DNA from: an uncultured Roseicyclus sp.
GTDB taxonomy: Bacteria > Pseudomonadota > Alphaproteobacteria > Rhodobacterales > Rhodobacteraceae
NCBI GenBank assembly: GCA_947500415.1
Contig: CANMRT010000001.1
Location: forward strand, 210,982-274,981
Direction of reading: 5' to 3'
DNA: 64,000 nt
Shown: positions 1-64,000 of the stretch, one piece after another
Numbering within the stretch: position 1 is the first letter of the stretch
How the letters are laid out: every line of letters begins with the position of its first letter
Made by a program: the position numbers and the translations under genes
Notes under the pieces: generated by a model
Seen by the model: the letters and a program-made list of their open reading frames with translations, nothing else
What the model was told of the DNA's origin: nothing
Databases searched by the model: none

Positions 1-444
1 CCGCAGGGTTTCGCTTTCCGGCAACAGGTCAAAAGTCAGAGCAACCATCTGCGCCATGCCCGCCGCGTCGGGCGCGTCCAATCCTGCCGGCGGTGGCGCG
101 CTAAGGCTGGGCAACATTGCTGCGGTCGCCTCGAAGGCTGAGCGTGCCGTCTCATGGTCGTCGACGAGAAGGCGCGAGAGGGTTGTGTCGCCCAGATCTT
201 CCAACAACAGCAAACCCGTGCTTTCATCAACGGCGAATTCAGAAGGTGCAGATAGACCCAGACCCCGCAAGTGAGCTCCGATGCGGCGAAAGCGGGCGAG
301 ATTTTCAGGGTCCGTGTCCTCCATAAGAATGGCCCGCCTGGAGCCATCAGAAAGGCGTGTGTAACGGCGCGAAGAGGCATCGCCTGCCAACGATGTGCGT
401 GTTGCACCACCCCAACCGACACTTCCCAGAAAGCTATCGATCAT
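1..444 (-). CDS. amgK: Aminoglycoside-phosphotransferase-fold kinase (AmgK-like N-acetylmuramate/GlcNAc kinase); 5' part, runs off the window
   Basis: Not in the ORF track. Manual translation from ATG 444 gives MIDSFLGSVGW...LAGDASSRRYTRL...LLLLEDLGD. The ATG overlaps the tsaE stop (ATGA), matching the usual tsaE-amgK order. Confidence 0.8.
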   Translation of the reverse strand, partial: MIDSFLGSVGWGGATRTSLAGDASSRRYTRLSDGSRRAILMEDTDPENLARFRRIGAHLRGLGLSAPSEFAVDESTGLLLLEDLGDTTLSRLLVDDHETARSAFEATAAMLPSLSAPPPAGLDAPDAAGMAQMVALTFDLLPESETLR

Positions 445-971
445 TCGGACAGTGCCTTGGTAAGTCGAGCAGCGGGCGGTTGATCGTCGCGGCCATAGAG
501 TGTCGCTTGCCGGGTGTCATCGGCCTGTCGCTCCAGATGAAGCAGGTACGCATCAGGCCAATCGGGTGCCATGCGGTCCGGCCATTCGATGAGGCAAAGG
601 GCCGCTCCAAGGGCGTCATCCAGGCCCAGTTCCAAAAGCTCCTGCGGGTCTGCAAGGCGGTACAGGTCCGCGTGCCAAACCTCGCCTTTGGGCGTGTCGT
701 AGGTTTGCACGAGTGTGAACGTGGGGCTTGGTACTGGCTCATCCGCGCGGCCAGTCCAGGCGCGGATCAAAGCACGGGCGATGTGAGTTTTGCCCGCACC
801 AAGCGCGCCCGAAAGAAGTAACGTTTCGCCGGGTTGCAACGCCGCGGCGAGTCGAGCGGCCAACGCATCCGAGGCGTTCTCATCCGGCAAGGCACGTTGC
901 GCCAGGACCGGCCAGTTCGGCAGGACAGGCACATCATCGGTCGGCAAGGAAACGGGGGTGGAACGCGTCAT
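441..971 (-). CDS. tsaE: tRNA threonylcarbamoyladenosine biosynthesis ATPase
   Basis: Walker A GALGAGKT, then VPSPTFTLVQTY and HADLYRL motifs. Confidence 0.93.
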   Translation of the reverse strand: MTRSTPVSLPTDDVPVLPNWPVLAQRALPDENASDALAARLAAALQPGETLLLSGALGAGKTHIARALIRAWTGRADEPVPSPTFTLVQTYDTPKGEVWHADLYRLADPQELLELGLDDALGAALCLIEWPDRMAPDWPDAYLLHLERQADDTRQATLYGRDDQPPAARLTKALSE

Positions 972-1031
972 GGTAAGCGCAAGTTATCGCACTTTCAGAC
1001 AAACCTGAATCACTTAAAGGGACATCTCATG

Positions 1032-2699
1032 TTACGCTGATTTCGCAGCGCTTTCGGGGCGTCTCGCTGCCCTTGCAGCGTCGATCAGCGGAGTCTCGGC
1101 AGAAGGCCCAAGACCGCCAAGCGGATCAATCATACTGTCATCCAGCGGCATGAATTGAATGACGGTTGCGCGCCCCCGTGCCGGGGCCATGCGCACGGCA
1201 AGGCGAAAGCCTTCGCGCGTGCAAACCTCCTCCACCCAAGGACCGCGTTCGATTTCATGGGCCACGAATTGCCGGATGTCGCCCCAAACGCCCGAAGGCT
1301 CGCAATGCGCGGCCCAGAGTGCGGTGGTTTCACCGAGGTTTGGCATCTGCTCGGCTGTGGCCGGGTCGTGACCCCAGAGCTGGGAGTAGCCCGCATTGGC
1401 GGCTTGCATTGTGCCATCGGCTTGAAACACCGCGATGCCGATCGGCACGGTGTCGAGCACCGCCTGCGACATGTCCAGGTCTGCGCGAAATTGCCGGGTC
1501 AGGGAAACTTCGGCGCTGATATCTTCAAACATGAAGGCAATGGCACCGTCGGGGTGGGGACGGCCCAGGACGCGGAAGGATTTGCCATCGGGAAGCTCCC
1601 ACAGCTCTTGATAGGTGCCGGTTTCTGCACCTTCCTCCAGACGCGCGATTTCATTTCGCCAAGCCTTGTAGTCACGCGGCTCTGGGATGCGATGCTGTTC
1701 CCGCAGTGCATCAAGGAAGCTGGTTAGATCCGGTCGGGTGGACAGGAAATCGAACGGTACGTTGGTCAGGTTCAGCAGCGCTGGATTGAAGGTGACCAGC
1801 TCTCGCCGTCGATCAAACACGGCCAACCCAATCGGGAGCGCGGCGAAGGTTTTCGTGGAGGTTTGCAAAAAGGTCCGGAGCGAGGTTTCGGCATTAACCA
1901 AACGATCAACGGGCTGCGCGGAAAAAAGGGCGGTACCGCCGGGCAAATGTTCGCGGCTGATCTCGAACCAGGCGGAGTCTTCGCGGTCAGGCAGATCAAG
2001 CTGGCAACGGCGGAGTGTGCCGTCGGTAGGCAATGGGTCCAATTGATCGGCGAAAAGTTGCGGCAAGGGCCAGCCGGGTGTTTCGCCATCGCGGTGCCGT
2101 TCAACCATGGCAACGTAGGCTGCGTTGGCCCATATCACGCGGCGACGGTCATCCTCGCGCCACATAAGGGTCGCGCCGCTATCAAGGGTGGCGCGTAAGT
2201 CGGCGAGTTCGGATTGCAGCGCCTCTAGCGTGGTGGCCTCGACCACCTGCCGTCCTGCGATTTCGCCAGCCGGACCAACGGTTAGAACCATGGCGTCGTC
2301 TTCCATCCGCCCGCCGATGGATACCAGATCCGACCCGATGCGCGCATCCAGAAGGAAGGCCTGACCCTTGTCAGTCAAAGCCCCGATCCGATCCGCCATT
2401 TCGGGGCTGAGTGGTGAGAGTGCTGACACGAGCTGACGAAAAGCTGATGAGCGATCTATGTCGGTGTCGAGGAAGGCATCGTCTGGATTGATCTCCGACA
2501 AAAGGTAGCCCTCACGGAAGCGGTAGCTGTGCAGGATGTCAGAGGCGCGGCGCGTGGCCAAGGGTGCGGAGGATGCCCCGTTGCTGCGCGACAAAAGCCG
2601 TGTCGAAAGCACGACAGCTGCCGCAGCTGTGGCAAGCACGATCGCCAAAAAGATGAATGTCGCGGCGTTTTCCAAAGCCGACCCCGTGTTCTGCCCCAT
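1032..2699 (-). CDS. divL: Membrane-anchored multi-PAS protein without a kinase domain (truncated DivL type)
   Basis: N-terminal TM helix, PAS-like repeats (VIWANAAY, VTFNPAL, AANAGY), no HisKA/HATPase domain. Lies next to regB as in R. capsulatus and has a CtrA box upstream. Confidence 0.72.
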   Translation of the reverse strand: MGQNTGSALENAATFIFLAIVLATAAAAVVLSTRLLSRSNGASSAPLATRRASDILHSYRFREGYLLSEINPDDAFLDTDIDRSSAFRQLVSALSPLSPEMADRIGALTDKGQAFLLDARIGSDLVSIGGRMEDDAMVLTVGPAGEIAGRQVVEATTLEALQSELADLRATLDSGATLMWREDDRRRVIWANAAYVAMVERHRDGETPGWPLPQLFADQLDPLPTDGTLRRCQLDLPDREDSAWFEISREHLPGGTALFSAQPVDRLVNAETSLRTFLQTSTKTFAALPIGLAVFDRRRELVTFNPALLNLTNVPFDFLSTRPDLTSFLDALREQHRIPEPRDYKAWRNEIARLEEGAETGTYQELWELPDGKSFRVLGRPHPDGAIAFMFEDISAEVSLTRQFRADLDMSQAVLDTVPIGIAVFQADGTMQAANAGYSQLWGHDPATAEQMPNLGETTALWAAHCEPSGVWGDIRQFVAHEIERGPWVEEVCTREGFRLAVRMAPARGRATVIQFMPLDDSMIDPLGGLGPSAETPLIDAARAARRPESAAKSA

Positions 2700-2720
2700 G
2701 GATCAGGATGGGTGAGAACG

Positions 2721-2736
2721 GTTAACGGGTAGTTAA
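2721..2736 (-). promoter_or_regulatory. CtrA binding site
   Basis: Minus strand reads TTAA-CTACCCG-TTAAC, a perfect TTAA-N7-TTAAC, about 22 bp upstream of the divL start. Confidence 0.8.
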
Positions 2737-2792
2737 TATTTTCAGCGAAGCCTTGCCGGTCTGTTTCTGCATTGGAAACAATGCATGAGGAA

Positions 2793-4220
2793 TCAGTGCA
2801 TTATTTGCTCATTTGGCCCTAGTGCGCCGCTGCCTTCGCTTGGGCGGAGAGCCGCGTCCGGCCAGATGACTTCAACCTGCGCACCGCGCGGGCCGGGATT
2901 GTCTTCGTTGGTCAGGAACGGATCGCTTGCATTTCGAAAATGAACTTCTGCCCCAGAGCGTTCCAAAAGTGTCTTGGCGATGAATAGCCCCAGACCCATC
3001 CCTTCGTATCCCGGCCGGGCGTCCCTTGCACCGGCCCCTCGGCGACGCAGGAACGGATCGCCAAGACGACCGAGCAGGTCCGATGGGAAACCAGTGCCAT
3101 CGTCCGTGATCAGCAGACGCATCGTCCCATCGCCCCAAGAGCCTTCGACCCAAACTTGTTCGTGCGCAAAATCGACCGCGTTCTGCACAAGGTTGCGCAC
3201 GCCGTGGATCACCTCAGGCTTTCGCCAGATATCAGGCTGTTGTGATGGATCTACATCTTCCTCTGACCTTGCCGGGTGGAAGTCGAATTGTAGCGAGACA
3301 CCCCGATCTGCGTGGGGTTCAGCGGCTTCTGTGATGACTGCCCCAAACGGCGCGCGACGCAGGTGTAGGTCGTCTTTCCCGGCCTGACCCATCGAGCGCA
3401 GGATATCGCGGCAACGATCGGCCTGATCGCGGATCAGAGCCGCGTCTTCGGCGAGGTTGGAATCTTCCCCAAGCTCTTCCAACAATTCCGTAGAGGCCAG
3501 TTTGATTGTGGCCAACGGCGTCCCAAGTTCGTGGGCCGCAGCCGCCACCACCCCGCCAAGATCCGTCAGCTTTTGTTCCCGGGCCAGCGCCATTTGCGTG
3601 GCCAACAGGGCTTGGCTCATCCGATGCCCTTCAAACGCAACGCGGCGTGCGTAGGCGGACAGAAACAGGATGCCGATCACGATGGAGGACCAGAAGCCGA
3701 GGATGAAAAGGCCCGGCAATTGCAGGACCTCGCCCGCAAGCGTCGTCAGCGGTAGATACCAAAGCCCGAGACAGGAAATGAGGACGATGGCCAAAACGCC
3801 CAAGATTAGGGTGGAACGGAGCGTAAGAGCCGTGGCCGAGATCGTGACAGGCGCGAGAATCAAAAGTGCGAAGGGGTTGTTCAACCCGCCAGTGAGGAAC
3901 AGCAGGAACGCCAGTTGCGCCAGATCGAACAGCAGCGTCAACATGGCGTCACGGTCGCTAAGTCGCTGGTTTTCCGGGAAGATCGACATGGCGATCAGGT
4001 TTGAGACGACCGATGCCCCGATGGCGAGGAAGCACAACCCAAGCTCCACCCGTAGACCAAGATAGAAAGCCGAGATCACAACGGCGACTGTCTGGCCCAG
4101 GATCGCGAGCCAGCGCAAAACCAGCAGCGTTCGCAACCGGACCCAGTCAACGCGGGCATCACCCTGCACCAGCGTCAGGGCCGGATCTTTCAGGGTGTCG
4201 GTCACGGCCATGCGGGGCAT
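2793..4220 (-). CDS. regB: Redox-sensing histidine kinase RegB/PrrB
   Basis: Six TM segments, quinone-binding GGLNNPF motif, H-box AAAAHELGTPL, DRCRDIL redox Cys, G-box GMGLGLFIA. Confidence 0.95.
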   Translation of the reverse strand: MPRMAVTDTLKDPALTLVQGDARVDWVRLRTLLVLRWLAILGQTVAVVISAFYLGLRVELGLCFLAIGASVVSNLIAMSIFPENQRLSDRDAMLTLLFDLAQLAFLLFLTGGLNNPFALLILAPVTISATALTLRSTLILGVLAIVLISCLGLWYLPLTTLAGEVLQLPGLFILGFWSSIVIGILFLSAYARRVAFEGHRMSQALLATQMALAREQKLTDLGGVVAAAAHELGTPLATIKLASTELLEELGEDSNLAEDAALIRDQADRCRDILRSMGQAGKDDLHLRRAPFGAVITEAAEPHADRGVSLQFDFHPARSEEDVDPSQQPDIWRKPEVIHGVRNLVQNAVDFAHEQVWVEGSWGDGTMRLLITDDGTGFPSDLLGRLGDPFLRRRGAGARDARPGYEGMGLGLFIAKTLLERSGAEVHFRNASDPFLTNEDNPGPRGAQVEVIWPDAALRPSEGSGALGPNEQIMH

Positions 4221-4307
4221 CCTGTCACATCAACGGGTTCGTGAATTGATAGGGCCGCGTGCCTAGGTATTCAACGGAGCAGAAGTTTTGGCACGGGAGC
4301 CTTCGAT

Positions 4308-4940
4308 ATGACACGGACCTACGCATTGGCCTCGGTCGCGCTGATCGGTACTTTGATGGCGGGCACGGGCGTTGCGATTTACATGGCGCAGGCGGGCAGC
4401 GACGACCAGTTCGCCCAATGCCGCCCGGGCGTCGTCGCAGGCGGCGCAGGCTCGGTCGGTGGGCCTTTCACATTGGTCTCTGAAACCGGTGAAACGGTCA
4501 CAGACGCGGATGTGATCACCGAACCCACTCTGATGTATTTCGGCTATACCTTCTGTCCTGATGTTTGCCCGCTCGACACAGTGCGCAACGCAGAAGCGGT
4601 CGATATCCTGGAGGGACAGGGGATCAGCGTTCTGCCGACCTTTGTGACCGTTGACCCGAACCGGGATACGCCGGACATCGTCGCGGCCTTCACTGACAAT
4701 ATTCACGAGCGGATGCTGGGATTGACCGGCACGCCGGAGCAGACGGATGCCGCAGCGGACGCTTATCGTGTGTACTACCAAAGCCATGATGACGGGACCG
4801 ATCCCTACTACCTGGTGGATCACACGGCCTTCACTTATCTGATGCTGCCCGAGGTTGGCTTTGTGGAATTTTTTCCCCGCGAAACCTCACCCTCTGACAT
4901 GGCCGCGCGCACGGCGTGCTTTGTTAACGCGGCAAGCTGA
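4308..4940 (+). CDS. senC: SCO1/SenC copper chaperone
   Basis: YFGYTFCPDVCP (CxxxC), VDPNRDT and VDHT motifs; divergent from regB. Confidence 0.93.
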   Translation: MTRTYALASVALIGTLMAGTGVAIYMAQAGSDDQFAQCRPGVVAGGAGSVGGPFTLVSETGETVTDADVITEPTLMYFGYTFCPDVCPLDTVRNAEAVDILEGQGISVLPTFVTVDPNRDTPDIVAAFTDNIHERMLGLTGTPEQTDAAADAYRVYYQSHDDGTDPYYLVDHTAFTYLMLPEVGFVEFFPRETSPSDMAARTACFVNAAS

Positions 4941-4976
4941 GGTCTGACGGCAGCGCGAACCTTCGCAGTATCACGG

Positions 4977-5006
4977 AAAAAGGGCGCCCCATCGGAGGCG
5001 CCCTTT
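4977..5006. terminator. Bidirectional intrinsic terminator
   Basis: AAAAAGGGCGCC-loop-GGCGCCCTTT between convergent senC and amtB. A second hairpin follows at 5014-5043 (TTCCGGGCCAC/GTGGCCCGGAA). Confidence 0.75.
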
Positions 5007-5054
5007 GAATTTGTTCCGGGCCACAAGGAGGAGTGGCCCGGAAGATTGTAGGTC

Positions 5055-6371
5055 TCAGCCCTTCGTGAATTCAGGGTAGGCTTCCATCCCCAATTCCGAC
5101 ACGTCGAGGCCGTTGATCTCTTCCTCTTCGCTGACACGGATACCCATGACTGCCTTGAGGATGAACCAGATGATCAGGCTGCCCACGAAGGTGAAGACGC
5201 CATAGGCGGCGATGGCCAGAAGTTGCGTGCCGAGGCTTGCGTCACCGTTGTAGAAAACGACGGCGATCGTGCCCCAGATTCCTGCAAACAGGTGAACCGG
5301 GATGGCACCGACCACATCGTCGATCTTCAGGCGGTCCAGCAGCGGCACCGTGAAGACAACGATCACACCACCGATGGCACCGATCCACAGCGCACCGAAC
5401 AGCGACGGCGCCAACGGTTCAGCCGTGATCGACACCAGGCCAGCCAACGCGCCGTTCAGCACCATCGTGAGGTCCGGCTTGCCGTATACGACCTGCGTCA
5501 GGATCAGGGCGGTCACGGCGCCGGCAGCGGCCGCCATGTTGGTGTTGGCAAAGATGCGCGACACGTCGGACACGTCACCCACGGTGCCCATCGCCAGCTG
5601 CGAGCCACCGTTGAAGCCGAACCAACCCAGCCACAGAATGAACGTACCAAGTGTCGCAAGAGCGAGGTTCGAGCCAGGCATCGGGTTGACCCTGCCGTCC
5701 TTGTACTTGCCAAGGCGCGGACCCAGAACAATGGCACCGGCTAGGGCGGCCCAACCGCCCACGGAGTGCACGACGGTCGAACCGGCGAAATCCTGGAAGC
5801 CCATCTGCTCAAGCCAGCCGCCGCCCCATTTCCACGAACCGGTGATCGGGTAGAGAACACCGGTCAACAGCACGACGAAGATAAGGAAAGGCCACAGCTT
5901 GATGCGCTCGGCCAACGCGCCCGACACGATCGAGGCGGTGGCAGCAACGAACACCAGCTGGAAGAAGAAGTCTGAACCGATTGACGCGTAGTCAAGCGCT
6001 GCATCCGCGGCAGCCACGCCTACCGGATCAAGTACGGTGATCTGGAAGAAGCTGCCAACATAGCCGTTGAAATCACCGGGATACATCAGGTTGAAGCCAA
6101 TCAGCCAATACATGATCGCGGCGACCGAATAGAGCGCGATGTTCTTGGTCATCTGCATGGTCACGTTCTTCGAACGCACCAGACCACCTTCGAGCATCGC
6201 AAAGCCCGCAGCCATGAAGAACACAAGGAAACCCGCCATGCAGAACAGCAGGGTGGTCATGATGTAGGGGCCGATTTCGTCAAAGGATGGCGCGGCATCC
6301 TGGGCGAAACCCATCGTCGGAAGCGCGACCAGAGCAAGCGCTGCGACGGGAAGGAGATACTTGTTTTTCAT
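5055..6371 (-). CDS. amtB: Ammonium transporter
   Basis: DFAGSTVVHSVGGW and DDVVGAIPVH (twin His), WFGFNGGS; directly downstream of glnK. Confidence 0.96.
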   Translation of the reverse strand: MKNKYLLPVAALALVALPTMGFAQDAAPSFDEIGPYIMTTLLFCMAGFLVFFMAAGFAMLEGGLVRSKNVTMQMTKNIALYSVAAIMYWLIGFNLMYPGDFNGYVGSFFQITVLDPVGVAAADAALDYASIGSDFFFQLVFVAATASIVSGALAERIKLWPFLIFVVLLTGVLYPITGSWKWGGGWLEQMGFQDFAGSTVVHSVGGWAALAGAIVLGPRLGKYKDGRVNPMPGSNLALATLGTFILWLGWFGFNGGSQLAMGTVGDVSDVSRIFANTNMAAAAGAVTALILTQVVYGKPDLTMVLNGALAGLVSITAEPLAPSLFGALWIGAIGGVIVVFTVPLLDRLKIDDVVGAIPVHLFAGIWGTIAVVFYNGDASLGTQLLAIAAYGVFTFVGSLIIWFILKAVMGIRVSEEEEINGLDVSELGMEAYPEFTKG

Positions 6372-6408
6372 TTGTCTCACTAACTTTGAATTTCAGGGAC
6401 GTCCGCGC

Positions 6409-6747
6409 TCAGATCGCGTCGTCGTTGGTCTCGCCGGTGCGCACGCGAACCGCGCTTTGCACGTCGAGAACGAAAATCTTGCCGTCGCCGATCTTGTCGG
6501 TCTTGGCGGTGGTCTGGATGGTCTCGACCACCTGATCAGCCATGGATGCGGCCACGACGATCTCCAGTTTGACCTTCGGTACAAAGTTCACGGCGTATTC
6601 TGCGCCGCGGTAGATTTCAGTGTGTCCGGATTGAGAGCCAAAGCCCTTTATCTCGGTCACCATCATGCCGCGCACGCCGATGGCGGTCAGCGCCTCGCGG
6701 ACCTCCTCCAGCTTGAACGGTTTGATTGCTGCAATGATGAGTTTCAC
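6409..6747 (-). CDS. glnK: P-II nitrogen regulator GlnK
   Basis: IKPFKL, GHTEIYRGAEY (Tyr51), IGDGKIFV, RVRTGE; GTG start; paired with amtB. Confidence 0.96.
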   Translation of the reverse strand: MKLIIAAIKPFKLEEVREALTAIGVRGMMVTEIKGFGSQSGHTEIYRGAEYAVNFVPKVKLEIVVAASMADQVVETIQTTAKTDKIGDGKIFVLDVQSAVRVRTGETNDDAI

Positions 6748-6904
6748 GTTTTGTCACCCCTTGCGGTTGTTGACTGTCCCCACGACCACTTGGCCGGGCC
6801 TTGAAAGCGACCCGGGACTGGGCCGGATACGCGGTTAAGACAGGCGTACGGGACGGGAAGGGCAACGAACGGAACCGGTTTTCACAGCCTAGCCGAGAGG
6901 CATT

Positions 6905-6950
6905 TGCAAAATTTTTGCGCAAAATTGGGTGAATGCGTAATTTTTGTGCG
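6905..6950. promoter_or_regulatory. Tandem NtrC-like sites upstream of glnK-amtB
   Basis: TGCAA-AATTTTT-GCGCA (6905-6921) and TGCGT-AATTTTT-GTGCG (6934-6950) resemble TGCAC-N7-GTGCA and are 29 bp apart. Confidence 0.5.
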
Positions 6951-7076
6951 ACGCGTTAATCGGCAGTGTCACGCTGCCCCCTTCGCAAGTGACTCGAATT
7001 TGCCTATCTTGGTCCCCAAATGAGGTTGGCCCTGGCATCTGCCACAAATGGCCCCCGATATGAGGCAAGACAGAAT

Positions 7077-9356
7077 ATGAGCCCATCTGGAAATGGCAGT
7101 CGCAGACTAGTGGCTGATCGCCGTGCAACGCAGACGCCGAAGAAACCCGCGAAGAAAAAGCGCGCGTCTTCGGGTGGTGGCAGCGGTGGTGGTCGCGGGT
7201 CTGGCAACGGTCGTCGTCGTCGGCAGCCACGGCGTAAATCCCCGCAGCGTGGCGGTATCCTGGGCTTTCTGGCCCGCGTGATCCGTTTCTTCTTCCGCCT
7301 GATCTGGGGTGTGATGTGGCGTGGTACGGTTGTGGTGGGCCTGCTGGTCGCCATGGGCGTGGGCTATTACTACAGCACGTTGCCTGAAGTGGATGAGCTT
7401 CTGGACGTCCGCGCGCGCGGGTCCGTGACCATGCTGGACCGCCATGGAGAAATCTTCGCCTGGCGCGGAGAGCAGTTTGGCGGCGCGATCGATCCGACCA
7501 ACACGTCGATCCATCTGGTCAACGCCGTGGTCGCCACGGAAGACCGGCGGTTCTGGTGGCACCTTGGCGTTTCCCCGCGCGGTATTGCCAGCGCGATGCG
7601 GATCAACATGCGCGAAGGACGCAGCCCGTTGCAGGGCCATGGCGGCTCTACCCTGACGCAGCAGACGGCAAAGCTGATGTGTCTGGGTCGGGATTATGAT
7701 CAAGACATCTGGGACAGCGAGGCTGCCTATGAGGCGGACTGCCGCCGTACGACCCTTTGGCGCAAGATCCAGGAAATGGTGTTCTCCTTCGCGATGGAGC
7801 TGCGCTATTCGAAATCCGAGATCCTCTCCATCTACCTCAACCGTGCCTATCTGGGCGCCGGTGCACGTGGGTTTGAGGCCGCATCGCAACGCTATTTCGG
7901 CATCTCTTCGACAGAAGTGAACCCGCAACAGGCGGCGATGCTGGCAGGCCTTCTGGTGGCACCCACGCGGTATGCACCGACCAACAACCTGGAGCGGTCG
8001 CAGGAGCGCGCGAACCTTGTTCTGGGACTGATGGAGCAGCAGGGCTACCTGAGCGAAGAGGCCGCAGATCGGGCCCGCGCCAACCCGGCGACATTGTCGG
8101 CAGCCGCGGGGCAGGACACGGGCGGTTACTTTGCCGATTGGATCATGTCGGTCGGCCCTGACTTCCTGACGGGCGAGACCACCGAAGATGTCATCATCCG
8201 CACAACGTTCGATCCGGAAATTCAGGCGGCAGCAGAGGCCGCGGTGGCCAATGTCTTCGCCAATCAGGTGAGAGAGGGCTCAACAGCCGAGGCCGCGATT
8301 GTGGTGATGAGCGCCGATGGCGCGGTGCGTGCAATGGTGGGCGGACGTGATCTGGCCGGTGGTGGGCTGTTCAACCGCGCAGTGCAGGCTTTCCGGCAGA
8401 CGGGATCGGCGTTCAAACCCTTCGTCTATGCGACAGCACTGGACCTGGGGTTTCGGTTTGACGACCTCGTGTTGGATGCGCCGCTAACGATCAATGTTCC
8501 GGGATCGGGCCCCTACAGCCCCGAAAACTACGATGGGCAATATCGAGGTGAGGTCACACTGACCGATGCATTGCGCCATTCGTTGAACACACCGGCTGTT
8601 CGATTGTCCGAGGAAGTGGGCCGCGATCTGGTCCGTACCGTGGCCTCCCAATTCGGGATCGAGAGTGATCTTGCGGCGGGGCCAGCCCTTGCGCTTGGCG
8701 CATCGGAATCGACGCTGATCGAGATGACGGGGGCCTACGCGGGCATCCTGAATGGTGGCTCTGCGGTGCGGCCCTTCGGTCTGACCGAATTGCGCCTTAT
8801 GGGTGAGGACAACCCGATGTTCGAACAGGACACTGGTATTCGGGAACGCGTGATCTCGGAGTTCTCAGCGCAGCAGCTGACTTACATGATGAGCCAAGTG
8901 ACTGCCGCCGGCACCGGCACGCGCGCGGCGATTGACGGTCGCCCGACGGCGGGCAAAACGGGCACCACCAACAGCGCCCGGGATGCGTGGTTTGTGGGTT
9001 TCACGGCGGAATACGTGGCCGGTGTCTGGATGGGGTATGACGACAACCGCCCGCTAAGTGGCGTGACAGGCGGCGGCCTGCCTGCCGAGATTTGGCGGCA
9101 AGCGATGGAGGAGATCCATGCAGATATCTCGCCCAGTCCATTGCCAATGATAGACCCGATTGCCGAAGCACGCCCGCCAGAGCAGCCGCAAGTGTTGAAC
9201 GCCGATGGTTTGGTGCGGGACGGGAGCGGTCAGCTGGTTGGGCCTGTGACGCCGCGCGGCACGCGGATCCCGATTGGAAACGCACAAGGGCAGGGCAATC
9301 TGGGCAATGCCATCAACGACGTGTTGAACCAGATTTTCGGACCGCGGAACAACTGA
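7077..9356 (+). CDS. Class A penicillin-binding protein (PBP1A family)
   Basis: Transglycosylase motifs EDRRF, GGSTLTQQ and RK-QE; transpeptidase motifs SAFK, SLN and KTG; basic N-terminal tail and one TM helix. Confidence 0.93.
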   Translation: MSPSGNGSRRLVADRRATQTPKKPAKKKRASSGGGSGGGRGSGNGRRRRQPRRKSPQRGGILGFLARVIRFFFRLIWGVMWRGTVVVGLLVAMGVGYYYSTLPEVDELLDVRARGSVTMLDRHGEIFAWRGEQFGGAIDPTNTSIHLVNAVVATEDRRFWWHLGVSPRGIASAMRINMREGRSPLQGHGGSTLTQQTAKLMCLGRDYDQDIWDSEAAYEADCRRTTLWRKIQEMVFSFAMELRYSKSEILSIYLNRAYLGAGARGFEAASQRYFGISSTEVNPQQAAMLAGLLVAPTRYAPTNNLERSQERANLVLGLMEQQGYLSEEAADRARANPATLSAAAGQDTGGYFADWIMSVGPDFLTGETTEDVIIRTTFDPEIQAAAEAAVANVFANQVREGSTAEAAIVVMSADGAVRAMVGGRDLAGGGLFNRAVQAFRQTGSAFKPFVYATALDLGFRFDDLVLDAPLTINVPGSGPYSPENYDGQYRGEVTLTDALRHSLNTPAVRLSEEVGRDLVRTVASQFGIESDLAAGPALALGASESTLIEMTGAYAGILNGGSAVRPFGLTELRLMGEDNPMFEQDTGIRERVISEFSAQQLTYMMSQVTAAGTGTRAAIDGRPTAGKTGTTNSARDAWFVGFTAEYVAGVWMGYDDNRPLSGVTGGGLPAEIWRQAMEEIHADISPSPLPMIDPIAEARPPEQPQVLNADGLVRDGSGQLVGPVTPRGTRIPIGNAQGQGNLGNAINDVLNQIFGPRNN

Positions 9357-9360
9357 GCCA

Positions 9361-9386
9361 GGCGGCCGGGGCTAAGCCCCGCCGCC
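9361..9386. terminator. GC hairpin between convergent PBP1A and ggt
   Basis: GGCGGC-C-GGGGC-TAA-GCCCC-GCCGCC. Confidence 0.5.
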
Positions 9387-9394
9387 GAGCTTGC

Positions 9395-10963
9395 CTAGTA
9401 TCCCAAAGCGATGCCGTCTTTGCGGGGGTCGCTGCCGCCTTCCAGCACGCCGTCGGGCCGGATGCGGATGGCCTGTGCGCCACCGATTGGAGCTGGAGCC
9501 TCAACGACCTTGTGCCCGATTGCGGCCAACTCCTCATGGACGTTGGCGTCATAACTGCGTTCAACCTTCAATTCTCCGGCCTCCGCAAATGCACGGGGCG
9601 CATCGATGGCGTCTTGGGGCCCAAGCCCGTAGTCCACCACGTTTGAAACGAACCGCGCGTGGCCGGTCGATTGATAGGCCCCACCCATGACGCCGAAGGG
9701 CATCAGGCTGCCATCGGCCTCGCGGAGCATTCCGGGGATGATTGTGTGCATCGGGCGCTTGCCCGGGCCAACCTCATTCGGGTGGCCCTCTTCCAGCGTG
9801 AAGCCGCCGCCACGGTTCTGGAACAACACCCCAAATTTGTCGGAGGCAAAGCCGGAACCAAACGAGTGGAAAATCGAGTAGATCAGCGACACGGCCCGAC
9901 GATCTTTATCTACGACCGTGATGTAAACGGTGTCCTTGTGGATATTGTCAGTCGCCGCGCGGGGATCAGGCATGGCGGCGTTCGGGTCGATCAACCCCGC
10001 AAGGTCTTGCGCTGTGTCTTTTGACAGCATGTGATCCAGCCGGGTTACGTGATCCGGATCGGCCAGGAACCGGTCGCGGGCGTCATAGCCGAGCTTGGTG
10101 GCTTCAGCCTCCAGGTGCGCCCGCATCGTGCCGAAGGGATCGTCTTGAGGATGCAAAGTCTCAAGCATGTTCAGGATCAACATGGCCGTGGCACCTTGGC
10201 CATTTGGCGGAAGCTCGATCAACTCTGCATCGCGGTAGGTAGACCGCAGCGGCGTGACGTAATCGCAGGCCGTTGCGGCGAAGTCCTCAAGCGTATGGCT
10301 GCCTCCCAGCGCACGGAGGGAGGCGACCATATCCTCGGCCACCTCGCCTTCGTAATAACCCGCGCGGCCTTGGGCTGCGACACGGCGGAGAACCTCGGCC
10401 TGTCCGGGGGCTGTGAACCGTGCTCCAACCGGCAAGGCAGTGTCGTTTGCCAGAAAAATGCTGCGCGCATGGCCTGAAAGGACCGATTGGCTCGCCGCAT
10501 AGTCGAATGCCACGCGTGGAGCGACTGGGATGCCCGCGTCGGCATAGTGGATTGCTGGCGCGAGGACTTGGTCCAAAGGCAGATGGCCGTGGTCTGTGTG
10601 CAGACGGCAAAAGCCGTCAACCGCGCCCGGCACGGTAACCGCCGCGACATCATAAAGAGGCATATTTGTGTGGCTGGCACGTAGGGCTGCGACGTCGAGG
10701 CCAGCGGGCGCGCGACCCGAGCCGTTCAAACCGACAATGTCGCCCCCTGGCTCGGCGACCAAGGCGAACATGTCGCCACCGATGCCGGTGCTTTGCGGTT
10801 CACAGAACCCAAGTAAGATCGCGGCCCCAATTGCTGCATCCACGGCATTGCCACCGGCTTGCAGAAGCGCGATTGCGGTCTGGGCTGCCAGCGGATGCGA
10901 CGTGGCACACAGTCCTTGGTCAGAGAAAACGGCTGATCGGCCCGGGTATTGAAAATCGCGCAT
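9395..10963 (-). CDS. Gamma-glutamyltransferase family protein
   Basis: GGNAVDAAIG, TGIGGD, HKDTVY (Thr nucleophile), KRPMHTIIP, GSDPRKDG. RBS AAGAAGGG precedes ATG 10963. Confidence 0.92.
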   Translation of the reverse strand: MRDFQYPGRSAVFSDQGLCATSHPLAAQTAIALLQAGGNAVDAAIGAAILLGFCEPQSTGIGGDMFALVAEPGGDIVGLNGSGRAPAGLDVAALRASHTNMPLYDVAAVTVPGAVDGFCRLHTDHGHLPLDQVLAPAIHYADAGIPVAPRVAFDYAASQSVLSGHARSIFLANDTALPVGARFTAPGQAEVLRRVAAQGRAGYYEGEVAEDMVASLRALGGSHTLEDFAATACDYVTPLRSTYRDAELIELPPNGQGATAMLILNMLETLHPQDDPFGTMRAHLEAEATKLGYDARDRFLADPDHVTRLDHMLSKDTAQDLAGLIDPNAAMPDPRAATDNIHKDTVYITVVDKDRRAVSLIYSIFHSFGSGFASDKFGVLFQNRGGGFTLEEGHPNEVGPGKRPMHTIIPGMLREADGSLMPFGVMGGAYQSTGHARFVSNVVDYGLGPQDAIDAPRAFAEAGELKVERSYDANVHEELAAIGHKVVEAPAPIGGAQAIRIRPDGVLEGGSDPRKDGIALGY

Positions 10964-11038
10964 GACGTGTCCCTTCTTACGAAGGGCAAACCGTAGGCGG
11001 GAAGTCAGCGAGGGCAAGAGGTAGTCGCGCCAAAGACC

Positions 11039-11188
11039 GTCGATAACAGATGAGAATTTGGGGGATTGTCGCCGCAGAGGTCCTCGACGCCACGCACTGG
11101 GTGGGGGCTTTGACACGCGACGTCGAGGGAAGCCTCTGCAGCTACGAGCCTGTTATCGACGTTCGGTGCGGCGTGCGTTGGCCCGAAC
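11039..11188. other. Nested inverted-repeat element (candidate structured RNA or palindromic element)
   Basis: Perfect stems at 11039-11049/11150-11160 (11 bp), 11074-11080/11133-11139 (7 bp) and 11082-11089/11121-11128 (8 bp), plus a flanking hairpin at 11161-11166/11183-11188. Confidence 0.55.
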
Positions 11189-11270
11189 ATGGGCAATTGT
11201 GTGTCCGAAATTCTTTAACTTTAAACAATGGCGCGCGGATTGAAGGATTGGACACGAATGGCGCGCAAAC

Positions 11271-11708
11271 TCAGCTTTCCGGCTGAGGAATCGAAAATTC
11301 CAGGTGATTCTGCCCGTTCCGGCGGCTGTAGATCAGTTGTTCGGTCATATCGCGAACCAACGCCCATCCAAATCCCCCCTCGGGGAGCTCATCGCGCTGA
11401 CTGGGGTCGAGCTCTGGCATGCCGCCGTTTGGTGGGGTGCCGTTCGGCATAGCCACGCCGTCATCGATGACCCGGCAATGAAGGCCTCCATCCTCGAACG
11501 TAATGGATAGCTGGATCGGATGGCCCGGCTCCATCCGGTAGGCGTGCTCGACAACGTTGTTGAGTATCTCACCCAGAACGATTTGAGACATGTCACTGAC
11601 GGCTGCAAATCCCGGCGCGTCTGAGATGTGATCCCTGACATCGTCCAGAACGCGGCGCACGGCCTCTGGTTCGGAGGTCAGTGTTTCATTGATATCAGCC
11701 GGTGCCAA
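11271..11708 (-). CDS. rbaW: RsbW-like anti-sigma kinase (RbaW type)
   Basis: HATPase_c_2 motifs LGEILNNVVEHAY, IDDG and LPEGGFGW. TTG start with a GGAGG RBS. Confidence 0.85.
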   Translation of the reverse strand: MAPADINETLTSEPEAVRRVLDDVRDHISDAPGFAAVSDMSQIVLGEILNNVVEHAYRMEPGHPIQLSITFEDGGLHCRVIDDGVAMPNGTPPNGGMPELDPSQRDELPEGGFGWALVRDMTEQLIYSRRNGQNHLEFSIPQPES

Positions 11709-11748
11709 TCGTGACCTCCCCCTTCTTTGGTGCAGGACGTTGATGCGA

Positions 11749-12099
11749 CTACTCGGCCGCGTGAGGGGATGCGGCGGCGGCCAGCGCATCATCAAGGGTT
11801 GGGAATATGGCGAATACTGTATTCATCCGGGTGAGTGTCATCACCTTTTCTACAGTGGGTTGCAGCCCGGCAAGTGCCATGGCGCGATCCGGCCCAAGCG
11901 CCTTATAGACCGCAACGATGGAGCCAAGACCACTGGAGTCCAGGAATTCGACCTTAGACATTTCAAGGATCACATCACCGCCCCCAGCGGTCAGGCTGCG
12001 AAAGTCCTCCTTGAATTGGATTGCGATACTGGCATCAAGCCGCGGATCCTCAACATGGACAACTTGAGCGTGGTCATGGTCACTGGACGTAAGGGGCAT
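11749..12099 (-). CDS. rbaV: STAS anti-sigma factor antagonist (RbaV/RsbV type)
   Basis: LDASIA and VEFLDSSGLG (phospho-Ser motif); cotranscribed with the RsbW-like gene. Confidence 0.88.
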   Translation of the reverse strand: MPLTSSDHDHAQVVHVEDPRLDASIAIQFKEDFRSLTAGGGDVILEMSKVEFLDSSGLGSIVAVYKALGPDRAMALAGLQPTVEKVMTLTRMNTVFAIFPTLDDALAAAASPHAAE

Positions 12100-12188
12100 G
12101 GCATGTTCTCCGGCAATACGATTTGCTAGGACCGTAGAAGCCAAGTCTTACAAATTCGTTGTCATCGCGGGATGTGCGGGAGGAATTT

Positions 12189-13361
12189 ATGGAAAACGTT
12201 GTGATTGCTGGGGCGGCGCGCACGCCGATGGGCGGGTTTCAGGGGGCATTGGCTCCGATGACGGCTGCAGATTTGGGCGGCACCGCGATCCGCGCGGCGA
12301 TGGACGGAGCAAAGGCGCAAAGGGTCGACGAGGTGTTGATGGGCTGCGTTCTCCCTGCCGGGCAAGGTCAGGCGCCCGCACGACAAGCGGGCTTTGCAGC
12401 GGGGCTGGACGACAGCGTGCCAGCAACCACCCTGAACAAGATGTGCGGGTCCGGGATGAAAGCGGCGATGATGGCCCACGATACGCTCGCGCTCGGGCAG
12501 GCCGATGTGATCGTCGCCGGTGGCATGGAATCAATGACCAACGCGCCTTACTTGCTGCCTTCCATGCGTTCCGGCGCGCGGATCGGGCACCAGAAAACCA
12601 TCGACCACATGTTCCTCGACGGGCTTGAGGACGCCTATGATAAGGGCCGCCTGATGGGCACCTTCGCCGAGGATTGTGCTGAGGCGTTCCAGTTCACTCG
12701 CGAAGCTCAGGATGCCTACGCCCTGGGCTCACTGCAGAACGCACTGACCGCCATCGAAAGTGGAGCGTTCGCAGCGGAGGTCGCGCACGTCACGGTCAAC
12801 AGTCGCAAAGGGTCCGTCGACGTCACCACCGACGAACAGCCCGGCAATGCGCGGCCCGACAAGATCCCGCAGCTCAAACCCGCCTTCCGCGAGGGGGGCA
12901 CGGTCACGGCGGCCAATTCCTCTTCCATCTCCGACGGGGCCGCCGCCCTCGTCTTGGCCCGAGCCAATGCCGCCGAAGCACAAGGCCTGACCATTCGCGC
13001 CCGCATGCTTGGTCACGCCTCCCATGCACATGCGCCTGCCCTGTTCCCAACAGCCCCCGTTCCCGCCGCGCAAAAGCTGCTCACCAAACTGGGATGGAGC
13101 GTCGATGACGTCGATCTGTGGGAGGTGAACGAGGCCTTCGCCGTCGTCCCCATGGCGTTCATGCACGAGATGAACATCCCCCGCGAAAAGGTAAACGTGA
13201 ACGGCGGCGCCTGCGCGCTTGGCCACCCGATCGGCGCGTCCGGCGCGCGGATTATGGTCACGCTTATCCACGCCCTCGAAGCGCGTAACCTCAAGCGTGG
13301 CATCGCTGCTATCTGCATTGGCGGCGGCGAAGGCACCGCAATAGCAATCGAGCGTGACTGA
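12189..13361 (+). CDS. Acetyl-CoA C-acyltransferase (thiolase)
   Basis: TLNKMCGSG, NEAFA, GHPIGASGAR, CIGGGEG. Confidence 0.95.
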   Translation: MENVVIAGAARTPMGGFQGALAPMTAADLGGTAIRAAMDGAKAQRVDEVLMGCVLPAGQGQAPARQAGFAAGLDDSVPATTLNKMCGSGMKAAMMAHDTLALGQADVIVAGGMESMTNAPYLLPSMRSGARIGHQKTIDHMFLDGLEDAYDKGRLMGTFAEDCAEAFQFTREAQDAYALGSLQNALTAIESGAFAAEVAHVTVNSRKGSVDVTTDEQPGNARPDKIPQLKPAFREGGTVTAANSSSISDGAAALVLARANAAEAQGLTIRARMLGHASHAHAPALFPTAPVPAAQKLLTKLGWSVDDVDLWEVNEAFAVVPMAFMHEMNIPREKVNVNGGACALGHPIGASGARIMVTLIHALEARNLKRGIAAICIGGGEGTAIAIERD

Positions 13362-13364
13362 CCT

Positions 13365-13388
13365 CTTCTTTGTTTCGAAAATACTCAA
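13365..13388 (-). repeat. 24-bp dispersed intergenic repeat, copy 1
   Basis: Reverse complement TTGAGTATTTTCGAAACAAAGAAG is 22/24 identical to 29835-29858. Confidence 0.7.
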
Positions 13389-13400
13389 AATGAACCCGAC

Positions 13401-13850
13401 ATGGCCGACTACGTAACGCTTGCAAAAACAATCTCATCGCTGACCGAAGGCGAAACCGACACGGTGGCCTTGATGGCCACGGTCGCCTGCGAGTTGCACC
13501 ATTCCGATGACCGTTTTGACTGGACGGGGTTCTACCGTGTGACCGCGCCAGAGTTGCTGAAGATCGGCCCCTACCAGGGCGGCCATGGCTGCCTGGTGAT
13601 CCCATTCTCGCGCGGCGTCTGTGGTGCTGCCGCGCGGACGGGGCAGGTGCAATTGGTGCCGGACGTCGATGCCTTCCCAGGCCATATCGCCTGCGCATCG
13701 TCCACACGGTCGGAGATCGTCTTGCCAGTGCGCGACGCCAGGGGTGACATCATCGCCGTTCTCGACATCGACAGCGATCAGCCGGATGCGTTCACTGAAG
13801 CGGATGCAACCGCGCTGGAAGCGATCCTGACGGACACCTTCGCGCGTTAG
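13401..13850 (+). CDS. GAF-domain free methionine-(R)-sulfoxide reductase (fRMsr/MsrC-like)
   Basis: DWTGFY, IGPYQG, GCLVIPFSRGVCG, FPGHIAC, SEIVLP, VLDIDS. Confidence 0.88.
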   Translation: MADYVTLAKTISSLTEGETDTVALMATVACELHHSDDRFDWTGFYRVTAPELLKIGPYQGGHGCLVIPFSRGVCGAAARTGQVQLVPDVDAFPGHIACASSTRSEIVLPVRDARGDIIAVLDIDSDQPDAFTEADATALEAILTDTFAR

Positions 13851-15325
13851 TCCTCGTCGCCGTTCACCACAGTCAGTTCCGGTGCGGTCAACGTGCGCGG
13901 CACGGCCTCAACCCTTGGCGCGTCTTTCAACTCGTCCGACGCTTCCTGCACCACTTGCATCGCCTCCAGCTTCCGCGCCGAGGGAAGCACGCGCGCCTCT
14001 AGCGAGCCCATCGCCTTGTTGTAGCTGTCGACGGAGCGGTTCAGCGCCGTGCCGACCTTCTGCAAATTGCCTGCAAAGGTTGCCAGCCGTCCATAAAGCT
14101 CCTTCGCCTCACGGTGGATGGTGATCGCATTTTCGGCAATCGCTTCTTGCTGCCACCCGAAGGCGATGGTGCGTAGAAGAGCGATAAGGGTGGAGGGTGT
14201 GGCGATGACCACTCGGGCCTCCATCGCCCGTTCGATCAGGCCGGGGTCCGCCTCAACTGCCGCAGACAGGAACACATCGCCTGGGATGAACATCACGACG
14301 AAATCCGGCGTGTTTTCCAGCAGGTCATGGTAGCGCTTCGAAGACAGCGCGCGCACATGTTCTGCCACTTGCCGCGCGTGGCGGGTGATGGCCAGATCCC
14401 GCGCCTCCGCCGTTTCGGCCTCTAGCGCATCGAGATAACCGTCAAGCGAGGTCTTTGCGTCGATCACCAGCGACCGACCACCGGGCATCCGCACAATCGC
14501 ATCGGGGCGTTGCAGGCCTTCATCCGTGCGGTGGCTGACCTCGGTTTCAAAGTCCACATGCTCCGACATGCCCGCCATCTCGCAGACCTGCCGCAGCTGC
14601 ATTTCGCCCCAACGGCCCCGCGTCTTAGGCGCGCGGAGGGCTTGAACAAGCTTGCGCGTCTCACCGGTCAGCGCCGATTGCCCAAGCTTCAGCTCGTCCA
14701 CCTGCGTGCGGATCGCGGAATAGGCCTCCGTGCGGGTCTTTTCCATGTCACGCAGGACCGTATCAAACGCGCCGAGCTTTTCGTTGAGCGGTTTGACCAT
14801 GCCGTCGATGGCCTTCTGCCGCGCCTCAAGCTCTGCTTTCGCGGTCTCCGAATGGGTCGCGAAACGTTCGGTCACGCGGTCGAGGAAGGCCTTGGAATTG
14901 CCCTCCAGCACTTCACCGGCAAGGTTCTTGAAGTGCGATTTCAGCGTGTCGTTCAGGCCTTGCAGCTCTTCCAGCCGCGCGGCATGGCTCGCATTGACCG
15001 TCTCAAGCCGCGCCTCTGCTTGATTGAGCGCGCCGAGCAGGCTGTCGCGTTCGTCGCGCGCATCTGACAGGGCCGTTTCGACCTCAGTCAGGCGCTCCAC
15101 GCGCGTCTCAGCGATGGCGCGCGATTGCCGCTCGGCATCAAGATCACGCGCGAGACGTTTCCGGGCCATCCCGCCACGGATCAGCGCGAGGCCGCACAGG
15201 ATCGCGATCAAGAGAACCAGCACGAGGTAAAGCGGCAAGGGGTCGACCTCGGCGCCAAAGGGGCTCGCGTCCCGCAGGCTCTGCGCGAAGCGGTCCAGCG
15301 CCGCGAAAAGGGGGGAGTTCTCCAT
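13847..15325 (-). CDS. rmuC: DNA recombination protein RmuC
   Basis: N-terminal TM plus coiled coil, RGRWGEMQL, RPDAIV, IDAK, DFVVMFIP, IATPSTL. Confidence 0.92.
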   Translation of the reverse strand: MENSPLFAALDRFAQSLRDASPFGAEVDPLPLYLVLVLLIAILCGLALIRGGMARKRLARDLDAERQSRAIAETRVERLTEVETALSDARDERDSLLGALNQAEARLETVNASHAARLEELQGLNDTLKSHFKNLAGEVLEGNSKAFLDRVTERFATHSETAKAELEARQKAIDGMVKPLNEKLGAFDTVLRDMEKTRTEAYSAIRTQVDELKLGQSALTGETRKLVQALRAPKTRGRWGEMQLRQVCEMAGMSEHVDFETEVSHRTDEGLQRPDAIVRMPGGRSLVIDAKTSLDGYLDALEAETAEARDLAITRHARQVAEHVRALSSKRYHDLLENTPDFVVMFIPGDVFLSAAVEADPGLIERAMEARVVIATPSTLIALLRTIAFGWQQEAIAENAITIHREAKELYGRLATFAGNLQKVGTALNRSVDSYNKAMGSLEARVLPSARKLEAMQVVQEASDELKDAPRVEAVPRTLTAPELTVVNGDED

Positions 15326-15328
15326 AAC

Positions 15329-17173
15329 TCAGGTCCGCCCGAATAGCCGCTCGATGTCAGCCAGCTTCAGTTCCACATAGGTTGGTCGCCCGTGGTTGCA
15401 CTGCCCGGACATCGGCGTCGCCTCCATCTCGCGCAAAAGCGCGTTCATCTCATCCGCGCGCATCTGGCGACCAGACCGGATGGAGCCGTGGCAGGCCACG
15501 CGGCTCAGCACTGCCTCCACCCGCGCCTGCAAGGTTTGGCTGTCTCCCAAATCGTCCAACTCATCCAGGATATCGCGCAACAGGGCTTCGGCATTGATCT
15601 CCCCCAGGATCGCGGGCGTCTCACGCACGGCAACCGTGCCGGGCCCGAAGGCTTCAATGGTCAGGCCAAACCGCTCCAACTCCGCCGCGTGATCCATCAG
15701 ACGGTCCGCATCACTCCCCAAGCTGATAATCTCAGGGATCAACAGCGCCTGCCGCGCCACGCCATTCTCGGCCATTTGCGTCTTGAGCCGTTCGTAGACG
15801 AGCCGTTCGTGGGCGGCATGTTGGTCCACCAACACAATACCATTCGGGGTCTGCGCAATGATGTAATTCTCATGCACCTGCGCGCGGGCGGCCCCTAGTG
15901 GACCGTCGCTTTCGATAACCGGCTCATCAACACGTGCAGACGGGGCGTTGCCCCAATCCTGCGCGGCTTCCGCAAACCCGCCCATCCGACCCTGCGCTGG
16001 GCGATCCATCTGATATACTCGCGGCGCGCCGGAGAATGTCGGCTGCGAGGAGGGGGGCTCGCCCAGAGCGCCCCGAGGAGCAGTTGAGAAGGCCTGCAAA
16101 GTCGCGTCAGCGACGGTTGAAGAGGCGCGGTGCCCGGCCTCTGCCAGCGCATGGCGTAGCCCGCTCACGATCAACCCGCGCGCAAGCCCTGGTTCGCGAA
16201 AGCGCACCTCGGATTTCGCCGGGTGCACGTTCACATCGACGCGCTCCGGCGGGCAGTCGATGAAGAGGACTGCGGCCGGATGCCGGTCGCGACTGAGCAC
16301 ATCCATATAGGCCGCGCGCAACGCGCCGATCAGCAGTCTGTCTCGAACGGGACGGCCATTCACGAACAGAAACTGCGCCACGGCGGAGCCACGCGAATAG
16401 GTGGGCAGGCCTGCATAGCCGGTTAGGCGGATGCCTTCCCGATCAGCATCAATGGCCAGAGCATTCTCGGTGAACTCACTGCCCAGAATAGTCGTCAGCC
16501 GTCCGCGCAGGGCGTCGAAGAGATCGCCGCTTTCGGGGTCTGCGCGGAAGGTCACGCGCTCTCCGTCTGTAACGTCTTTCAGGGTGAATCCTACGGCAGG
16601 CTCCGCCATCGCAAGGCGCTTCACGACATCCGAGATCGCCTGCATTTCCGCCCGGTCAGAGCGGAGGAACTTCAGCCGCGCCGGCGTGGCAAAGAAAAGG
16701 TCGCGCAACTCGACCACGGTGCCTCGATTCAAGGCCGCTGGTTTCACCGCCTCATGGGCCCCGCCTGAGACGCGAATGATGTGGCCAGCGTCCGATGCGC
16801 GGGACGTGATCGACAGCCGCCCGACGGAACCGAGGGAGGGCAGCGCCTCGCCCCGAAATCCAAAGGAATGAATGTTGAGAAGGTCGGAGCCGTCGATTTT
16901 CGACGTTGCGTGGCGCGACAGGGCCATTGGCAGATCGTCTGCCTCCATCCCCACACCATCGTCCGTGACGCGGATCAGTGTCTTGCCGCCATGGGCCACT
17001 TCGATCACCACGCGCCGCGCTTCGGCGTCGATGGCGTTCTCCACCAGTTCCTTCACGGCAGAGGCGGGCCGCTCCACCACCTCACCTGCCGCAATGCGGT
17101 TGATCGCAGCTTCATCCAGCTGACGGATCACAGGGCGCGGATTTGCGCTTATGTTGGGGTTTGGGGCGGCCAT
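15329..17173 (-). CDS. mutL: DNA mismatch repair endonuclease MutL
   Basis: [34 protein letters not shown]; C-terminal [12 protein letters not shown] and CNHGRP endonuclease motifs. Confidence 0.97.
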
Positions 17174-17230
17174 GCCCCTAGGGATAGCATGGCCGACACT
17201 CTCTTGGAACCGATTCCCTGTGGATAGAGA

Positions 17231-18601
17231 TCAGTTCGAAGGCTCCAGCCCTTCCGGCTGACCCACCACCACGAATTGCAGCGTCTCGGGGTCGATCACC
17301 CGCTCGGCCACGCGCTGAATATCTTCCAGCGTCACAGCCATAACCTGCTCATTTCGCGTGTTGATGTAGTCGATGGGCATGTCGTCTGCCTGCATCGCGG
17401 CAAGCGTCCCGGCAATGGAACCGTTGCCACTGAACCGCAGCGGATAGGCGCCGGTCATGTAGCGTTGGGCGGCTTCAAGCTCGGCTTCCGTGATGCCGTT
17501 TGTGGCCAGGTCTTCCCATTCCGCCAACACCACATCGACGGCCTGGGCCACCAGATCATTGGACGAACTGAACGCGCCCTGATGCATCGCGATGTAATCC
17601 GAAAGGCCCGTCCACGTGCTGATGCCATAGGTTAAACCGCGTTCCTCACGAACCTCCTGGTTGAGGCGAGAGCGATAGCCGCCCGCTCCAAGCACTTGGT
17701 TCATCACGAAATATGGGAAGAAGTCAGGATCAGTGCGCGTGATCCCCTCGTTGCCGAACAGGACGGAGGATTGGGGGACCGGGAAATCAACGATCTCGAT
17801 GCCGCCGGGGGCTTCGAATTCTGCCAGCTCCGGCAGTGGAACGTCGGACGTGGGCAGATCACCAAGCAGATCGTCCAGCAACACACCAAGTTCTTCCGGC
17901 GTGATGTCCCCGGCCACGCCTACGGACACACGGTCACGGACAAGCGCACTGCGGTGGGCGGCGACGATGTCGTCACGAGTCAGCGCGGCCACCGTCTGCA
18001 CCGTTCCATCGAGGCTTGTGGCATAAGGATGATCGCCGTAGGCCAGCGCGTTAAAGGTGCGGCTGGAGATCGTGTCAGGATCAGTTTCGTCGTATTCGAT
18101 ACCTGAGATCACCTGCTGTCTCACACGGTTCAGGGCCGTCTCATCAAAGCTAGGCGCAACAATCGCGCCGCGCAGAAGTGCGAGAGCCTCATCACGGTTC
18201 TGAGTCAGGACCTGGGCGCTGACAACAACTTCATCGCGGTAGGTATCAAACCCGAAACTCGCAGCCAGTGCCTCCTGCGCCGATGCGAATTCCTGCGCAT
18301 CCAGATCGCCTGTACCTTCTTCCAGCAAAGCCATCATCAGGTTCGTAGCCCCGCGCGCGCCGGGCCGGTCGATGGAGCCGCCGCCATCAAACCACATCTC
18401 GATGGACATGAAGGGGATGGTGTTGTCCTGAACAAGCCAGGCCTCGATCCCACCGGGAGAGACGACGTGCTGGATGTCGATAATGGCCTCAACCGGCGCA
18501 ATCTCTTCCTCAGAGGCAGGCTGTGCCTGGGCATGAACGATGGCTGGCGCGGTCAGCATGGTGGCCGCAAGGAAGGCGGCAGACAGACGGGTGAAGGTCA
18601 T
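17231..18601 (-). CDS. M16 peptidase, non-catalytic subunit
   Basis: M16 fold (SRLNQEVREERGLTYG), signal peptide, no HxxEH; coupled to the catalytic partner. Confidence 0.88.
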   Translation of the reverse strand: MTFTRLSAAFLAATMLTAPAIVHAQAQPASEEEIAPVEAIIDIQHVVSPGGIEAWLVQDNTIPFMSIEMWFDGGGSIDRPGARGATNLMMALLEEGTGDLDAQEFASAQEALAASFGFDTYRDEVVVSAQVLTQNRDEALALLRGAIVAPSFDETALNRVRQQVISGIEYDETDPDTISSRTFNALAYGDHPYATSLDGTVQTVAALTRDDIVAAHRSALVRDRVSVGVAGDITPEELGVLLDDLLGDLPTSDVPLPELAEFEAPGGIEIVDFPVPQSSVLFGNEGITRTDPDFFPYFVMNQVLGAGGYRSRLNQEVREERGLTYGISTWTGLSDYIAMHQGAFSSSNDLVAQAVDVVLAEWEDLATNGITEAELEAAQRYMTGAYPLRFSGNGSIAGTLAAMQADDMPIDYINTRNEQVMAVTLEDIQRVAERVIDPETLQFVVVGQPEGLEPSN

Positions 18602-19962
18602 TGGGACACCTCCTCTTCTTCGGCTTCGGGGGCAGGGCGGGTCAGGTGGCCGATCACGGCGGGCTCTTGCGCGAAAAGGGCGCGGGCCATGTCCATCACC
18701 TCATCCGGGGTGATGGTTGCCGTCATCTCAAGCCAGTCGTTCCAATCCTGCACCGTATAGCCTGTGGTCAGCGTCGTCCCAAGGCTGCGGGCCTGACCTG
18801 AGGCGTCGTCCTGCGCGTAGATCTGGCTCGCCTGCCACTGGAACTGGATCGAGTCGAAGGCCACCTGATCGATCCCATCCTCAAGGAAGTTATCGACCAC
18901 CTGCAAAATGTCGTCTTCAGCGTCTTCCAGCGACCGACCGGGAACCGGCATGTTCAGAAGTGTGAAGGGCCGGTGATCCAGGTTCGTTGAACTGTAGTAG
19001 GCGGCTGCGAACAGAGAGAGCTCATTCTCGATCTGCAGCTCTCGCGCAAAGACGGACGTGAAATCACTGTCGCTCAGCACTGCGCGCAAAAGCTCCATCG
19101 TGGCGGCAGAGCGCAGGTCGTTGACCAGCGTGTCGTCCACGGGGAATAGCATCGACACATAGGGGTTCGCCACGCGCGGATCTTCGTAGATCACCTGCCG
19201 AAGCGCGTTTTGCGGCGGCTCGGACGGGCGCACGCGGGCCTCCTGCGACGGAATATCAGGGTTCGCGGGGATCGGACCGTAGTATTCCTCAGCGAGTGTA
19301 CGAACCTCATCCGGGGTCACATCGCCAGACACAATCACGATGGCGTTGTTGGGATGGTAGTGCAGATCATACCAGTCCTGCGCCATCTCAAGCGTTAGTT
19401 CGCTTATCTCGTGCCGCCAGCCGATGATCGGACGGCCATAGGGATGGTTGCGATAGTAGGCGGCGGACATCTGTTCGTTGAAAAGCGCGCCGGGGGAGCC
19501 ATCGGTGCGCTGCGCGCGTTCCTCAAGCACCACGGAAATCTCGGTCGTGACTTCTGCCGGCACCAGTACCAGATCGCGCATCCGGTCGGCTTCCATCTGC
19601 ATCATCAAACCCAGACGGTCGGCAGCAACGGTCTGGTGATATGCCGTGTAATCCCACGAGGTGAACGCGTTGTCTGACCCGCCATTGGCCTCCACAACTT
19701 CCGAGAATTCGCCGGGCGCCATATCATCGGTGCCGTTGAACATCAGATGTTCCAGCAAGTGCGCGATGCCGCCCTGTCCGGGCAATTCATCGGCGGCACC
19801 GGCGCGATACCAGATCATATGGGTGACAGAGGGGGAGCGGTGATCTTCCACCACGACGACCTGCAGGCCGTTGTCGAGGGTGAATTCGGTGATCTCACCT
19901 GTCGCGTTTGCGGACAGGGGGGCAGAGGCCAGCACAAGGGCAAGGCCGAGGCGTCGGAACAT
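18598..19962 (-). CDS. M16 zinc peptidase, catalytic subunit
   Basis: AHLLEHLMF (HxxEH), NAFTSWDYT, VVLEER; signal peptide. Confidence 0.92.
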   Translation of the reverse strand: MFRRLGLALVLASAPLSANATGEITEFTLDNGLQVVVVEDHRSPSVTHMIWYRAGAADELPGQGGIAHLLEHLMFNGTDDMAPGEFSEVVEANGGSDNAFTSWDYTAYHQTVAADRLGLMMQMEADRMRDLVLVPAEVTTEISVVLEERAQRTDGSPGALFNEQMSAAYYRNHPYGRPIIGWRHEISELTLEMAQDWYDLHYHPNNAIVIVSGDVTPDEVRTLAEEYYGPIPANPDIPSQEARVRPSEPPQNALRQVIYEDPRVANPYVSMLFPVDDTLVNDLRSAATMELLRAVLSDSDFTSVFARELQIENELSLFAAAYYSSTNLDHRPFTLLNMPVPGRSLEDAEDDILQVVDNFLEDGIDQVAFDSIQFQWQASQIYAQDDASGQARSLGTTLTTGYTVQDWNDWLEMTATITPDEVMDMARALFAQEPAVIGHLTRPAPEAEEEEVSQ

Positions 19963-20111
19963 TAGGGGTCTCCGGCAAAAATGCGTCTGGGGTGGAATGT
20001 ATGGGAATGCGGGGCCGCATCAACCGCCATGACGCATACGTTATGACCGGGCGGGGTGGGGTTTCCCGCCATGGCGTTCGGTTTTCAGAAAATCAGCAAG
20101 CCGTTAGCGGC

Positions 20112-20612
20112 TTAGTTCGGCGGCGGGGCCGAGGGGGTCTGCACGCCGAGGCGGCGCAGACGCTCAAGCTCCGCATAGCGATCAAGCGACTGGTCACGGT
20201 AGGCGTCGAAGTAGACGTTGTTGCGGAACAGGCGCTCCAACACACGGCCATCGTTCTGGCGGCGGAATTGCTCATCTTCGGCAGCCAAGGTGCCACGGAT
20301 GTTGCCTTCGACCCCAAAGCGTGAGGCGTAGGAAACAAGGCCACCCGCCGTGGGCGCCGCATTGATGTTGCCACCAAGGGCCGCAATCGCATCTGCTTCT
20401 GGCGTCGGATCGGCAAGGTTGACGCCGCCAGGGGTCGGGGCTGGCAGTTCGCGCGACGTCGGCATCTGCAATTCCCGCGTCGGCACGACGCTGAATTCAT
20501 CCGGTCCGCTTTCGGTATTGCGCAGGTTCATGAGGTTCGGCACCGCATCACTACAGGCCGTCAGCGCCAGAACGGCGATGGTCATTCCCAAAATCTTGGT
20601 GCGCATTGGCAT
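20112..20612 (-). CDS. Lipoprotein, DUF3035 type
   Basis: Lipobox LTAC, GPDEFSVVP..L.MP motif; follows lspA. Confidence 0.8.
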   Translation of the reverse strand: MPMRTKILGMTIAVLALTACSDAVPNLMNLRNTESGPDEFSVVPTRELQMPTSRELPAPTPGGVNLADPTPEADAIAALGGNINAAPTAGGLVSYASRFGVEGNIRGTLAAEDEQFRRQNDGRVLERLFRNNVYFDAYRDQSLDRYAELERLRRLGVQTPSAPPPN

Positions 20613-20669
20613 TCGAACCTCTCCTTGCACGGTCGGTCTAGCGCATCTTCCCGTGGGCGTCACGGGGTA

Positions 20670-21143
20670 TCACGCGGGTTCCGGGCGAGAATCTGCAAAG
20701 AAGATAAGCCCAATTGCCCCGGCGAATATACCGACATCGGCGATGTTAAACGCGAAGGGGTTATTGATCCCGCAGCACGATATGTTGAGAAAGTCGATCA
20801 CCGCCCCATGGATCGCGCGATCGAGCGAGTTGCCAAGTGCACCGCCGATCACAGCCCCCGCCGCCAAAAGCGCGAGAGGTCGCGTCAGCCCTGTTTTCGC
20901 CCAGTACAGCAGCCACGCAATGATGACCGCTGCTACACCGATCAGCACCCAGCGCATGACCTCAGGCCCGCCTCCAAAGAGGCCAAAGTTGATGCCGGTG
21001 TTCCAGCCGAGGTGGAAGTTCAGTAACGGCGGCAGCACCTCCATATGCCCGCGTTCCAGCAGGTTTAGGCCATAAAGCACGCCGTATTTCGATCCCTGAT
21101 CGAGGGCAAACCAGATCACCGCGCTGAAGAAGACAAGCCGCAT
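20670..21143 (-). CDS. lspA: Lipoprotein signal peptidase II
   Basis: [35 protein letters not shown]. Confidence 0.95.
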
Positions 21144-21242
21144 GGGGCCTCCGTTGAAATCCTGCCTCTTATGTCAGCCGCAATGCCGCAAAAACAAGAC
21201 AGCTGTGAGGAGAGCCGTGAGGCTCAAGGATCGATTGAAGGG

Positions 21243-22829
21243 TCAGTGCCGGAAATGGCGCATACCTGTGAAGACCATCGCAAGCCCCGCCTCATCCGCT
21301 GCCGCAATCACCTCATCATCACGCATCGAACCGCCGGGTTGGATCACTGCCGTGGCCCCCGCCTCCGCCGCCGCCAGCAAGCCATCCGCAAAGGGGAAGA
21401 ACGCGTCGGACGCCACGACTGAGCCCTTTGCAGGCGTCTCAGGCAATCCCACGTCCTTGCCCATCCGCGCGGCCTTGAGCGCAGCAATGGTGGAGCTGTC
21501 CACGCGGCTCATCTGCCCGGCCCCTATGCCCACGGTCGCCGCGTTCTTGGCGTAGATGATGGCGTTAGACTTCACATGTTTCGCCACCGTCCAGGCAAAG
21601 CGCAAATCCAGCATTTCCTGCGCAGTGGGTTCCCGTTTGCTGACGATCTTCAGGGCCGAGGGGGCAACCCGCCCAGTGTCCTTGTCCTGCACCAACATCC
21701 CACCCGCGACTTGCTTGTAGGCCGTCACGCGAGACGACGGATCGGGCAGCCCGCCAGTTGTCAGCAGGCGCAAGTTCTTCTTGGCGGCAAAGACAGCTTT
21801 CGCGTCGTCGTCCGCGTCCGGCGCAATGACCACTTCCGTAAATATGCCCGCGATTTCCTCAGCCGTTGCGCCATCCAGCGTCTGGTTCAGCGCGATAATC
21901 CCGCCAAACGCGCTGGTTCGGTCGCAATCGAAAGCGGCGCGGTAGGCCTCCAGTACCGTTTCGCCCCGCGCCACACCGCAGGGGTTGGCGTGTTTGATAA
22001 TCGCCACCGCGGGGCCATCGGCGGGTGGAAATTCGGCCACCAATTCAAACGCCGCATCGGTGTCGTTGATGTTATTGTAGCTGAGCGCTTTGCCCTGATG
22101 TTGGGTCGCGGTCGCCACGCCGGGGCGGTTTGTTCCATCAAGGTAGAACGACGCCTTCTGATGCGGGTTCTCGCCATAACGCATTTCCTGCGCCAGCGTG
22201 CCTGCGAAGGCGCGGTGCGGCGGTGTTTCGATCTCAGCGGCCTGTGCCATCCAGTTCGACACGGCGGCGTCATAGGCGGCGGTGCGTGCATAGGCGGCCT
22301 GTGACATGCGTTGGCGGAACGCGAATGTGGTGCCGTTGTGGGCGGAGAGTTCCTCCAGCAGGCCCGGATATTGGCCGGGCGTCGTCAGCACCGTCACTGC
22401 GCCGTGGTTCTTGGCGGCGGCTCGGATCATCGCGGGGCCACCGATGTCGATGTTCTCGATGCAGGTATCGTAGTCCGCGCCCGCCGCAACCGTCGCCTCA
22501 AACGGATAGAGGTTCACAACCAGAAGGTCGATTGGGCCGATGCCGTGCTCTTCCATCGCGGCCACATGATCCGCGTTGTCGCGCAGGGCCAGCAGGCCAC
22601 CGTGGATCATCGGGTGCAGCGTTTTCACGCGGCCATCCATCATCTCGGGGAAGCCTGTGACCTCGGAGACATCCTTCACGTTCAGACCGGCCTCGCGCAG
22701 GGCTTTCGCCGTGCCGCCCGTGCTGAGTAGTTCAACACCGCGATCCGCCAAAGCTGCCGCAAATTCCAGAAGGCCGGTCTTGTCCGAGACGGAAAGCAAA
22801 GCGCGGGTCAGCGGGGCGGGATCTGGCAT
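21243..22829 (-). CDS. purH: Bifunctional AICAR transformylase/IMP cyclohydrolase
   Basis: [46 protein letters not shown]. Confidence 0.97.
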
Positions 22830-22851
22830 GAATGCTCCTTGGCGAATGGGC

Positions 22852-24594
22852 CTAAAACGGCAAATCAGGGGCGGGCAAAAGCGCGGCAGGGCGCGCGATG
22901 GACCACGACACCGCTGCCCCATACCCCCGGACGCGATTGGTTAAAACGATCTGTTTTGTCGCGCGTGGCCTCAGGCGGCCTGCATCGAAGTAGACGGAGG
23001 GCTGGATCGAAAGTTCCCCCTCGCCGCCATGGCGGAACACCCAGACCTCGTCATTTTCCAGAGTCAGCGACACCGCAGCGCCGCCCATATCCAGCTCCAC
23101 CACGACATTGGGGTGCAGATGGAACCGCGTGGAAAAGCGCAGGCCCACGTCGGACGGCAGGTTGCGATTGATCGACAAAAATTTCTCACGGTCCTGCGCG
23201 TCGAGTGCCGCCAACCCGTCTTCGCCTCGCAAAAGATTGCCATGATCTTCCAACGTCAGCGCGCGCAAGTGCACAAGGCCGTGGGTCCGTCGCCACCCGT
23301 CATGGGACAGGATCACGCCCTCGCCCTTGGTGATCTCGGACCATTGCACCGAAACGTCTGTCGGTCCTTCCGCAAACCCAAGGCGTTCCGGCGGGGTGTC
23401 GCGCGCCTTTTCGGTGAACCGGGACGAGGAATAGCCCTGCAACGACACGGTCGAATGGCTGACGGTTGCCCGCCCCGCGCGCCGCCAATCGGGGCCGAAG
23501 GCTGCACCTGAGCCCGCATTTACGATCAGCGGGTGGTTGGCGCTGGTCATCTCGAACGAAAGTGTTCCGGCGTGGGCGTTAGTGGACGCGGGCCCGATCA
23601 TTGGCGGGGCCGCGTCGGTGATTACCGTCACGCGGCCTGCCGCCATGCGGGCAAACCCCATGGCAAGGCCCTTCATCCGCGAGGGACGCACACCCGACTG
23701 GATCAGCGCCCCAATCAACCGCCCCGGCGCACCGCGCCCGCCGCCATGGGCGCGCACGAGGCTGCCATCGGCGTGGCGCACGGCGCGCAGGGTCGGGGCA
23801 ATGCGCATGATGGCGGTATCTATCGCGGGGTCGGCCTGCTTCCCGGTCTCTTGCAGGATTTGCGCGGCCCAGGTGAGCAGTACAAAAACCTCCAGCAATT
23901 CTTCGGGGTTGCGGGTGACGATGCCGCCTTGCGCATCAATCTCGCGCGCACATTCCTGGGCCAGGCCCTTCAGCGCCGGATCCAGACGCGTCTCCATCCC
24001 GATCAGCGCACATGCGGAGTAGATCAGCCCGGTCAAAGCCTCGAACCGAGGCAATCCGCTGGAGGTTTTGGGCCATGTGGCGGCCAGGAACGCCGTTTGG
24101 CGCGACAGGACGGAACGGAACGCCTGCGCGTCGCGGTCGTTTTGTCCGCTCATCAGAAACAGGGCTTGGCTGATCCAGCGGATTTGGCGACGCCCGGTCA
24201 GATCCGGGCTCCACCCCGGGCCCTTGCCCGATCCGTAGCGCGCCAACCAATCGCCAAGCCATGCTTGTGCCGTGGCGCGGCCACCACCATCGGGGATCGC
24301 GGCCAGATCATCGAGCCAATCGAACCCGTGCAAAGCCGCCTCGAACGCATCTGTCGGCGCGTCAATGTCCCAGGGGCTTTGACCGGAGCCTTCCACCAAG
24401 GCGCCGCCGAGCCGAAAATTGCCCGCCAAAAGCTGCCGCCCGCGCGCGGCAGAGCCGGGGAATCGCGGCTCCGGTTGCCATAAAAACCCCTGCATTTGCG
24501 GGCCAAACCCGGCCCGCCACGCCGCCCACCGATGGCCGCGCCGCGCATCGCGCGACCGGGGCCTGCCGGGGGAGGGGGAAAGCGGCTCGGACAT
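22852..24594 (-). CDS. Heparinase II/III-like protein conserved in alphaproteobacteria
   Basis: [29 protein letters not shown]; usual position between rsmB and purH. Confidence 0.8.
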
Positions 24595-24655
24595 TTTAGC
24601 TTGGCTGCTCAGATGCTGGTTTTGTGGTGCAGGATACGGGGTTGAATGGGGCGTG

Positions 24656-25897
24656 TCACGCGCGGGTCAGGGCGGCCATGTAGAAGCCGTCGAGCCCGCC
24701 ACGGTCGGGCCAATGCGAGGGGAAGAGGCGCAGGCCGCCCTCTGGGCTGGCCCATTCCGCATCGCCGCCAAGGCTTGTTGGATCGGTGGGCACGACGCGC
24801 AGGTTTTCGTGGCGTTTCAGGGCGGCGGTAATCTGATGTTCGCCTTCGACAGGCAGGAGCGAACAGGTGCAATAAACCAGTGTCCCGCCGGGGTTCAGCA
24901 GGCTCAGCGCATGGTCGAGAAGTTGCATTTGCAGTTTGGTCAGCGGCTCAACCTCGCGCCCGTTTTTGACGAAGGGCAGGTCGGGGTGGCGGCGGATGGT
25001 GCCCGTGGCGGTGCAGGGCGCATCCAGCAGGATCGCGTCATATTTTACTTTGTGATCAAAGGCATCTTCGGTCACGAGCTTGGCGCTCAGGCCGGTTCGC
25101 GCGAGGTTCTCTGCAACGCGAGCCATGCGATGTTCGGACATGTCGAGGGCGGTGACATCGGCCCCGGCGGCGGCCAGTTGCATTGTCTTGCCACCCGGTG
25201 CGCAGCAGAGGTCGAGGACGGATTTCCCTTTGATATCAGGCAAAAGGCGCACGGGCAGGGCGGCGGCGGCATCCTGCACCCAAAACGCGCCCTCGTCGTA
25301 GCCGGCCAGGGCCGTAACCTGCGCGTGGCTGTGCAGGCGGAGCGAGCCGGTAGGCAGAACCTCGGCGCCTTCAATCGTGAAATCCGGGGACTTTGGTGTC
25401 AGGTCCAGCGGCGGAGCTTTAGCGTGGGCTTTTTGAATGGCCAGCAAGCCGTCCGCGCCAATGCGTTTGCGCAAGGCCTTGTCGACCCAAGGCGGTACGC
25501 GTTGGGGTGGGGCGCTGGCCAAAGCCTCAGGCCCATCGTCAATGACCTTGCGCAAAACGGCGTTCACCATGCCCGAGGCCTTGGCTGTCTTGGGGTGCTT
25601 TTTCGCAATAGAAACAAGCTCATGCGTGACGCCATGGGCATCTTCGCCGTTCCCCAAAAGCTCTGCCACACCAAGGCGCAGGATGTTCTGCACGGCCAGT
25701 TGCGGTTTGCGCATGGCATAGGGTTCCAGCACCGCATCAATCGCCCCGATCTGGCGCAGAACGTCGGTGGCAAGACGGCTGGCGCGCGCGGCCTCGGCCC
25801 CGCTGGCGGGGATGGTCACATGGGACAGCATTCGCTTTTCCCGCAGGACGGCATCGAGGAGGGTCAGCGCGATTTGACGGGCCAGCATGGGCGGCAC
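24656..25897 (-). CDS. RsmB/NOP family m5C RNA methyltransferase
   Basis: NusB-like N-terminus, VQDAAA, DLCCAPGGKT, LLDAPCTATG, YCTCS. Confidence 0.92.
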   Translation of the reverse strand: MPPMLARQIALTLLDAVLREKRMLSHVTIPASGAEAARASRLATDVLRQIGAIDAVLEPYAMRKPQLAVQNILRLGVAELLGNGEDAHGVTHELVSIAKKHPKTAKASGMVNAVLRKVIDDGPEALASAPPQRVPPWVDKALRKRIGADGLLAIQKAHAKAPPLDLTPKSPDFTIEGAEVLPTGSLRLHSHAQVTALAGYDEGAFWVQDAAAALPVRLLPDIKGKSVLDLCCAPGGKTMQLAAAGADVTALDMSEHRMARVAENLARTGLSAKLVTEDAFDHKVKYDAILLDAPCTATGTIRRHPDLPFVKNGREVEPLTKLQMQLLDHALSLLNPGGTLVYCTCSLLPVEGEHQITAALKRHENLRVVPTDPTSLGGDAEWASPEGGLRLFPSHWPDRGGLDGFYMAALTRA

Positions 25898-25964
25898 TTC
25901 CTTGTCTCAGATCAGGGGCCGCGTATATCAGGGGGAAGCCAAGTGACAAGCGGAGCCTGTGCAA

Positions 25965-26138
25965 ATGACCGATGCAAAAGACCTGACGCCCGAAGCGAAA
26001 CGCGCATTGGCCGAGGCAGAAGAGCGCCGGAAAAAGGCGAAAGAGCTGGAGTTGCCGACCGAATTGGGTGGGCGCGACGGGCCGGAGCCGGTGCGCTATG
26101 GCGATTGGGAGCGGAAGGGCATCGCGGTCGATTTCTGA
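25965..26138 (+). CDS. DUF1674 / SDHAF4-like small protein (57 aa)
   Basis: Below the ORF-track cutoff. Translation MTDAKDLTPEAKRALAEAEERR...ELGGRDGPEPVRYGDWERKGIAVDF contains the EP.RYGDWE.KG signature. Confidence 0.88.
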   Translation: MTDAKDLTPEAKRALAEAEERRKKAKELELPTELGGRDGPEPVRYGDWERKGIAVDF

Positions 26139-26146
26139 TCCGCAAA

Positions 26147-26288
26147 ATGCGTTCAAGTGAACGGTTATGCGTTCAGTTGAGCAGATATTTCACGAAAACT
26201 GCGTTCATCTGAGCAGACTTTCGGTGAGTTTTCGACCGCTTCGAAAACCCGTTCAGATGATCACATCTCTGCTCATGTGAACAGATAT
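26147..26288. repeat. Array of five GYTCA-NN-TGARC palindromes around an 8-bp inverted repeat
   Basis: Copies at 26151, 26171, 26203, 26251 and 26271; hairpin GTTTTCGA/TCGAAAAC at 26228-26248. Confidence 0.85.
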
Positions 26289-26296
26289 TGTGCCCG

Positions 26297-26656
26297 TTAG
26301 CGGATCCGAAAATCCGCGATGTCGCCGGTGCCCTGATCCGCGTGAAACCGGATTGCGCCGGGTTCGGCGGAGACGACCTGACAATTCCGGCCGAACTGCC
26401 GATCCCCGGCATCCAGCGTGCGGCAGAACATGCCGCCCTCCCAACTCCAGGTGCCGGTCACGTCGCGGCCAAGGGCGCGGCCGGAAATCGAACCATCGGG
26501 GCTGACCAGAAGCGAGACTCCCAGACGGGTGAGTTCGCGACCCTGCACATAGGACAGGAAAGTGCCGCGATCTGAAACGCGGGTGAGGTCAGCGAGGGCC
26601 GGTGCCGCAAGGCACAGCATAGCGAGTGCTGCGGTGAATAGGGTCTTGAAGGTCAT
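26297..26656 (-). CDS. Exported hypothetical protein downstream of dapB
   Basis: Signal peptide (AAPALA), beta-rich, with WSWEGG..CR and Cys pair; GGAGG RBS. Confidence 0.75.
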   Translation of the reverse strand: MTFKTLFTAALAMLCLAAPALADLTRVSDRGTFLSYVQGRELTRLGVSLLVSPDGSISGRALGRDVTGTWSWEGGMFCRTLDAGDRQFGRNCQVVSAEPGAIRFHADQGTGDIADFRIR

Positions 26657-26719
26657 GAATTCGTCCTCCGCGCGCTGAATTGGATGCTCGGGAGGTAGGG
26701 CGCAGTGCGCCGGGATCAA

Positions 26720-27526
26720 TTAAAGCCCCAGCACATCCATCATATCGAACTGGCCCGGACCTTTGCCTTGGCCCCAAAGGGCGGCCTTCAAAGCGCCGCG
26801 CGCGAAGATGGCGCGGTCGGTGGCGAGGTGGCGCAGAACGATACGCTCGCCGTCGGCGGCGAAGATCACGTCATGCTCGCCCACAACATCGCCGCCGCGG
26901 ATGGCGGTGAAGCCGATGTCACCGCGATTGCGCGCACCGGTGATGCCGTCCCGGCCCCGGTCGGAGACATCCGCCAGCGACACGTTGCGCCCTTCTGCGG
27001 CGGCCTCCCCCAGCATCAAAGCGGTGCCTGAGGGCGCATCAACCTTGTGGCGGTGATGCGCCTCGACGATCTCGATATCGAAATCCTCATCCAATGCGGC
27101 GGCGACCTGTTGGGTGAGTTTCACCAGCAGGTTCACCCCAAGGCTCATGTTTCCGGCACGGATGATGGTGGCATGGCGGGCGCAGGGTTCGAGTGCGGCG
27201 ATATCCTCATCGCTCATACCCGTGGTGCCGATGACATGGACGCAGCGGGCCTGAGCTGTCAGCTTCGCATGGGCCAATGTGGCGGCGGGCAAGGTGAAAT
27301 CGATGACCGCCTGCGCCTTGACGATGGCATCGAGCGGATCGCCGTAGACGGTCACGCCGGTGGTCGCACCGCCCATCGCTTCGCCCAGATCGCGGCCCAC
27401 CCAATCGTGGCCGGCGCGTTCCGTGACAGCGATCAGATGCGCCTTGTCGGAGGCGTTGATGATTTCGATCAGCATCTGACCCATGCGGCCCGACGCGCCC
27501 ATGATGGCGATTGCGGTGCTGTCCAT
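26720..27526 (-). CDS. dapB: 4-hydroxy-tetrahydrodipicolinate reductase
   Basis: [37 protein letters not shown]. Confidence 0.97.
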
Positions 27527-27642
27527 GTGGTGCCTCCTACATCTTCGTGAAGCGTCGTAACGGAACCCCGCCGATCAGGGAAGCGTCAGCTTGCGGGGCG
27601 CGCGTGCATGGCCTACCTCTGGGACAGGTTAAGGACGGCTCC

Positions 27643-28050
27643 ATGGCACGCAATTCACATCACGAAGCTTCAGGCCCCTCGCAGCGGCAATTGCGGGTTG
27701 GCGAATTGATCCGCCGGACGTTGTCGAGTGTGCTGTCGCGCGGTGACGTGCATGACCCGGAATTGAATGCGATGTCGATCACGGTGGGTGAGGTTCGGAC
27801 CTCGCCCGATCTGAAGGTCGCGACCGTTTACGTGATGCCGCTGGGTGGTGGCGCGCGGGAAGAGGCCATTCAAGCGCTCAAGCGCAACAAGGGTGAGCTT
27901 CGCCGCGCGGTCATGAAGGACATGACGCTGAAATATGCGCCCGATCTGCGGTTCGTGATCGACGAAACCTTTGACCGGATGGATGAGACCCGCGAGATGC
28001 TGGCGCGCGCCGAAGTGCGCCGCGACGTCGAAAAGGAAGACGACGCATGA
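27643..28050 (+). CDS. rbfA: 30S ribosome-binding factor A
   Basis: [37 protein letters not shown]. Confidence 0.95.
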
Positions 28051-28799
28051 TCCGTGCCGTCGCCCTTCTGACCGCCTTGCTGGCGCCGACACAGACCGAT
28101 GCCCAGTGCCAGACCGTTCTGTTTGACGAGGCGGAGTTTACCGCTTGTGAGGTGGATCTGGCGGCGTCTGACCTGCGCCTGTTCCTGCGCGATGGCGAAG
28201 GAGAGGTCTTTGGCACATTCGGGCGGGTCGAAGAGGCGCTGCCCGAGGGCCGCCGCCTTGGCATTGCGATGAACGCGGGCATGTTTCACGAGGATCGCTC
28301 GCCTGTTGGGCTATACGTTGAAGATGGTGAGCAGGAGATGCGCATCATCACCTCGGACGGGCCGGGGAATTTCGGGCTGCTGCCCAATGGGGTGTTGTGT
28401 CTGGGCGAGGGTGAGGCCGCAGTGGTTGAGAGCCGCACCTTCGCCGAGAACCCGCCAGAATGTCGCCACGCCACGCAATCGGGGCCGATGCTGGTGATTG
28501 ATGGCGATCTGCACCCGCGGTTCATTCGCGACAGCGACAGTTTGAACATTCGCAACGGCGTGGGTGTCGATGCAGAGGGTGAGCGGTTGTGGATGGTGAT
28601 CTCGGATCAGGCGGTGAATTTCCACCACTTCGCGCGGTTCTTCCGCGACCATCTGGGCACGCCGAACGCGCTCTACTTCGATGGCCGCGTCTCGCGCCTT
28701 CATGCGCCGGCGATCGGGCGGTCGGACCTTGGGTTTCCGATTGGGCCCATTCTGGGCGTGGTCGTTGGGGATGTTGACGCAGCCTCGGGCGATGGGTAG
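28047..28799 (+). CDS. Phosphodiester glycosidase family (YigE/DUF2233-like) exported protein
   Basis: [38 protein letters not shown]. Confidence 0.85.
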
Positions 28800-28828
28800 C
28801 AGGCCGCTTCTGTCGTAGGGAGTTTGGC

Positions 28829-29734
28829 ATGGCGCGCAGACGCAAGGGCCGCGATATTTCAGGCTGGCTGTTGGTGGACAAACCTGCGGGGATGACCTCC
28901 ACCGCCGTGGTCAACAAGGTGCGCTGGTGCTTTGACGCGAAGAAAGCGGGCCACGCGGGCACGCTGGACCCCGACGCGACGGGGCTGTTGCCGGTGGCCC
29001 TGGGCGAGGCCACCAAGACGATTGCCTACCTTGGCGACGCGTTGAAAGCCTATGAGTTTCGCATGCGGCTGGGGGTTTCCACGAAGACCGATGATGCCGA
29101 GGGCGCGGTGATCGAGGAGCGGTCTGAGCGCCCTTCGGACACCGAGATTGAGGCTGCTCTGCCCGCGTTTGTCGGCGATATTCAGCAGGTGCCACCGCAG
29201 TTTTCGGCGGTGAAAGTGGATGGCGAGCGCGCCTATGACATTGCGCGGGGCGGGGGCGAGATGGAGCTTGCGGCGCGTGAATTGTATGTCGATGAACTGT
29301 CGCTGATTGCCCGTATTGATGCGGACCACGTGGATCTGCGGTTTGTCTGCGGCTCGGGCGGATACGTGCGGTCGATTGCGCGGGATCTGGGGGAGGCTTT
29401 GGGCTGCTTGGGCCACGTGCTGTGGTTGAAGCGGGTCTGGGTTGGGCCGTTTGATCTGGACGCCTCTGTTGGGTTGGACCGCATTGAGGCCCTGGCGAAG
29501 ACGGCGGAGATTGATGAGTTGTTGCAGCCGGTTGGACTGGCGTTGGACGGGATGCCTGAGTTGCGCGCGACCGAGGCCGGGGCGGTTCGGATGCGGAATG
29601 GCAATCCGGGGCAGGTCTTGCCGGGCGACGTGGAATATGGCGATCTGGCCTGGGCCTCGCTGGATGGGGTTCCGGTGGCGGTTGGGCGGTTTCGGAGTGG
29701 GGAATTGCATCCCGAACGGGTGTTTAATTTGTGA
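28829..29734 (+). CDS. truB: tRNA pseudouridine(55) synthase
   Basis: [36 protein letters not shown]. Confidence 0.96.
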
Positions 29735-29743
29735 GAATGGGAC

Positions 29744-29790
29744 GGGCCGTGGCGCGCCGCCCACCCACCCGCCCCGTCGCGCCACGGCCC
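29744..29790. repeat. Perfect 13-bp palindromic element after truB (terminator or REP-like)
   Basis: GGGCCGTGGCGCG / CGCGCCACGGCCC with a CCACCCACCC loop, followed by GGCGTTTT. Confidence 0.6.
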
Positions 29791-29834
29791 GGCGTTTTAA
29801 TCGCGGGCCGCGGCGCGTGTTGACGGGGGTGGAA

Positions 29835-29858
29835 TTGAGTATTTTTGAAACAAGGAAG
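29835..29858 (+). repeat. 24-bp dispersed intergenic repeat, copy 2
   Basis: TTGAGTATTTTTGAAACAAGGAAG, 22/24 identical to the reverse complement of 13365-13388. Confidence 0.7.
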
Positions 29859-29866
29859 GTGAGGGC

Positions 29867-30379
29867 GTGATTGAGCGGACGCATTTGAAGGGGGATGCGG
29901 CCTCGGTTGCGGTCTATTCCGATTGCGAGCGGTATCGCTACGCGCTGACCCGGGTTTGGGATGACGGCGGGCGCCGCGCGTTGTTCATCATGCTGAACCC
30001 CTCGACGGCGACTGAGGTGCAGAATGACCCGACGGTGGAGCGTTGTGAGCGGCGGGCGCGCACGCTGGGGTTTGGGGCGTTTCGGGTGTTGAACATCTTT
30101 GCCTGGCGCGCGACCGACCCACGCGACATGCGGGCGGCGGAAGATCCGGTGGGGCCGGGGAATGACGCGGCAATATTGGACGCCTTGGATTGGGCGGATG
30201 CGGTGATTTGCGCCTGGGGGACCCACGGGGAGCATCGCGGGCGGGGCCCGGAGGTAGCGGCGATGTTGCGCGATGCCGGCGTTGAAGTGATGCATTTGGG
30301 GCTGTCGAAGGCGGGGCATCCGAAGCATCCGCTCTATATCGGATATAGTGTTCAGCCGGAGGTGTGGCATGGCGATTGA
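29867..30379 (+). CDS. DUF1643 family protein
   Basis: YSDCERYRY.L.R.W, FIMLNPSTA, DPTV.RC, N.FAWRATDP, HPKHPLY. Confidence 0.88.
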   Translation: MIERTHLKGDAASVAVYSDCERYRYALTRVWDDGGRRALFIMLNPSTATEVQNDPTVERCERRARTLGFGAFRVLNIFAWRATDPRDMRAAEDPVGPGNDAAILDALDWADAVICAWGTHGEHRGRGPEVAAMLRDAGVEVMHLGLSKAGHPKHPLYIGYSVQPEVWHGD

Positions 30380-31253
30380 GGGATTTACGCAGAGCTTTGT
30401 CGAAGTGGGCGCGGTGCGGCTTTCCGTGCATCGGGCGGGGACGGGGGAGCCTTTGATCCTGCTGCATGGGTTTCCGCAGAACCACCATTGTTGGGAGAAG
30501 ATTGCACCCGCGCTGGCGGAGCAATTCGATGTGATCGTGCCGGATCTGCGTGGCTATGGAGAGAGTGACGCGCCGGAGGGTGTGGAGGCCTACGCCAAGC
30601 GCGAAATGGCGCGGGATATTACCGGGTTGATGGATGCGTTTGGCTTGGAGCGGGCCCATGTTTTGGGTCACGACCGGGGCGCGCGGGTGGCCTATCGGCT
30701 GGCATTGGATGCGCCGGAGCGGGTGGACCGGCTTGGGATCATCGAGATTGTGCCGACGGGGGATTTCTGGGCCGCATGGGACGCGGAGCTGGCCATGGCG
30801 GCCTACCACTGGACGTTCCTTGCGCAGCCTGCACCGCTGCCGGAACGGATGATCGCGGCGGATGGGCCGGGCTATTTGGATTGGACGCTGGCGGCATGGA
30901 CCCATGGCCGGTCGCTGGAGGTGTTCGGCGAGGGTGCTTTGGCCTCGTACCGGGCGCAGGGGGCGGACCCTTTGAGGGTGGCGGCGATGTGCAATGACTA
31001 CCGCGCTGGGGCCACGATCGACCGGCGGATTGATGCGGAGAGCAGGGCGGCTGGTTTGAAGATCTCGGCGCCGATGCTGTTTGTCTGGGGCGCAGGTGGG
31101 TTCCCGGCGAAAACGGGTGATCCGCTGGGCGTCTGGCGCGATTGGGCGGAAGACCTGCGCGGGGTTGAGCTGCAAGCCTCCGGCCACTTCGCGATGGAAG
31201 AAGTGCCGGACGCAGTTTTGGACGCAGTGAAGTCGCATTTCGCGGCGCGGTGA
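30369..31253 (+). CDS. Alpha/beta hydrolase, haloacetate/fluoroacetate dehalogenase type
   Basis: LLHGFPQ, GHDRGARV, YHWTF, DYRAGA, SGHF. Confidence 0.8.
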   Translation: MAIEGFTQSFVEVGAVRLSVHRAGTGEPLILLHGFPQNHHCWEKIAPALAEQFDVIVPDLRGYGESDAPEGVEAYAKREMARDITGLMDAFGLERAHVLGHDRGARVAYRLALDAPERVDRLGIIEIVPTGDFWAAWDAELAMAAYHWTFLAQPAPLPERMIAADGPGYLDWTLAAWTHGRSLEVFGEGALASYRAQGADPLRVAAMCNDYRAGATIDRRIDAESRAAGLKISAPMLFVWGAGGFPAKTGDPLGVWRDWAEDLRGVELQASGHFAMEEVPDAVLDAVKSHFAAR

Positions 31254-31324
31254 TTTTTTTGCGCGCCCCCGCCGGTGCGAGAACCGGTCAGGGGCGACGC
31301 CTGCTCGATTATTCCACTGCGCCG

Positions 31325-32878
31325 TCAGGCCGTTGCGCGCAGGTCGATCAGGCTGGGGTCGAGGCCTTGGGCGCCGGAGACGCTGAGGATCACTTGACCG
31401 TCCAGCACGATGTCGGCCCCTGAGCCATCGGCGAAATCCTGAACCTCGATCACCGGGTTGGGATTGTTGGAGGGATTGTAGAGCACCTCGATGCGATCCT
31501 CGATCGGGTCGAAATCTGAAACCACGCCTGCGTCGTTTGGATCGCTGATATGATCGCCACCGACGAAGGTGTCCGCCCCGGTGCCGCCTTGGGCCACATC
31601 GCCCGAACCAAGGACGATGGAATCGTCACCACTGCCGCCGATCAGAACGTCACCGGCATCCTGGTCGGTGCTGCCGTGGCTGAAGGTGCCGTTGAGCGTG
31701 TCATTGCCGGAGCCGCCGTTCAGCATATCGGAGCCCGAGCCGCCGTGCAGAACGTCATCACCTGAGCCGCCGTAAAGCGTATCGTCGCCGTCACCACCGA
31801 AGAGCGCATCCCGGTCTGCGCCGCCGTCGAGGGCGTCATTGCCTTCGCCGCCATCGAGAAAGTCGATGCCTTCGCCGCCTTGCAGGTTGTCATCGCCGAA
31901 GTCGCCGTGAAGCTCATCATTTCCATCGCCGCCGTCGAGGGTGTCGTTGCCTTCATCGCCGAAAAGCGCGTCCTGACCATCGCCGCCTGTCAGCATGTCA
32001 TTGTTGAAGCTTCCGGTGAGCGCGTCGGTGCCGCCGGTGCCGAAGGCGGCGTCGATGTCAGCGCGGGCGTCGAGCATGTCTGTCGCGCCGCCAAGATCGG
32101 ACAGCGTATTGCCCAGGTCGTCCATGATGCCATCCAGAACATCTGCCCCCGGAACACCGTCGGTGATGGTTTCGACCACATCGACGATGGGCTCGATGTC
32201 CGGCAGCTCGGTATCAGGCAACTCCCCAATCGGATCGATCGGGAGGTCGATGGCAAGGGACCCATCCGCGGGTGTTTCGCCAGCCGTGTCATCCATGACG
32301 ACGACCACGTTATCTTCGGTCAGATCGGCGGCATCTTGAACAACGGTCACGGGCACGCCGTTGGCGTTGACCACGACATCTTCATTGTCGAACCCATGGT
32401 CGAGCGTGATGGTCGGTATTTCCTTGGCCGAGCCTTCGAAATCCATGACCAGCAAATCTGTTTGCGCCTCAAACGAGGCAACGAAGGGCACTTCCGTTCC
32501 GTCATCGAGGGTGGTGGTTGCCGTGATGTCCAACATGCCGAAGCTGTCAGCGCCCGCAGGCATGATGGCCTCGGGTGCGGTGGCGTCCGTGAGGAGGTCG
32601 TCGCCGTCGTCATCAGTGTCCTGATCGTCCACGTCATCCAGTGGAGTATAGCCAATGGATTCGGCGCGCGATTGCAGGGAGGGGTCTTCGGACCCATCGG
32701 CTTCGTCATCCTCGGCAAACAGAAGGTCCTGAAGCGACATCGTGGTCGTCCCGGACGCCTCATCCGGGGCATCGTTGTCGGGGGTGTTATCGGTGTCATC
32801 ATCGGACCCGGAGCCAATGAGGCCATCCACGGTGAGACCCGCGAGCAACAGGGCAAGGACACTTCCGGCGACAAGCAT
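31325..32878 (-). CDS. Acidic RTX/hemolysin-type calcium-binding protein
   Basis: Run of GGxGxDxLx nonapeptides (about 31560-32050), very Asp-rich, hydrophobic N-terminus. Confidence 0.88.
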   Translation of the reverse strand: MLVAGSVLALLLAGLTVDGLIGSGSDDDTDNTPDNDAPDEASGTTTMSLQDLLFAEDDEADGSEDPSLQSRAESIGYTPLDDVDDQDTDDDGDDLLTDATAPEAIMPAGADSFGMLDITATTTLDDGTEVPFVASFEAQTDLLVMDFEGSAKEIPTITLDHGFDNEDVVVNANGVPVTVVQDAADLTEDNVVVVMDDTAGETPADGSLAIDLPIDPIGELPDTELPDIEPIVDVVETITDGVPGADVLDGIMDDLGNTLSDLGGATDMLDARADIDAAFGTGGTDALTGSFNNDMLTGGDGQDALFGDEGNDTLDGGDGNDELHGDFGDDNLQGGEGIDFLDGGEGNDALDGGADRDALFGGDGDDTLYGGSGDDVLHGGSGSDMLNGGSGNDTLNGTFSHGSTDQDAGDVLIGGSGDDSIVLGSGDVAQGGTGADTFVGGDHISDPNDAGVVSDFDPIEDRIEVLYNPSNNPNPVIEVQDFADGSGADIVLDGQVILSVSGAQGLDPSLIDLRATA

Positions 32879-33159
32879 ATGAATTCCCTCACGGCTGGAT
32901 GGGGGGTAAACGAAATCAGGTGACGTCGGCCCTTCAAGAGCCTGACCCAGCCTTCTGGCGGAGTTCCGGTCTGGCGCCGGAGACTGCCCCTGCGCGTGGA
33001 TCGGCAGCGCAAGTGATAGGCGTCACACCTTGCCGAACTTTAAAGACCAAGAGCCTTAATACCGAAAATTTGCATCAAGATCGCGGGTCAATTGCGCCGT
33101 TGGTTAACGCGTGGCGCACCGGGGGCTTCCCATGGCTGGGGATTCGGTGTAGTGCCGCG

Positions 33160-33246
33160 CATCCGCGAGACATGCGGACCCTCCACGGGCCTTGCTGGAC
33201 GACATCCCGGCTTGCGCCATAACCCTTAATCTCGAAGGAGACCCCG
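33160..33246 (+). promoter_or_regulatory. Putative S15 autoregulatory leader
   Basis: Hairpins TCCGC/GCGGA (33162-33178) and GCTGG-ACGACATC-CCGGC (33194-33211) in the rpsO 5' region. S15-binding leaders are known in alphaproteobacteria. Confidence 0.45.
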
Positions 33247-33516
33247 ATGTCGATTACAGCTGAAGAAAAGCAGCGACTGATGAAGGAATTCGCCACGAAA
33301 GACGGCGACACCGGTTCCCCTGAAGTCCAGGTGGCCATCCTTACCAGCCGCATCACGACCCTGACCGAGCACTTCAAGACCCACAAGAAGGACAACCACG
33401 GTCGCCGTGGCCTTCTGAAGATGGTCGCACAGCGCCGGAAGCTTCTGGATTACGCCCGTTCCAAGGATGAGGCCCGTTACCAGGACCTGATCAAGCGCCT
33501 GGGCATCCGTCGCTAA
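33247..33516 (+). CDS. rpsO: 30S ribosomal protein S15
   Basis: [32 protein letters not shown]. Confidence 0.98.
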
Positions 33517-33540
33517 GACGTTTTCCAGCGGTGAAGATGG

Positions 33541-33568
33541 AGGGGCCCCTGCGGGCCCCTTTTGTTTT
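33541..33568 (+). terminator. rpsO intrinsic terminator
   Basis: AGGGGCCC-CTGC-GGGCCCCT followed by TTTGTTTT. Confidence 0.8.
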
Positions 33569-33659
33569 GAGTGAGGCCAGCTGCGAAGATGGGACATGGG
33601 AGTGCAAAGGTCCGGACAGAGCCCATATTACCGGATGCTGCAATCTGCATGAACGACAG

Positions 33660-34103
33660 CTATGTGGAAGCAGCGCGAATTCCGATGGATTCACTGAAGC
33701 GGAGCAGATATCCGTCTGGATCAGCGACAGCGAACTGCAGAACGCCAAGGTCAAACTCTCCGACGCGATACCAACGTTCCTCTGGTGCAAGGGAAAGATC
33801 AACACCCGTTTGCTCCAGTCTCTGAACAAGAGGGGCTATTGATTTCGTTTGGATTTGCAGATTGACGCCGCGACCAAGAGGTCGTTCCAAAGGTGCCTGA
33901 TCAGTCACCAAATTGCGCTCCAAGTTCGCTTGATAGAACATGACCTGAGCGCCCTCGAATTCCAAGAAGACGAAACCCTCGTCAGGACGCTGGAAGGCAA
34001 TCTTGAATTCTAGGCAGTGGGTGTAGAATTCTAGACTTTCCCGCCAGTCCAAGACGGCAAATTCCGCTACCAGCGAATTGATCTGGATTGGGTCGGTAGG
34101 CAT
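33660..34103 (-). CDS. VOC/glyoxalase (bleomycin-resistance-like) protein
   Basis: SLEFY, LGRGVNLQI, PEERWY, DPDGYLLRF. Confidence 0.85.
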   Translation of the reverse strand: MPTDPIQINSLVAEFAVLDWRESLEFYTHCLEFKIAFQRPDEGFVFLEFEGAQVMFYQANLERNLVTDQAPLERPLGRGVNLQIQTKSIAPLVQRLEQTGVDLSLAPEERWYRVGEFDLGVLQFAVADPDGYLLRFSESIGIRAAST

Positions 34104-34246
34104 TGGATCAGACCAGTTACTTGCTCGGATTAAATGCGACGTTCTGCGACTAACCCTTAAAGCAGACGTTGACGTGCGTCGAGCGCACGGCAGGTAAGTC
34201 CCGCGAAGCCGACCCTCCCACACAGCATTGAAAACGAGCCCGGCTC

Positions 34247-34564
34247 CTACACCGCGAATTTATGCGGCCTGAGAATATGAACCGGCTCCAGATAGGCGAT
34301 GCCGGAGTAATTCGCGAAGTAGCGTTCGGCGATGGATTGGATGATCGCTTCGGCCTGATCCGCGTCGCTCACAATGGCCTCGATCTTTACGTTCGAGAGC
34401 ACCCCGCCGACGCCGGGCCGGTTGGCGGAGCGTTTGCCGCGGCTGCCGCGCCCGCCTGCATCGACATGGGTGTAGCCCGTGGCCCCGCCCTCTAGGATCA
34501 GCTTCGTGACCCCGTCGAGGATCACCCGTTCGGTGATGATCACGAGTTTCGTTGCGTCGTACAT
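34247..34564 (-). CDS. sbtB: PII-like regulator SbtB
   Basis: KLVIITE, GATGYT..AGGRGSR, NVKIE, RYFANYSGIAY; directly downstream of sbtA; GGAG RBS. Confidence 0.88.
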   Translation of the reverse strand: MYDATKLVIITERVILDGVTKLILEGGATGYTHVDAGGRGSRGKRSANRPGVGGVLSNVKIEAIVSDADQAEAIIQSIAERYFANYSGIAYLEPVHILRPHKFAV

Positions 34565-34578
34565 GATTGCGTCTCCGA

Positions 34579-35625
34579 TCAAAGGCCGATGGTGAGGTCT
34601 GCGAGCGCGATCCAGAGGGGGATCGACAGGATCGCAACGGGGGTGCCAAGGCCGGTGGATGTGCCCACGTAGGACGAGGGGTTCGCCTCGGGCAAGGCCG
34701 CGCGCAAGGTTGGTGGGCCGGAGATGTCCGAGCTTGAGGCGGCCATGACGGCGAGCAGGACGACACCGCCACCGGAGAAACCGGTGATCTGGTGGATGAT
34801 GAGGCCCGTCCCGAAGCCGAGGGCACCGTGAACGAGGGGCGCAAGGAGGCCGTAGGCGATGTAGGCGTGGGCGACGCCCCTGAGTTCCGAGAGGCGCGAC
34901 CAGGCCTCCATCCCCATGATGAGCATCAGGATCGACAGGAGGCCGCGGAAGAGGATTTCGTAGAAGCTTTCATAGACGCTGTCGGGCCGGGCGAGGATGC
35001 CGAGAGCGAGGCCCAGGAGGAGGGCAGAGATGGCGGCGGAGCGGAAGGTGTCGACGAGGATGCCTTTGACCATGCCTTTCGGCAGGCCTTGGGGGGCGGT
35101 GGCCGTGGCGGTTCCGTCGGGGGAGGCGTTGATGGCGGCGGCGGCCTTCCGTTCCGCGGAAAGGCGGGCAAGGACGATGGCGGTCACAAGGGCGGCGATG
35201 TCCATGAACGGATAAAGCGCGCCGATGAAGCCCTCGTAGGCGATGCCTTCGCTGTCGAGCATGGCCATGGCGGCGGCGAGGGTGGAGGCGGAGACGGCAC
35301 CGAACAGGCCTGCTGTGGCGTAGCCGTCCATCGGGTTCACACCGCGCAGACGGGCGAGGGTTCCGGTGCCCAGAAGCACGATGGCGATGCCGACAAGGGC
35401 CGCGAAGAGGGCGGGCACGGCGAGGTCGAGCAGGTTCGCCTCGCGGACAGAGATACCCGCGCCGAGGCCGACCTTCATCAGCAGCAGGAAAACGATCCAC
35501 TTATAGACCGGCTCAGGTATTTCGAGCTTGGACCCGAACGCCGCCAGCGCCATGCCGCCGATCAGGAAGGCGAGCGTGGGTTTCTGAACCTGCTCCACAA
35601 TGGTTGTGGCAATGTCGATCAGCAT
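34579..35625 (-). CDS. sbtA: Na+-dependent bicarbonate transporter SbtA
   Basis: PTLAFLIGGM, GLFGAVS, ALYPFMD..ALVTAIV, SDISGPPTLRA, ANPSSY motifs; about 10 TM segments. Confidence 0.9.
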   Translation of the reverse strand: MLIDIATTIVEQVQKPTLAFLIGGMALAAFGSKLEIPEPVYKWIVFLLLMKVGLGAGISVREANLLDLAVPALFAALVGIAIVLLGTGTLARLRGVNPMDGYATAGLFGAVSASTLAAAMAMLDSEGIAYEGFIGALYPFMDIAALVTAIVLARLSAERKAAAAINASPDGTATATAPQGLPKGMVKGILVDTFRSAAISALLLGLALGILARPDSVYESFYEILFRGLLSILMLIMGMEAWSRLSELRGVAHAYIAYGLLAPLVHGALGFGTGLIIHQITGFSGGGVVLLAVMAASSSDISGPPTLRAALPEANPSSYVGTSTGLGTPVAILSIPLWIALADLTIGL

Positions 35626-35709
35626 GGGCTGCCCTCGGGTGTGATGTGACGTTTCGGGGGAGATAGCGGTGATGCGGAAAGAAGAAAAATATATCTTTCT
35701 GTATATATC

Positions 35710-35726
35710 GTTCTAATAATCAGAAC
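35710..35726. promoter_or_regulatory. LysR-type operator in the sbtA/lysR divergent region
   Basis: GTTCT-AATAATC-AGAAC inverted repeat (T-N11-A geometry) ending at the LysR ATG, in an AT-rich tract. Confidence 0.55.
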
Positions 35727-36599
35727 ATGGATCAGTTGAACTATCACCATCTGCGATACTTCCGGGACGTGGCCCATGAAGGGAACCTGACCCGCGCGGC
35801 GGAGCGGCTGAACGTGTCGCAATCGGCGCTGTCGACGCAGATCAAGGCGCTGGAGGCGCGGTTGGGGCATGCTCTGTTCGAGCGGGTTGGACGGCGACTG
35901 GAACTTACCGAAGTGGGACGGATTGCGCTGGACCATGCGGATCAGATCTTTGCGACGGGTGCGGATTTAATGGCGGTGCTGAAGCAGACGGGCACACGGA
36001 TGCCGCCGTTGCGGGTGGGGGCAGCCTCGACTCTGTCGCGCAACTTTCAGCGGCAGTTTCTTGGGCCAGTGCTGGGGCGGGCGGATGTGGAGTTGATCCT
36101 GCGCTCAGGCTCCGAGGCGGAATTGGTGGATGGGCTAACAAATCTGTCGCTGGACGTGGCGCTGATGACCGAGCCGCCGCGCGGGGATGGTCGGGCCGAG
36201 GTGCGGGCGCAGAGATTGGCGGAGCAGGCGGTGGGGCTGCACGGGAAGGTGGAGCTGATGCGAGAGGGCTTGGCGGAGACGTTGGCGGAGGGGCGATTTC
36301 TGCTGCCTACAGATCCGACAATCAGTGCGGGGTTTGTGGCCTTGGGCGAACGGTTTGGGATAACGCCGCGCATTGCCGCGAGTGTGGATGACATGGCGAT
36401 GGTGCGGCTTTTGGCGCGGGACGGTGCTGGGATTGCGGTGACGCCAGCCGTGGTTGTGGCCGATGAATTGGAAAGCGGGCGGTTGGTGAGCGCACAGTTT
36501 GATCTGGGGATCGCGGAGCGCTTCTTTGCGGTGACGTTGAAGCGGACGTTTCCGCATCCGCTGCTGGACGCGTTGATTTCGGAGGCGGCGGGGGCATGA
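35727..36599 (+). CDS. LysR regulator, NhaR-like
   Basis: N-terminus LNYHHLRYF typical of the NhaR subfamily; HTH VSQSALS..IK.LE; VDDMAMVRLLA. Confidence 0.88.
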   Translation: MDQLNYHHLRYFRDVAHEGNLTRAAERLNVSQSALSTQIKALEARLGHALFERVGRRLELTEVGRIALDHADQIFATGADLMAVLKQTGTRMPPLRVGAASTLSRNFQRQFLGPVLGRADVELILRSGSEAELVDGLTNLSLDVALMTEPPRGDGRAEVRAQRLAEQAVGLHGKVELMREGLAETLAEGRFLLPTDPTISAGFVALGERFGITPRIAASVDDMAMVRLLARDGAGIAVTPAVVVADELESGRLVSAQFDLGIAERFFAVTLKRTFPHPLLDALISEAAGA

Positions 36600-37288
36600 G
36601 GTGGCTCGCGCTTCTCCTCGGGCTGGCAGCCCTCCTCGCAGGCGTTTTGTGGCAGGTGAGCCGCGCGCGGGAATTTCAGGTCTTTGGGGAGATCGTCACG
36701 CGTGGGGATGGCGCGGAGATGGTTGTGGCGCTGACGTTTGATGATGGGCCGACGGCTGCGCATACGGGGGCGTTGCTGGAAGGACTGGGAGACGCGCGGG
36801 CCACGTTCTTTCTGGTGGGACAGGATATTGTGGCGCACCCGGAGGCGGCGGAGGCGATTGTGGGGGCGGGGCATGAGATCGGGAACCATTCGTGGGATCA
36901 TCCGCGGATGGTGTTGATGTCTGCCTCTGCTGTGCGGGCTCAGATTGAGGATACGGATGCAGCGATCCGGGCGCTGGGATATCAGGGCCCGATCCCGTTT
37001 CGGCCGCCGTTTGGGAAGAAATTGTTCGTGCTGCCTTGGGTGCTGTCGCAGATGGCACGGCCCTCGGTGATGTGGTCGATGGAGCCGGATATGGTGCTGG
37101 GGGCGGGGATGACGGCGGAGGCGCTGACCGAATATGTAGTGGAGGGCGCGGAGGCCGGGGATATCATCTTGCTGCACGGGATGTTCAGCGGCAATGCCGC
37201 GACGCGGGAGGCTTTGCCGGAGATCGTGGAGGGGCTGGCCGCGCGGGGGTTTGGCTTCGTGACGGTGAGCGAGATTTTGGGGGAGTGA
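36596..37288 (+). CDS. Membrane-anchored polysaccharide deacetylase (NodB/CE4)
   Basis: ALTFDDGP, GNHSWDH, FRPPFG, IILLH. Confidence 0.9.
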   Translation: MRWLALLLGLAALLAGVLWQVSRAREFQVFGEIVTRGDGAEMVVALTFDDGPTAAHTGALLEGLGDARATFFLVGQDIVAHPEAAEAIVGAGHEIGNHSWDHPRMVLMSASAVRAQIEDTDAAIRALGYQGPIPFRPPFGKKLFVLPWVLSQMARPSVMWSMEPDMVLGAGMTAEALTEYVVEGAEAGDIILLHGMFSGNAATREALPEIVEGLAARGFGFVTVSEILGE

Positions 37289-37472
37289 GTGAGGTTGCAA
37301 GGTTGCAACCCGGGCTTAACACATTGAAACCATGATATTAAGGCGATCTTGTTTACTCTTTGTTAAGGGATAGATTAGTGGATTTCACCCACCCTGCGGG
37401 AGCGGGTGACGTGGGGTTTTGGTTCTCGGAACGCCGGTCTGCGCGCTAGGATGGCGCCAAGGAGGGCCGGGC

Positions 37473-38183
37473 ATGATCCCAACATTGCGGGTGTTGATCC
37501 ATATGGGCGGATTGCAGCGGTTGGCGCCGTTTTGGGTGCTTGGCCTGGTGCTGTTTGTGCTGAATTTCGGATGGCACGTGTGCGTGGCCGTGGCCTATGG
37601 CGTCGTGCTGCAATTCTTCGTGGAATACGTCCTGCACCGCTTCGTCTATCACCGCGACCCGCCGACGGAGCAATCGCCGTTCAACGCGCTCTACCGGGCG
37701 CATATCGGGCACCATGAATTTCCGAATGAGCCGGAGTTCTTCACCGGCGGGGACGATTGGTTTGCGGTGAAATTCGGGGTCGGGGCGGTTGTGCTGCATA
37801 CGCTGCTGCTTTGGCCGGTGCTGGGGCTGGCGGATGCGGCCTTGTTCGGGACGGTGGCGCTGTTTGTGGGCTCGGTCTCTGCGTTCACGTTCTATGAATT
37901 TTGCCACACGCTGGCGCATCTGGACGTGCCGAAGGGGTGGTTCGGGAAGCGCGTGACGCATGAACATCTGCGGCACCACTTCAATGATCACGACAGCAAT
38001 TTCCACGTGAGTTTCGGGATGGGCTGGATCGATCGGCTGTTCGGGACGGGGCATGATCGGGACGTCGCGAAGGCGCGGTTTGATCGGGGGACGGTGATGT
38101 CTTTGGGGATGGACCCGGAGGATTTGCGGCTTGTGACGGCGCGAAAGGCTTGGGGGTTGCCGGAGCGTGGGTCCGGGCGCTGA
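37473..38183 (+). CDS. Sterol desaturase / fatty acid hydroxylase superfamily protein
   Basis: His boxes HRFVYH, HIGHH, HTLAH and HLRHH with TM segments. Confidence 0.88.
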   Translation: MIPTLRVLIHMGGLQRLAPFWVLGLVLFVLNFGWHVCVAVAYGVVLQFFVEYVLHRFVYHRDPPTEQSPFNALYRAHIGHHEFPNEPEFFTGGDDWFAVKFGVGAVVLHTLLLWPVLGLADAALFGTVALFVGSVSAFTFYEFCHTLAHLDVPKGWFGKRVTHEHLRHHFNDHDSNFHVSFGMGWIDRLFGTGHDRDVAKARFDRGTVMSLGMDPEDLRLVTARKAWGLPERGSGR

Positions 38184-38186
38184 GAA

Positions 38187-38325
38187 CCGGCGTCGACGGG
38201 CCTGGGTGCGGCGATCCTTGCCTTTGATGGGGGCACTTTATGGTGGCCAAGCTTTTGGTCCCTTTCGGACGGAGCACCAAGCAGCAACCAAATCGCCGGG
38301 CCCGGGGGAGGCCCGTCGATGGCGG
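38187..38325. other. Long imperfect intergenic hairpin
   Basis: 38187-38202 pairs with 38310-38325 (15/16 including GU), continued by GGTGCGGCGAT/ATCGCCGGGCC. The apex reads GUCC-GAAA-GGGAC on the minus strand. Confidence 0.5.
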
Positions 38326-38371
38326 GGCGGCGTTCGCCGCTGTTAACCCGCTGGGTGGCGAGCTGCTGATC

Positions 38372-39250
38372 CTACGATCTGAAATGCGAAAACAGTATTC
38401 TGAAGGTCATACTAACGCCTGACCAAATGAGTGTGACAACGAACGAAAACGCGACAGCCGCAAGTACAACCCAGAGGTTGAGCTGTGGCGAGTTTGTGCG
38501 ATCCGGTCCGATGTCTAAGGTGCGCGGACCGGCGTCAAACGGGTTTCTACAAGACAATTCACGGATATTCTCGTCACATCGATAATTCAGGACGGCGGTC
38601 AAATCAGCTTCGACCAGATACCGCCCTCCATCCGCAAGAGTGACTTGCAAACCAAACCCATCAAATCCAAAAAGACCAACGCCGTAGCCCTGATAAATGG
38701 TTTCCTTGGTCCCAAGTATTTCATTCCAACCCTCGACCTCCGCTGGATGACTGCCAGGATCAGGTCCGAGGCAAGAGTAGGTGCGTGAAAGGCGTTCAAT
38801 TTCCAGATTTTCTGAACAGGTCGCCCGACTACGGAGCGGTCTGAGACGGCCAACATAGGTTGCAAATATTGCGTCTGTGGCAAAGGAGTCTCTTCCATTA
38901 AGGTTCGCCGGTAGAAAAGCCTCCATATTTCGGAACGCATTGGCCAGAGTGTTTCCGGCGTCAGGGTCGATACCCGGCAAACCGTCACGTCCAATAGAAA
39001 AGTCAACCATACTGTAAGGGTAATTCCCACTGGTCATAACTGGCACAATGGAAGTTATTGAGACGGAATCTCGCGATCTATTGCTGATCAAACACCTAGT
39101 TTGATAGAACAAAATCCCATCTTCATGCGAAAAACTGCTATCACGGGGAGTTCGGCATTCGACGCTAATACTTGCGGAGGTGAACAAGTATTCGTCAGCA
39201 ACATTGAATATGAATGGCAAGAGAGCCGCCACAATTGCTAGGGCACCCAA
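38372..39250 (-). CDS. Orphan two-TM protein, lower GC than flanks
   Basis: 292-aa ORF with N- and C-terminal hydrophobic helices and a Cys-containing middle region; visibly AT-richer codons. Confidence 0.65.
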   Translation of the reverse strand: MGALAIVAALLPFIFNVADEYLFTSASISVECRTPRDSSFSHEDGILFYQTRCLISNRSRDSVSITSIVPVMTSGNYPYSMVDFSIGRDGLPGIDPDAGNTLANAFRNMEAFLPANLNGRDSFATDAIFATYVGRLRPLRSRATCSENLEIERLSRTYSCLGPDPGSHPAEVEGWNEILGTKETIYQGYGVGLFGFDGFGLQVTLADGGRYLVEADLTAVLNYRCDENIRELSCRNPFDAGPRTLDIGPDRTNSPQLNLWVVLAAVAFSFVVTLIWSGVSMTFRILFSHFRS

Positions 39251-39432
39251 GGGCTCTTTTTCGATGGCTTTTCTCAGCGAGGCTAGAGCCCTCCAAATCT
39301 TGCCTAGACTGTCCTGAACAAATTAACCGTAAGATTGAGGTAAGGACAACTACTTGGCAAACGCTGCCACCCTCCCCTTCCCAATCCCCCTCAACCCGTG
39401 TATGTGCCGCTCCATCTGAGACGAGGCGCTCT

Positions 39433-39519
39433 GACCCGGCGTTCGCAAAGAGGATAAGGGTCGGCGGCAATGGGGCCGCCATATGGATGAGGGACGCGGC
39501 AGGGGCCGCGAGTGCCCTC
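39433..39519 (+). promoter_or_regulatory. Structured pnp 5' leader
   Basis: Three consecutive hairpins: GACCC/GGGTC, GGCGGC-AATGGG-GCCGCC and GAGGG-A-CGCGGC-AGGG-GCCGCG-AGTG-CCCTC. Confidence 0.5.
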
Positions 39520-39534
39520 GAATAGGAAACGCAG

Positions 39535-41664
39535 ATGTTCAACATTGTGAAGAAAGAGATCCAGTGGGGCGAAGAGACGCTGACACTGGAAACCGGGCGT
39601 GTTGCCCGTCAGGCCGATGGGTCTGTGATTGCGACGCTTGGTGAGACCAGCGTCATGGCGAACGTGACGTTCGCGAAGGCTCCGAAGCCGGGAATGGATT
39701 TCTTCCCGCTGACGGTTCACTACCAAGAGAAATATTACGCTGCGGGCAAGGTCCCCGGTGGCTTCTTCAAGCGTGAGGCCCGGCCCACCGAGAAGGAAAC
39801 CCTGACCGCGCGTCTGATCGACCGTCCGATCCGCCCGCTATTCGTCCCCGGGTTCAAGAACGAGACGCTGGTGATGTGCACGGTGCTGTCCCACGATCTG
39901 GTCAATGACCCGGACATGGTTGCGATGATTGCGGCGTCGGCGGCACTGACGATCTCGGGCGCGCCGTTCCGTGGCCCGATTGCAGGCTGCCGCGTGGGTT
40001 TCGAAGATGGCGAGTACATCCTGAACCCGACGGTCGACGACATGCACGACCTGCGCAACAACCCCGAGCAGCGGCTGGACCTGGTTGTGGCGGGCACGAA
40101 AGACGCCGTGATGATGGTGGAATCGGAAGCCTATGAGCTGTCCGAGGCCGAGATGCTGGGGGCGGTGAAATTCGCCCATGAGAGCATCCAGCCGGTCATC
40201 GACCTGATCATCGATCTGGCGGAAGAGGCGGCGAAAGAGCCGTTTGACTTCCAGGCGCCGGATTACTCGGAGCTGTTCGAGGCGGTTCGCGCCGCTGGCG
40301 AAGACAAGATGCGCGAAGCCTATGCGATCACCGACAAGCTGGAGCGTCAGGCTGCGGTTTCGGCGGTCAAAGAGGGCGTCAAAGAGGGTCTGAGCGAAGA
40401 GCAGCTTGAGGATCCGAACCTGTCGGCGGCTTTGAAGAAGCTGGAATCGACGGTTCTGCGGTCGGACGTTGTGAAGAACGGTCGCCGCATTGATGGCCGT
40501 GCTTTGGACGAAGTGCGCGACATCGTGTCGGAAACCAAGGTTCTGCCGCGGACCCACGGCTCGGCCCTGTTCACGCGCGGCGAGACGCAGGGTCTGGTTG
40601 TGACGACGCTGGGCACGGGCGACGATGAGCAATTCATCGACGCGCTGCACGGCAACTTCAAATCCAACTTCCTGCTGCATTACAACTTCCCTCCCTACTC
40701 GGTGGGTGAAGCCGGTCGCGTGGGCCCTCCGGGTCGTCGTGAGATTGGTCACGGGAAGCTCGCATGGCGGGCGCTTCAGGCGGTTCTGCCTGCGGCAACG
40801 GATTTCCCCTACACTGTGCGGGTTGTCTCCGAGATCACCGAATCCAACGGCTCGTCGTCGATGGCGTCGGTCTGCGGCGGCTCGCTGTCGATGATGGACG
40901 CGGGCGTTCCGCTGAAGGCGCCGGTTGCCGGTGTGGCGATGGGTCTGGTTCTCGAAGAGGACGGCTCCTACGGCATCCTGACCGACATCCTGGGTGACGA
41001 AGATCACCTGGGCGACATGGACTTCAAAGTGGCGGGCACCGAGGCCGGTATCACGTCGCTGCAGATGGACATCAAGGTCGCCGGCATCACGCAGGAGATC
41101 ATGGAAAAGGCGTTGGAGCAGGCGAAAGCCGGTCGTCTCCACATCCTCGGCGAAATGGCGAAAGCCGTGACCGAGGCGGGCGAATTCTCCGAGCACGCGC
41201 CGCGCATCGAGACGATGCAGATCCCCACCGACAAGATCCGTGAAGTTATCGGCTCGGGCGGTAAGGTCATCCGTGAGATCGTGGAAGTGTCGGGTGCCAA
41301 GGTCGACATCAACGACGAAGGCATCATCAAGATCGCCTCGCCCAATGGCGACAGCATCCAGAAGGCCTATGACATGATCCATTCGATCGTGGCAGAGCCC
41401 GAGGAAGGCAAAGTCTACAAGGGCAAGGTCGTGAAGATCGTCGATTTCGGCGCCTTCGTGAACTTCTTCGGCAAGCGCGATGGTCTGGTGCACGTGTCCC
41501 AGATCGAGAACCGCCGTTTGGACCACCCCTCTGACGTTCTGAAAGAAGGTCAGGAAGTGTGGGTCAAGCTGTTGGGCTTCGACGATCGCGGCAAGGTCCG
41601 CTTGGCCATGAAGATGGTCAACCAGGAGACCGGCGAAGAAATGACGAAAGAAGACGCAGAGTAA
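39535..41664 (+). CDS. pnp: Polyribonucleotide nucleotidyltransferase
   Basis: [46 protein letters not shown]; KH and S1 domains. Confidence 0.98.
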
Positions 41665-41685
41665 CTCTCGCGCTTCAGAAAATTG

Positions 41686-41719
41686 GAAAAGGCCCTGCGT
41701 TCGCGTGGGGCCTTTTCTT
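41686..41719 (+). terminator. pnp terminator
   Basis: GAAAAGGCCC...GGGCCTTTTCTT. Confidence 0.7.
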
Positions 41720-41788
41720 GTTTCGGAGAACGTTGACAGGAATACGGTCGAAGACGCAGGGTTCCGGCCTTTGGGGAAAGGACCGTCC

Positions 41789-42781
41789 ATGACCAACGAT
41801 CTTTGCACGGTGCTTGGCGTGGACAAGCCCATCCTTTCGGCACCGATGGCGGGGGCTGCTGGACCCGACGTTGTGGCCGCCGTGACCAACGCCGGGGGCT
41901 TTGGGGTGATCCCCCTTTGGGGCAGGCCAGCGGATGCCGTACGAGACGGGATTGCCGAGGTGCGGGCACGCACGGATGGGCCCTTTGCCGTGAACATCAA
42001 CATGGGCTTTCCGTTCGACGATGCGCTGGATGTTTGCATCGCGGAAGGCGTGGCTGCCGTTTCGTTGTTTTGGGGGATGGAGCCCGATGCCGTCGCCAAG
42101 GCGAAGGATGCCGGACTGCGTGTTCTCTACAGTGTGGGCTCGGCGGCGGAGGCGAAGACGGCCGTTGGTGCCGGGGCCGATGTGATCGTGGCACAGGGCT
42201 GGGAAGCTGGCGGCCATGTCTGGGGGCAGGTCGCCACGATGGCGTTGATCCCGGCGGTGGCCGACGCCGTTGACGTTCCGGTTGTGGCAGCGGGCGGGAT
42301 CGCGGATGGGCGTGGCATGGCGGCCGCACTGATGCTTGGCGCATCCGGCGTCTGGATCGGAACGCGGCTTTTGGCCAGCGCGGAGGCGACGATCCATCCG
42401 ACCTACCAAGAGAGCATCCTGAACGCGACTGAAGCGCAGACGGAATGGTACAAGGATCTCTATGACGTCGGCTGGCCCGACGCCCCACACCGCGCATTGA
42501 GAAATGCGACGTCAGAGGGTTGGGCAGAGGCAGGCGCGTGTCCGATGGGCGCTCGCCCCGGGGAGGGAGAGGCCGTTGGTCACCGCCCCACCGGCGAGCC
42601 GGTTTTGCGCTATCAAAGCTACACACCGCTGGCGGGGACAACCGGGGATGTTGAGGCGATGTCGCTTTGGGCCGGGCAAGGGGTGGGTTTGGTCCGCGAC
42701 GTCAAAACGGCTGGAGAGATCGTGGACGAAATCTATGATGCGGCCCGTGCCCAACTGAACGACGGTGCCGGCAAGCTGTAA
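41789..42781 (+). CDS. Nitronate monooxygenase / FabK-like flavoenzyme
   Basis: PILSAPM, AQGWEAGGH, PVVAAGGIADGRG, GTRLLAS.EA, WAGQGVG. Confidence 0.88.
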   Translation: MTNDLCTVLGVDKPILSAPMAGAAGPDVVAAVTNAGGFGVIPLWGRPADAVRDGIAEVRARTDGPFAVNINMGFPFDDALDVCIAEGVAAVSLFWGMEPDAVAKAKDAGLRVLYSVGSAAEAKTAVGAGADVIVAQGWEAGGHVWGQVATMALIPAVADAVDVPVVAAGGIADGRGMAAALMLGASGVWIGTRLLASAEATIHPTYQESILNATEAQTEWYKDLYDVGWPDAPHRALRNATSEGWAEAGACPMGARPGEGEAVGHRPTGEPVLRYQSYTPLAGTTGDVEAMSLWAGQGVGLVRDVKTAGEIVDEIYDAARAQLNDGAGKL

Positions 42782-42829
42782 CATGTGCCAGGCGCGGCGT
42801 TGGTCGGAGTCGGTGTTCCTTGGTTTGGA

Positions 42830-43288
42830 TCAATTCCCGTCCGGCGTGGTTGTCCAATCGACGTAATATCCTTCGCAACAGCGGAAGTTTTCATCGACCG
42901 GGCCTGCAAATGGGTTCTGAAATGATAAGGCATTGTGGTCGAACCAATCGAAAAAGACGGCTGCAACCTCGGCTGTTTGATCGTCAACAAATCGCGTGGC
43001 ATCTTCAAGCTCCACCCCATTTGCGACTTCATCTAGCATGTGGATCACGATGCTGATGTCGCGGGCGACGCGGGCCCGTTCGCGTAGGTCGACGTCAATT
43101 ACGAAATCGCCACCTGAGGCACGCCGCAAAGCGTCGTAGAGGCCGCTGCACAAGATCGGGATACGGGCGTCGCTCGCCCCATCAGCCGCAGTTTCGAAAA
43201 CGAGATCCTGAAAGGCTTGCTGCGAGTTTTGCGCGGCGACGGGCGTTGCGGCCATCACCAGGGCGAAAGCACAGATTATTCGTTTCAT
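42830..43288 (-). CDS. Secreted hypothetical protein
   Basis: Signal peptide MKRIICAFALVMAATPVAA; GGAG RBS. Confidence 0.65.
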   Translation of the reverse strand: MKRIICAFALVMAATPVAAQNSQQAFQDLVFETAADGASDARIPILCSGLYDALRRASGGDFVIDVDLRERARVARDISIVIHMLDEVANGVELEDATRFVDDQTAEVAAVFFDWFDHNALSFQNPFAGPVDENFRCCEGYYVDWTTTPDGN

Positions 43289-43550
43289 TTGAGGCTCCTG
43301 CGTGTTCTGCGCAGACCTGGCACCATCTTGCCATTGCGGCCCAGTAAGGGATTCCAGCAGCCAGAATGGAACCAAACTTGCGTCGAATCACTTTCTTTCA
43401 TGTGTATTTGGCCCCATAGGCGGGGCGAACTTACGCAGAAGTGACTGGAATCGCCGGACAGGGGACTTGTCCACAGGCCCTTGTTTGCAAACAATGGGGC
43501 AAGCGATTCTAGACGTTTAAAGCTGCCAGACGACCGATAAGGACAAGACC

Positions 43551-44174
43551 ATGTTAACCCGCCGCCACTTCATTATCACCACCACGACGCTGTTTTCCGG
43601 CGCGATTGCTGCGCCTGCCCTGGCGCAAGACGCCGTGGAGCTTGGCGTGGACGAGGCCCCTGATCAGGGGCCGACCGCCGGCGCAAACAACCCTTGGGGC
43701 TTGCACCCACGCTTCATGCCGCAGCGCGTTCAGGCCAACGCTGGCCTGACGCCGGGCGATATCCACGTGGATCCCACGTCACGCTACCTGTACCACATCG
43801 AGGATGGCGGCACGGCCATGCGCTACGGCGTCGCCGTTGGCCGCGCGGGCCTGTACCAAGCGGGCCGGTTCCGCATTGGTCGGACGGCGGAATGGCCGTC
43901 GTGGACGCCGACCGCGAACATGATTGCGCGCGAGCCGCACATCTACGCGCAATACGCTGGTGGTGTTCCAGGTGGCCCCGACAACCCATTGGGCGCACGG
44001 GCGCTGTACCTCTATGCAGGCAGCCGCGACACGTATCTGCGCATCCACGGCACACCGCAGCCCTGGTCGATCGGCACCTCGGCCTCTTCGGGCTGTGTGC
44101 GTCTGGTCAATGACCACGTGATCCAGCTGGAAGCCAACGTGCGCGTGGGATCCATGGCGATCCTGCACAGCTGA
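43551..44174 (+). CDS. Tat-exported L,D-transpeptidase
   Basis: TRRHF twin-Arg signal, WPSWTPT, NPLGARALYL, RIHGT, SSGCVRL. Confidence 0.93.
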   Translation: MLTRRHFIITTTTLFSGAIAAPALAQDAVELGVDEAPDQGPTAGANNPWGLHPRFMPQRVQANAGLTPGDIHVDPTSRYLYHIEDGGTAMRYGVAVGRAGLYQAGRFRIGRTAEWPSWTPTANMIAREPHIYAQYAGGVPGGPDNPLGARALYLYAGSRDTYLRIHGTPQPWSIGTSASSGCVRLVNDHVIQLEANVRVGSMAILHS

Positions 44175-44194
44175 TTTAAAGCGATAGTTCAAAG

Positions 44195-44226
44195 AAAAGC
44201 CCCGGTCCGATTGGCCGGGGCTTTTT
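44195..44226. terminator. Bidirectional terminator
   Basis: AAAAGCCCCGG...CCGGGGCTTTTT between convergent genes. Confidence 0.8.
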
Positions 44227-44248
44227 GTGTTGCGATTGGTGCCGTGCC

Positions 44249-44902
44249 TTAGCCGGGCAGTTTCGCCATGCGCAGGTAAGGCAGTTTCTTGTCGATCGAG
44301 CCATACTTGGCGATGGCGTCTTCATCCGAGACGGCCACGGGCACAACGACATCTTCACCCGGCACCCAGTTGGCGGGGGTGGCGACGTTTTCGCGGGCGG
44401 CAGTTTGCAGACCATCCAAAGCGCGCAAGACCTCGGCGAAGTTGCGGCCCACGTTCATGGGGTAGGTCATGGTCAGCTTCAGCTTCTTGTCGGGCCCGAT
44501 GATGAAGACGGAGCGTACGGTTGCGGTATCATTTGGCGTGCGGTTTTCGGGCAGCGCGGTCTCAGCGGGCAGCATGTCAAAGGCCTCGGAAATCGCCAGA
44601 TCGGTGTCGGCAGCGATGGGGAAGCCCGCCTTGGCGCCGCCAACGGCCTCGATGTCACCCTTCCACTTCACGTGATCCTCAACACCATCGACGGAGACGC
44701 CGAGCACCTTGGTATTCCGCGCCGCCCATTCGTCGGCGAGCTGTGCGACCGCCCCGAATTCGGTGGTGCAGACCGGCGTGAAGTCCTTCGGGTGGGAGAA
44801 GAGGATCATCCAGCTGTCACCGATGTAATCGTGCAGGGTCATCGTGCCCTGATCGGTAGTGACTGAGAGGTTCGGGATTTCGTCATTGATGCGCAGGCCC
44901 AT
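44249..44902 (-). CDS. 1-Cys peroxiredoxin (Prx6 family)
   Basis: FSHPKDFTPVCTTE, TVRSVFIIGPDKK, YPMNVGRNF, TPANW. Confidence 0.93.
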   Translation of the reverse strand: MGLRINDEIPNLSVTTDQGTMTLHDYIGDSWMILFSHPKDFTPVCTTEFGAVAQLADEWAARNTKVLGVSVDGVEDHVKWKGDIEAVGGAKAGFPIAADTDLAISEAFDMLPAETALPENRTPNDTATVRSVFIIGPDKKLKLTMTYPMNVGRNFAEVLRALDGLQTAARENVATPANWVPGEDVVVPVAVSDEDAIAKYGSIDKKLPYLRMAKLPG

Positions 44903-45088
44903 GGGAGATTCCTTTTGCGTGCGTTTCGGTCCTGATGAACATAGGCGCTGACGAAGGCCGCGTGAAGCGGCAAGGCAGAAGTCGGGAGGCCTGTTCCAGC
45001 CAGGGCTGATTTCGGCGAACGGCGGGTCTTGCGCAGCCCCGCAACCCCTGTCACGGTCCCGCGCGAATTCCAGCCAAGGGAGGCGGTC

Positions 45089-46522
45089 ATGGACAACGCA
45101 AAGAACTTCTACATCGACGGCAAATGGGTGGCCCCGGCCAAGGCCCGCGACTTCGACGTCATCGACCCCTCGACCGAAGAGGTCGGCGCGGTGATCTCGC
45201 TTGGCGATCAGGCGGATACGGATGCGGCAGTGGCTGCCGCCAAGCGCGCGTTTGAGACATGGGGCTGGACCGACCCGGCCGAGCGGATCGCTTTGGCCGA
45301 GAAGCTGTTGGGCATCTACAAGGCGCGCGAAGAAGAAATGGCGCAGGCGATCAGCCTTGAGATGGGCGCGCCTTTGGCGCTGGCCCGTGCGCAACAGGTG
45401 GGTGCGGGTTCGTGGCACCTGGAAGGCTTTATCAACGCCGCGAAAGAGTTCGTGTGGGACCATCCGCTGGGTGACTGGGCGCCGAGCGAGCGGACGGTCT
45501 ATGAACCGATCGGCGTTTGCGCGCTGATTACGCCGTGGAACTGGCCGATGAACCAGATCGTGCTGAAGGTTGTGCCGGCGTTGCTGGCGGGCTGCACGAT
45601 GGTGCTGAAGCCGTCCGAGATTGCGCCTTTGTCAGGCATTCTGTTCAGCGAGTTCATGGATGAGGCGGGGGTTCCTGCGGGCGTCTACAACATGCTGAAC
45701 GGCGACGGCGCGGGCGTAGGCTCGCAGCTTTCGGCGCATAAGGACGTGGATATGGTGAGCTTCACCGGTTCCACCCGCGCGGGCCGTCTGATCTCAAAAG
45801 CCGGGGCGGACACGATCAAGCGCGTGTCGCTGGAGCTTGGTGGTAAGGGTGCGAATATCATCTTCGCCGATGCCGATGAGAAGGCCGTCAAAAGCGGCGT
45901 GATCCGCTGTTTCCGCAACACGGGCCAGAGCTGTAACGCGCCGACGCGGATGCTTGTGGAGCGCTCGCGCTACGATCAGGCCGTGGAAGAGGCGACGGCG
46001 GCGGCGCAGTCCGTGACGGTTGGCCCGGCAAGCGAAGAGGGGCGGCATATCGGCCCCGCTGTTTCGGAGCTGCAGTTCAACAAGATCCAGGACCTGATCC
46101 AGGTGGGTATTGATGAAGGTGCCAAGCTGATGGCGGGTGGCACGGGCCGCCCCGAGAACCTGAACCGGGGTTACTACATCCGCCCAACAGTCTTTGCTGA
46201 CGTCACGCCGGACATGACGATCTACCGTGAGGAGATTTTTGGGCCGGTCCTCGCGATCATGCCGTTTGACAATGAGGATCACGCGGTGGCGATTGCCAAT
46301 GACACCGACTACGGCCTGACGAATTACGTGCAGACCGGTGATGTGGACAAGCTGCGCCGTGTGGCGCGGCGGCTGCGGTCGGGGATGGTCGAAGGCAATT
46401 CCCAAGGGTTCGCTATGGGTTCACCGTTCGGTGGCTACAAGCAATCGGGCAACGGGCGCGAAGGTGGGCGGTTTGGCCTGCACGAGTTCCTTGAGACGAA
46501 GGCTGTTTCTGGCTGGGGGTGA
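45089..46522 (+). CDS. Aldehyde dehydrogenase
   Basis: ITPWNWP, LKPSE, FTGST, LELGGK, GQSC, EEIFGPV, PFGGYKQSG. Confidence 0.95.
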   Translation: MDNAKNFYIDGKWVAPAKARDFDVIDPSTEEVGAVISLGDQADTDAAVAAAKRAFETWGWTDPAERIALAEKLLGIYKAREEEMAQAISLEMGAPLALARAQQVGAGSWHLEGFINAAKEFVWDHPLGDWAPSERTVYEPIGVCALITPWNWPMNQIVLKVVPALLAGCTMVLKPSEIAPLSGILFSEFMDEAGVPAGVYNMLNGDGAGVGSQLSAHKDVDMVSFTGSTRAGRLISKAGADTIKRVSLELGGKGANIIFADADEKAVKSGVIRCFRNTGQSCNAPTRMLVERSRYDQAVEEATAAAQSVTVGPASEEGRHIGPAVSELQFNKIQDLIQVGIDEGAKLMAGGTGRPENLNRGYYIRPTVFADVTPDMTIYREEIFGPVLAIMPFDNEDHAVAIANDTDYGLTNYVQTGDVDKLRRVARRLRSGMVEGNSQGFAMGSPFGGYKQSGNGREGGRFGLHEFLETKAVSGWG

Positions 46523-46544
46523 GCCCTGCAACCGAAAGAAACGT

Positions 46545-46580
46545 AAAAAAGGCGGGCCGAGGAGCCCGCCTTTTTTCTTT
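46545..46580. terminator. Bidirectional terminator
   Basis: AAAAAAGGCGGGC-loop-GCCCGCCTTTTTTCTTT. Confidence 0.85.
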
Positions 46581-46592
46581 GGGGTGACCGGA

Positions 46593-47651
46593 TCAGAATG
46601 AGAAATTCATGCCCAAAGAATATTGTTGAATGTCGTAGTACGGATTTTCGCCAACCTCTGATGTTGATGTACTGTACCCTGCCAGCACAGACGCGCCGCC
46701 GCCCAGGTCGTAACCTGCACTAACGCCTAAGCCAGCGGCTCTGAAAAAGGTCACAGGCAGCGCATTCTGGTCAAACTCAACGACGCCGTAATTGGCGTGG
46801 AGACTGTAGGGGCCCGAAGTCAGGCCGAAGCCGATTGCGTGATGCTCGCCGTCAAAAAAATCGCCCGAAATGCGTGTGGCTTGCACCCCAACTCCAATCG
46901 TGTCCAGCGCGTTGCCCTGCAACGTCCAAACGGCTGCAAGACTTCCGCCAAATTCCGAGGCACGGATAGCGGGGACCGCAAAGACCAATGCTCCGTCAAA
47001 CTCGTATCGTTGTACCAGAAATTCTGTCTCGCCTTGATAACCGATACCGGCCTGAATGTTCAGGTTGTCATAGTCACGTTCATAGCTGAGGCCGAACCCA
47101 AAGACCGGATCAGCAATCCCGCCTGTATCGTCATCATCCATTTCCACCGACAGGTGCCCGGTGAACGCGTCGAACGTGTAGCTAAAACGCGCAATTTGCC
47201 CATCAAACGAACCATCCAAATACGAACCGCGATATCCCCAATGGCTGGTTGATTCATCGTTGATTGAACCGGGATTAAGAATATTGCCCGCCTCGGTTAG
47301 CGCAGCGTCCAGTGCACCGTCGGTGTCCCCTAGGGTAAAGGTGGCATTGCCGGCAGAAATGAAGACGGAATATCCAAAGTCATCATCAGTATCGCCACCT
47401 GCGCCGCCTGCGACTTCGTCCAGGTCAACGGTCGCCCCAAAAATCAGGCCATTGTCGGCCTCGCCAGAGAGGGTGAAGGTTACATCGATGTCCTGAAAGA
47501 ACTGTGTCGGCAGATCCTGGACCGTTACCCCTGCGATGGACAGCCGCCCGCCTGCAACACCCATTTCGGCCGAACCGGTGAGGGCGATTTCGGCGGCGGC
47601 GATGCTTGATGTGGCCAGAAGCGCCGTGGTCGTGAGCAAAATTGTGCGCAT
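46593..47651 (-). CDS. Rhodobacter-type porin
   Basis: Signal peptide, EIALTGSAEMG, DIDVTFTLSGEADNGL.FGA, GDTDGA, YDLGGGASV, C-terminal Phe. Confidence 0.88.
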   Translation of the reverse strand: MRTILLTTTALLATSSIAAAEIALTGSAEMGVAGGRLSIAGVTVQDLPTQFFQDIDVTFTLSGEADNGLIFGATVDLDEVAGGAGGDTDDDFGYSVFISAGNATFTLGDTDGALDAALTEAGNILNPGSINDESTSHWGYRGSYLDGSFDGQIARFSYTFDAFTGHLSVEMDDDDTGGIADPVFGFGLSYERDYDNLNIQAGIGYQGETEFLVQRYEFDGALVFAVPAIRASEFGGSLAAVWTLQGNALDTIGVGVQATRISGDFFDGEHHAIGFGLTSGPYSLHANYGVVEFDQNALPVTFFRAAGLGVSAGYDLGGGASVLAGYSTSTSEVGENPYYDIQQYSLGMNFSF

Positions 47652-47791
47652 GATCGTGGATCCTGAAAAAGTCTCTTTCACGCGATAATAGCGGTTATTT
47701 GGACAAAACACTCAAGCGGGGTTGGGAAAATCGCGCATTGGTGTGGCATCGATGTTGCGGCGTCGATGCGGTTTGCCGCGCAAGCTTCGGC

Positions 47792-48445
47792 CTAGAAGGG
47801 CACTTTTGCACGGAAGGTCATACCCTTACCGCCGTCGGGGTGGCGGAGCTTGAGGCTTTCGGCGTGGAGCATGAGACGCGGGAAATTGAGCGCCTCGCCG
47901 GTCGCGTAGAAGGGATCGCCGAGGATCGGGTGGCCAATCTCGCGCATGTGTACGCGGAGTTGGTGGGAGCGGCCGGTTTTCGGGAACAGGCGCATCCGGG
48001 TGGTGCCATCTTCGATGCGCAGTCGGCGCCAATCGGTTTGGGCCGGTTTGCCCGTCTCGAAATTCACATGTTGCAGGGGGCGGTTGGGCCAGTCGACGAT
48101 CAGGGGCAGGTCAATGTGGCCCTGTTTCTCGGCCACCTCGCCCCAGACGCGGGCGACGTAGGTCTTCTTCATCTGCCGCTTTTCGAATTGCAGCCCAAGA
48201 TGTCGTTGTGCGGCGGGGGTGCGGGCGAAGACCATGACGCCGGAGGTGTCCATGTCGAGGCGGTGGACGAGAAGCGCCTCGGGGAAGGGGACTTGCAGGC
48301 GCGCGATCAGGCAATCGGCGAGATGCTCGCCTTTGCCGGGGACCGACAGCAGGCCCGCCGGTTTGTTCACGAGGATCAGCTCGTGGTCTTCGTGGACGAT
48401 ATCGAGGGGCGCATCGGGGGGCGCGTAGACGAAGGGCGCGGACAT
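47792..48445 (-). CDS. RluA-family pseudouridine synthase
   Basis: VNKPAGLLSVPG, VHRLDMDTSG, TGRSHQLRVH, LHAESL. Confidence 0.93.
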   Translation of the reverse strand: MSAPFVYAPPDAPLDIVHEDHELILVNKPAGLLSVPGKGEHLADCLIARLQVPFPEALLVHRLDMDTSGVMVFARTPAAQRHLGLQFEKRQMKKTYVARVWGEVAEKQGHIDLPLIVDWPNRPLQHVNFETGKPAQTDWRRLRIEDGTTRMRLFPKTGRSHQLRVHMREIGHPILGDPFYATGEALNFPRLMLHAESLKLRHPDGGKGMTFRAKVPF

Positions 48446-48452
48446 GGGCCGG

Positions 48453-48719
48453 TCAGGCCGACGCGGTCAAGATGTTCATTGCGTTCATGGCGACCAGCAC
48501 GAAGGTCAGGAAGAACAGGGTCCGGCGGGTCTGACGATCCTCATCACTGCTGAGCCAGTATTTCAGCTGCGCCATGAAGCCGCCTGTGGAGGGGAAGGCC
48601 CCGCCTGTCTGATCCTCGTTCCGGCGGCGCAGGGTGAAAAGGACGGAGAACATCATCGCGGCCCATGCGAGAAAGACGAGTGCTTGCAGGATCAGGCGGA
48701 TCGTATCGCCGGTGGTCAT
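48453..48719 (-). CDS. Small two-TM hypothetical protein
   Basis: Two hydrophobic helices; GGAAGGA RBS; ATGA overlap with the upstream ORF. Confidence 0.7.
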   Translation of the reverse strand: MTTGDTIRLILQALVFLAWAAMMFSVLFTLRRRNEDQTGGAFPSTGGFMAQLKYWLSSDEDRQTRRTLFFLTFVLVAMNAMNILTASA

Positions 48720-48919
48720 TCGGGTGGGTCCTTCCACAGCTTCCAGGCCGACCAGAGGGCAGAGCCGCCGAAGAAGGCCGCGCCGATGATCGCGATTTCA
48801 AGCGAGGCGATACCAGAGATGCCATTGCGGGCATAGCCCCAGATCAGGAGAGCGGAGCCTGCGAGGCTGATGGCGAGGCGGAGTTTGAGCTCGCCTCGGG
48901 TGGGGCCGAATTTGCTCAT
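48716..48919 (-). CDS. Small two-TM hypothetical protein
   Basis: MSKFGPTRGELKLRLAISLAG...GGSALWSAWKLW; downstream of chrR. Confidence 0.68.
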   Translation of the reverse strand: MSKFGPTRGELKLRLAISLAGSALLIWGYARNGISGIASLEIAIIGAAFFGGSALWSAWKLWKDPPE

Positions 48920-48983
48920 GGATTGCAGATACGAAAAACCCGCCAGGAGCGCGGGTTCGTCGCGGTTGGAGAGTGGCCTTGGG

Positions 48984-49625
48984 TCAAATGCCCAGGAAGG
49001 GCTGCGCGATGCGGGGCAGGAGGCCCTGGAACTTGAGGCGCGCATCGGTGGCCACGAGGCAGATGCAATCTTCACCGGGTTCAGCGATGGGGGTGTGGTT
49101 TACCTGGGCATCCGCAACCTCAAGATCGCCACGGGCGAATACGCCATCTTCGTCGCGGAACGCGCCCTTGAGAACCAGTGTCATCTCGGTCCCGTTGTGG
49201 CTGTGTTCGGGCATAGAGCGACCGGCAGGGATGCGCAGAAGCCGCGCGGTGCCATGTTCGTCGGAATGCAGGACGCATTGCTTGACGCCACGACCGACGT
49301 AGCGCCAGCGGACGGCGTCTTCGTCACCGCCCACAGCATTGCGCAGGGGGGTGGGGAAGGTGCCGTCGGAGATGACGGGGGCCGCTGCCGGGCCGGGCGC
49401 GCCAATCTTTGCCAAGGTCTGTTCGAGGCTGTCGTCGGCGACGTCAACTTTGTCTAGGTCTTCCAGGACGGCACCGCCCACGGCTTCAAACGCCTCAACC
49501 CGTGCGCGGGCATCGTCGCTGAGCGAAACGTGAGTGGCGACCACAAGGTCAAACGCCTGCGGCAACGCCCCGGTTGCATAGCCCATCAGAAGATCGTCGG
49601 GCGCGTGATGTTGGATATCTGTCAT
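48984..49625 (-). CDS. chrR: Zinc anti-sigma factor ChrR
   Basis: HHAPDDLLMGYATG, VATHVSLSDD (ASD), cupin P.HSH.G.EMTLVL.G, HTP..CICL. Confidence 0.93.
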   Translation of the reverse strand: MTDIQHHAPDDLLMGYATGALPQAFDLVVATHVSLSDDARARVEAFEAVGGAVLEDLDKVDVADDSLEQTLAKIGAPGPAAAPVISDGTFPTPLRNAVGGDEDAVRWRYVGRGVKQCVLHSDEHGTARLLRIPAGRSMPEHSHNGTEMTLVLKGAFRDEDGVFARGDLEVADAQVNHTPIAEPGEDCICLVATDARLKFQGLLPRIAQPFLGI

Positions 49626-49668
49626 TTGGTCTGTCTGTCTGTCGTATTTGGTCGTTATTGAAGTCTGC

Positions 49669-50217
49669 TTAGCTCATCGAATGTCTTAACCGTTCCAGCG
49701 CCAACCTAATCCGCGACTTGATCGTGCCAAGGGGCAGACCGGTGGCGGCGGCGATTTCCGAGTGGGAAAGATCACCAAAATAGGCGTGCTGGATCAGCTC
49801 GCGTTGCTTTTCCGGCAGCTTGGCCAAAGCTTGGGCCAACCTTCCGGTGTCTTGTTGCAGGGCGATGACATCCGCCTGATCGGGGGCTTGTTCGGGCCCC
49901 CAGGGCAGATCTTCAGGCTCGGGCCGCGCGTAGCGGCGCAGCAGATCGATCTTCCGATTGCGAGCAATCGTGAAAATCCACGTCGCGACAGAAGCCCGCG
50001 ACGGATCATACATATGAGCCTTGCGCCAGAGTGTGGCCATGACGTCCTGCATACATTCCTCGGCGAGGCTTTCATCAGCCCCGGATTTCATCAGAAACGC
50101 CTTCACCCGAGGGGCGAAATGCCGAAACAATTCGGCAAAGGCCTTCCGATCTTGATCCTGCGCAATGGCCTCCATACGGGTGATCCACTGTGCATCTTTG
50201 GTCTCGTGTGCCGTCAC
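49669..50217 (-). CDS. rpoE: ECF sigma factor RpoE (singlet-oxygen response)
   Basis: AFAELFRHFAPRVKAFLMKSG, TWIFTIARN, LPLGTIKSRIRLAL; upstream of chrR; GTG start. Confidence 0.95.
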   Translation of the reverse strand: MTAHETKDAQWITRMEAIAQDQDRKAFAELFRHFAPRVKAFLMKSGADESLAEECMQDVMATLWRKAHMYDPSRASVATWIFTIARNRKIDLLRRYARPEPEDLPWGPEQAPDQADVIALQQDTGRLAQALAKLPEKQRELIQHAYFGDLSHSEIAAATGLPLGTIKSRIRLALERLRHSMS

Positions 50218-50318
50218 GGTCTTCCCACGCAGCGCGCTCCCTTGCGCATAGGCCTTGTCTGGGGCCGCCCAAGGGATTGCAACTGTTTCTCTTTCGCGTG
50301 GTCGTTCGCGAACAGCAT
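50214..50318 (-). CDS. Putative leaderless 34-aa uORF coupled to rpoE
   Basis: ATG lies 5 nt after the RpoE -10 element; open for 34 codons; TGA overlaps the rpoE GTG (GTGA). Confidence 0.35.
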   Translation of the reverse strand: MLFANDHAKEKQLQSLGRPQTRPMRKGARCVGRP

Positions 50319-50323
50319 ATCCG

Positions 50324-50352
50324 TCTTACGCACGATTCCCTAGAGTGGATCA
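50324..50352 (-). promoter_or_regulatory. RpoE-dependent promoter of rpoE-chrR
   Basis: TGATCC-N15-GCGTAAGA, an exact match to the Rhodobacter sigmaE consensus. Confidence 0.85.
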
Positions 50353-50412
50353 CATTAATCTCTCCACTGAAAAGATTTCACGTGAAGTGAATGTGTTTTC
50401 GGGATTTTTCTT

Positions 50413-50440
50413 TGATCTACTTGCAGTTGCGCCCCGTAAC
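50413..50440 (+). promoter_or_regulatory. RpoE-dependent promoter of the oxidoreductase operon
   Basis: TGATCT-N15-CCGTAAC, one mismatch in each box. Confidence 0.7.
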
Positions 50441-50475
50441 CCGATGAACGAGAACCATAAGGTCTGGGGGTCTGA

Positions 50476-51768
50476 ATGCCATTTGAAACGCCGGGTGCGG
50501 TGCACCGGAAAATCGCTGTTGTCGGAGCCGGAATTTCCGGGATGGCGGCTGCCTATCATTTGGCGACAGACAACCATGTGACATTGATCGAGGCGGAAGG
50601 TCGCCTTGGCGGCCATGCGCGCACAGTTGTGGCGGGGAAGAACGGCGATCAGCCGGTGGATACCGGGTTCATCGTATTCAATCGCGTGAACTACCCCAAC
50701 CTTGTGAAGTTGTTCGAGGAATTGGACGTGCCGGTGGCTCTGTCGGACATGTCTTTTGCCGCGTCGATCGGGGGCGGGAAGATTGAATACGGGCTTCGCA
50801 GCGCCAAGGCGTTGTTCGCGCAGCCGTCCAATGCGCTGCGGCCTGGGTTCGTGCGAATGGTTCGCGATCTGTTGAAGTTCAACGCGCAGGCGGCGGACCT
50901 TGCGACGGACAGCACGATCACCTTACGCGAGTTTCTGGACCAGATGGGCATGGGCCGCTGGTTCCGCGACTACTACCTGACACCGGTTTCGGGCGCGATC
51001 TGGTCGACCCCGAAAGAGGAGATCATGGATTTCCCGGCGCAGGCGATGATCCGCTTCTTCCGTAATCACCACCTGCTGCATCACACCGGACAGCACCAGT
51101 GGTATACGGTTGAAGGTGGCTCGATCGAATATGTCACGCGGTTGGAACGCGCGATGCGCGGACGCGGTATCGACATTCGGTTGGGGCAGGGGGTTGAGAC
51201 CGTGCGGCGGACGCCGATTGGCGTGGAGGTGCGCATGGGCGGGCATTGGGAGGCCTTTGATGAGGTCGTCTTTGCCACCCATTCCGACCAGACGCTTGCG
51301 ATGCTGGCCGACCCGACCCCAGAAGAAACGGCAGCGCTGGGTGCTGTGCGGTATCAGCCCAATCGCGCGGTGCTCCATGCCGATGCCAACGCAATGCCCA
51401 AGCGGCGCGCGACGTGGAGCAGTTGGAACTACACGGAGCGCCCCGGGTTCGAGGGCGGGCCGATTGACTTGACCTATTGGATGAATTGCCTGCAGCCGAT
51501 CCCGGAAAGCGACCCGATGTTTGTGACGCTCAACAGCCGCGCGCCGATCAACGAGGCGCTGATCTATGATGAGGTTGAGTTTGCGCATCCGGTCTATGAT
51601 CTGGCGGCGCTTGCCGCGCAGTCCACGATCCGCGATCTCAATGGTGACAATTCGACGTGGTTCTGCGGGGCATGGATGAAGAACGGGTTCCACGAAGACG
51701 GCTATGCCAGTGCGCTGGACGTCGTTGAGGGGCTGCGCACCAAGGATCGGAGTGTTCTGGCCGCATGA
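50476..51768 (+). CDS. FAD-dependent oxidoreductase/desaturase (RSP_1091/UfaD-like)
   Basis: VGAGISG..AA, GRLGGHARTV, VDTGFIVFN..NYP, CGAWMKNGFHEDG. Confidence 0.88.
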   Translation: MPFETPGAVHRKIAVVGAGISGMAAAYHLATDNHVTLIEAEGRLGGHARTVVAGKNGDQPVDTGFIVFNRVNYPNLVKLFEELDVPVALSDMSFAASIGGGKIEYGLRSAKALFAQPSNALRPGFVRMVRDLLKFNAQAADLATDSTITLREFLDQMGMGRWFRDYYLTPVSGAIWSTPKEEIMDFPAQAMIRFFRNHHLLHHTGQHQWYTVEGGSIEYVTRLERAMRGRGIDIRLGQGVETVRRTPIGVEVRMGGHWEAFDEVVFATHSDQTLAMLADPTPEETAALGAVRYQPNRAVLHADANAMPKRRATWSSWNYTERPGFEGGPIDLTYWMNCLQPIPESDPMFVTLNSRAPINEALIYDEVEFAHPVYDLAALAAQSTIRDLNGDNSTWFCGAWMKNGFHEDGYASALDVVEGLRTKDRSVLAA

Positions 51769-52529
51769 GTGAAGGCGTCGACCATATCGCAGGCGAGACG
51801 TTCCATGGCCGCAAGGGCGCCGTGGAAAACGCGTTTCGCTATGGGATCGACTACGTGATGCTGGATGCGGAGGCGGACGCCCGTGGCCCCGCCTTGTTCG
51901 GGCGCAATCGGGCGGGGTTCTTCTCGCTCCAGGATCGCGACCACGGCGGCGCGCCGAAGGACGGCCAAGGGGCCAGTTGGGCGCGGGAGGTTTTGGCGGC
52001 CCATGACTTGAGCGGTGTGACCGATGGCAAGCTGATGCTTTTGGCGCAACCAAGGGTTATGGGGCATGTGTTCAACCCGGTGTCGTTCTGGCTGGCGCAG
52101 GATCGGCAGGGGCGTTTGCGCGCCGTGATTGCAGAGGTGACGAACACCTTCGGCGACAGGCACTCCTACCTCTGCGCCCACCACGATCAGCGCCCGATTG
52201 AGCGGGATGACCATCTGAGTGCGACCAAGATTTTTCATGTCTCGCCGTTCCAGCCCATCGAAGGCGGTTACACGTTCCGTTTCGACATCCGACCGGATCG
52301 GATTGGTATCTGGATCGAGTTTGTCACGGGCAATGAGGGCGTACTGGCCACGCTGACGGGCAAACGGGCGGCGCTGACCAATGGCTCCATCCTGCGGGCG
52401 GCTTTGCGGCGGCCCTTTGGGTCGCGTCGAGTGCTTGGGCTGATCCATTGGCAGGCGGTGAAGCTGTGGTGGAAGGGGGCGGTCTACCGCGTCCGACCCG
52501 AGCCGCCTGCGGAAGACGTCAGCCGGTAG
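51765..52529 (+). CDS. DUF1365 family protein (RSP_1090-like)
   Basis: FNPVSFW, AEVTNTFG.RH.Y, K.FHVSPF, IHWQA.KLW.KG. Confidence 0.9.
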   Translation: MSEGVDHIAGETFHGRKGAVENAFRYGIDYVMLDAEADARGPALFGRNRAGFFSLQDRDHGGAPKDGQGASWAREVLAAHDLSGVTDGKLMLLAQPRVMGHVFNPVSFWLAQDRQGRLRAVIAEVTNTFGDRHSYLCAHHDQRPIERDDHLSATKIFHVSPFQPIEGGYTFRFDIRPDRIGIWIEFVTGNEGVLATLTGKRAALTNGSILRAALRRPFGSRRVLGLIHWQAVKLWWKGAVYRVRPEPPAEDVSR

Positions 52530-52670
52530 ATCTGACGCGGTGCTGAGGCGGCAAGTTTCGGGCGGTGTTTCGCGCAGGTGAACTTTCCCCGGATTGCAGC
52601 GTTCATGAACTGACATATCTGTTGCACGGGCGCGTAGGTGCCCAAGGAATTGACACGGAAAGGATTGAGA

Positions 52671-53408
52671 ATGCGGGATTGGAGCGGGAAGCGCTATTGG
52701 TTGGTCGGTGCCTCGGAAGGATTGGGGCGCGCGCTTGCCCACAGCCTGAGCCGATCCGGCGTTGAGTTGATCCTGTCCGCACGCTCAGCCGACCGGCTTG
52801 AAGATTTGTCTGCCGGGCTTCCGGGGCCGTCGAGCGTAGTGACCGTCGACATCTCGGACCGGGCCTCAGTCGAGGCGGCGGCGGCTGAGGTGGGCGAGAT
52901 TGACGGCATGGTCTTTCTGGCCGGCGTCTACACACCGATGAAGGCGCAGGAGTGGGATGCCGACAAGGTCGAGCAGATGTTCGACATCAACCTGACCGGC
53001 TGTGCGCGCGTGGTGGGGCAGGTCATCGGGCCGATGGTCGAGAAGGACCGCGGCCATATCGTTTTGATCGGGTCTCTGTCGGCCTATCGTGGTTTGCCCG
53101 GCGCCATCGGCTATTCGGCGTCGAAATCCGGCATGTTGGCGCTGGCGGAATCCATGCATGGCGATTTGCGCAAGACGGGTGTTGAGGTGCAGATCGCGAA
53201 CCCCGGTTTCATCAAGACGCGGCTGACGGATCAGAATGAATTCGACATGCCTTTCATCATGGAGCCCGAGGCCGCCGCGCAAGAGGTGTTCGAGCACATG
53301 AACACCGATAATTTCCACAAGGCATTTCCGTTTGGTTTCAGCCTTGTCTTCCGTCTGTCGCGGTTCCTTCCCACAAGTCTCTATGAAGCGATCTTCTTCC
53401 GGCGCTAG
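52671..53408 (+). CDS. SDR oxidoreductase (RSP_1087/UfaO-like)
   Basis: GASEGLG, YSASK catalytic motif, NPGFIKTRLT..N.F.MPF. Confidence 0.85.
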   Translation: MRDWSGKRYWLVGASEGLGRALAHSLSRSGVELILSARSADRLEDLSAGLPGPSSVVTVDISDRASVEAAAAEVGEIDGMVFLAGVYTPMKAQEWDADKVEQMFDINLTGCARVVGQVIGPMVEKDRGHIVLIGSLSAYRGLPGAIGYSASKSGMLALAESMHGDLRKTGVEVQIANPGFIKTRLTDQNEFDMPFIMEPEAAAQEVFEHMNTDNFHKAFPFGFSLVFRLSRFLPTSLYEAIFFRR

Positions 53409-53479
53409 GATTGTTCTGAATCAAGGTGAGGGGTGCTGACGTCTGGTTCATTGGGGGCAGTGAACAGGAGGGACGTGCG

Positions 53480-53794
53480 ATGGAGATTTCAACAAGCGCC
53501 GTGGCGCAGGTGATCCTGATGGGTCACGAATTGGAGCGCGCCGAGGGCGAGCTGCGCGGGTTTGTGGAACGGCTGGGACGCGAAGAGCAGGCCGAATTGG
53601 TCGCGATTTTCTGGGTCGGGCGCGGCAGTTTCGAGGCGGAGGATTTTGCGGAAGCGCTGTCCACCGCCAAGGCGGAGGCCACGGTGCCGACGATGGATTA
53701 CCTGACAGGAAGCCCGCATTTCGCCGACCACCTTGAAGCGGGGGCGGAGGCCATGGGGCTGGACATCGGTGGGGCCGAAGGCGACCTTCTATAG
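53480..53794 (+). CDS. DUF3775 family protein
   Basis: EQAELVAIFWVGRG.F, YL.G.P..ADHLE.G. Confidence 0.82.
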   Translation: MEISTSAVAQVILMGHELERAEGELRGFVERLGREEQAELVAIFWVGRGSFEAEDFAEALSTAKAEATVPTMDYLTGSPHFADHLEAGAEAMGLDIGGAEGDLL

Positions 53795-54835
53795 AGCTTT
53801 GCGGAAGGTGGCCTCGGCCCTCGCCCAGACGCCTGAGGTGTCGTCGGTGAGGTCGAGAAGGCTTGGCAAAAGTTGGTCCGCGTAATCCTCACTGCTTTCC
53901 AACGGCAGGAGCGACGGCAGGTTGTCGATGGCCATGACGTCAAGCGGCAGGTTTTCCGCTACGCGCAAGACCGGCGCGTCCCATGTGGTCGTCCGGTCGT
54001 AGACCTTGATGGGGGAAAAATCGCTGTCGGGGTCGCAGGCGATGTCACCAATCACCGTGAGGGCGCGGGGTGCGGTCTTGGCGCTTTCCGGCACGAAGAC
54101 GGGCACGCCAGGGGTTGCGAGGATACAGTTCAGGAAGATGTCGTGCCGCAGGATTTCAGGGAAGGGTCCGCCGTGGGCGGTCTCGGCCATGTCCCAGCCA
54201 GTGGGGGTGATCCCGAGCGTCTCTAGCAGAGCCTTCGCGCCGCTTCCGGTGCGGCCAAGGGCGCCGATGATGAGGGCTGAGGGGCGATTGGGGCCGCTTG
54301 TTTCGAGGGCTTGGGCAAGATGGTCGATCATCGCGTCTTTCTTCGGCCAATCCGAGATGCCGGGCATGGCGTGCCCTGTCTGCTGAGCGGCCCATGCGGC
54401 GACAGAGAGGCCCGCGCCGACGTAGCCTGCCCAGAAACCGAAAGCAGCGACACGACGGCCCGATGCGTCGGTTAGGTATTCCAGATCAAGCAGCGTCCCG
54501 CCGCCTTCCTTGAAGCGGTCCAGCAGGTGTCGCCCGGAGGGTTGGCCCTTGAAGGCATGGCCAAAGAGGATGTGGCGATGGGAAAGAGGGCCGGTGTCTT
54601 CGGGCAGTTCCTTGAGGCCGAAGATGATGGCGTCAGACGGAGCCGAGCGCCAGCTGCCCGAAGGTGCAATGTCGATGCCCGCGTCCCGGTACGCCTCGGT
54701 TGGGATGATCCGGTCGGGGCTGTCTTCCACGGTGACCTGAACGCCTGCGGCCAAAAGCTGCTTCGCGCCCGAAGGTGTCAGCCCGACACGGCGTTCGTTG
54801 GCACGTTCTTCGGCCCGGATCCAGAGATGTGTCAT
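53789..54835 (-). CDS. Saccharopine dehydrogenase (NAD+, Lys-forming; LYS1/LKR type)
   Basis: LWIRAE....ERR..LTP, GLKELP, FGHAFKGQ, IGALGR.G.GA, DIACDP, IDNLPSLLP.ESS. Confidence 0.88.
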   Translation of the reverse strand: MTHLWIRAEERANERRVGLTPSGAKQLLAAGVQVTVEDSPDRIIPTEAYRDAGIDIAPSGSWRSAPSDAIIFGLKELPEDTGPLSHRHILFGHAFKGQPSGRHLLDRFKEGGGTLLDLEYLTDASGRRVAAFGFWAGYVGAGLSVAAWAAQQTGHAMPGISDWPKKDAMIDHLAQALETSGPNRPSALIIGALGRTGSGAKALLETLGITPTGWDMAETAHGGPFPEILRHDIFLNCILATPGVPVFVPESAKTAPRALTVIGDIACDPDSDFSPIKVYDRTTTWDAPVLRVAENLPLDVMAIDNLPSLLPLESSEDYADQLLPSLLDLTDDTSGVWARAEATFRKAL

Positions 54836-54890
54836 GCGGATTTACCCCTGCTTGATGCAGGTGACTTGTTACCAGCCGGGCCATAGCAAT

Positions 54891-54917
54891 GGAACCGAGC
54901 GGTGGGTCTGCGGGTTG
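54891..54917 (+). promoter_or_regulatory. EcfG/RpoE2-type general-stress promoter
   Basis: GGAAC-N16-GGGTT (consensus GGAAC-N16/17-gcgTT), about 40 bp upstream of the ferritin-like gene. Confidence 0.55.
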
Positions 54918-54958
54918 GTTGGGTAGACGACTTCAAATCGCAACCAATGAGGTGCCTT

Positions 54959-55435
54959 ATGAATACCAATGCCGCCCCAATCCCGCCCGTCACCCCCACC
55001 GAAAGCACGGATGTGCACAACGATGTGGAAGCTGTACAAAAGGTGCTGACGCGCACCATCGACGCGCTGGCCGGTTACGACAAGATGTTGCCTGAGGCCG
55101 AGCCCGAGGTCGCGCCAATCCTGCGCAAACTGCGCGAGACGCACCACACCCATGCGGAACAGTTGTCGGCGATGATCGTCGCGCTTGGCGGCACGCCGGA
55201 AACCCAAGGCTCGCTCATGAGCACGGTGAACAAGACGGTTGTGTCGCTGCGCGCCTTCTTTGACGACATTGACGATGATGCGCTTGAGAAGGTCATTGAG
55301 GGAGAGAAATGGATCACGGATGCGTTCACCGACGCGGTAGAGGAACTGCCGGAAGGTCATCACCGGGATGAGCTGGTCACGCTACAGCGGCAGTTGGAAG
55401 ATGTGCTGGGAGAGGCCCGCGTCATCGCTGACTAG
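54959..55435 (+). CDS. PA2169/DUF2383 ferritin-like four-helix-bundle protein
   Basis: DALAGY, HxxHA..L, GS.M..V...VV, GEK.I..AF pattern. Confidence 0.8.
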   Translation: MNTNAAPIPPVTPTESTDVHNDVEAVQKVLTRTIDALAGYDKMLPEAEPEVAPILRKLRETHHTHAEQLSAMIVALGGTPETQGSLMSTVNKTVVSLRAFFDDIDDDALEKVIEGEKWITDAFTDAVEELPEGHHRDELVTLQRQLEDVLGEARVIAD

Positions 55436-56133
55436 GACCAGCTGACATCGCCGAGAAAGATGTAGCCCGCGCCGTAGATCGTCTTGATCAGGCGCGGGTT
55501 TTTTGGGTCTTCCCGCAGTTTGGTGCGCAGGCGGGATATGCGGACGTCCATTGCGCGATCAAAGCTGTCGCCTGCGACGCCGCCGAGGCTTTCCTGCATT
55601 TGCTGGCGGGAGATCAGGCGTTTGGGGGCTTCGAGGAAGAGGCGGAGGACTTCGCCTTCCGCATGGGAAAATGGGATGTCAGTGCCATCTTCTGCTGTCA
55701 GGATGTAGCTGTCGAATGCAGCGGTCCAGCCGTTGAACCGCGCCGTGGATTGCGCGCGGTCGGGGGTTTTGGGGCTGCGCAGGCGGGCGCGGACACGGGC
55801 TACGACTTCGGCAGGATCGAAGGGTTTGATGATGTAGTCGTCGGCCCCAAGCTCGAGCCCGGTTACCCGGTCCTGCACCTGCGCGCGGCCTGAGATGATG
55901 ATGATCGCCGCCCCGGATTCGAGTGCGAGGCGGTGGACCACGGCCAAGCCGTCGCGGTCGGGCAGGCCCAGATCGACAAGGCAGACATCGGGTGTGGTGC
56001 GGCGGAGGGCTGCCTCAAATTCCGTTGCGCGGGCGAAGCTGGCGGTGCGAAAGCCCGCATCTTCCAGCGCGTCCGACAACATGGCGCGGATCTGCGGCTC
56101 ATCATCGAGGATGGTGACTAATGGGTTGCTCAT
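55432..56133 (-). CDS. OmpR-family response regulator
   Basis: LDDEPQIR, VDLGLPD.DG, GLELGADDYI.KPF, DVRISRLR.KL, IKTIYG.GY. Confidence 0.93.
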   Translation of the reverse strand: MSNPLVTILDDEPQIRAMLSDALEDAGFRTASFARATEFEAALRRTTPDVCLVDLGLPDRDGLAVVHRLALESGAAIIIISGRAQVQDRVTGLELGADDYIIKPFDPAEVVARVRARLRSPKTPDRAQSTARFNGWTAAFDSYILTAEDGTDIPFSHAEGEVLRLFLEAPKRLISRQQMQESLGGVAGDSFDRAMDVRISRLRTKLREDPKNPRLIKTIYGAGYIFLGDVSWS

Positions 56134-58037
56134 GCCGCTGCCTCCGCGGTCAAAAGCTGGTGCAGGTCGCCCGGTGTGACGGGTTTGGAAAGGACCGGCC
56201 AGCGGGTCGCGCCCTCGGCCCGCAGGGGGTCGGAGGGCGGCAGCGATGTCATGAGGGCGAGGTTCAGGCCGGGTCGCCTTGTGGCGATACTTTGGCAAAG
56301 CGCCACACCGTCCATGGCCGCCAGTTTGATGTCAGAGAGCACCCAGTCGAGGCCGGGTAGATCGGCGAGTGTCTCTGCCTCCTCGGCTGTGGCAGCTTCG
56401 ATGACCTGATGGCCCAGATCCGTCAGCATATCGCGGACGGAGGCGCGCAGATCGGCCATGTCATCGACCAAAAGGATCAGGCGCGGGCGGGCCTTGGCCT
56501 CAGCCGGTTTCAAAGGAAGGCGCAGGGAGACGCGCGCGCCGGTGTCGGTGTTGGCAATCCGCATGGTGCCGCCGGCGAGCTTCACGAGGTCGTAGACCAT
56601 GGTTAGGCCCAGGCCCGAACCCTCGTCGCCCTTGGTCGTAAAGAATGGATCAAGAGCGGAGGCGAGGGCAGCGTCCGAGAAGCCATTCCCGGTGTCGTCT
56701 ACCGTGATCTCAAGCCAGGTGTCCTTTACCGCGCGCAGGATCATGGTGATTTGCCCATCCGACGCCACGGCGTCGCGGGCGTTTAGGACGAGGTTCAGGA
56801 GGCTGTCGGACAGCGAGCCCGCGTCGAGCATCAGGGCTGGAGGGTCGACTTCGTTTTCTACATGGAGCGTGATTTCATCGGGCAAGGCCGCGCGTGCCAG
56901 CGGCAGGAAGGTATCGAGGAAGTCCGCCACGACCACGGGCGCGGTCTGCACCGTCCGGCTGCCGGTCATGTCCGCGATCTTGTCGAGAAGCCCGCCGCCC
57001 CGGCGCACGGCCATGCGGGTTGCAGACGTCAATTCATGCGCGCCGAGGGGTAGGGGCATCCGTTCCAGCCGGGTCTGCAGGCCAAGGATGATCGTCAGCA
57101 GATTGGCGAAATCATGGGCGAGGCCGGAGGTCAGCTGTGCCGCGAGCTCGCGCTTGTGGGTCTGGGCCAGCGCCGCGCGGGCCTGCGCTTCTTCCGTGAC
57201 ATCGGTGGACAGGAGGTAGACCCCGCCCTCTGCGGTCTCGTCCGGCGTGAACGCAGAGCGGATGCGGCGGCCTGTGGCCGGATCGGTGAATTCGTGGACG
57301 GAGCCTTCGCCACGCGCTGCGCGGGCCAGGTTGTCTTGCAGCAAACGCGCGGTGTCCTCGCCTAAAGCCTCCGAAAAACTGAGGCCGACAATATCGCTGT
57401 GACGGTCGGGCAGAAGGGCGGAGAGGCGGCGGTTGGTGAAGGTGTAAATCCCTTCCTCATCGACATGGGCGATATGGGCGGGGGTCATTTCGGTGACGAG
57501 GCGGGTGCGTGCCTCCATCTCGGTCAGTTCGGCCTTGGCTTCCTGCAACTGTGCGATGGTCGCCTCCAAGCGGCGGTTGGTGCGGGCGAGTTCCTCGGCA
57601 TGGGTCAGGACCTGATCCGACAGCTCCTCCGACCGGGCGCGCAGAAGCGCCTCTTGCCGTTTGGCGGAAGTGATGTCGGTGTAGACCGTAACCCAGCCGC
57701 CTTCGGGCAGGGGCGAACCTTCAACCGAGATCGTCCGCCCGTTGGCGCGGGTGCGTTCCATGTAATGCGGCTGGAAGGCGCGTGCCTGTTCGACGCGGGC
57801 CTCGACAAACTCCGAAATGTCATCGACCTCACCGTATTCGCCGGTCTCGACGAGGTAGCGGATGGTGTCATCGAAGCGGGCGCCCGGTGTGACGAGGTGC
57901 GTGGACAGGCCGAACATGTCCTGAAACGGGCGGTTGCAGACGGCGAGCCGCAGGTCGGCATCATAGATCGACAGCGCCTGCTGGATCAGGTTCAGACCCG
58001 CGCGGGTGAAGCTTTCCGTTGTCCGATCCCTTGGCAC
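56130..58037 (-). CDS. PAS hybrid histidine kinase
   Basis: PAS_7 N-terminus, H-box AHDFANLL, DPFFTTKG..GSGLGL, C-terminal receiver domain (VDD, SDI, KP). Confidence 0.92.
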   Translation of the reverse strand: MPRDRTTESFTRAGLNLIQQALSIYDADLRLAVCNRPFQDMFGLSTHLVTPGARFDDTIRYLVETGEYGEVDDISEFVEARVEQARAFQPHYMERTRANGRTISVEGSPLPEGGWVTVYTDITSAKRQEALLRARSEELSDQVLTHAEELARTNRRLEATIAQLQEAKAELTEMEARTRLVTEMTPAHIAHVDEEGIYTFTNRRLSALLPDRHSDIVGLSFSEALGEDTARLLQDNLARAARGEGSVHEFTDPATGRRIRSAFTPDETAEGGVYLLSTDVTEEAQARAALAQTHKRELAAQLTSGLAHDFANLLTIILGLQTRLERMPLPLGAHELTSATRMAVRRGGGLLDKIADMTGSRTVQTAPVVVADFLDTFLPLARAALPDEITLHVENEVDPPALMLDAGSLSDSLLNLVLNARDAVASDGQITMILRAVKDTWLEITVDDTGNGFSDAALASALDPFFTTKGDEGSGLGLTMVYDLVKLAGGTMRIANTDTGARVSLRLPLKPAEAKARPRLILLVDDMADLRASVRDMLTDLGHQVIEAATAEEAETLADLPGLDWVLSDIKLAAMDGVALCQSIATRRPGLNLALMTSLPPSDPLRAEGATRWPVLSKPVTPGDLHQLLTAEAAA

Positions 58038-58249
58038 GCTCTCGCCCTCCTGCCTTCATGGCTAGCCCGTCGCGGGACCTGCGCCAAGGGCTGCAGACGG
58101 CCTGTTACAATTCGAAAGGTTTGCGAAAAAGTCAGGTAACGCTTGACCCATCATGTTCCTGTGGCACGGTGGAGGGGCGGAGGCCTCGGCACGAAAGATC
58201 GAAGCCCCGTGCACGCCGGTCGGGAGACTGGCGAATGGGAGGAAAAGTT

Positions 58250-60223
58250 TTGGCCGACATCACACCGTCCCCGGACGCGCCCCACTCCGTTCCTGCGCTG
58301 TTGCGCCGTAACGCCGCCAAATTTGGTGGCGACTCAGCGTATCGCGAGAAGGAGTTTGGGATCTGGCAAAGCTGGACCTGGGCGGAGACGGAAGCCGAGA
58401 TTGAAGCATTGGCCCTGGGCTTGCTGGATCTGGGCCTGAACCGGGGTGACTTTGTCGCCGTGATCGGCCGCAACCGGCCCGCGCTCTATTGGTCGATGGT
58501 TGCCGTTGAGATGGCCGGCGGGGTGCCCGTACCGCTCTACCAAGATGCCGTGGCCGAAGAGATGGCCTATGTGCTTCAGCACTGCGGCGCCCGGTTCGTA
58601 GTGGCGGGTGATCAGGAGCAGGTCGACAAGGTGATCGATGCCCAGGAAAAGGGGCCGGGGATTGAGCAGACGATCTACCTCGACCCGCGGGGGTTGCGGA
58701 AATACGACCACACGAAGCTGACGTCTTACACTGATGTGCAGCAGGCCGGGCGCGACGCACGGGATCGCCTGAAAGGTGAGCTGGCCGCGCGCGAAGCAGA
58801 GCTGACCTACGACAGCACCTGCGTGATGCTTTACACCTCGGGCACGACGGGCAAACCCAAGGGCGTGGTCCTGTCAAACCGCAACATTATCGAGGCATCG
58901 AAATCATCGAGCGAATTCGACAGCCTGCGCCGCGATGACGAGGTTCTGGCCTATCTGCCGATGGCCTGGGTTGGCGATTTCATCTTCTCCATCGGGCAGG
59001 CTTACTGGACGGGTTTCTGCGTGAATTGCCCCGAGAGCGCAGACACGATGATGACCGACCTGCGTGAGATAGGGCCGACTTACTTTTTCGCCCCGCCGCG
59101 CGTGTTCGAGAACCTGCTGACCAGCGTGATGATCCGCATGGAAGATGCAGGCTCGTTCAAGAAAAAGCTCTTCGACCGTGCGATGACCCGCGCGAAGGAG
59201 ATTGGGCCGAAGATCCTGGATGGCAAGCCTGTGAGCGGGGCTGAAAAGCTCGCCTACGCCTGGGACAATATGATGGTGATTGGCCCGCTGAAAAACACGC
59301 TGGGCATGAGCCGCGTGCGCGTGGGTTACACTGCCGGGGAGGCCATCGGGCCGGAGATTTTCGACTTCTACCGAGCGTTGGGGATCAACCTCAAACAGCT
59401 CTACGGCCAGACCGAGGCCAGCGTTTTCATCACGCAGCAACCGGACAGCGAAGTGCGCCCCGACACGGTGGGCGTGCCGTCGCCGGGGGTCGAGTTGAAG
59501 ATCGGTGAGAATGGAGAGGTCTTCTACCGCTCGCCCGGCACGTTTGTGGAATACTTCAAGAACCCTGAAAGCACCGCCGACACCAAAGATGCCGAGGGTT
59601 GGGTGGCCACAGGGGATGCAGGCTTCATCGAGGAAGATACCGGCCATCTGCGGATCCTGGATCGTGCGAAGGACGTGGGGAAAACGGCTTCGGGTGGGTT
59701 GTTCGCGCCGAAATATGTGGAGAACAAGCTGAAGTTCTACCCCGACATTCTGGAAGCTGTTGTCTTCGGGAATGAGCGCGAGTTCTGCACGGCCTTCATC
59801 AACATCGATCTGACGGCGGTGGGCAATTGGGCGGAGCGCAACAATATCGCTTATGCGTCTTATCAGGAGTTGGCGGGCCATCCGCAGGTGCTGGCCTCGA
59901 TCCAGAGCCATGTGGAGGCGGTGAACCGGTCGGTCGCAGAAGACCCGATGCTGGCCCATTGCCAAGTCGCGCGGTTCCTGGTGCTGCATAAGGAATTGGA
60001 CGCTGACGACGGCGAGATGACCCGGACGCGGAAGGTGCGCCGTCGGATCGTTGAGGAGAAATTCGCCGACCTGATCGACGCGCTCTATTCCGGGAAGTCC
60101 GAGCAATACACCGAAACGGAAGTGACATACGAAGACGGCCGCAAGGGCAAGATTTCTGCGACGCTGGAGATCCGGGATGCGGCGACGGTGGATGTGGAAG
60201 CTGCACAGATGGCTGCGGAATGA
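58250..60223 (+). CDS. Long-chain acyl-CoA ligase (AMP-binding)
   Basis: YTSGTTGKPKG, YGQTE, TGDAG, DRAKD; TTG start after a GGGAGG RBS. Confidence 0.92.
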   Translation: MADITPSPDAPHSVPALLRRNAAKFGGDSAYREKEFGIWQSWTWAETEAEIEALALGLLDLGLNRGDFVAVIGRNRPALYWSMVAVEMAGGVPVPLYQDAVAEEMAYVLQHCGARFVVAGDQEQVDKVIDAQEKGPGIEQTIYLDPRGLRKYDHTKLTSYTDVQQAGRDARDRLKGELAAREAELTYDSTCVMLYTSGTTGKPKGVVLSNRNIIEASKSSSEFDSLRRDDEVLAYLPMAWVGDFIFSIGQAYWTGFCVNCPESADTMMTDLREIGPTYFFAPPRVFENLLTSVMIRMEDAGSFKKKLFDRAMTRAKEIGPKILDGKPVSGAEKLAYAWDNMMVIGPLKNTLGMSRVRVGYTAGEAIGPEIFDFYRALGINLKQLYGQTEASVFITQQPDSEVRPDTVGVPSPGVELKIGENGEVFYRSPGTFVEYFKNPESTADTKDAEGWVATGDAGFIEEDTGHLRILDRAKDVGKTASGGLFAPKYVENKLKFYPDILEAVVFGNEREFCTAFINIDLTAVGNWAERNNIAYASYQELAGHPQVLASIQSHVEAVNRSVAEDPMLAHCQVARFLVLHKELDADDGEMTRTRKVRRRIVEEKFADLIDALYSGKSEQYTETEVTYEDGRKGKISATLEIRDAATVDVEAAQMAAE

Positions 60224-60285
60224 TGGGTGGACGCGCGTGCAGGCACGACGCCCCACCCACCATCCCGTTTGGGAGGCTAACGTAA

Positions 60286-61107
60286 ATGCTTGATAATCCG
60301 ACAGAAAGCTATGTCACCGCCGATGGCCGCACGATTGGGGCGGTGGTGATGGAGATGCGCGGAATTACCCTGCGGTTTGGGGGAGTTGAGGCGATCAAGG
60401 ACATCTCGTTCGATGTGCGGGAAGGGGAGATCCGGGCGATCATCGGGCCGAACGGGGCCGGTAAATCCTCGATGCTCAACGTCATCAGCGGATTCTATCA
60501 TCCGCAGGAGGGGGAGGTCTTCTACAAAGGCTCCAAACGTCCGCCGATGAAGCCGTTTCAGGTCGCGCGGCAAGGCATTGCGCGGACGTTTCAGAACATC
60601 GCTTTGTTTGAGGGGATGAGCGTTCTGGACAACGTCATGACTGGGCGCCTGAACTACATGAAGACCGGCTTTTTCAGTCAGGCCATGTGGTGGGGCAAGG
60701 CCGAGGATGAGGAAACGAAGAACCGCGCGAAAGCCGAGGAAATCATTGATTTTCTTGAGATTCAAGCGATCCGAAAGACGCCGGTGGGGCGGCTGCCCTA
60801 TGGCCTGAAAAAGCGGGTGGAGCTGGCGCGCGCACTGGCCGCCGAGCCGCAGATCCTGCTGCTGGATGAGCCGATGGCGGGCATGAACGTGGAGGAGAAA
60901 GAAGACATGTCGCGCTTCATCCTCGACGTGAATGACGAGTTTGGAACGACCATCGTTTTGATCGAGCATGATATGGGCGTGGTGATGGACCTGAGCGACC
61001 GTGTTGTGGTGATGGATTACGGCAAAAAGATCGGCGACGGGACGCCCGATGAGGTGCGCAACAACCAGGAAGTGATCGACGCCTATCTTGGGGTCTCCCA
61101 TGACTGA
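60286..61107 (+). CDS. Liv-type ABC transporter ATP-binding protein
   Basis: GPNGAGKS, ARTFQNI, LLDEPMAG, IEHDM. Confidence 0.94.
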   Translation: MLDNPTESYVTADGRTIGAVVMEMRGITLRFGGVEAIKDISFDVREGEIRAIIGPNGAGKSSMLNVISGFYHPQEGEVFYKGSKRPPMKPFQVARQGIARTFQNIALFEGMSVLDNVMTGRLNYMKTGFFSQAMWWGKAEDEETKNRAKAEEIIDFLEIQAIRKTPVGRLPYGLKKRVELARALAAEPQILLLDEPMAGMNVEEKEDMSRFILDVNDEFGTTIVLIEHDMGVVMDLSDRVVVMDYGKKIGDGTPDEVRNNQEVIDAYLGVSHD

Positions 61108-61594
61108 AACGCGTGTAGTGAATCTGTCGTTTTTCCGTAATTATTTTGTAGTTACAAATTTGCGCACAGTTCTAGCGGTTGCTGGTGGAATTGGTGCGTT
61201 GATGTTTTGCGCCCCGACCTATGCCGGGACATTGGCGGAGTTCGAGGCGCGCTGCCTGACGCCGATGGTGGAGGTGCGTGAGAGCGACCTGGGCGGGTTG
61301 GAGCGTATCTGGCATCGGGCGGCGTGGGAGTCGTGGGTGCCTGCCGAGGGCGATTGGGAATTGCGCCGGGCGCTGCCGGGGGCGGTTGTTCAATATTGTT
61401 CGATCATTGGAGACTACACTCACCGCGAAAGCGCGGCTTGGGCCGAGGCCGCCGTGGCGTCGGGCAACTACGAGGTGATCGATAGCGAACCGCTGACACT
61501 GCATTCGACGTTTCTGCGCGAGCCGGTGATCGAGGTTGAGTTCGACCTGTTGGTGCCGAGCGTGACCGTCATCGAAACGAATTTGGAGAGCTGA
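61100..61594 (+). CDS. Hypothetical exported protein inserted in the ABC operon
   Basis: Signal-like hydrophobic stretch, Cys pair; overlaps the ATPase stop; start uncertain. Confidence 0.6.
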   Translation: MTETRVVNLSFFRNYFVVTNLRTVLAVAGGIGALMFCAPTYAGTLAEFEARCLTPMVEVRESDLGGLERIWHRAAWESWVPAEGDWELRRALPGAVVQYCSIIGDYTHRESAAWAEAAVASGNYEVIDSEPLTLHSTFLREPVIEVEFDLLVPSVTVIETNLES

Positions 61595-61596
61595 GG

Positions 61597-62169
61597 GTGA
61601 GCCACGTGAACCCATCCATCGGCACAGTTGCGGCAAGCATTCTGACCGGCCTGCTTGGCAGCGCCGAAGACGCCGCCGCTCAGTCGCAGGGTAATGGGAC
61701 GGACGACCTATTCTCATTCGGGTTTGATACGTGCCTCGAAATTCTCCGCACGCAAGACGCCGGTGATGCGCTGCGCGCGAACCGCGAACGGGCACCCAAT
61801 TCCCTTTGCATCGGGGCCAGCATCGATAACACGGACGTTCTCATCACAATTTGCGATGACGCGAGGGACAATCCCGACGCACCGGTGATTAACACCTGCA
61901 TTGTTCGCGCAAGCGGTCTGTTGGATGTCAGCGCTCGGCTGGACGTGGCGCGATGGGCAGAGCGTATGCAAGCTGCGTTGTCAGAATTTGACGGCGTTGT
62001 GGAACTGCAGCCTCGGGCGGGTCAAGCCTTTCAACGCTATGGCTGGTGCGAGAATGACGAGATGCCCTTTTATGTCGACATCGGCACCGATCTGCCCGGG
62101 CACCCCGCGCAAGCGAACATCTACACTTTCGGTACTGACAGCGATCCAATGCTATGCGAGCAGGAGTAA
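61597..62169 (+). CDS. Hypothetical exported protein inserted in the ABC operon
   Basis: Signal-like N-terminus, six Cys, lower GC; abuts both neighbours. Confidence 0.6.
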   Translation: MSHVNPSIGTVAASILTGLLGSAEDAAAQSQGNGTDDLFSFGFDTCLEILRTQDAGDALRANRERAPNSLCIGASIDNTDVLITICDDARDNPDAPVINTCIVRASGLLDVSARLDVARWAERMQAALSEFDGVVELQPRAGQAFQRYGWCENDEMPFYVDIGTDLPGHPAQANIYTFGTDSDPMLCEQE

Positions 62170-62172
62170 CCC

Positions 62173-63312
62173 ATGCCTGACCAGTTAATCTTCGCCATGG
62201 AAGTCACGGCCAACGGGCTGCTGAACGGCGTGATGTATGCGCTGGTGGCGCTTGGGTTCGTCCTGATCTTCAAGGCGTCCGGCATCTTCAACTATGCGCA
62301 AGGCGTCATGGCGCTGTTTGCGGCAATGACGCTGGTGGGCATCCAAGAGGGCCGCGTGCCCTTTGCGCATCTGATCAACGCGATTTTCGGAACCCATGTG
62401 CATCATTTCGGCTTCGATCCGAATGCGGCCTTGTTCTGGCCCTTTGCCATTGTCTCTTTCCTTGCGGCCCTCGTGATCCCGATCACGGCGTTGCTGACGA
62501 AGCGGGTTAGTATTCTTGGATTTCTGGGACTGGAGGCCATTACCGGCGGGCTTTTCCTATTTGTCTGGCTTGTGCCTGCGGCGCCCGCCATTTTGCTGAC
62601 CGTGCTGATCATGATCGCCTTCGCCTATCTGGTGCAGCGGTTCGTGTTCAAACACCTCGTCGGCCAAGAGCCGATCATCCTGTTCATGGCGACGATTGGT
62701 CTGGCTTATTTCCTGGAGGGCGTGAGCGACCTGATGTGGGGCAGCGAAATCCGCAACCTCGATGTGGGTCTGCCGCAGGGCGTGAATGACTGGATCGATG
62801 TGACGACATTCGAGGCGTTGGGTTATGGTCTGTTCATCGACAACCTCGACATTGCGGCGGCGATCATTGCAGCGATCCTTGTGATGAGCCTGATTGCGTA
62901 CTCGCAATACACCAAGAACGGCCGCGCGATGAGGGCGGTGGCGGATGACCACCAAGCCGCGTTGAGCGTGGGCATTTCGCTCAACTACGTTTGGATTTTG
63001 GTCTGGTCGCTGGCGGGCATCGTGGCGCTGGTGGCGGGGGTCATGTGGGGCTCGAAATCGGGCGTCCAATTCTCGCTGTCGTTGATTGCGCTCAAAGCAT
63101 TGCCGGTTCTGATGCTGGGCGGCTTCACGTCGATCCCGGGTGCCATCGTGGGTGGTTTGATCATCGGAGTGGGTGAGGCGCTGTTCGAGTTCGCCATCGG
63201 GCCGATGATCGGCGGCGCGACGGAGAACTGGTTCGCCTATGTGCTGGCGCTGGTATTTCTGGTGTTCCGCCCGCAGGGCCTGTTCGGGGAGAAGATCATT
63301 GAGCGGGTTTGA
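62173..63312 (+). CDS. Liv-type ABC permease (LivH-like)
   Basis: YALVALGFVLIFKASG..N.AQG, GRAMRAVAD...A...GI, GG..S.PGA.VGG, RPQGLFG. Confidence 0.93.
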   Translation: MPDQLIFAMEVTANGLLNGVMYALVALGFVLIFKASGIFNYAQGVMALFAAMTLVGIQEGRVPFAHLINAIFGTHVHHFGFDPNAALFWPFAIVSFLAALVIPITALLTKRVSILGFLGLEAITGGLFLFVWLVPAAPAILLTVLIMIAFAYLVQRFVFKHLVGQEPIILFMATIGLAYFLEGVSDLMWGSEIRNLDVGLPQGVNDWIDVTTFEALGYGLFIDNLDIAAAIIAAILVMSLIAYSQYTKNGRAMRAVADDHQAALSVGISLNYVWILVWSLAGIVALVAGVMWGSKSGVQFSLSLIALKALPVLMLGGFTSIPGAIVGGLIIGVGEALFEFAIGPMIGGATENWFAYVLALVFLVFRPQGLFGEKIIERV

Positions 63313-63740
63313 GGATGGCGCAATCGGAACCCAAGCCTTTGCTGGTGCGAATGTTCCTGTTCGTTCTCGCAGGGTATTGCGGGCTGGCGATCGTGACCGT
63401 GGCCCTCTTCTTACCGCTGTTGTTGGTGGCGAATTTCGGCGGAGGGCCAAGTGGTTCGGTCGGATGGAGCGAGTTGCTGCAAGGTCTGGGCGTTCTGGCT
63501 GCGGGGCTCGGACTGCCATCGCTGGTGTTCGCCAAGGGCGCGCGGACATGGAGGTTTGCCGTTCCTGTCATCGTGGTGTTGATCGCCGCGCTGGTTTGGC
63601 CGTTTGCGTCGCAGGACCCGGACGCAGTGTTTGTTGTGGTCTTGATCGGGCTGGCCCTGTTGCATGGGTTGGCGATGTTCTGGGCCTTCGGTCAGCTATC
63701 GGGGCGCAGCGCGCCGCCGGAGTGGAAGGGCATGCCATGA
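63309..63740 (+). CDS. Four-TM hypothetical protein inserted between the two permeases
   Basis: Highly hydrophobic 143-aa ORF with a start/stop overlap on the upstream permease. Confidence 0.6.
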   Translation: MRMAQSEPKPLLVRMFLFVLAGYCGLAIVTVALFLPLLLVANFGGGPSGSVGWSELLQGLGVLAAGLGLPSLVFAKGARTWRFAVPVIVVLIAALVWPFASQDPDAVFVVVLIGLALLHGLAMFWAFGQLSGRSAPPEWKGMP

Positions 63741-63776
63741 CCTTCCCCACCAAGATTTTCCAAGGGAGCGTGTGAG

Positions 63777-64000
63777 ATGTTTTACCGTGAAGCGGGCGAT
63801 TTCTCGACCACCTACAGCGAAGACAACCAGACTTTCCCGATCAAGTTTGACCGGTATCGGTACTATCTCGTGCTGCTGGTCGGTGCCGTGGTGGTGCCGT
63901 TCCTGATCAACGATTACTGGGCAAATTCGCTGCTGATCCCGTTCCTGATTTACGCGATTGCGGCGATTGGGCTGAACATTCTGACGGGCTATTGCGGGCA
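63777..64000 (+). CDS. Liv-type ABC permease (LivM-like), partial
   Basis: Manual translation MFYREAGDF.TTY...LIPFLIYAIAAIGLNILTGYCG; runs off the window. Confidence 0.88.
   Translation, partial: MFYREAGDFSTTYSEDNQTFPIKFDRYRYYLVLLVGAVVVPFLINDYWANSLLIPFLIYAIAAIGLNILTGYCG

Follow-up and report, generated by a model that had tools for sequence, protein, structure and literature searches.

Palindrome arrays dispersed at gene ends in Roseicyclus and their likeness to REP/BIME elements

The described system standing closest to the palindrome array treated here is that of the REP/BIME elements of E. coli and other gamma-proteobacteria (REPIN-RAYT), with which the array shares four traits: short imperfect palindromes exist in tens of extragenic copies, defined linkers join them into mosaic arrays, these favour the ends of genes and convergent gaps and are rare in divergent ones, and the sequence classes are lineage-specific and vertically inherited at orthologous positions. 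RAYT transposases are the only class of enzyme known to maintain repeats of this kind. REP classes turn over, such that related strains differ in them (PMC3686654), and vertical inheritance is described for REPINs (bioRxiv 10.1101/2024.10.14.618302).

The present array is situated in a stretch of 64,000 nucleotides (hereafter the window, i.e., the whole stretch that was analysed) belonging to a genome of 4.0 Mb of the genus Roseicyclus (G000). An initial annotation of the window had interpreted the tract as a candidate chromosomal protein-loading site. On balance, and with modest confidence, we regard it instead as a single copy of a mosaic palindrome element, lineage-specific and dispersed, whose mode of working resembles that of the enterobacterial REP/BIME.

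The tract in the window and its copies in the genome

All five palindromes (boxes) of the initial annotation were recovered, four of them as exact matches to GYTCANNTGARC and the fifth, GTTCAGATGATC at 26251, with a single mismatch to it. Equally confirmed were the box spacings of 20/32/48/20 (box starts 26151, 26171, 26203, 26251, and 26271), the shared flanks (TGC on the left, AGA on the right), the 8-bp inverted repeat with its perfect arms, and the higher AT-content of the tract, its GC-content being 0.47 vs. 0.60-0.69 in the surroundings. The four exact matches are the only ones in the 64-kb window and all lie within 26151-26282, whereas shuffled sequence leads to an expectation of 0.20 per window and none of 100 shuffles reached four. 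Each box is in fact the inner part of a larger palindrome of 18-20 bp, TGCGTTCA-NN-TGAACGCA, which the initial annotation overlooked, as it did the dispersed-repeat nature of the tract. The features of the interval are as follows:

25959..26138, plus strand: DUF1674 gene (PF07896, E 2.8e-16), stop codon at 26136-26138
26144..26289, no strand assigned: five-box, head-to-head variant of the family A palindrome array, made up of a forward core module and a partial inverted module
26148..26165, no strand assigned: box 1, TGCGTTCAAGTGAACGGT, preceded by an A-run at 26144-26147
26168..26185, no strand assigned: box 2, TGCGTTCAGTTGAGCAGA, with the asymmetric right arm GAGCAG
26186..26199, no strand assigned: linker, TATTTCACGAAAAC, a degenerate version of the family A T-run-CG-A-run TTTTTnCGAAAA (consensus of aligned modules)
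26200..26217, no strand assigned: box 3, TGCGTTCATCTGAGCAGA
26228..26248, no strand assigned: perfect 8-bp inverted repeat GTTTTCGA/TCGAAAAC, arms at 26228-26235 and 26241-26248
26248..26265, no strand assigned: box 4, CCCGTTCAGATGATCACA, with one mismatch, corresponding to box 2 of the inverted half-module
26268..26285, no strand assigned: box 5, TCTGCTCATGTGAACAGA, 20 bp from box 4 and corresponding to box 1 of the inverted half-module
26297..26656, minus strand: ORF of 119 aa with a hydrophobic N-terminus and without a Pfam family, the convergent right neighbour, stop codon at 26297-26299
26720..27526, minus strand: dapB (dihydrodipicolinate reductase; PF05173 and PF01113), the next gene on, not bordering the array

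The array starts 5 nt after the stop codon of DUF1674 and fills the whole gap between the two convergent stop codons. The interval had been annotated as lying between DUF1674 and dapB; its convergent orientation and the left neighbour hold, but the right neighbour is not dapB, from which the array is separated by the 119-aa ORF. By comparison with the module consensus, the inverted repeat at 26228-26248 is read as the T-run/A-run linker, in expanded form, of the inverted half-module.

Concerning the rest of the genome, the 158-bp gap holding the tract matched 31 further places of G000 with 71-93% identity. Searches with BLAST, iterated nhmmer, and a covariance model gave 32, 111, and 79 matches, respectively, which, when merged, collapse to about 42 loci. 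Strict boxes number 108 across the genome vs. 12.7 expected, with 30 clusters of two to six boxes each. A genome-wide scan reveals no localised site but an even spread, with 8.8-11.2 loci per Mb on all four large contigs, and the tract belongs almost certainly to this dispersed family (family A).

Across 36 aligned core modules, the consensus box is a palindrome of about 20 bp, aTGCGTTCA-NN-TGAACGCAt, and the module (consensus nAAAATGCGTTCAnnTGAACGCATATGCGTTCAnnTGAnCGGATTTTTTnCGAAAAnTGCGTTCAnnTGAACGGATTTT) runs in the order A-run, box 1, 20 bp, box 2, T-run-CG-A-run, 32 bp, box 3, T-run, the spacings of the core module being always 20 and 32 bp. Variants carry extra boxes at +24+24 or +48(+20), or the module in tandem, and the 20/32/48/20 pattern of the window copy recurs at C1:1265613 of the same genome. 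The asymmetric right arm GAGCAG is present in about half of boxes 2 and 3, and GCGTCCA constitutes a minor box variant. Near-identical copies are absent from G000 (best identity 88%), which argues against recent transposition.

Two further classes of dispersed repeats were observed in G000. One is located in the window at about 37294 (C1:248275) and at about 29 other places of the genome, mostly in gaps after gene ends; it consists of a variable 16-bp palindrome (GTTGCAAGGTTGCAAC, n=15; TTATCACGCGTGATAA, n=10; TGTGCACGCGTGCACA, n=5) followed by ccggGGTTAAG, about 35 nt, and then TTTACC-N5-6-TTAACC. The other class, with about 10 copies (C1:324981, C1:774196, C2:53636, C3:207673, and others, outside the window; also C1:1100367-1100563), exhibits three direct CTGTAGT repeats at a spacing of about 11 bp and then the palindrome ACTACA-NN-TGTAGT, and it occupies one G000 slot in which the related genome G006 has a family A array.

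Gene context, distribution, and inherited slots

Genes were called with a codon-usage model made for this analysis, covering 87-91% of each contig. Among the 42 family A loci, 18 are situated in convergent, 21 in co-directional, and 2 in divergent gaps, and 1 is apparently intragenic; the background of G000 comprises 459 convergent, 2036 co-directional, and 584 divergent gaps, such that convergent gaps are enriched (18/42, p about 1e-5) and divergent gaps depleted (2/42, p about 0.008). In co-directional gaps the array adjoins the upstream stop codon, and the core modules are opposed to gene direction in 15 of the 19 co-directional cases (p 0.02). Family A boxes are confined to arrays: isolated operator-like boxes were not found in promoters, and relaxed matches are mostly intragenic and chance-like.

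Relatives were searched with a covariance model of the module (R1), the genus being represented by 19 genomes, one per species. Family A was detected in four of these (G000, G006, G015, and G016); 22 genomes from other genera were without a match. A pattern scan over 185,579 species returned the arrangement box1-N8-box2 from Roseicyclus records only. G016 yielded just 6 matches to the covariance model, and its sister G013 none. The flanks of one copy in G016 (L117, C1:367361-367642) share 85-93% identity with G000, a value that seems high given the distance in the tree and suggests that this copy came with its flanking DNA by recombination.

The gap in which the window copy lies can be followed through the genus, as DUF1674 and dapB are kept in all 19 genomes, homologues of the 119-aa ORF are found in 15 of the 18 congeners, and the synteny of the three is kept across most of the genus. 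The orthologous gap contains family A in G000 and G006 and a degenerate family A in G015. A triple palindrome of different sequence (family B, CCTCCCG-NN-CGGGAGG) is situated there in G001, and palindromes with variable complementary arms around CTTGCAAG (family C) are found in seven species. In seven congeners the gap measures 9-36 bp and possesses no array. The family A array of the window site is absent or replaced in 16 of the 18 congeners, the replaced sites holding palindrome arrays unrelated to it. Family B is a dispersed repeat confined to G001, and family C is likewise dispersed but essentially confined to a separate species group; where G003 has family C copies, the corresponding sites of G000 are empty.

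The family C arrays (L024 and L110-L116 of G003; relatives in G005, G008, G017, G018, G009, and G007) are built from 3-4 palindromes in which the centre, CTTGCAAG, is constant and the outer arms vary from box to box but stay complementary (AGAGC/GCTCT, ACGCC/GGCGT, AAAACT/AGTTTT), a pattern that is the reverse of that of family A. Elsewhere in the window, at about 4940-4970 (G000 C1:215921-215951), a short gap was noted whose orthologous site in G015 has a degenerate family A copy (L119). When the joined flanks of three further loci were used as query, slot occupancy was found to vary across the genus, and no cleaner insertion boundaries were obtained.

These observations bear directly on the reading of the tract as a one-off loading site for partition or recombination, parS-like and peculiar to this place in the genome. 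Its palindromes are clustered, and the CG-centred boxes share the 10-bp core TTCACGTGAA with parS; the box centre, however, is free, the genome has two perfect canonical parS sites elsewhere, and about 42 equivalent loci are spread evenly over all contigs. As the tract is a short dispersed repeat and most congeners lack its motif in the orthologous interval, a unique loading site is refuted, and a parS-like function peculiar to this locus is hardly credible. The two parS sites (TGTTTCACGTGAAACA) lie outside the window at G000 C4:317851 and C4:319759, inside two neighbouring genes on the minus strand (211 and 624 aa) whose position resembles that of gidB/gidA, and probably mark the origin region.

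The 40 family A copies of G006 were compared with the sites of G000. Thirty-three of them occupy orthologous sites, all 33 in the same orientation (chance about 1e-10). Nevertheless, at least two boxes differ in type at 18 of these 33 sites, and at about a dozen the arms are fully switched, G000 having GCGTTCA-NN-TGAACGC and G006 GTGACCA-NN-TGGTCAC; intermediate arms, e.g., GTCCA..TGGAC, are also seen. At these loci the arms of orthologues are just as similar (identity 0.71) as those of paralogues. Outside the arms, an orthologous signal persists that is weak but significant (0.588, permutation p below 2e-4). G001, the carrier of family B, is the sister of G006 in a tree built from one 3.3-kb locus, and its family B copies occupy family A slots of G000 in the same orientation; in three-way alignments the boxes correspond one-for-one across families and species. 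The palindrome arms are uniform within each genome and differ among sister species (GCGTTCA, GTGACCA, CCTCCCG).

Within the boxes, the positions G1, C4, A5, T8, G9, and C12 changed in 0-9 of 99 orthologous box comparisons, whereas the NN centres differ in about half of them and the outer GCG/CGC vary between orthologues, such that the constrained bases read G..CA..TG..C. Alignments of orthologous boxes thereby show that six symmetric bases per box are strongly constrained. Two-sided changes at the pair (3,10) exceed expectation (29 vs. 18, p 1e-5), with Watson-Crick symmetry always kept, and over the 99 orthologous box pairs one-sided changes are about as common as two-sided ones. The initial annotation had taken the fixed arms and the free 2-bp centre as a sign of protein recognition; this can be upheld at the level of the family, though not for a one-off site. 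That particular bases are constrained and that the arms change in concert suggests a sequence-specific factor that would recognise or copy the arms.

One way to account for this pattern widens the idea of the initial annotation to the whole family: the arrays might be DNA-level platforms for a dimeric, sequence-specific host protein (nucleoid-associated, topology- or termination-coupled), bound to some 130 boxes in some 45 slots at gene ends, with the hairpins and terminator features being incidental. The near-invariance of the six symmetric positions across species, with diverging centres and flanks, fits such a protein, as do half-sites that often evolve independently (e.g., GTTCA..TGGTC), the conserved asymmetric GAGCAG arm, which weakens the hairpin, the shift of arms in the same direction at many loci, and the retention of orthologous copies in situ. 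The spacings of families A (20/32) and B (20/43) moreover differ by 11 bp, i.e., about one helical turn, so that the boxes stay in phase; the extra boxes at 24-bp and 48-bp spacing, however, are out of phase. No candidate protein was found, and there are no single boxes in promoter regions as would be the case for the operator of an autoregulated factor. Sister species with wholly different arms in the same slots would require the protein and more than 100 sites to co-evolve wholesale, and in most congeners the sites are missing altogether. We consider host-protein platforms rather unlikely.

The patchy distribution, the degenerate copies in G015, the existence of empty orthologous sites, and three presence/absence differences between G000 and G006 are what might be expected of a decaying, non-autonomous, MITE-like element without a cellular role, whose insertions away from gene ends were purged by selection. 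But terminal inverted repeats distinct from the boxes were not found, and at the three presence/absence sites (including L093 and L094), the flanks of which have diverged, no target-site duplication is visible. Neither a related transposase nor a full-length or autonomous element with the same ends was detected, and family A gave no match to plasmid and phage collections. Furthermore, in copies that have stayed in place at orthologous loci, the constraint on the six box positions greatly exceeds that on the bases next to them, which is unexpected for dead copies. A MITE-like origin of this kind is improbable.

Returning to the BIME-like element, a more far-reaching version of it is less likely than not: at about 45 inherited gene-end slots of a Roseicyclus clade, the arms of the triple palindromes may have been rewritten in concert in each lineage, without RAYT, with their position, orientation, and spacing preserved along with some of the linker. 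If true, this would constitute an undescribed system, i.e., either a dimeric sequence-specific protein co-evolving with more than 100 chromosomal sites or, alternatively, a templated mechanism overwriting palindrome arms in place. Should such a protein or copying mechanism exist, families A, A-type 2, and B would provide matched site sets for finding it. Family A is in any case a clean natural experiment on the persistence of short palindromic repeats.

Hairpins and a possible role at gene ends

Terminator-like sites accompany 18 of 56 gene ends beside family A (32%) vs. 228 of 1926 elsewhere (12%; p 7e-5), and with a laxer U-run criterion 40 of 56 (71%) vs. 483 of 1926 (25%). RNA folding gave z-scores of -2.8 and -3.3, stable folds being predicted on both strands; in the fold of the plus strand, box 1 pairs with box 2 in one 12-bp stem. 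The layout of A-run, hairpin, and T-run is repeated in families B and C with unrelated sequences.

Based on these features, the BIME-like element might act as follows. On the transcript, boxes 1 and 2 together, and box 3 alone, would form hairpins flanked by A-runs and U-runs, and the array would terminate transcription in both directions, with weak to moderate strength, or serve as a structure protecting the 3' ends of both convergent genes, which would explain why it is tolerated at gene ends only. A putative sequence-specific factor other than RAYT would recognise or recopy the arms, which would account for their being uniform and changing in concert. For this combination, a terminator or 3'-hairpin role together with a putative recognising factor, we hold the arguments to be evenly balanced.

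Several findings weigh against it. The window copy has degenerate U-runs and received no call in the terminator scan, and many of the hairpins that one box would form by itself have little stability (-0.7 to -3 kcal/mol in the GAGCAG variant). Under a three-hairpin model, covariation within the genome was not above shuffles, and G-U and C-A mismatches exhibited no bias towards the preferred transcription direction. The seven congeners with a gap of 9-36 bp demonstrate that the array is not needed at this site, and the absence of near-identical copies speaks against recent transposition. Neither a recognising protein nor a copying enzyme was found, Y1/RAYT being absent from all carrier genomes.

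A single long hairpin of box 1 with box 2 was tried separately and rejected: the NN centres of the two boxes are complementary in about 3 of 36 modules vs. 2.25 expected, and no selection for such a hairpin is evident.

The stable predicted folds on both strands could also suggest a family of small-RNA genes with promoters of their own. Yet a promoter-like site was not found in the window copy, a search of 25500-27000 against Rfam 15 with E up to 10 returned sub-threshold chance matches only (best 20.8 bits vs. a cut-off of 50), and the arrays adjoin stop codons and fill the entire intergenic gap. Small-RNA genes are accordingly a very improbable explanation. In annotating Roseicyclus genomes, the arrays are best masked as repeats and treated as likely terminator or 3'-end elements.

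Comparison with known systems

Like bidirectional intrinsic (Rho-independent) terminators, the family A consensus combines a predicted hairpin with an upstream A-run and a downstream T-run, and the arrays are situated between convergent genes or after a stop codon. Ordinary terminators, however, are unique sequences, whereas family A represents one sequence at about 42 loci; its U-runs are short (4-6 nt), many of its stems are weak, and the window copy has no terminator call. Miniature intergenic repeats acting as terminators or RNA stabilisers are represented by the Correia elements of Neisseria, paired DNA uptake sequences, ERIC, and the SMAG of Stenotrophomonas. They are, like family A, species-restricted, about 100-150 bp long, hairpin-forming, and often situated at gene 3' ends. 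In contrast to these, family A exhibits no detectable terminal inverted repeats or target duplications and has a distinct triple-box architecture, and its about 130 boxes are far fewer than uptake sequences.

With the sites of parS/ParB, matS/MatP, SlmA, and Noc, family A shares palindromic structure and independence of promoters. The shared core of the CG-centred boxes with parS has been mentioned above; the type-2 boxes (GTGACCA, as opposed to GCGTTCA in type 1) have the outer arms GTGAC...GTCAC in common with matS. Nevertheless, the half-site spacing differs, and family A is not limited to a macrodomain or an origin region. The parS site itself is a 16-bp sequence, TGTTNCACGTGAAACA, with a fixed CG centre, whereas the family A centre is NN and its outer arm GCG instead of TGT; parS is also present at few sites near the origin and kept among relatives, as opposed to 42 loci of a family that is absent from 15 of the 19 genus genomes.

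Other candidates were discarded. The spacing of the LexA box (GTTC-N7-GTTC in alpha-proteobacteria) and those of CtrA and DnaA boxes do not fit family A, and integron attC is ruled out, the family A copies being dispersed among core genes.

There remain the REP/BIME elements, with which the likeness is greatest, and from which family A differs in five respects. They possess a GTAG or CGTC head, whereas the family A consensus is aTGCGTTCA and CGTC occurs only in the minor variant GCGTCCA. A cognate RAYT gene (Y1 transposase, PF01797) would be expected, but PF01797 had no match in G000, G006, G015, or G016, while control genomes gave matches. In family A each unit is complete in itself, a 9-2-9 palindrome whose 2-bp centre is free, the units are arranged in triplet modules with fixed 20/32 spacing and A-run/T-run flanks, and the arms are swapped between sister species at orthologous slots of conserved orientation. 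Because the GTAG head and the RAYT gene are both missing, family A is not filed under REP/BIME: it works like a BIME, but it is not a member of the REP/BIME family.
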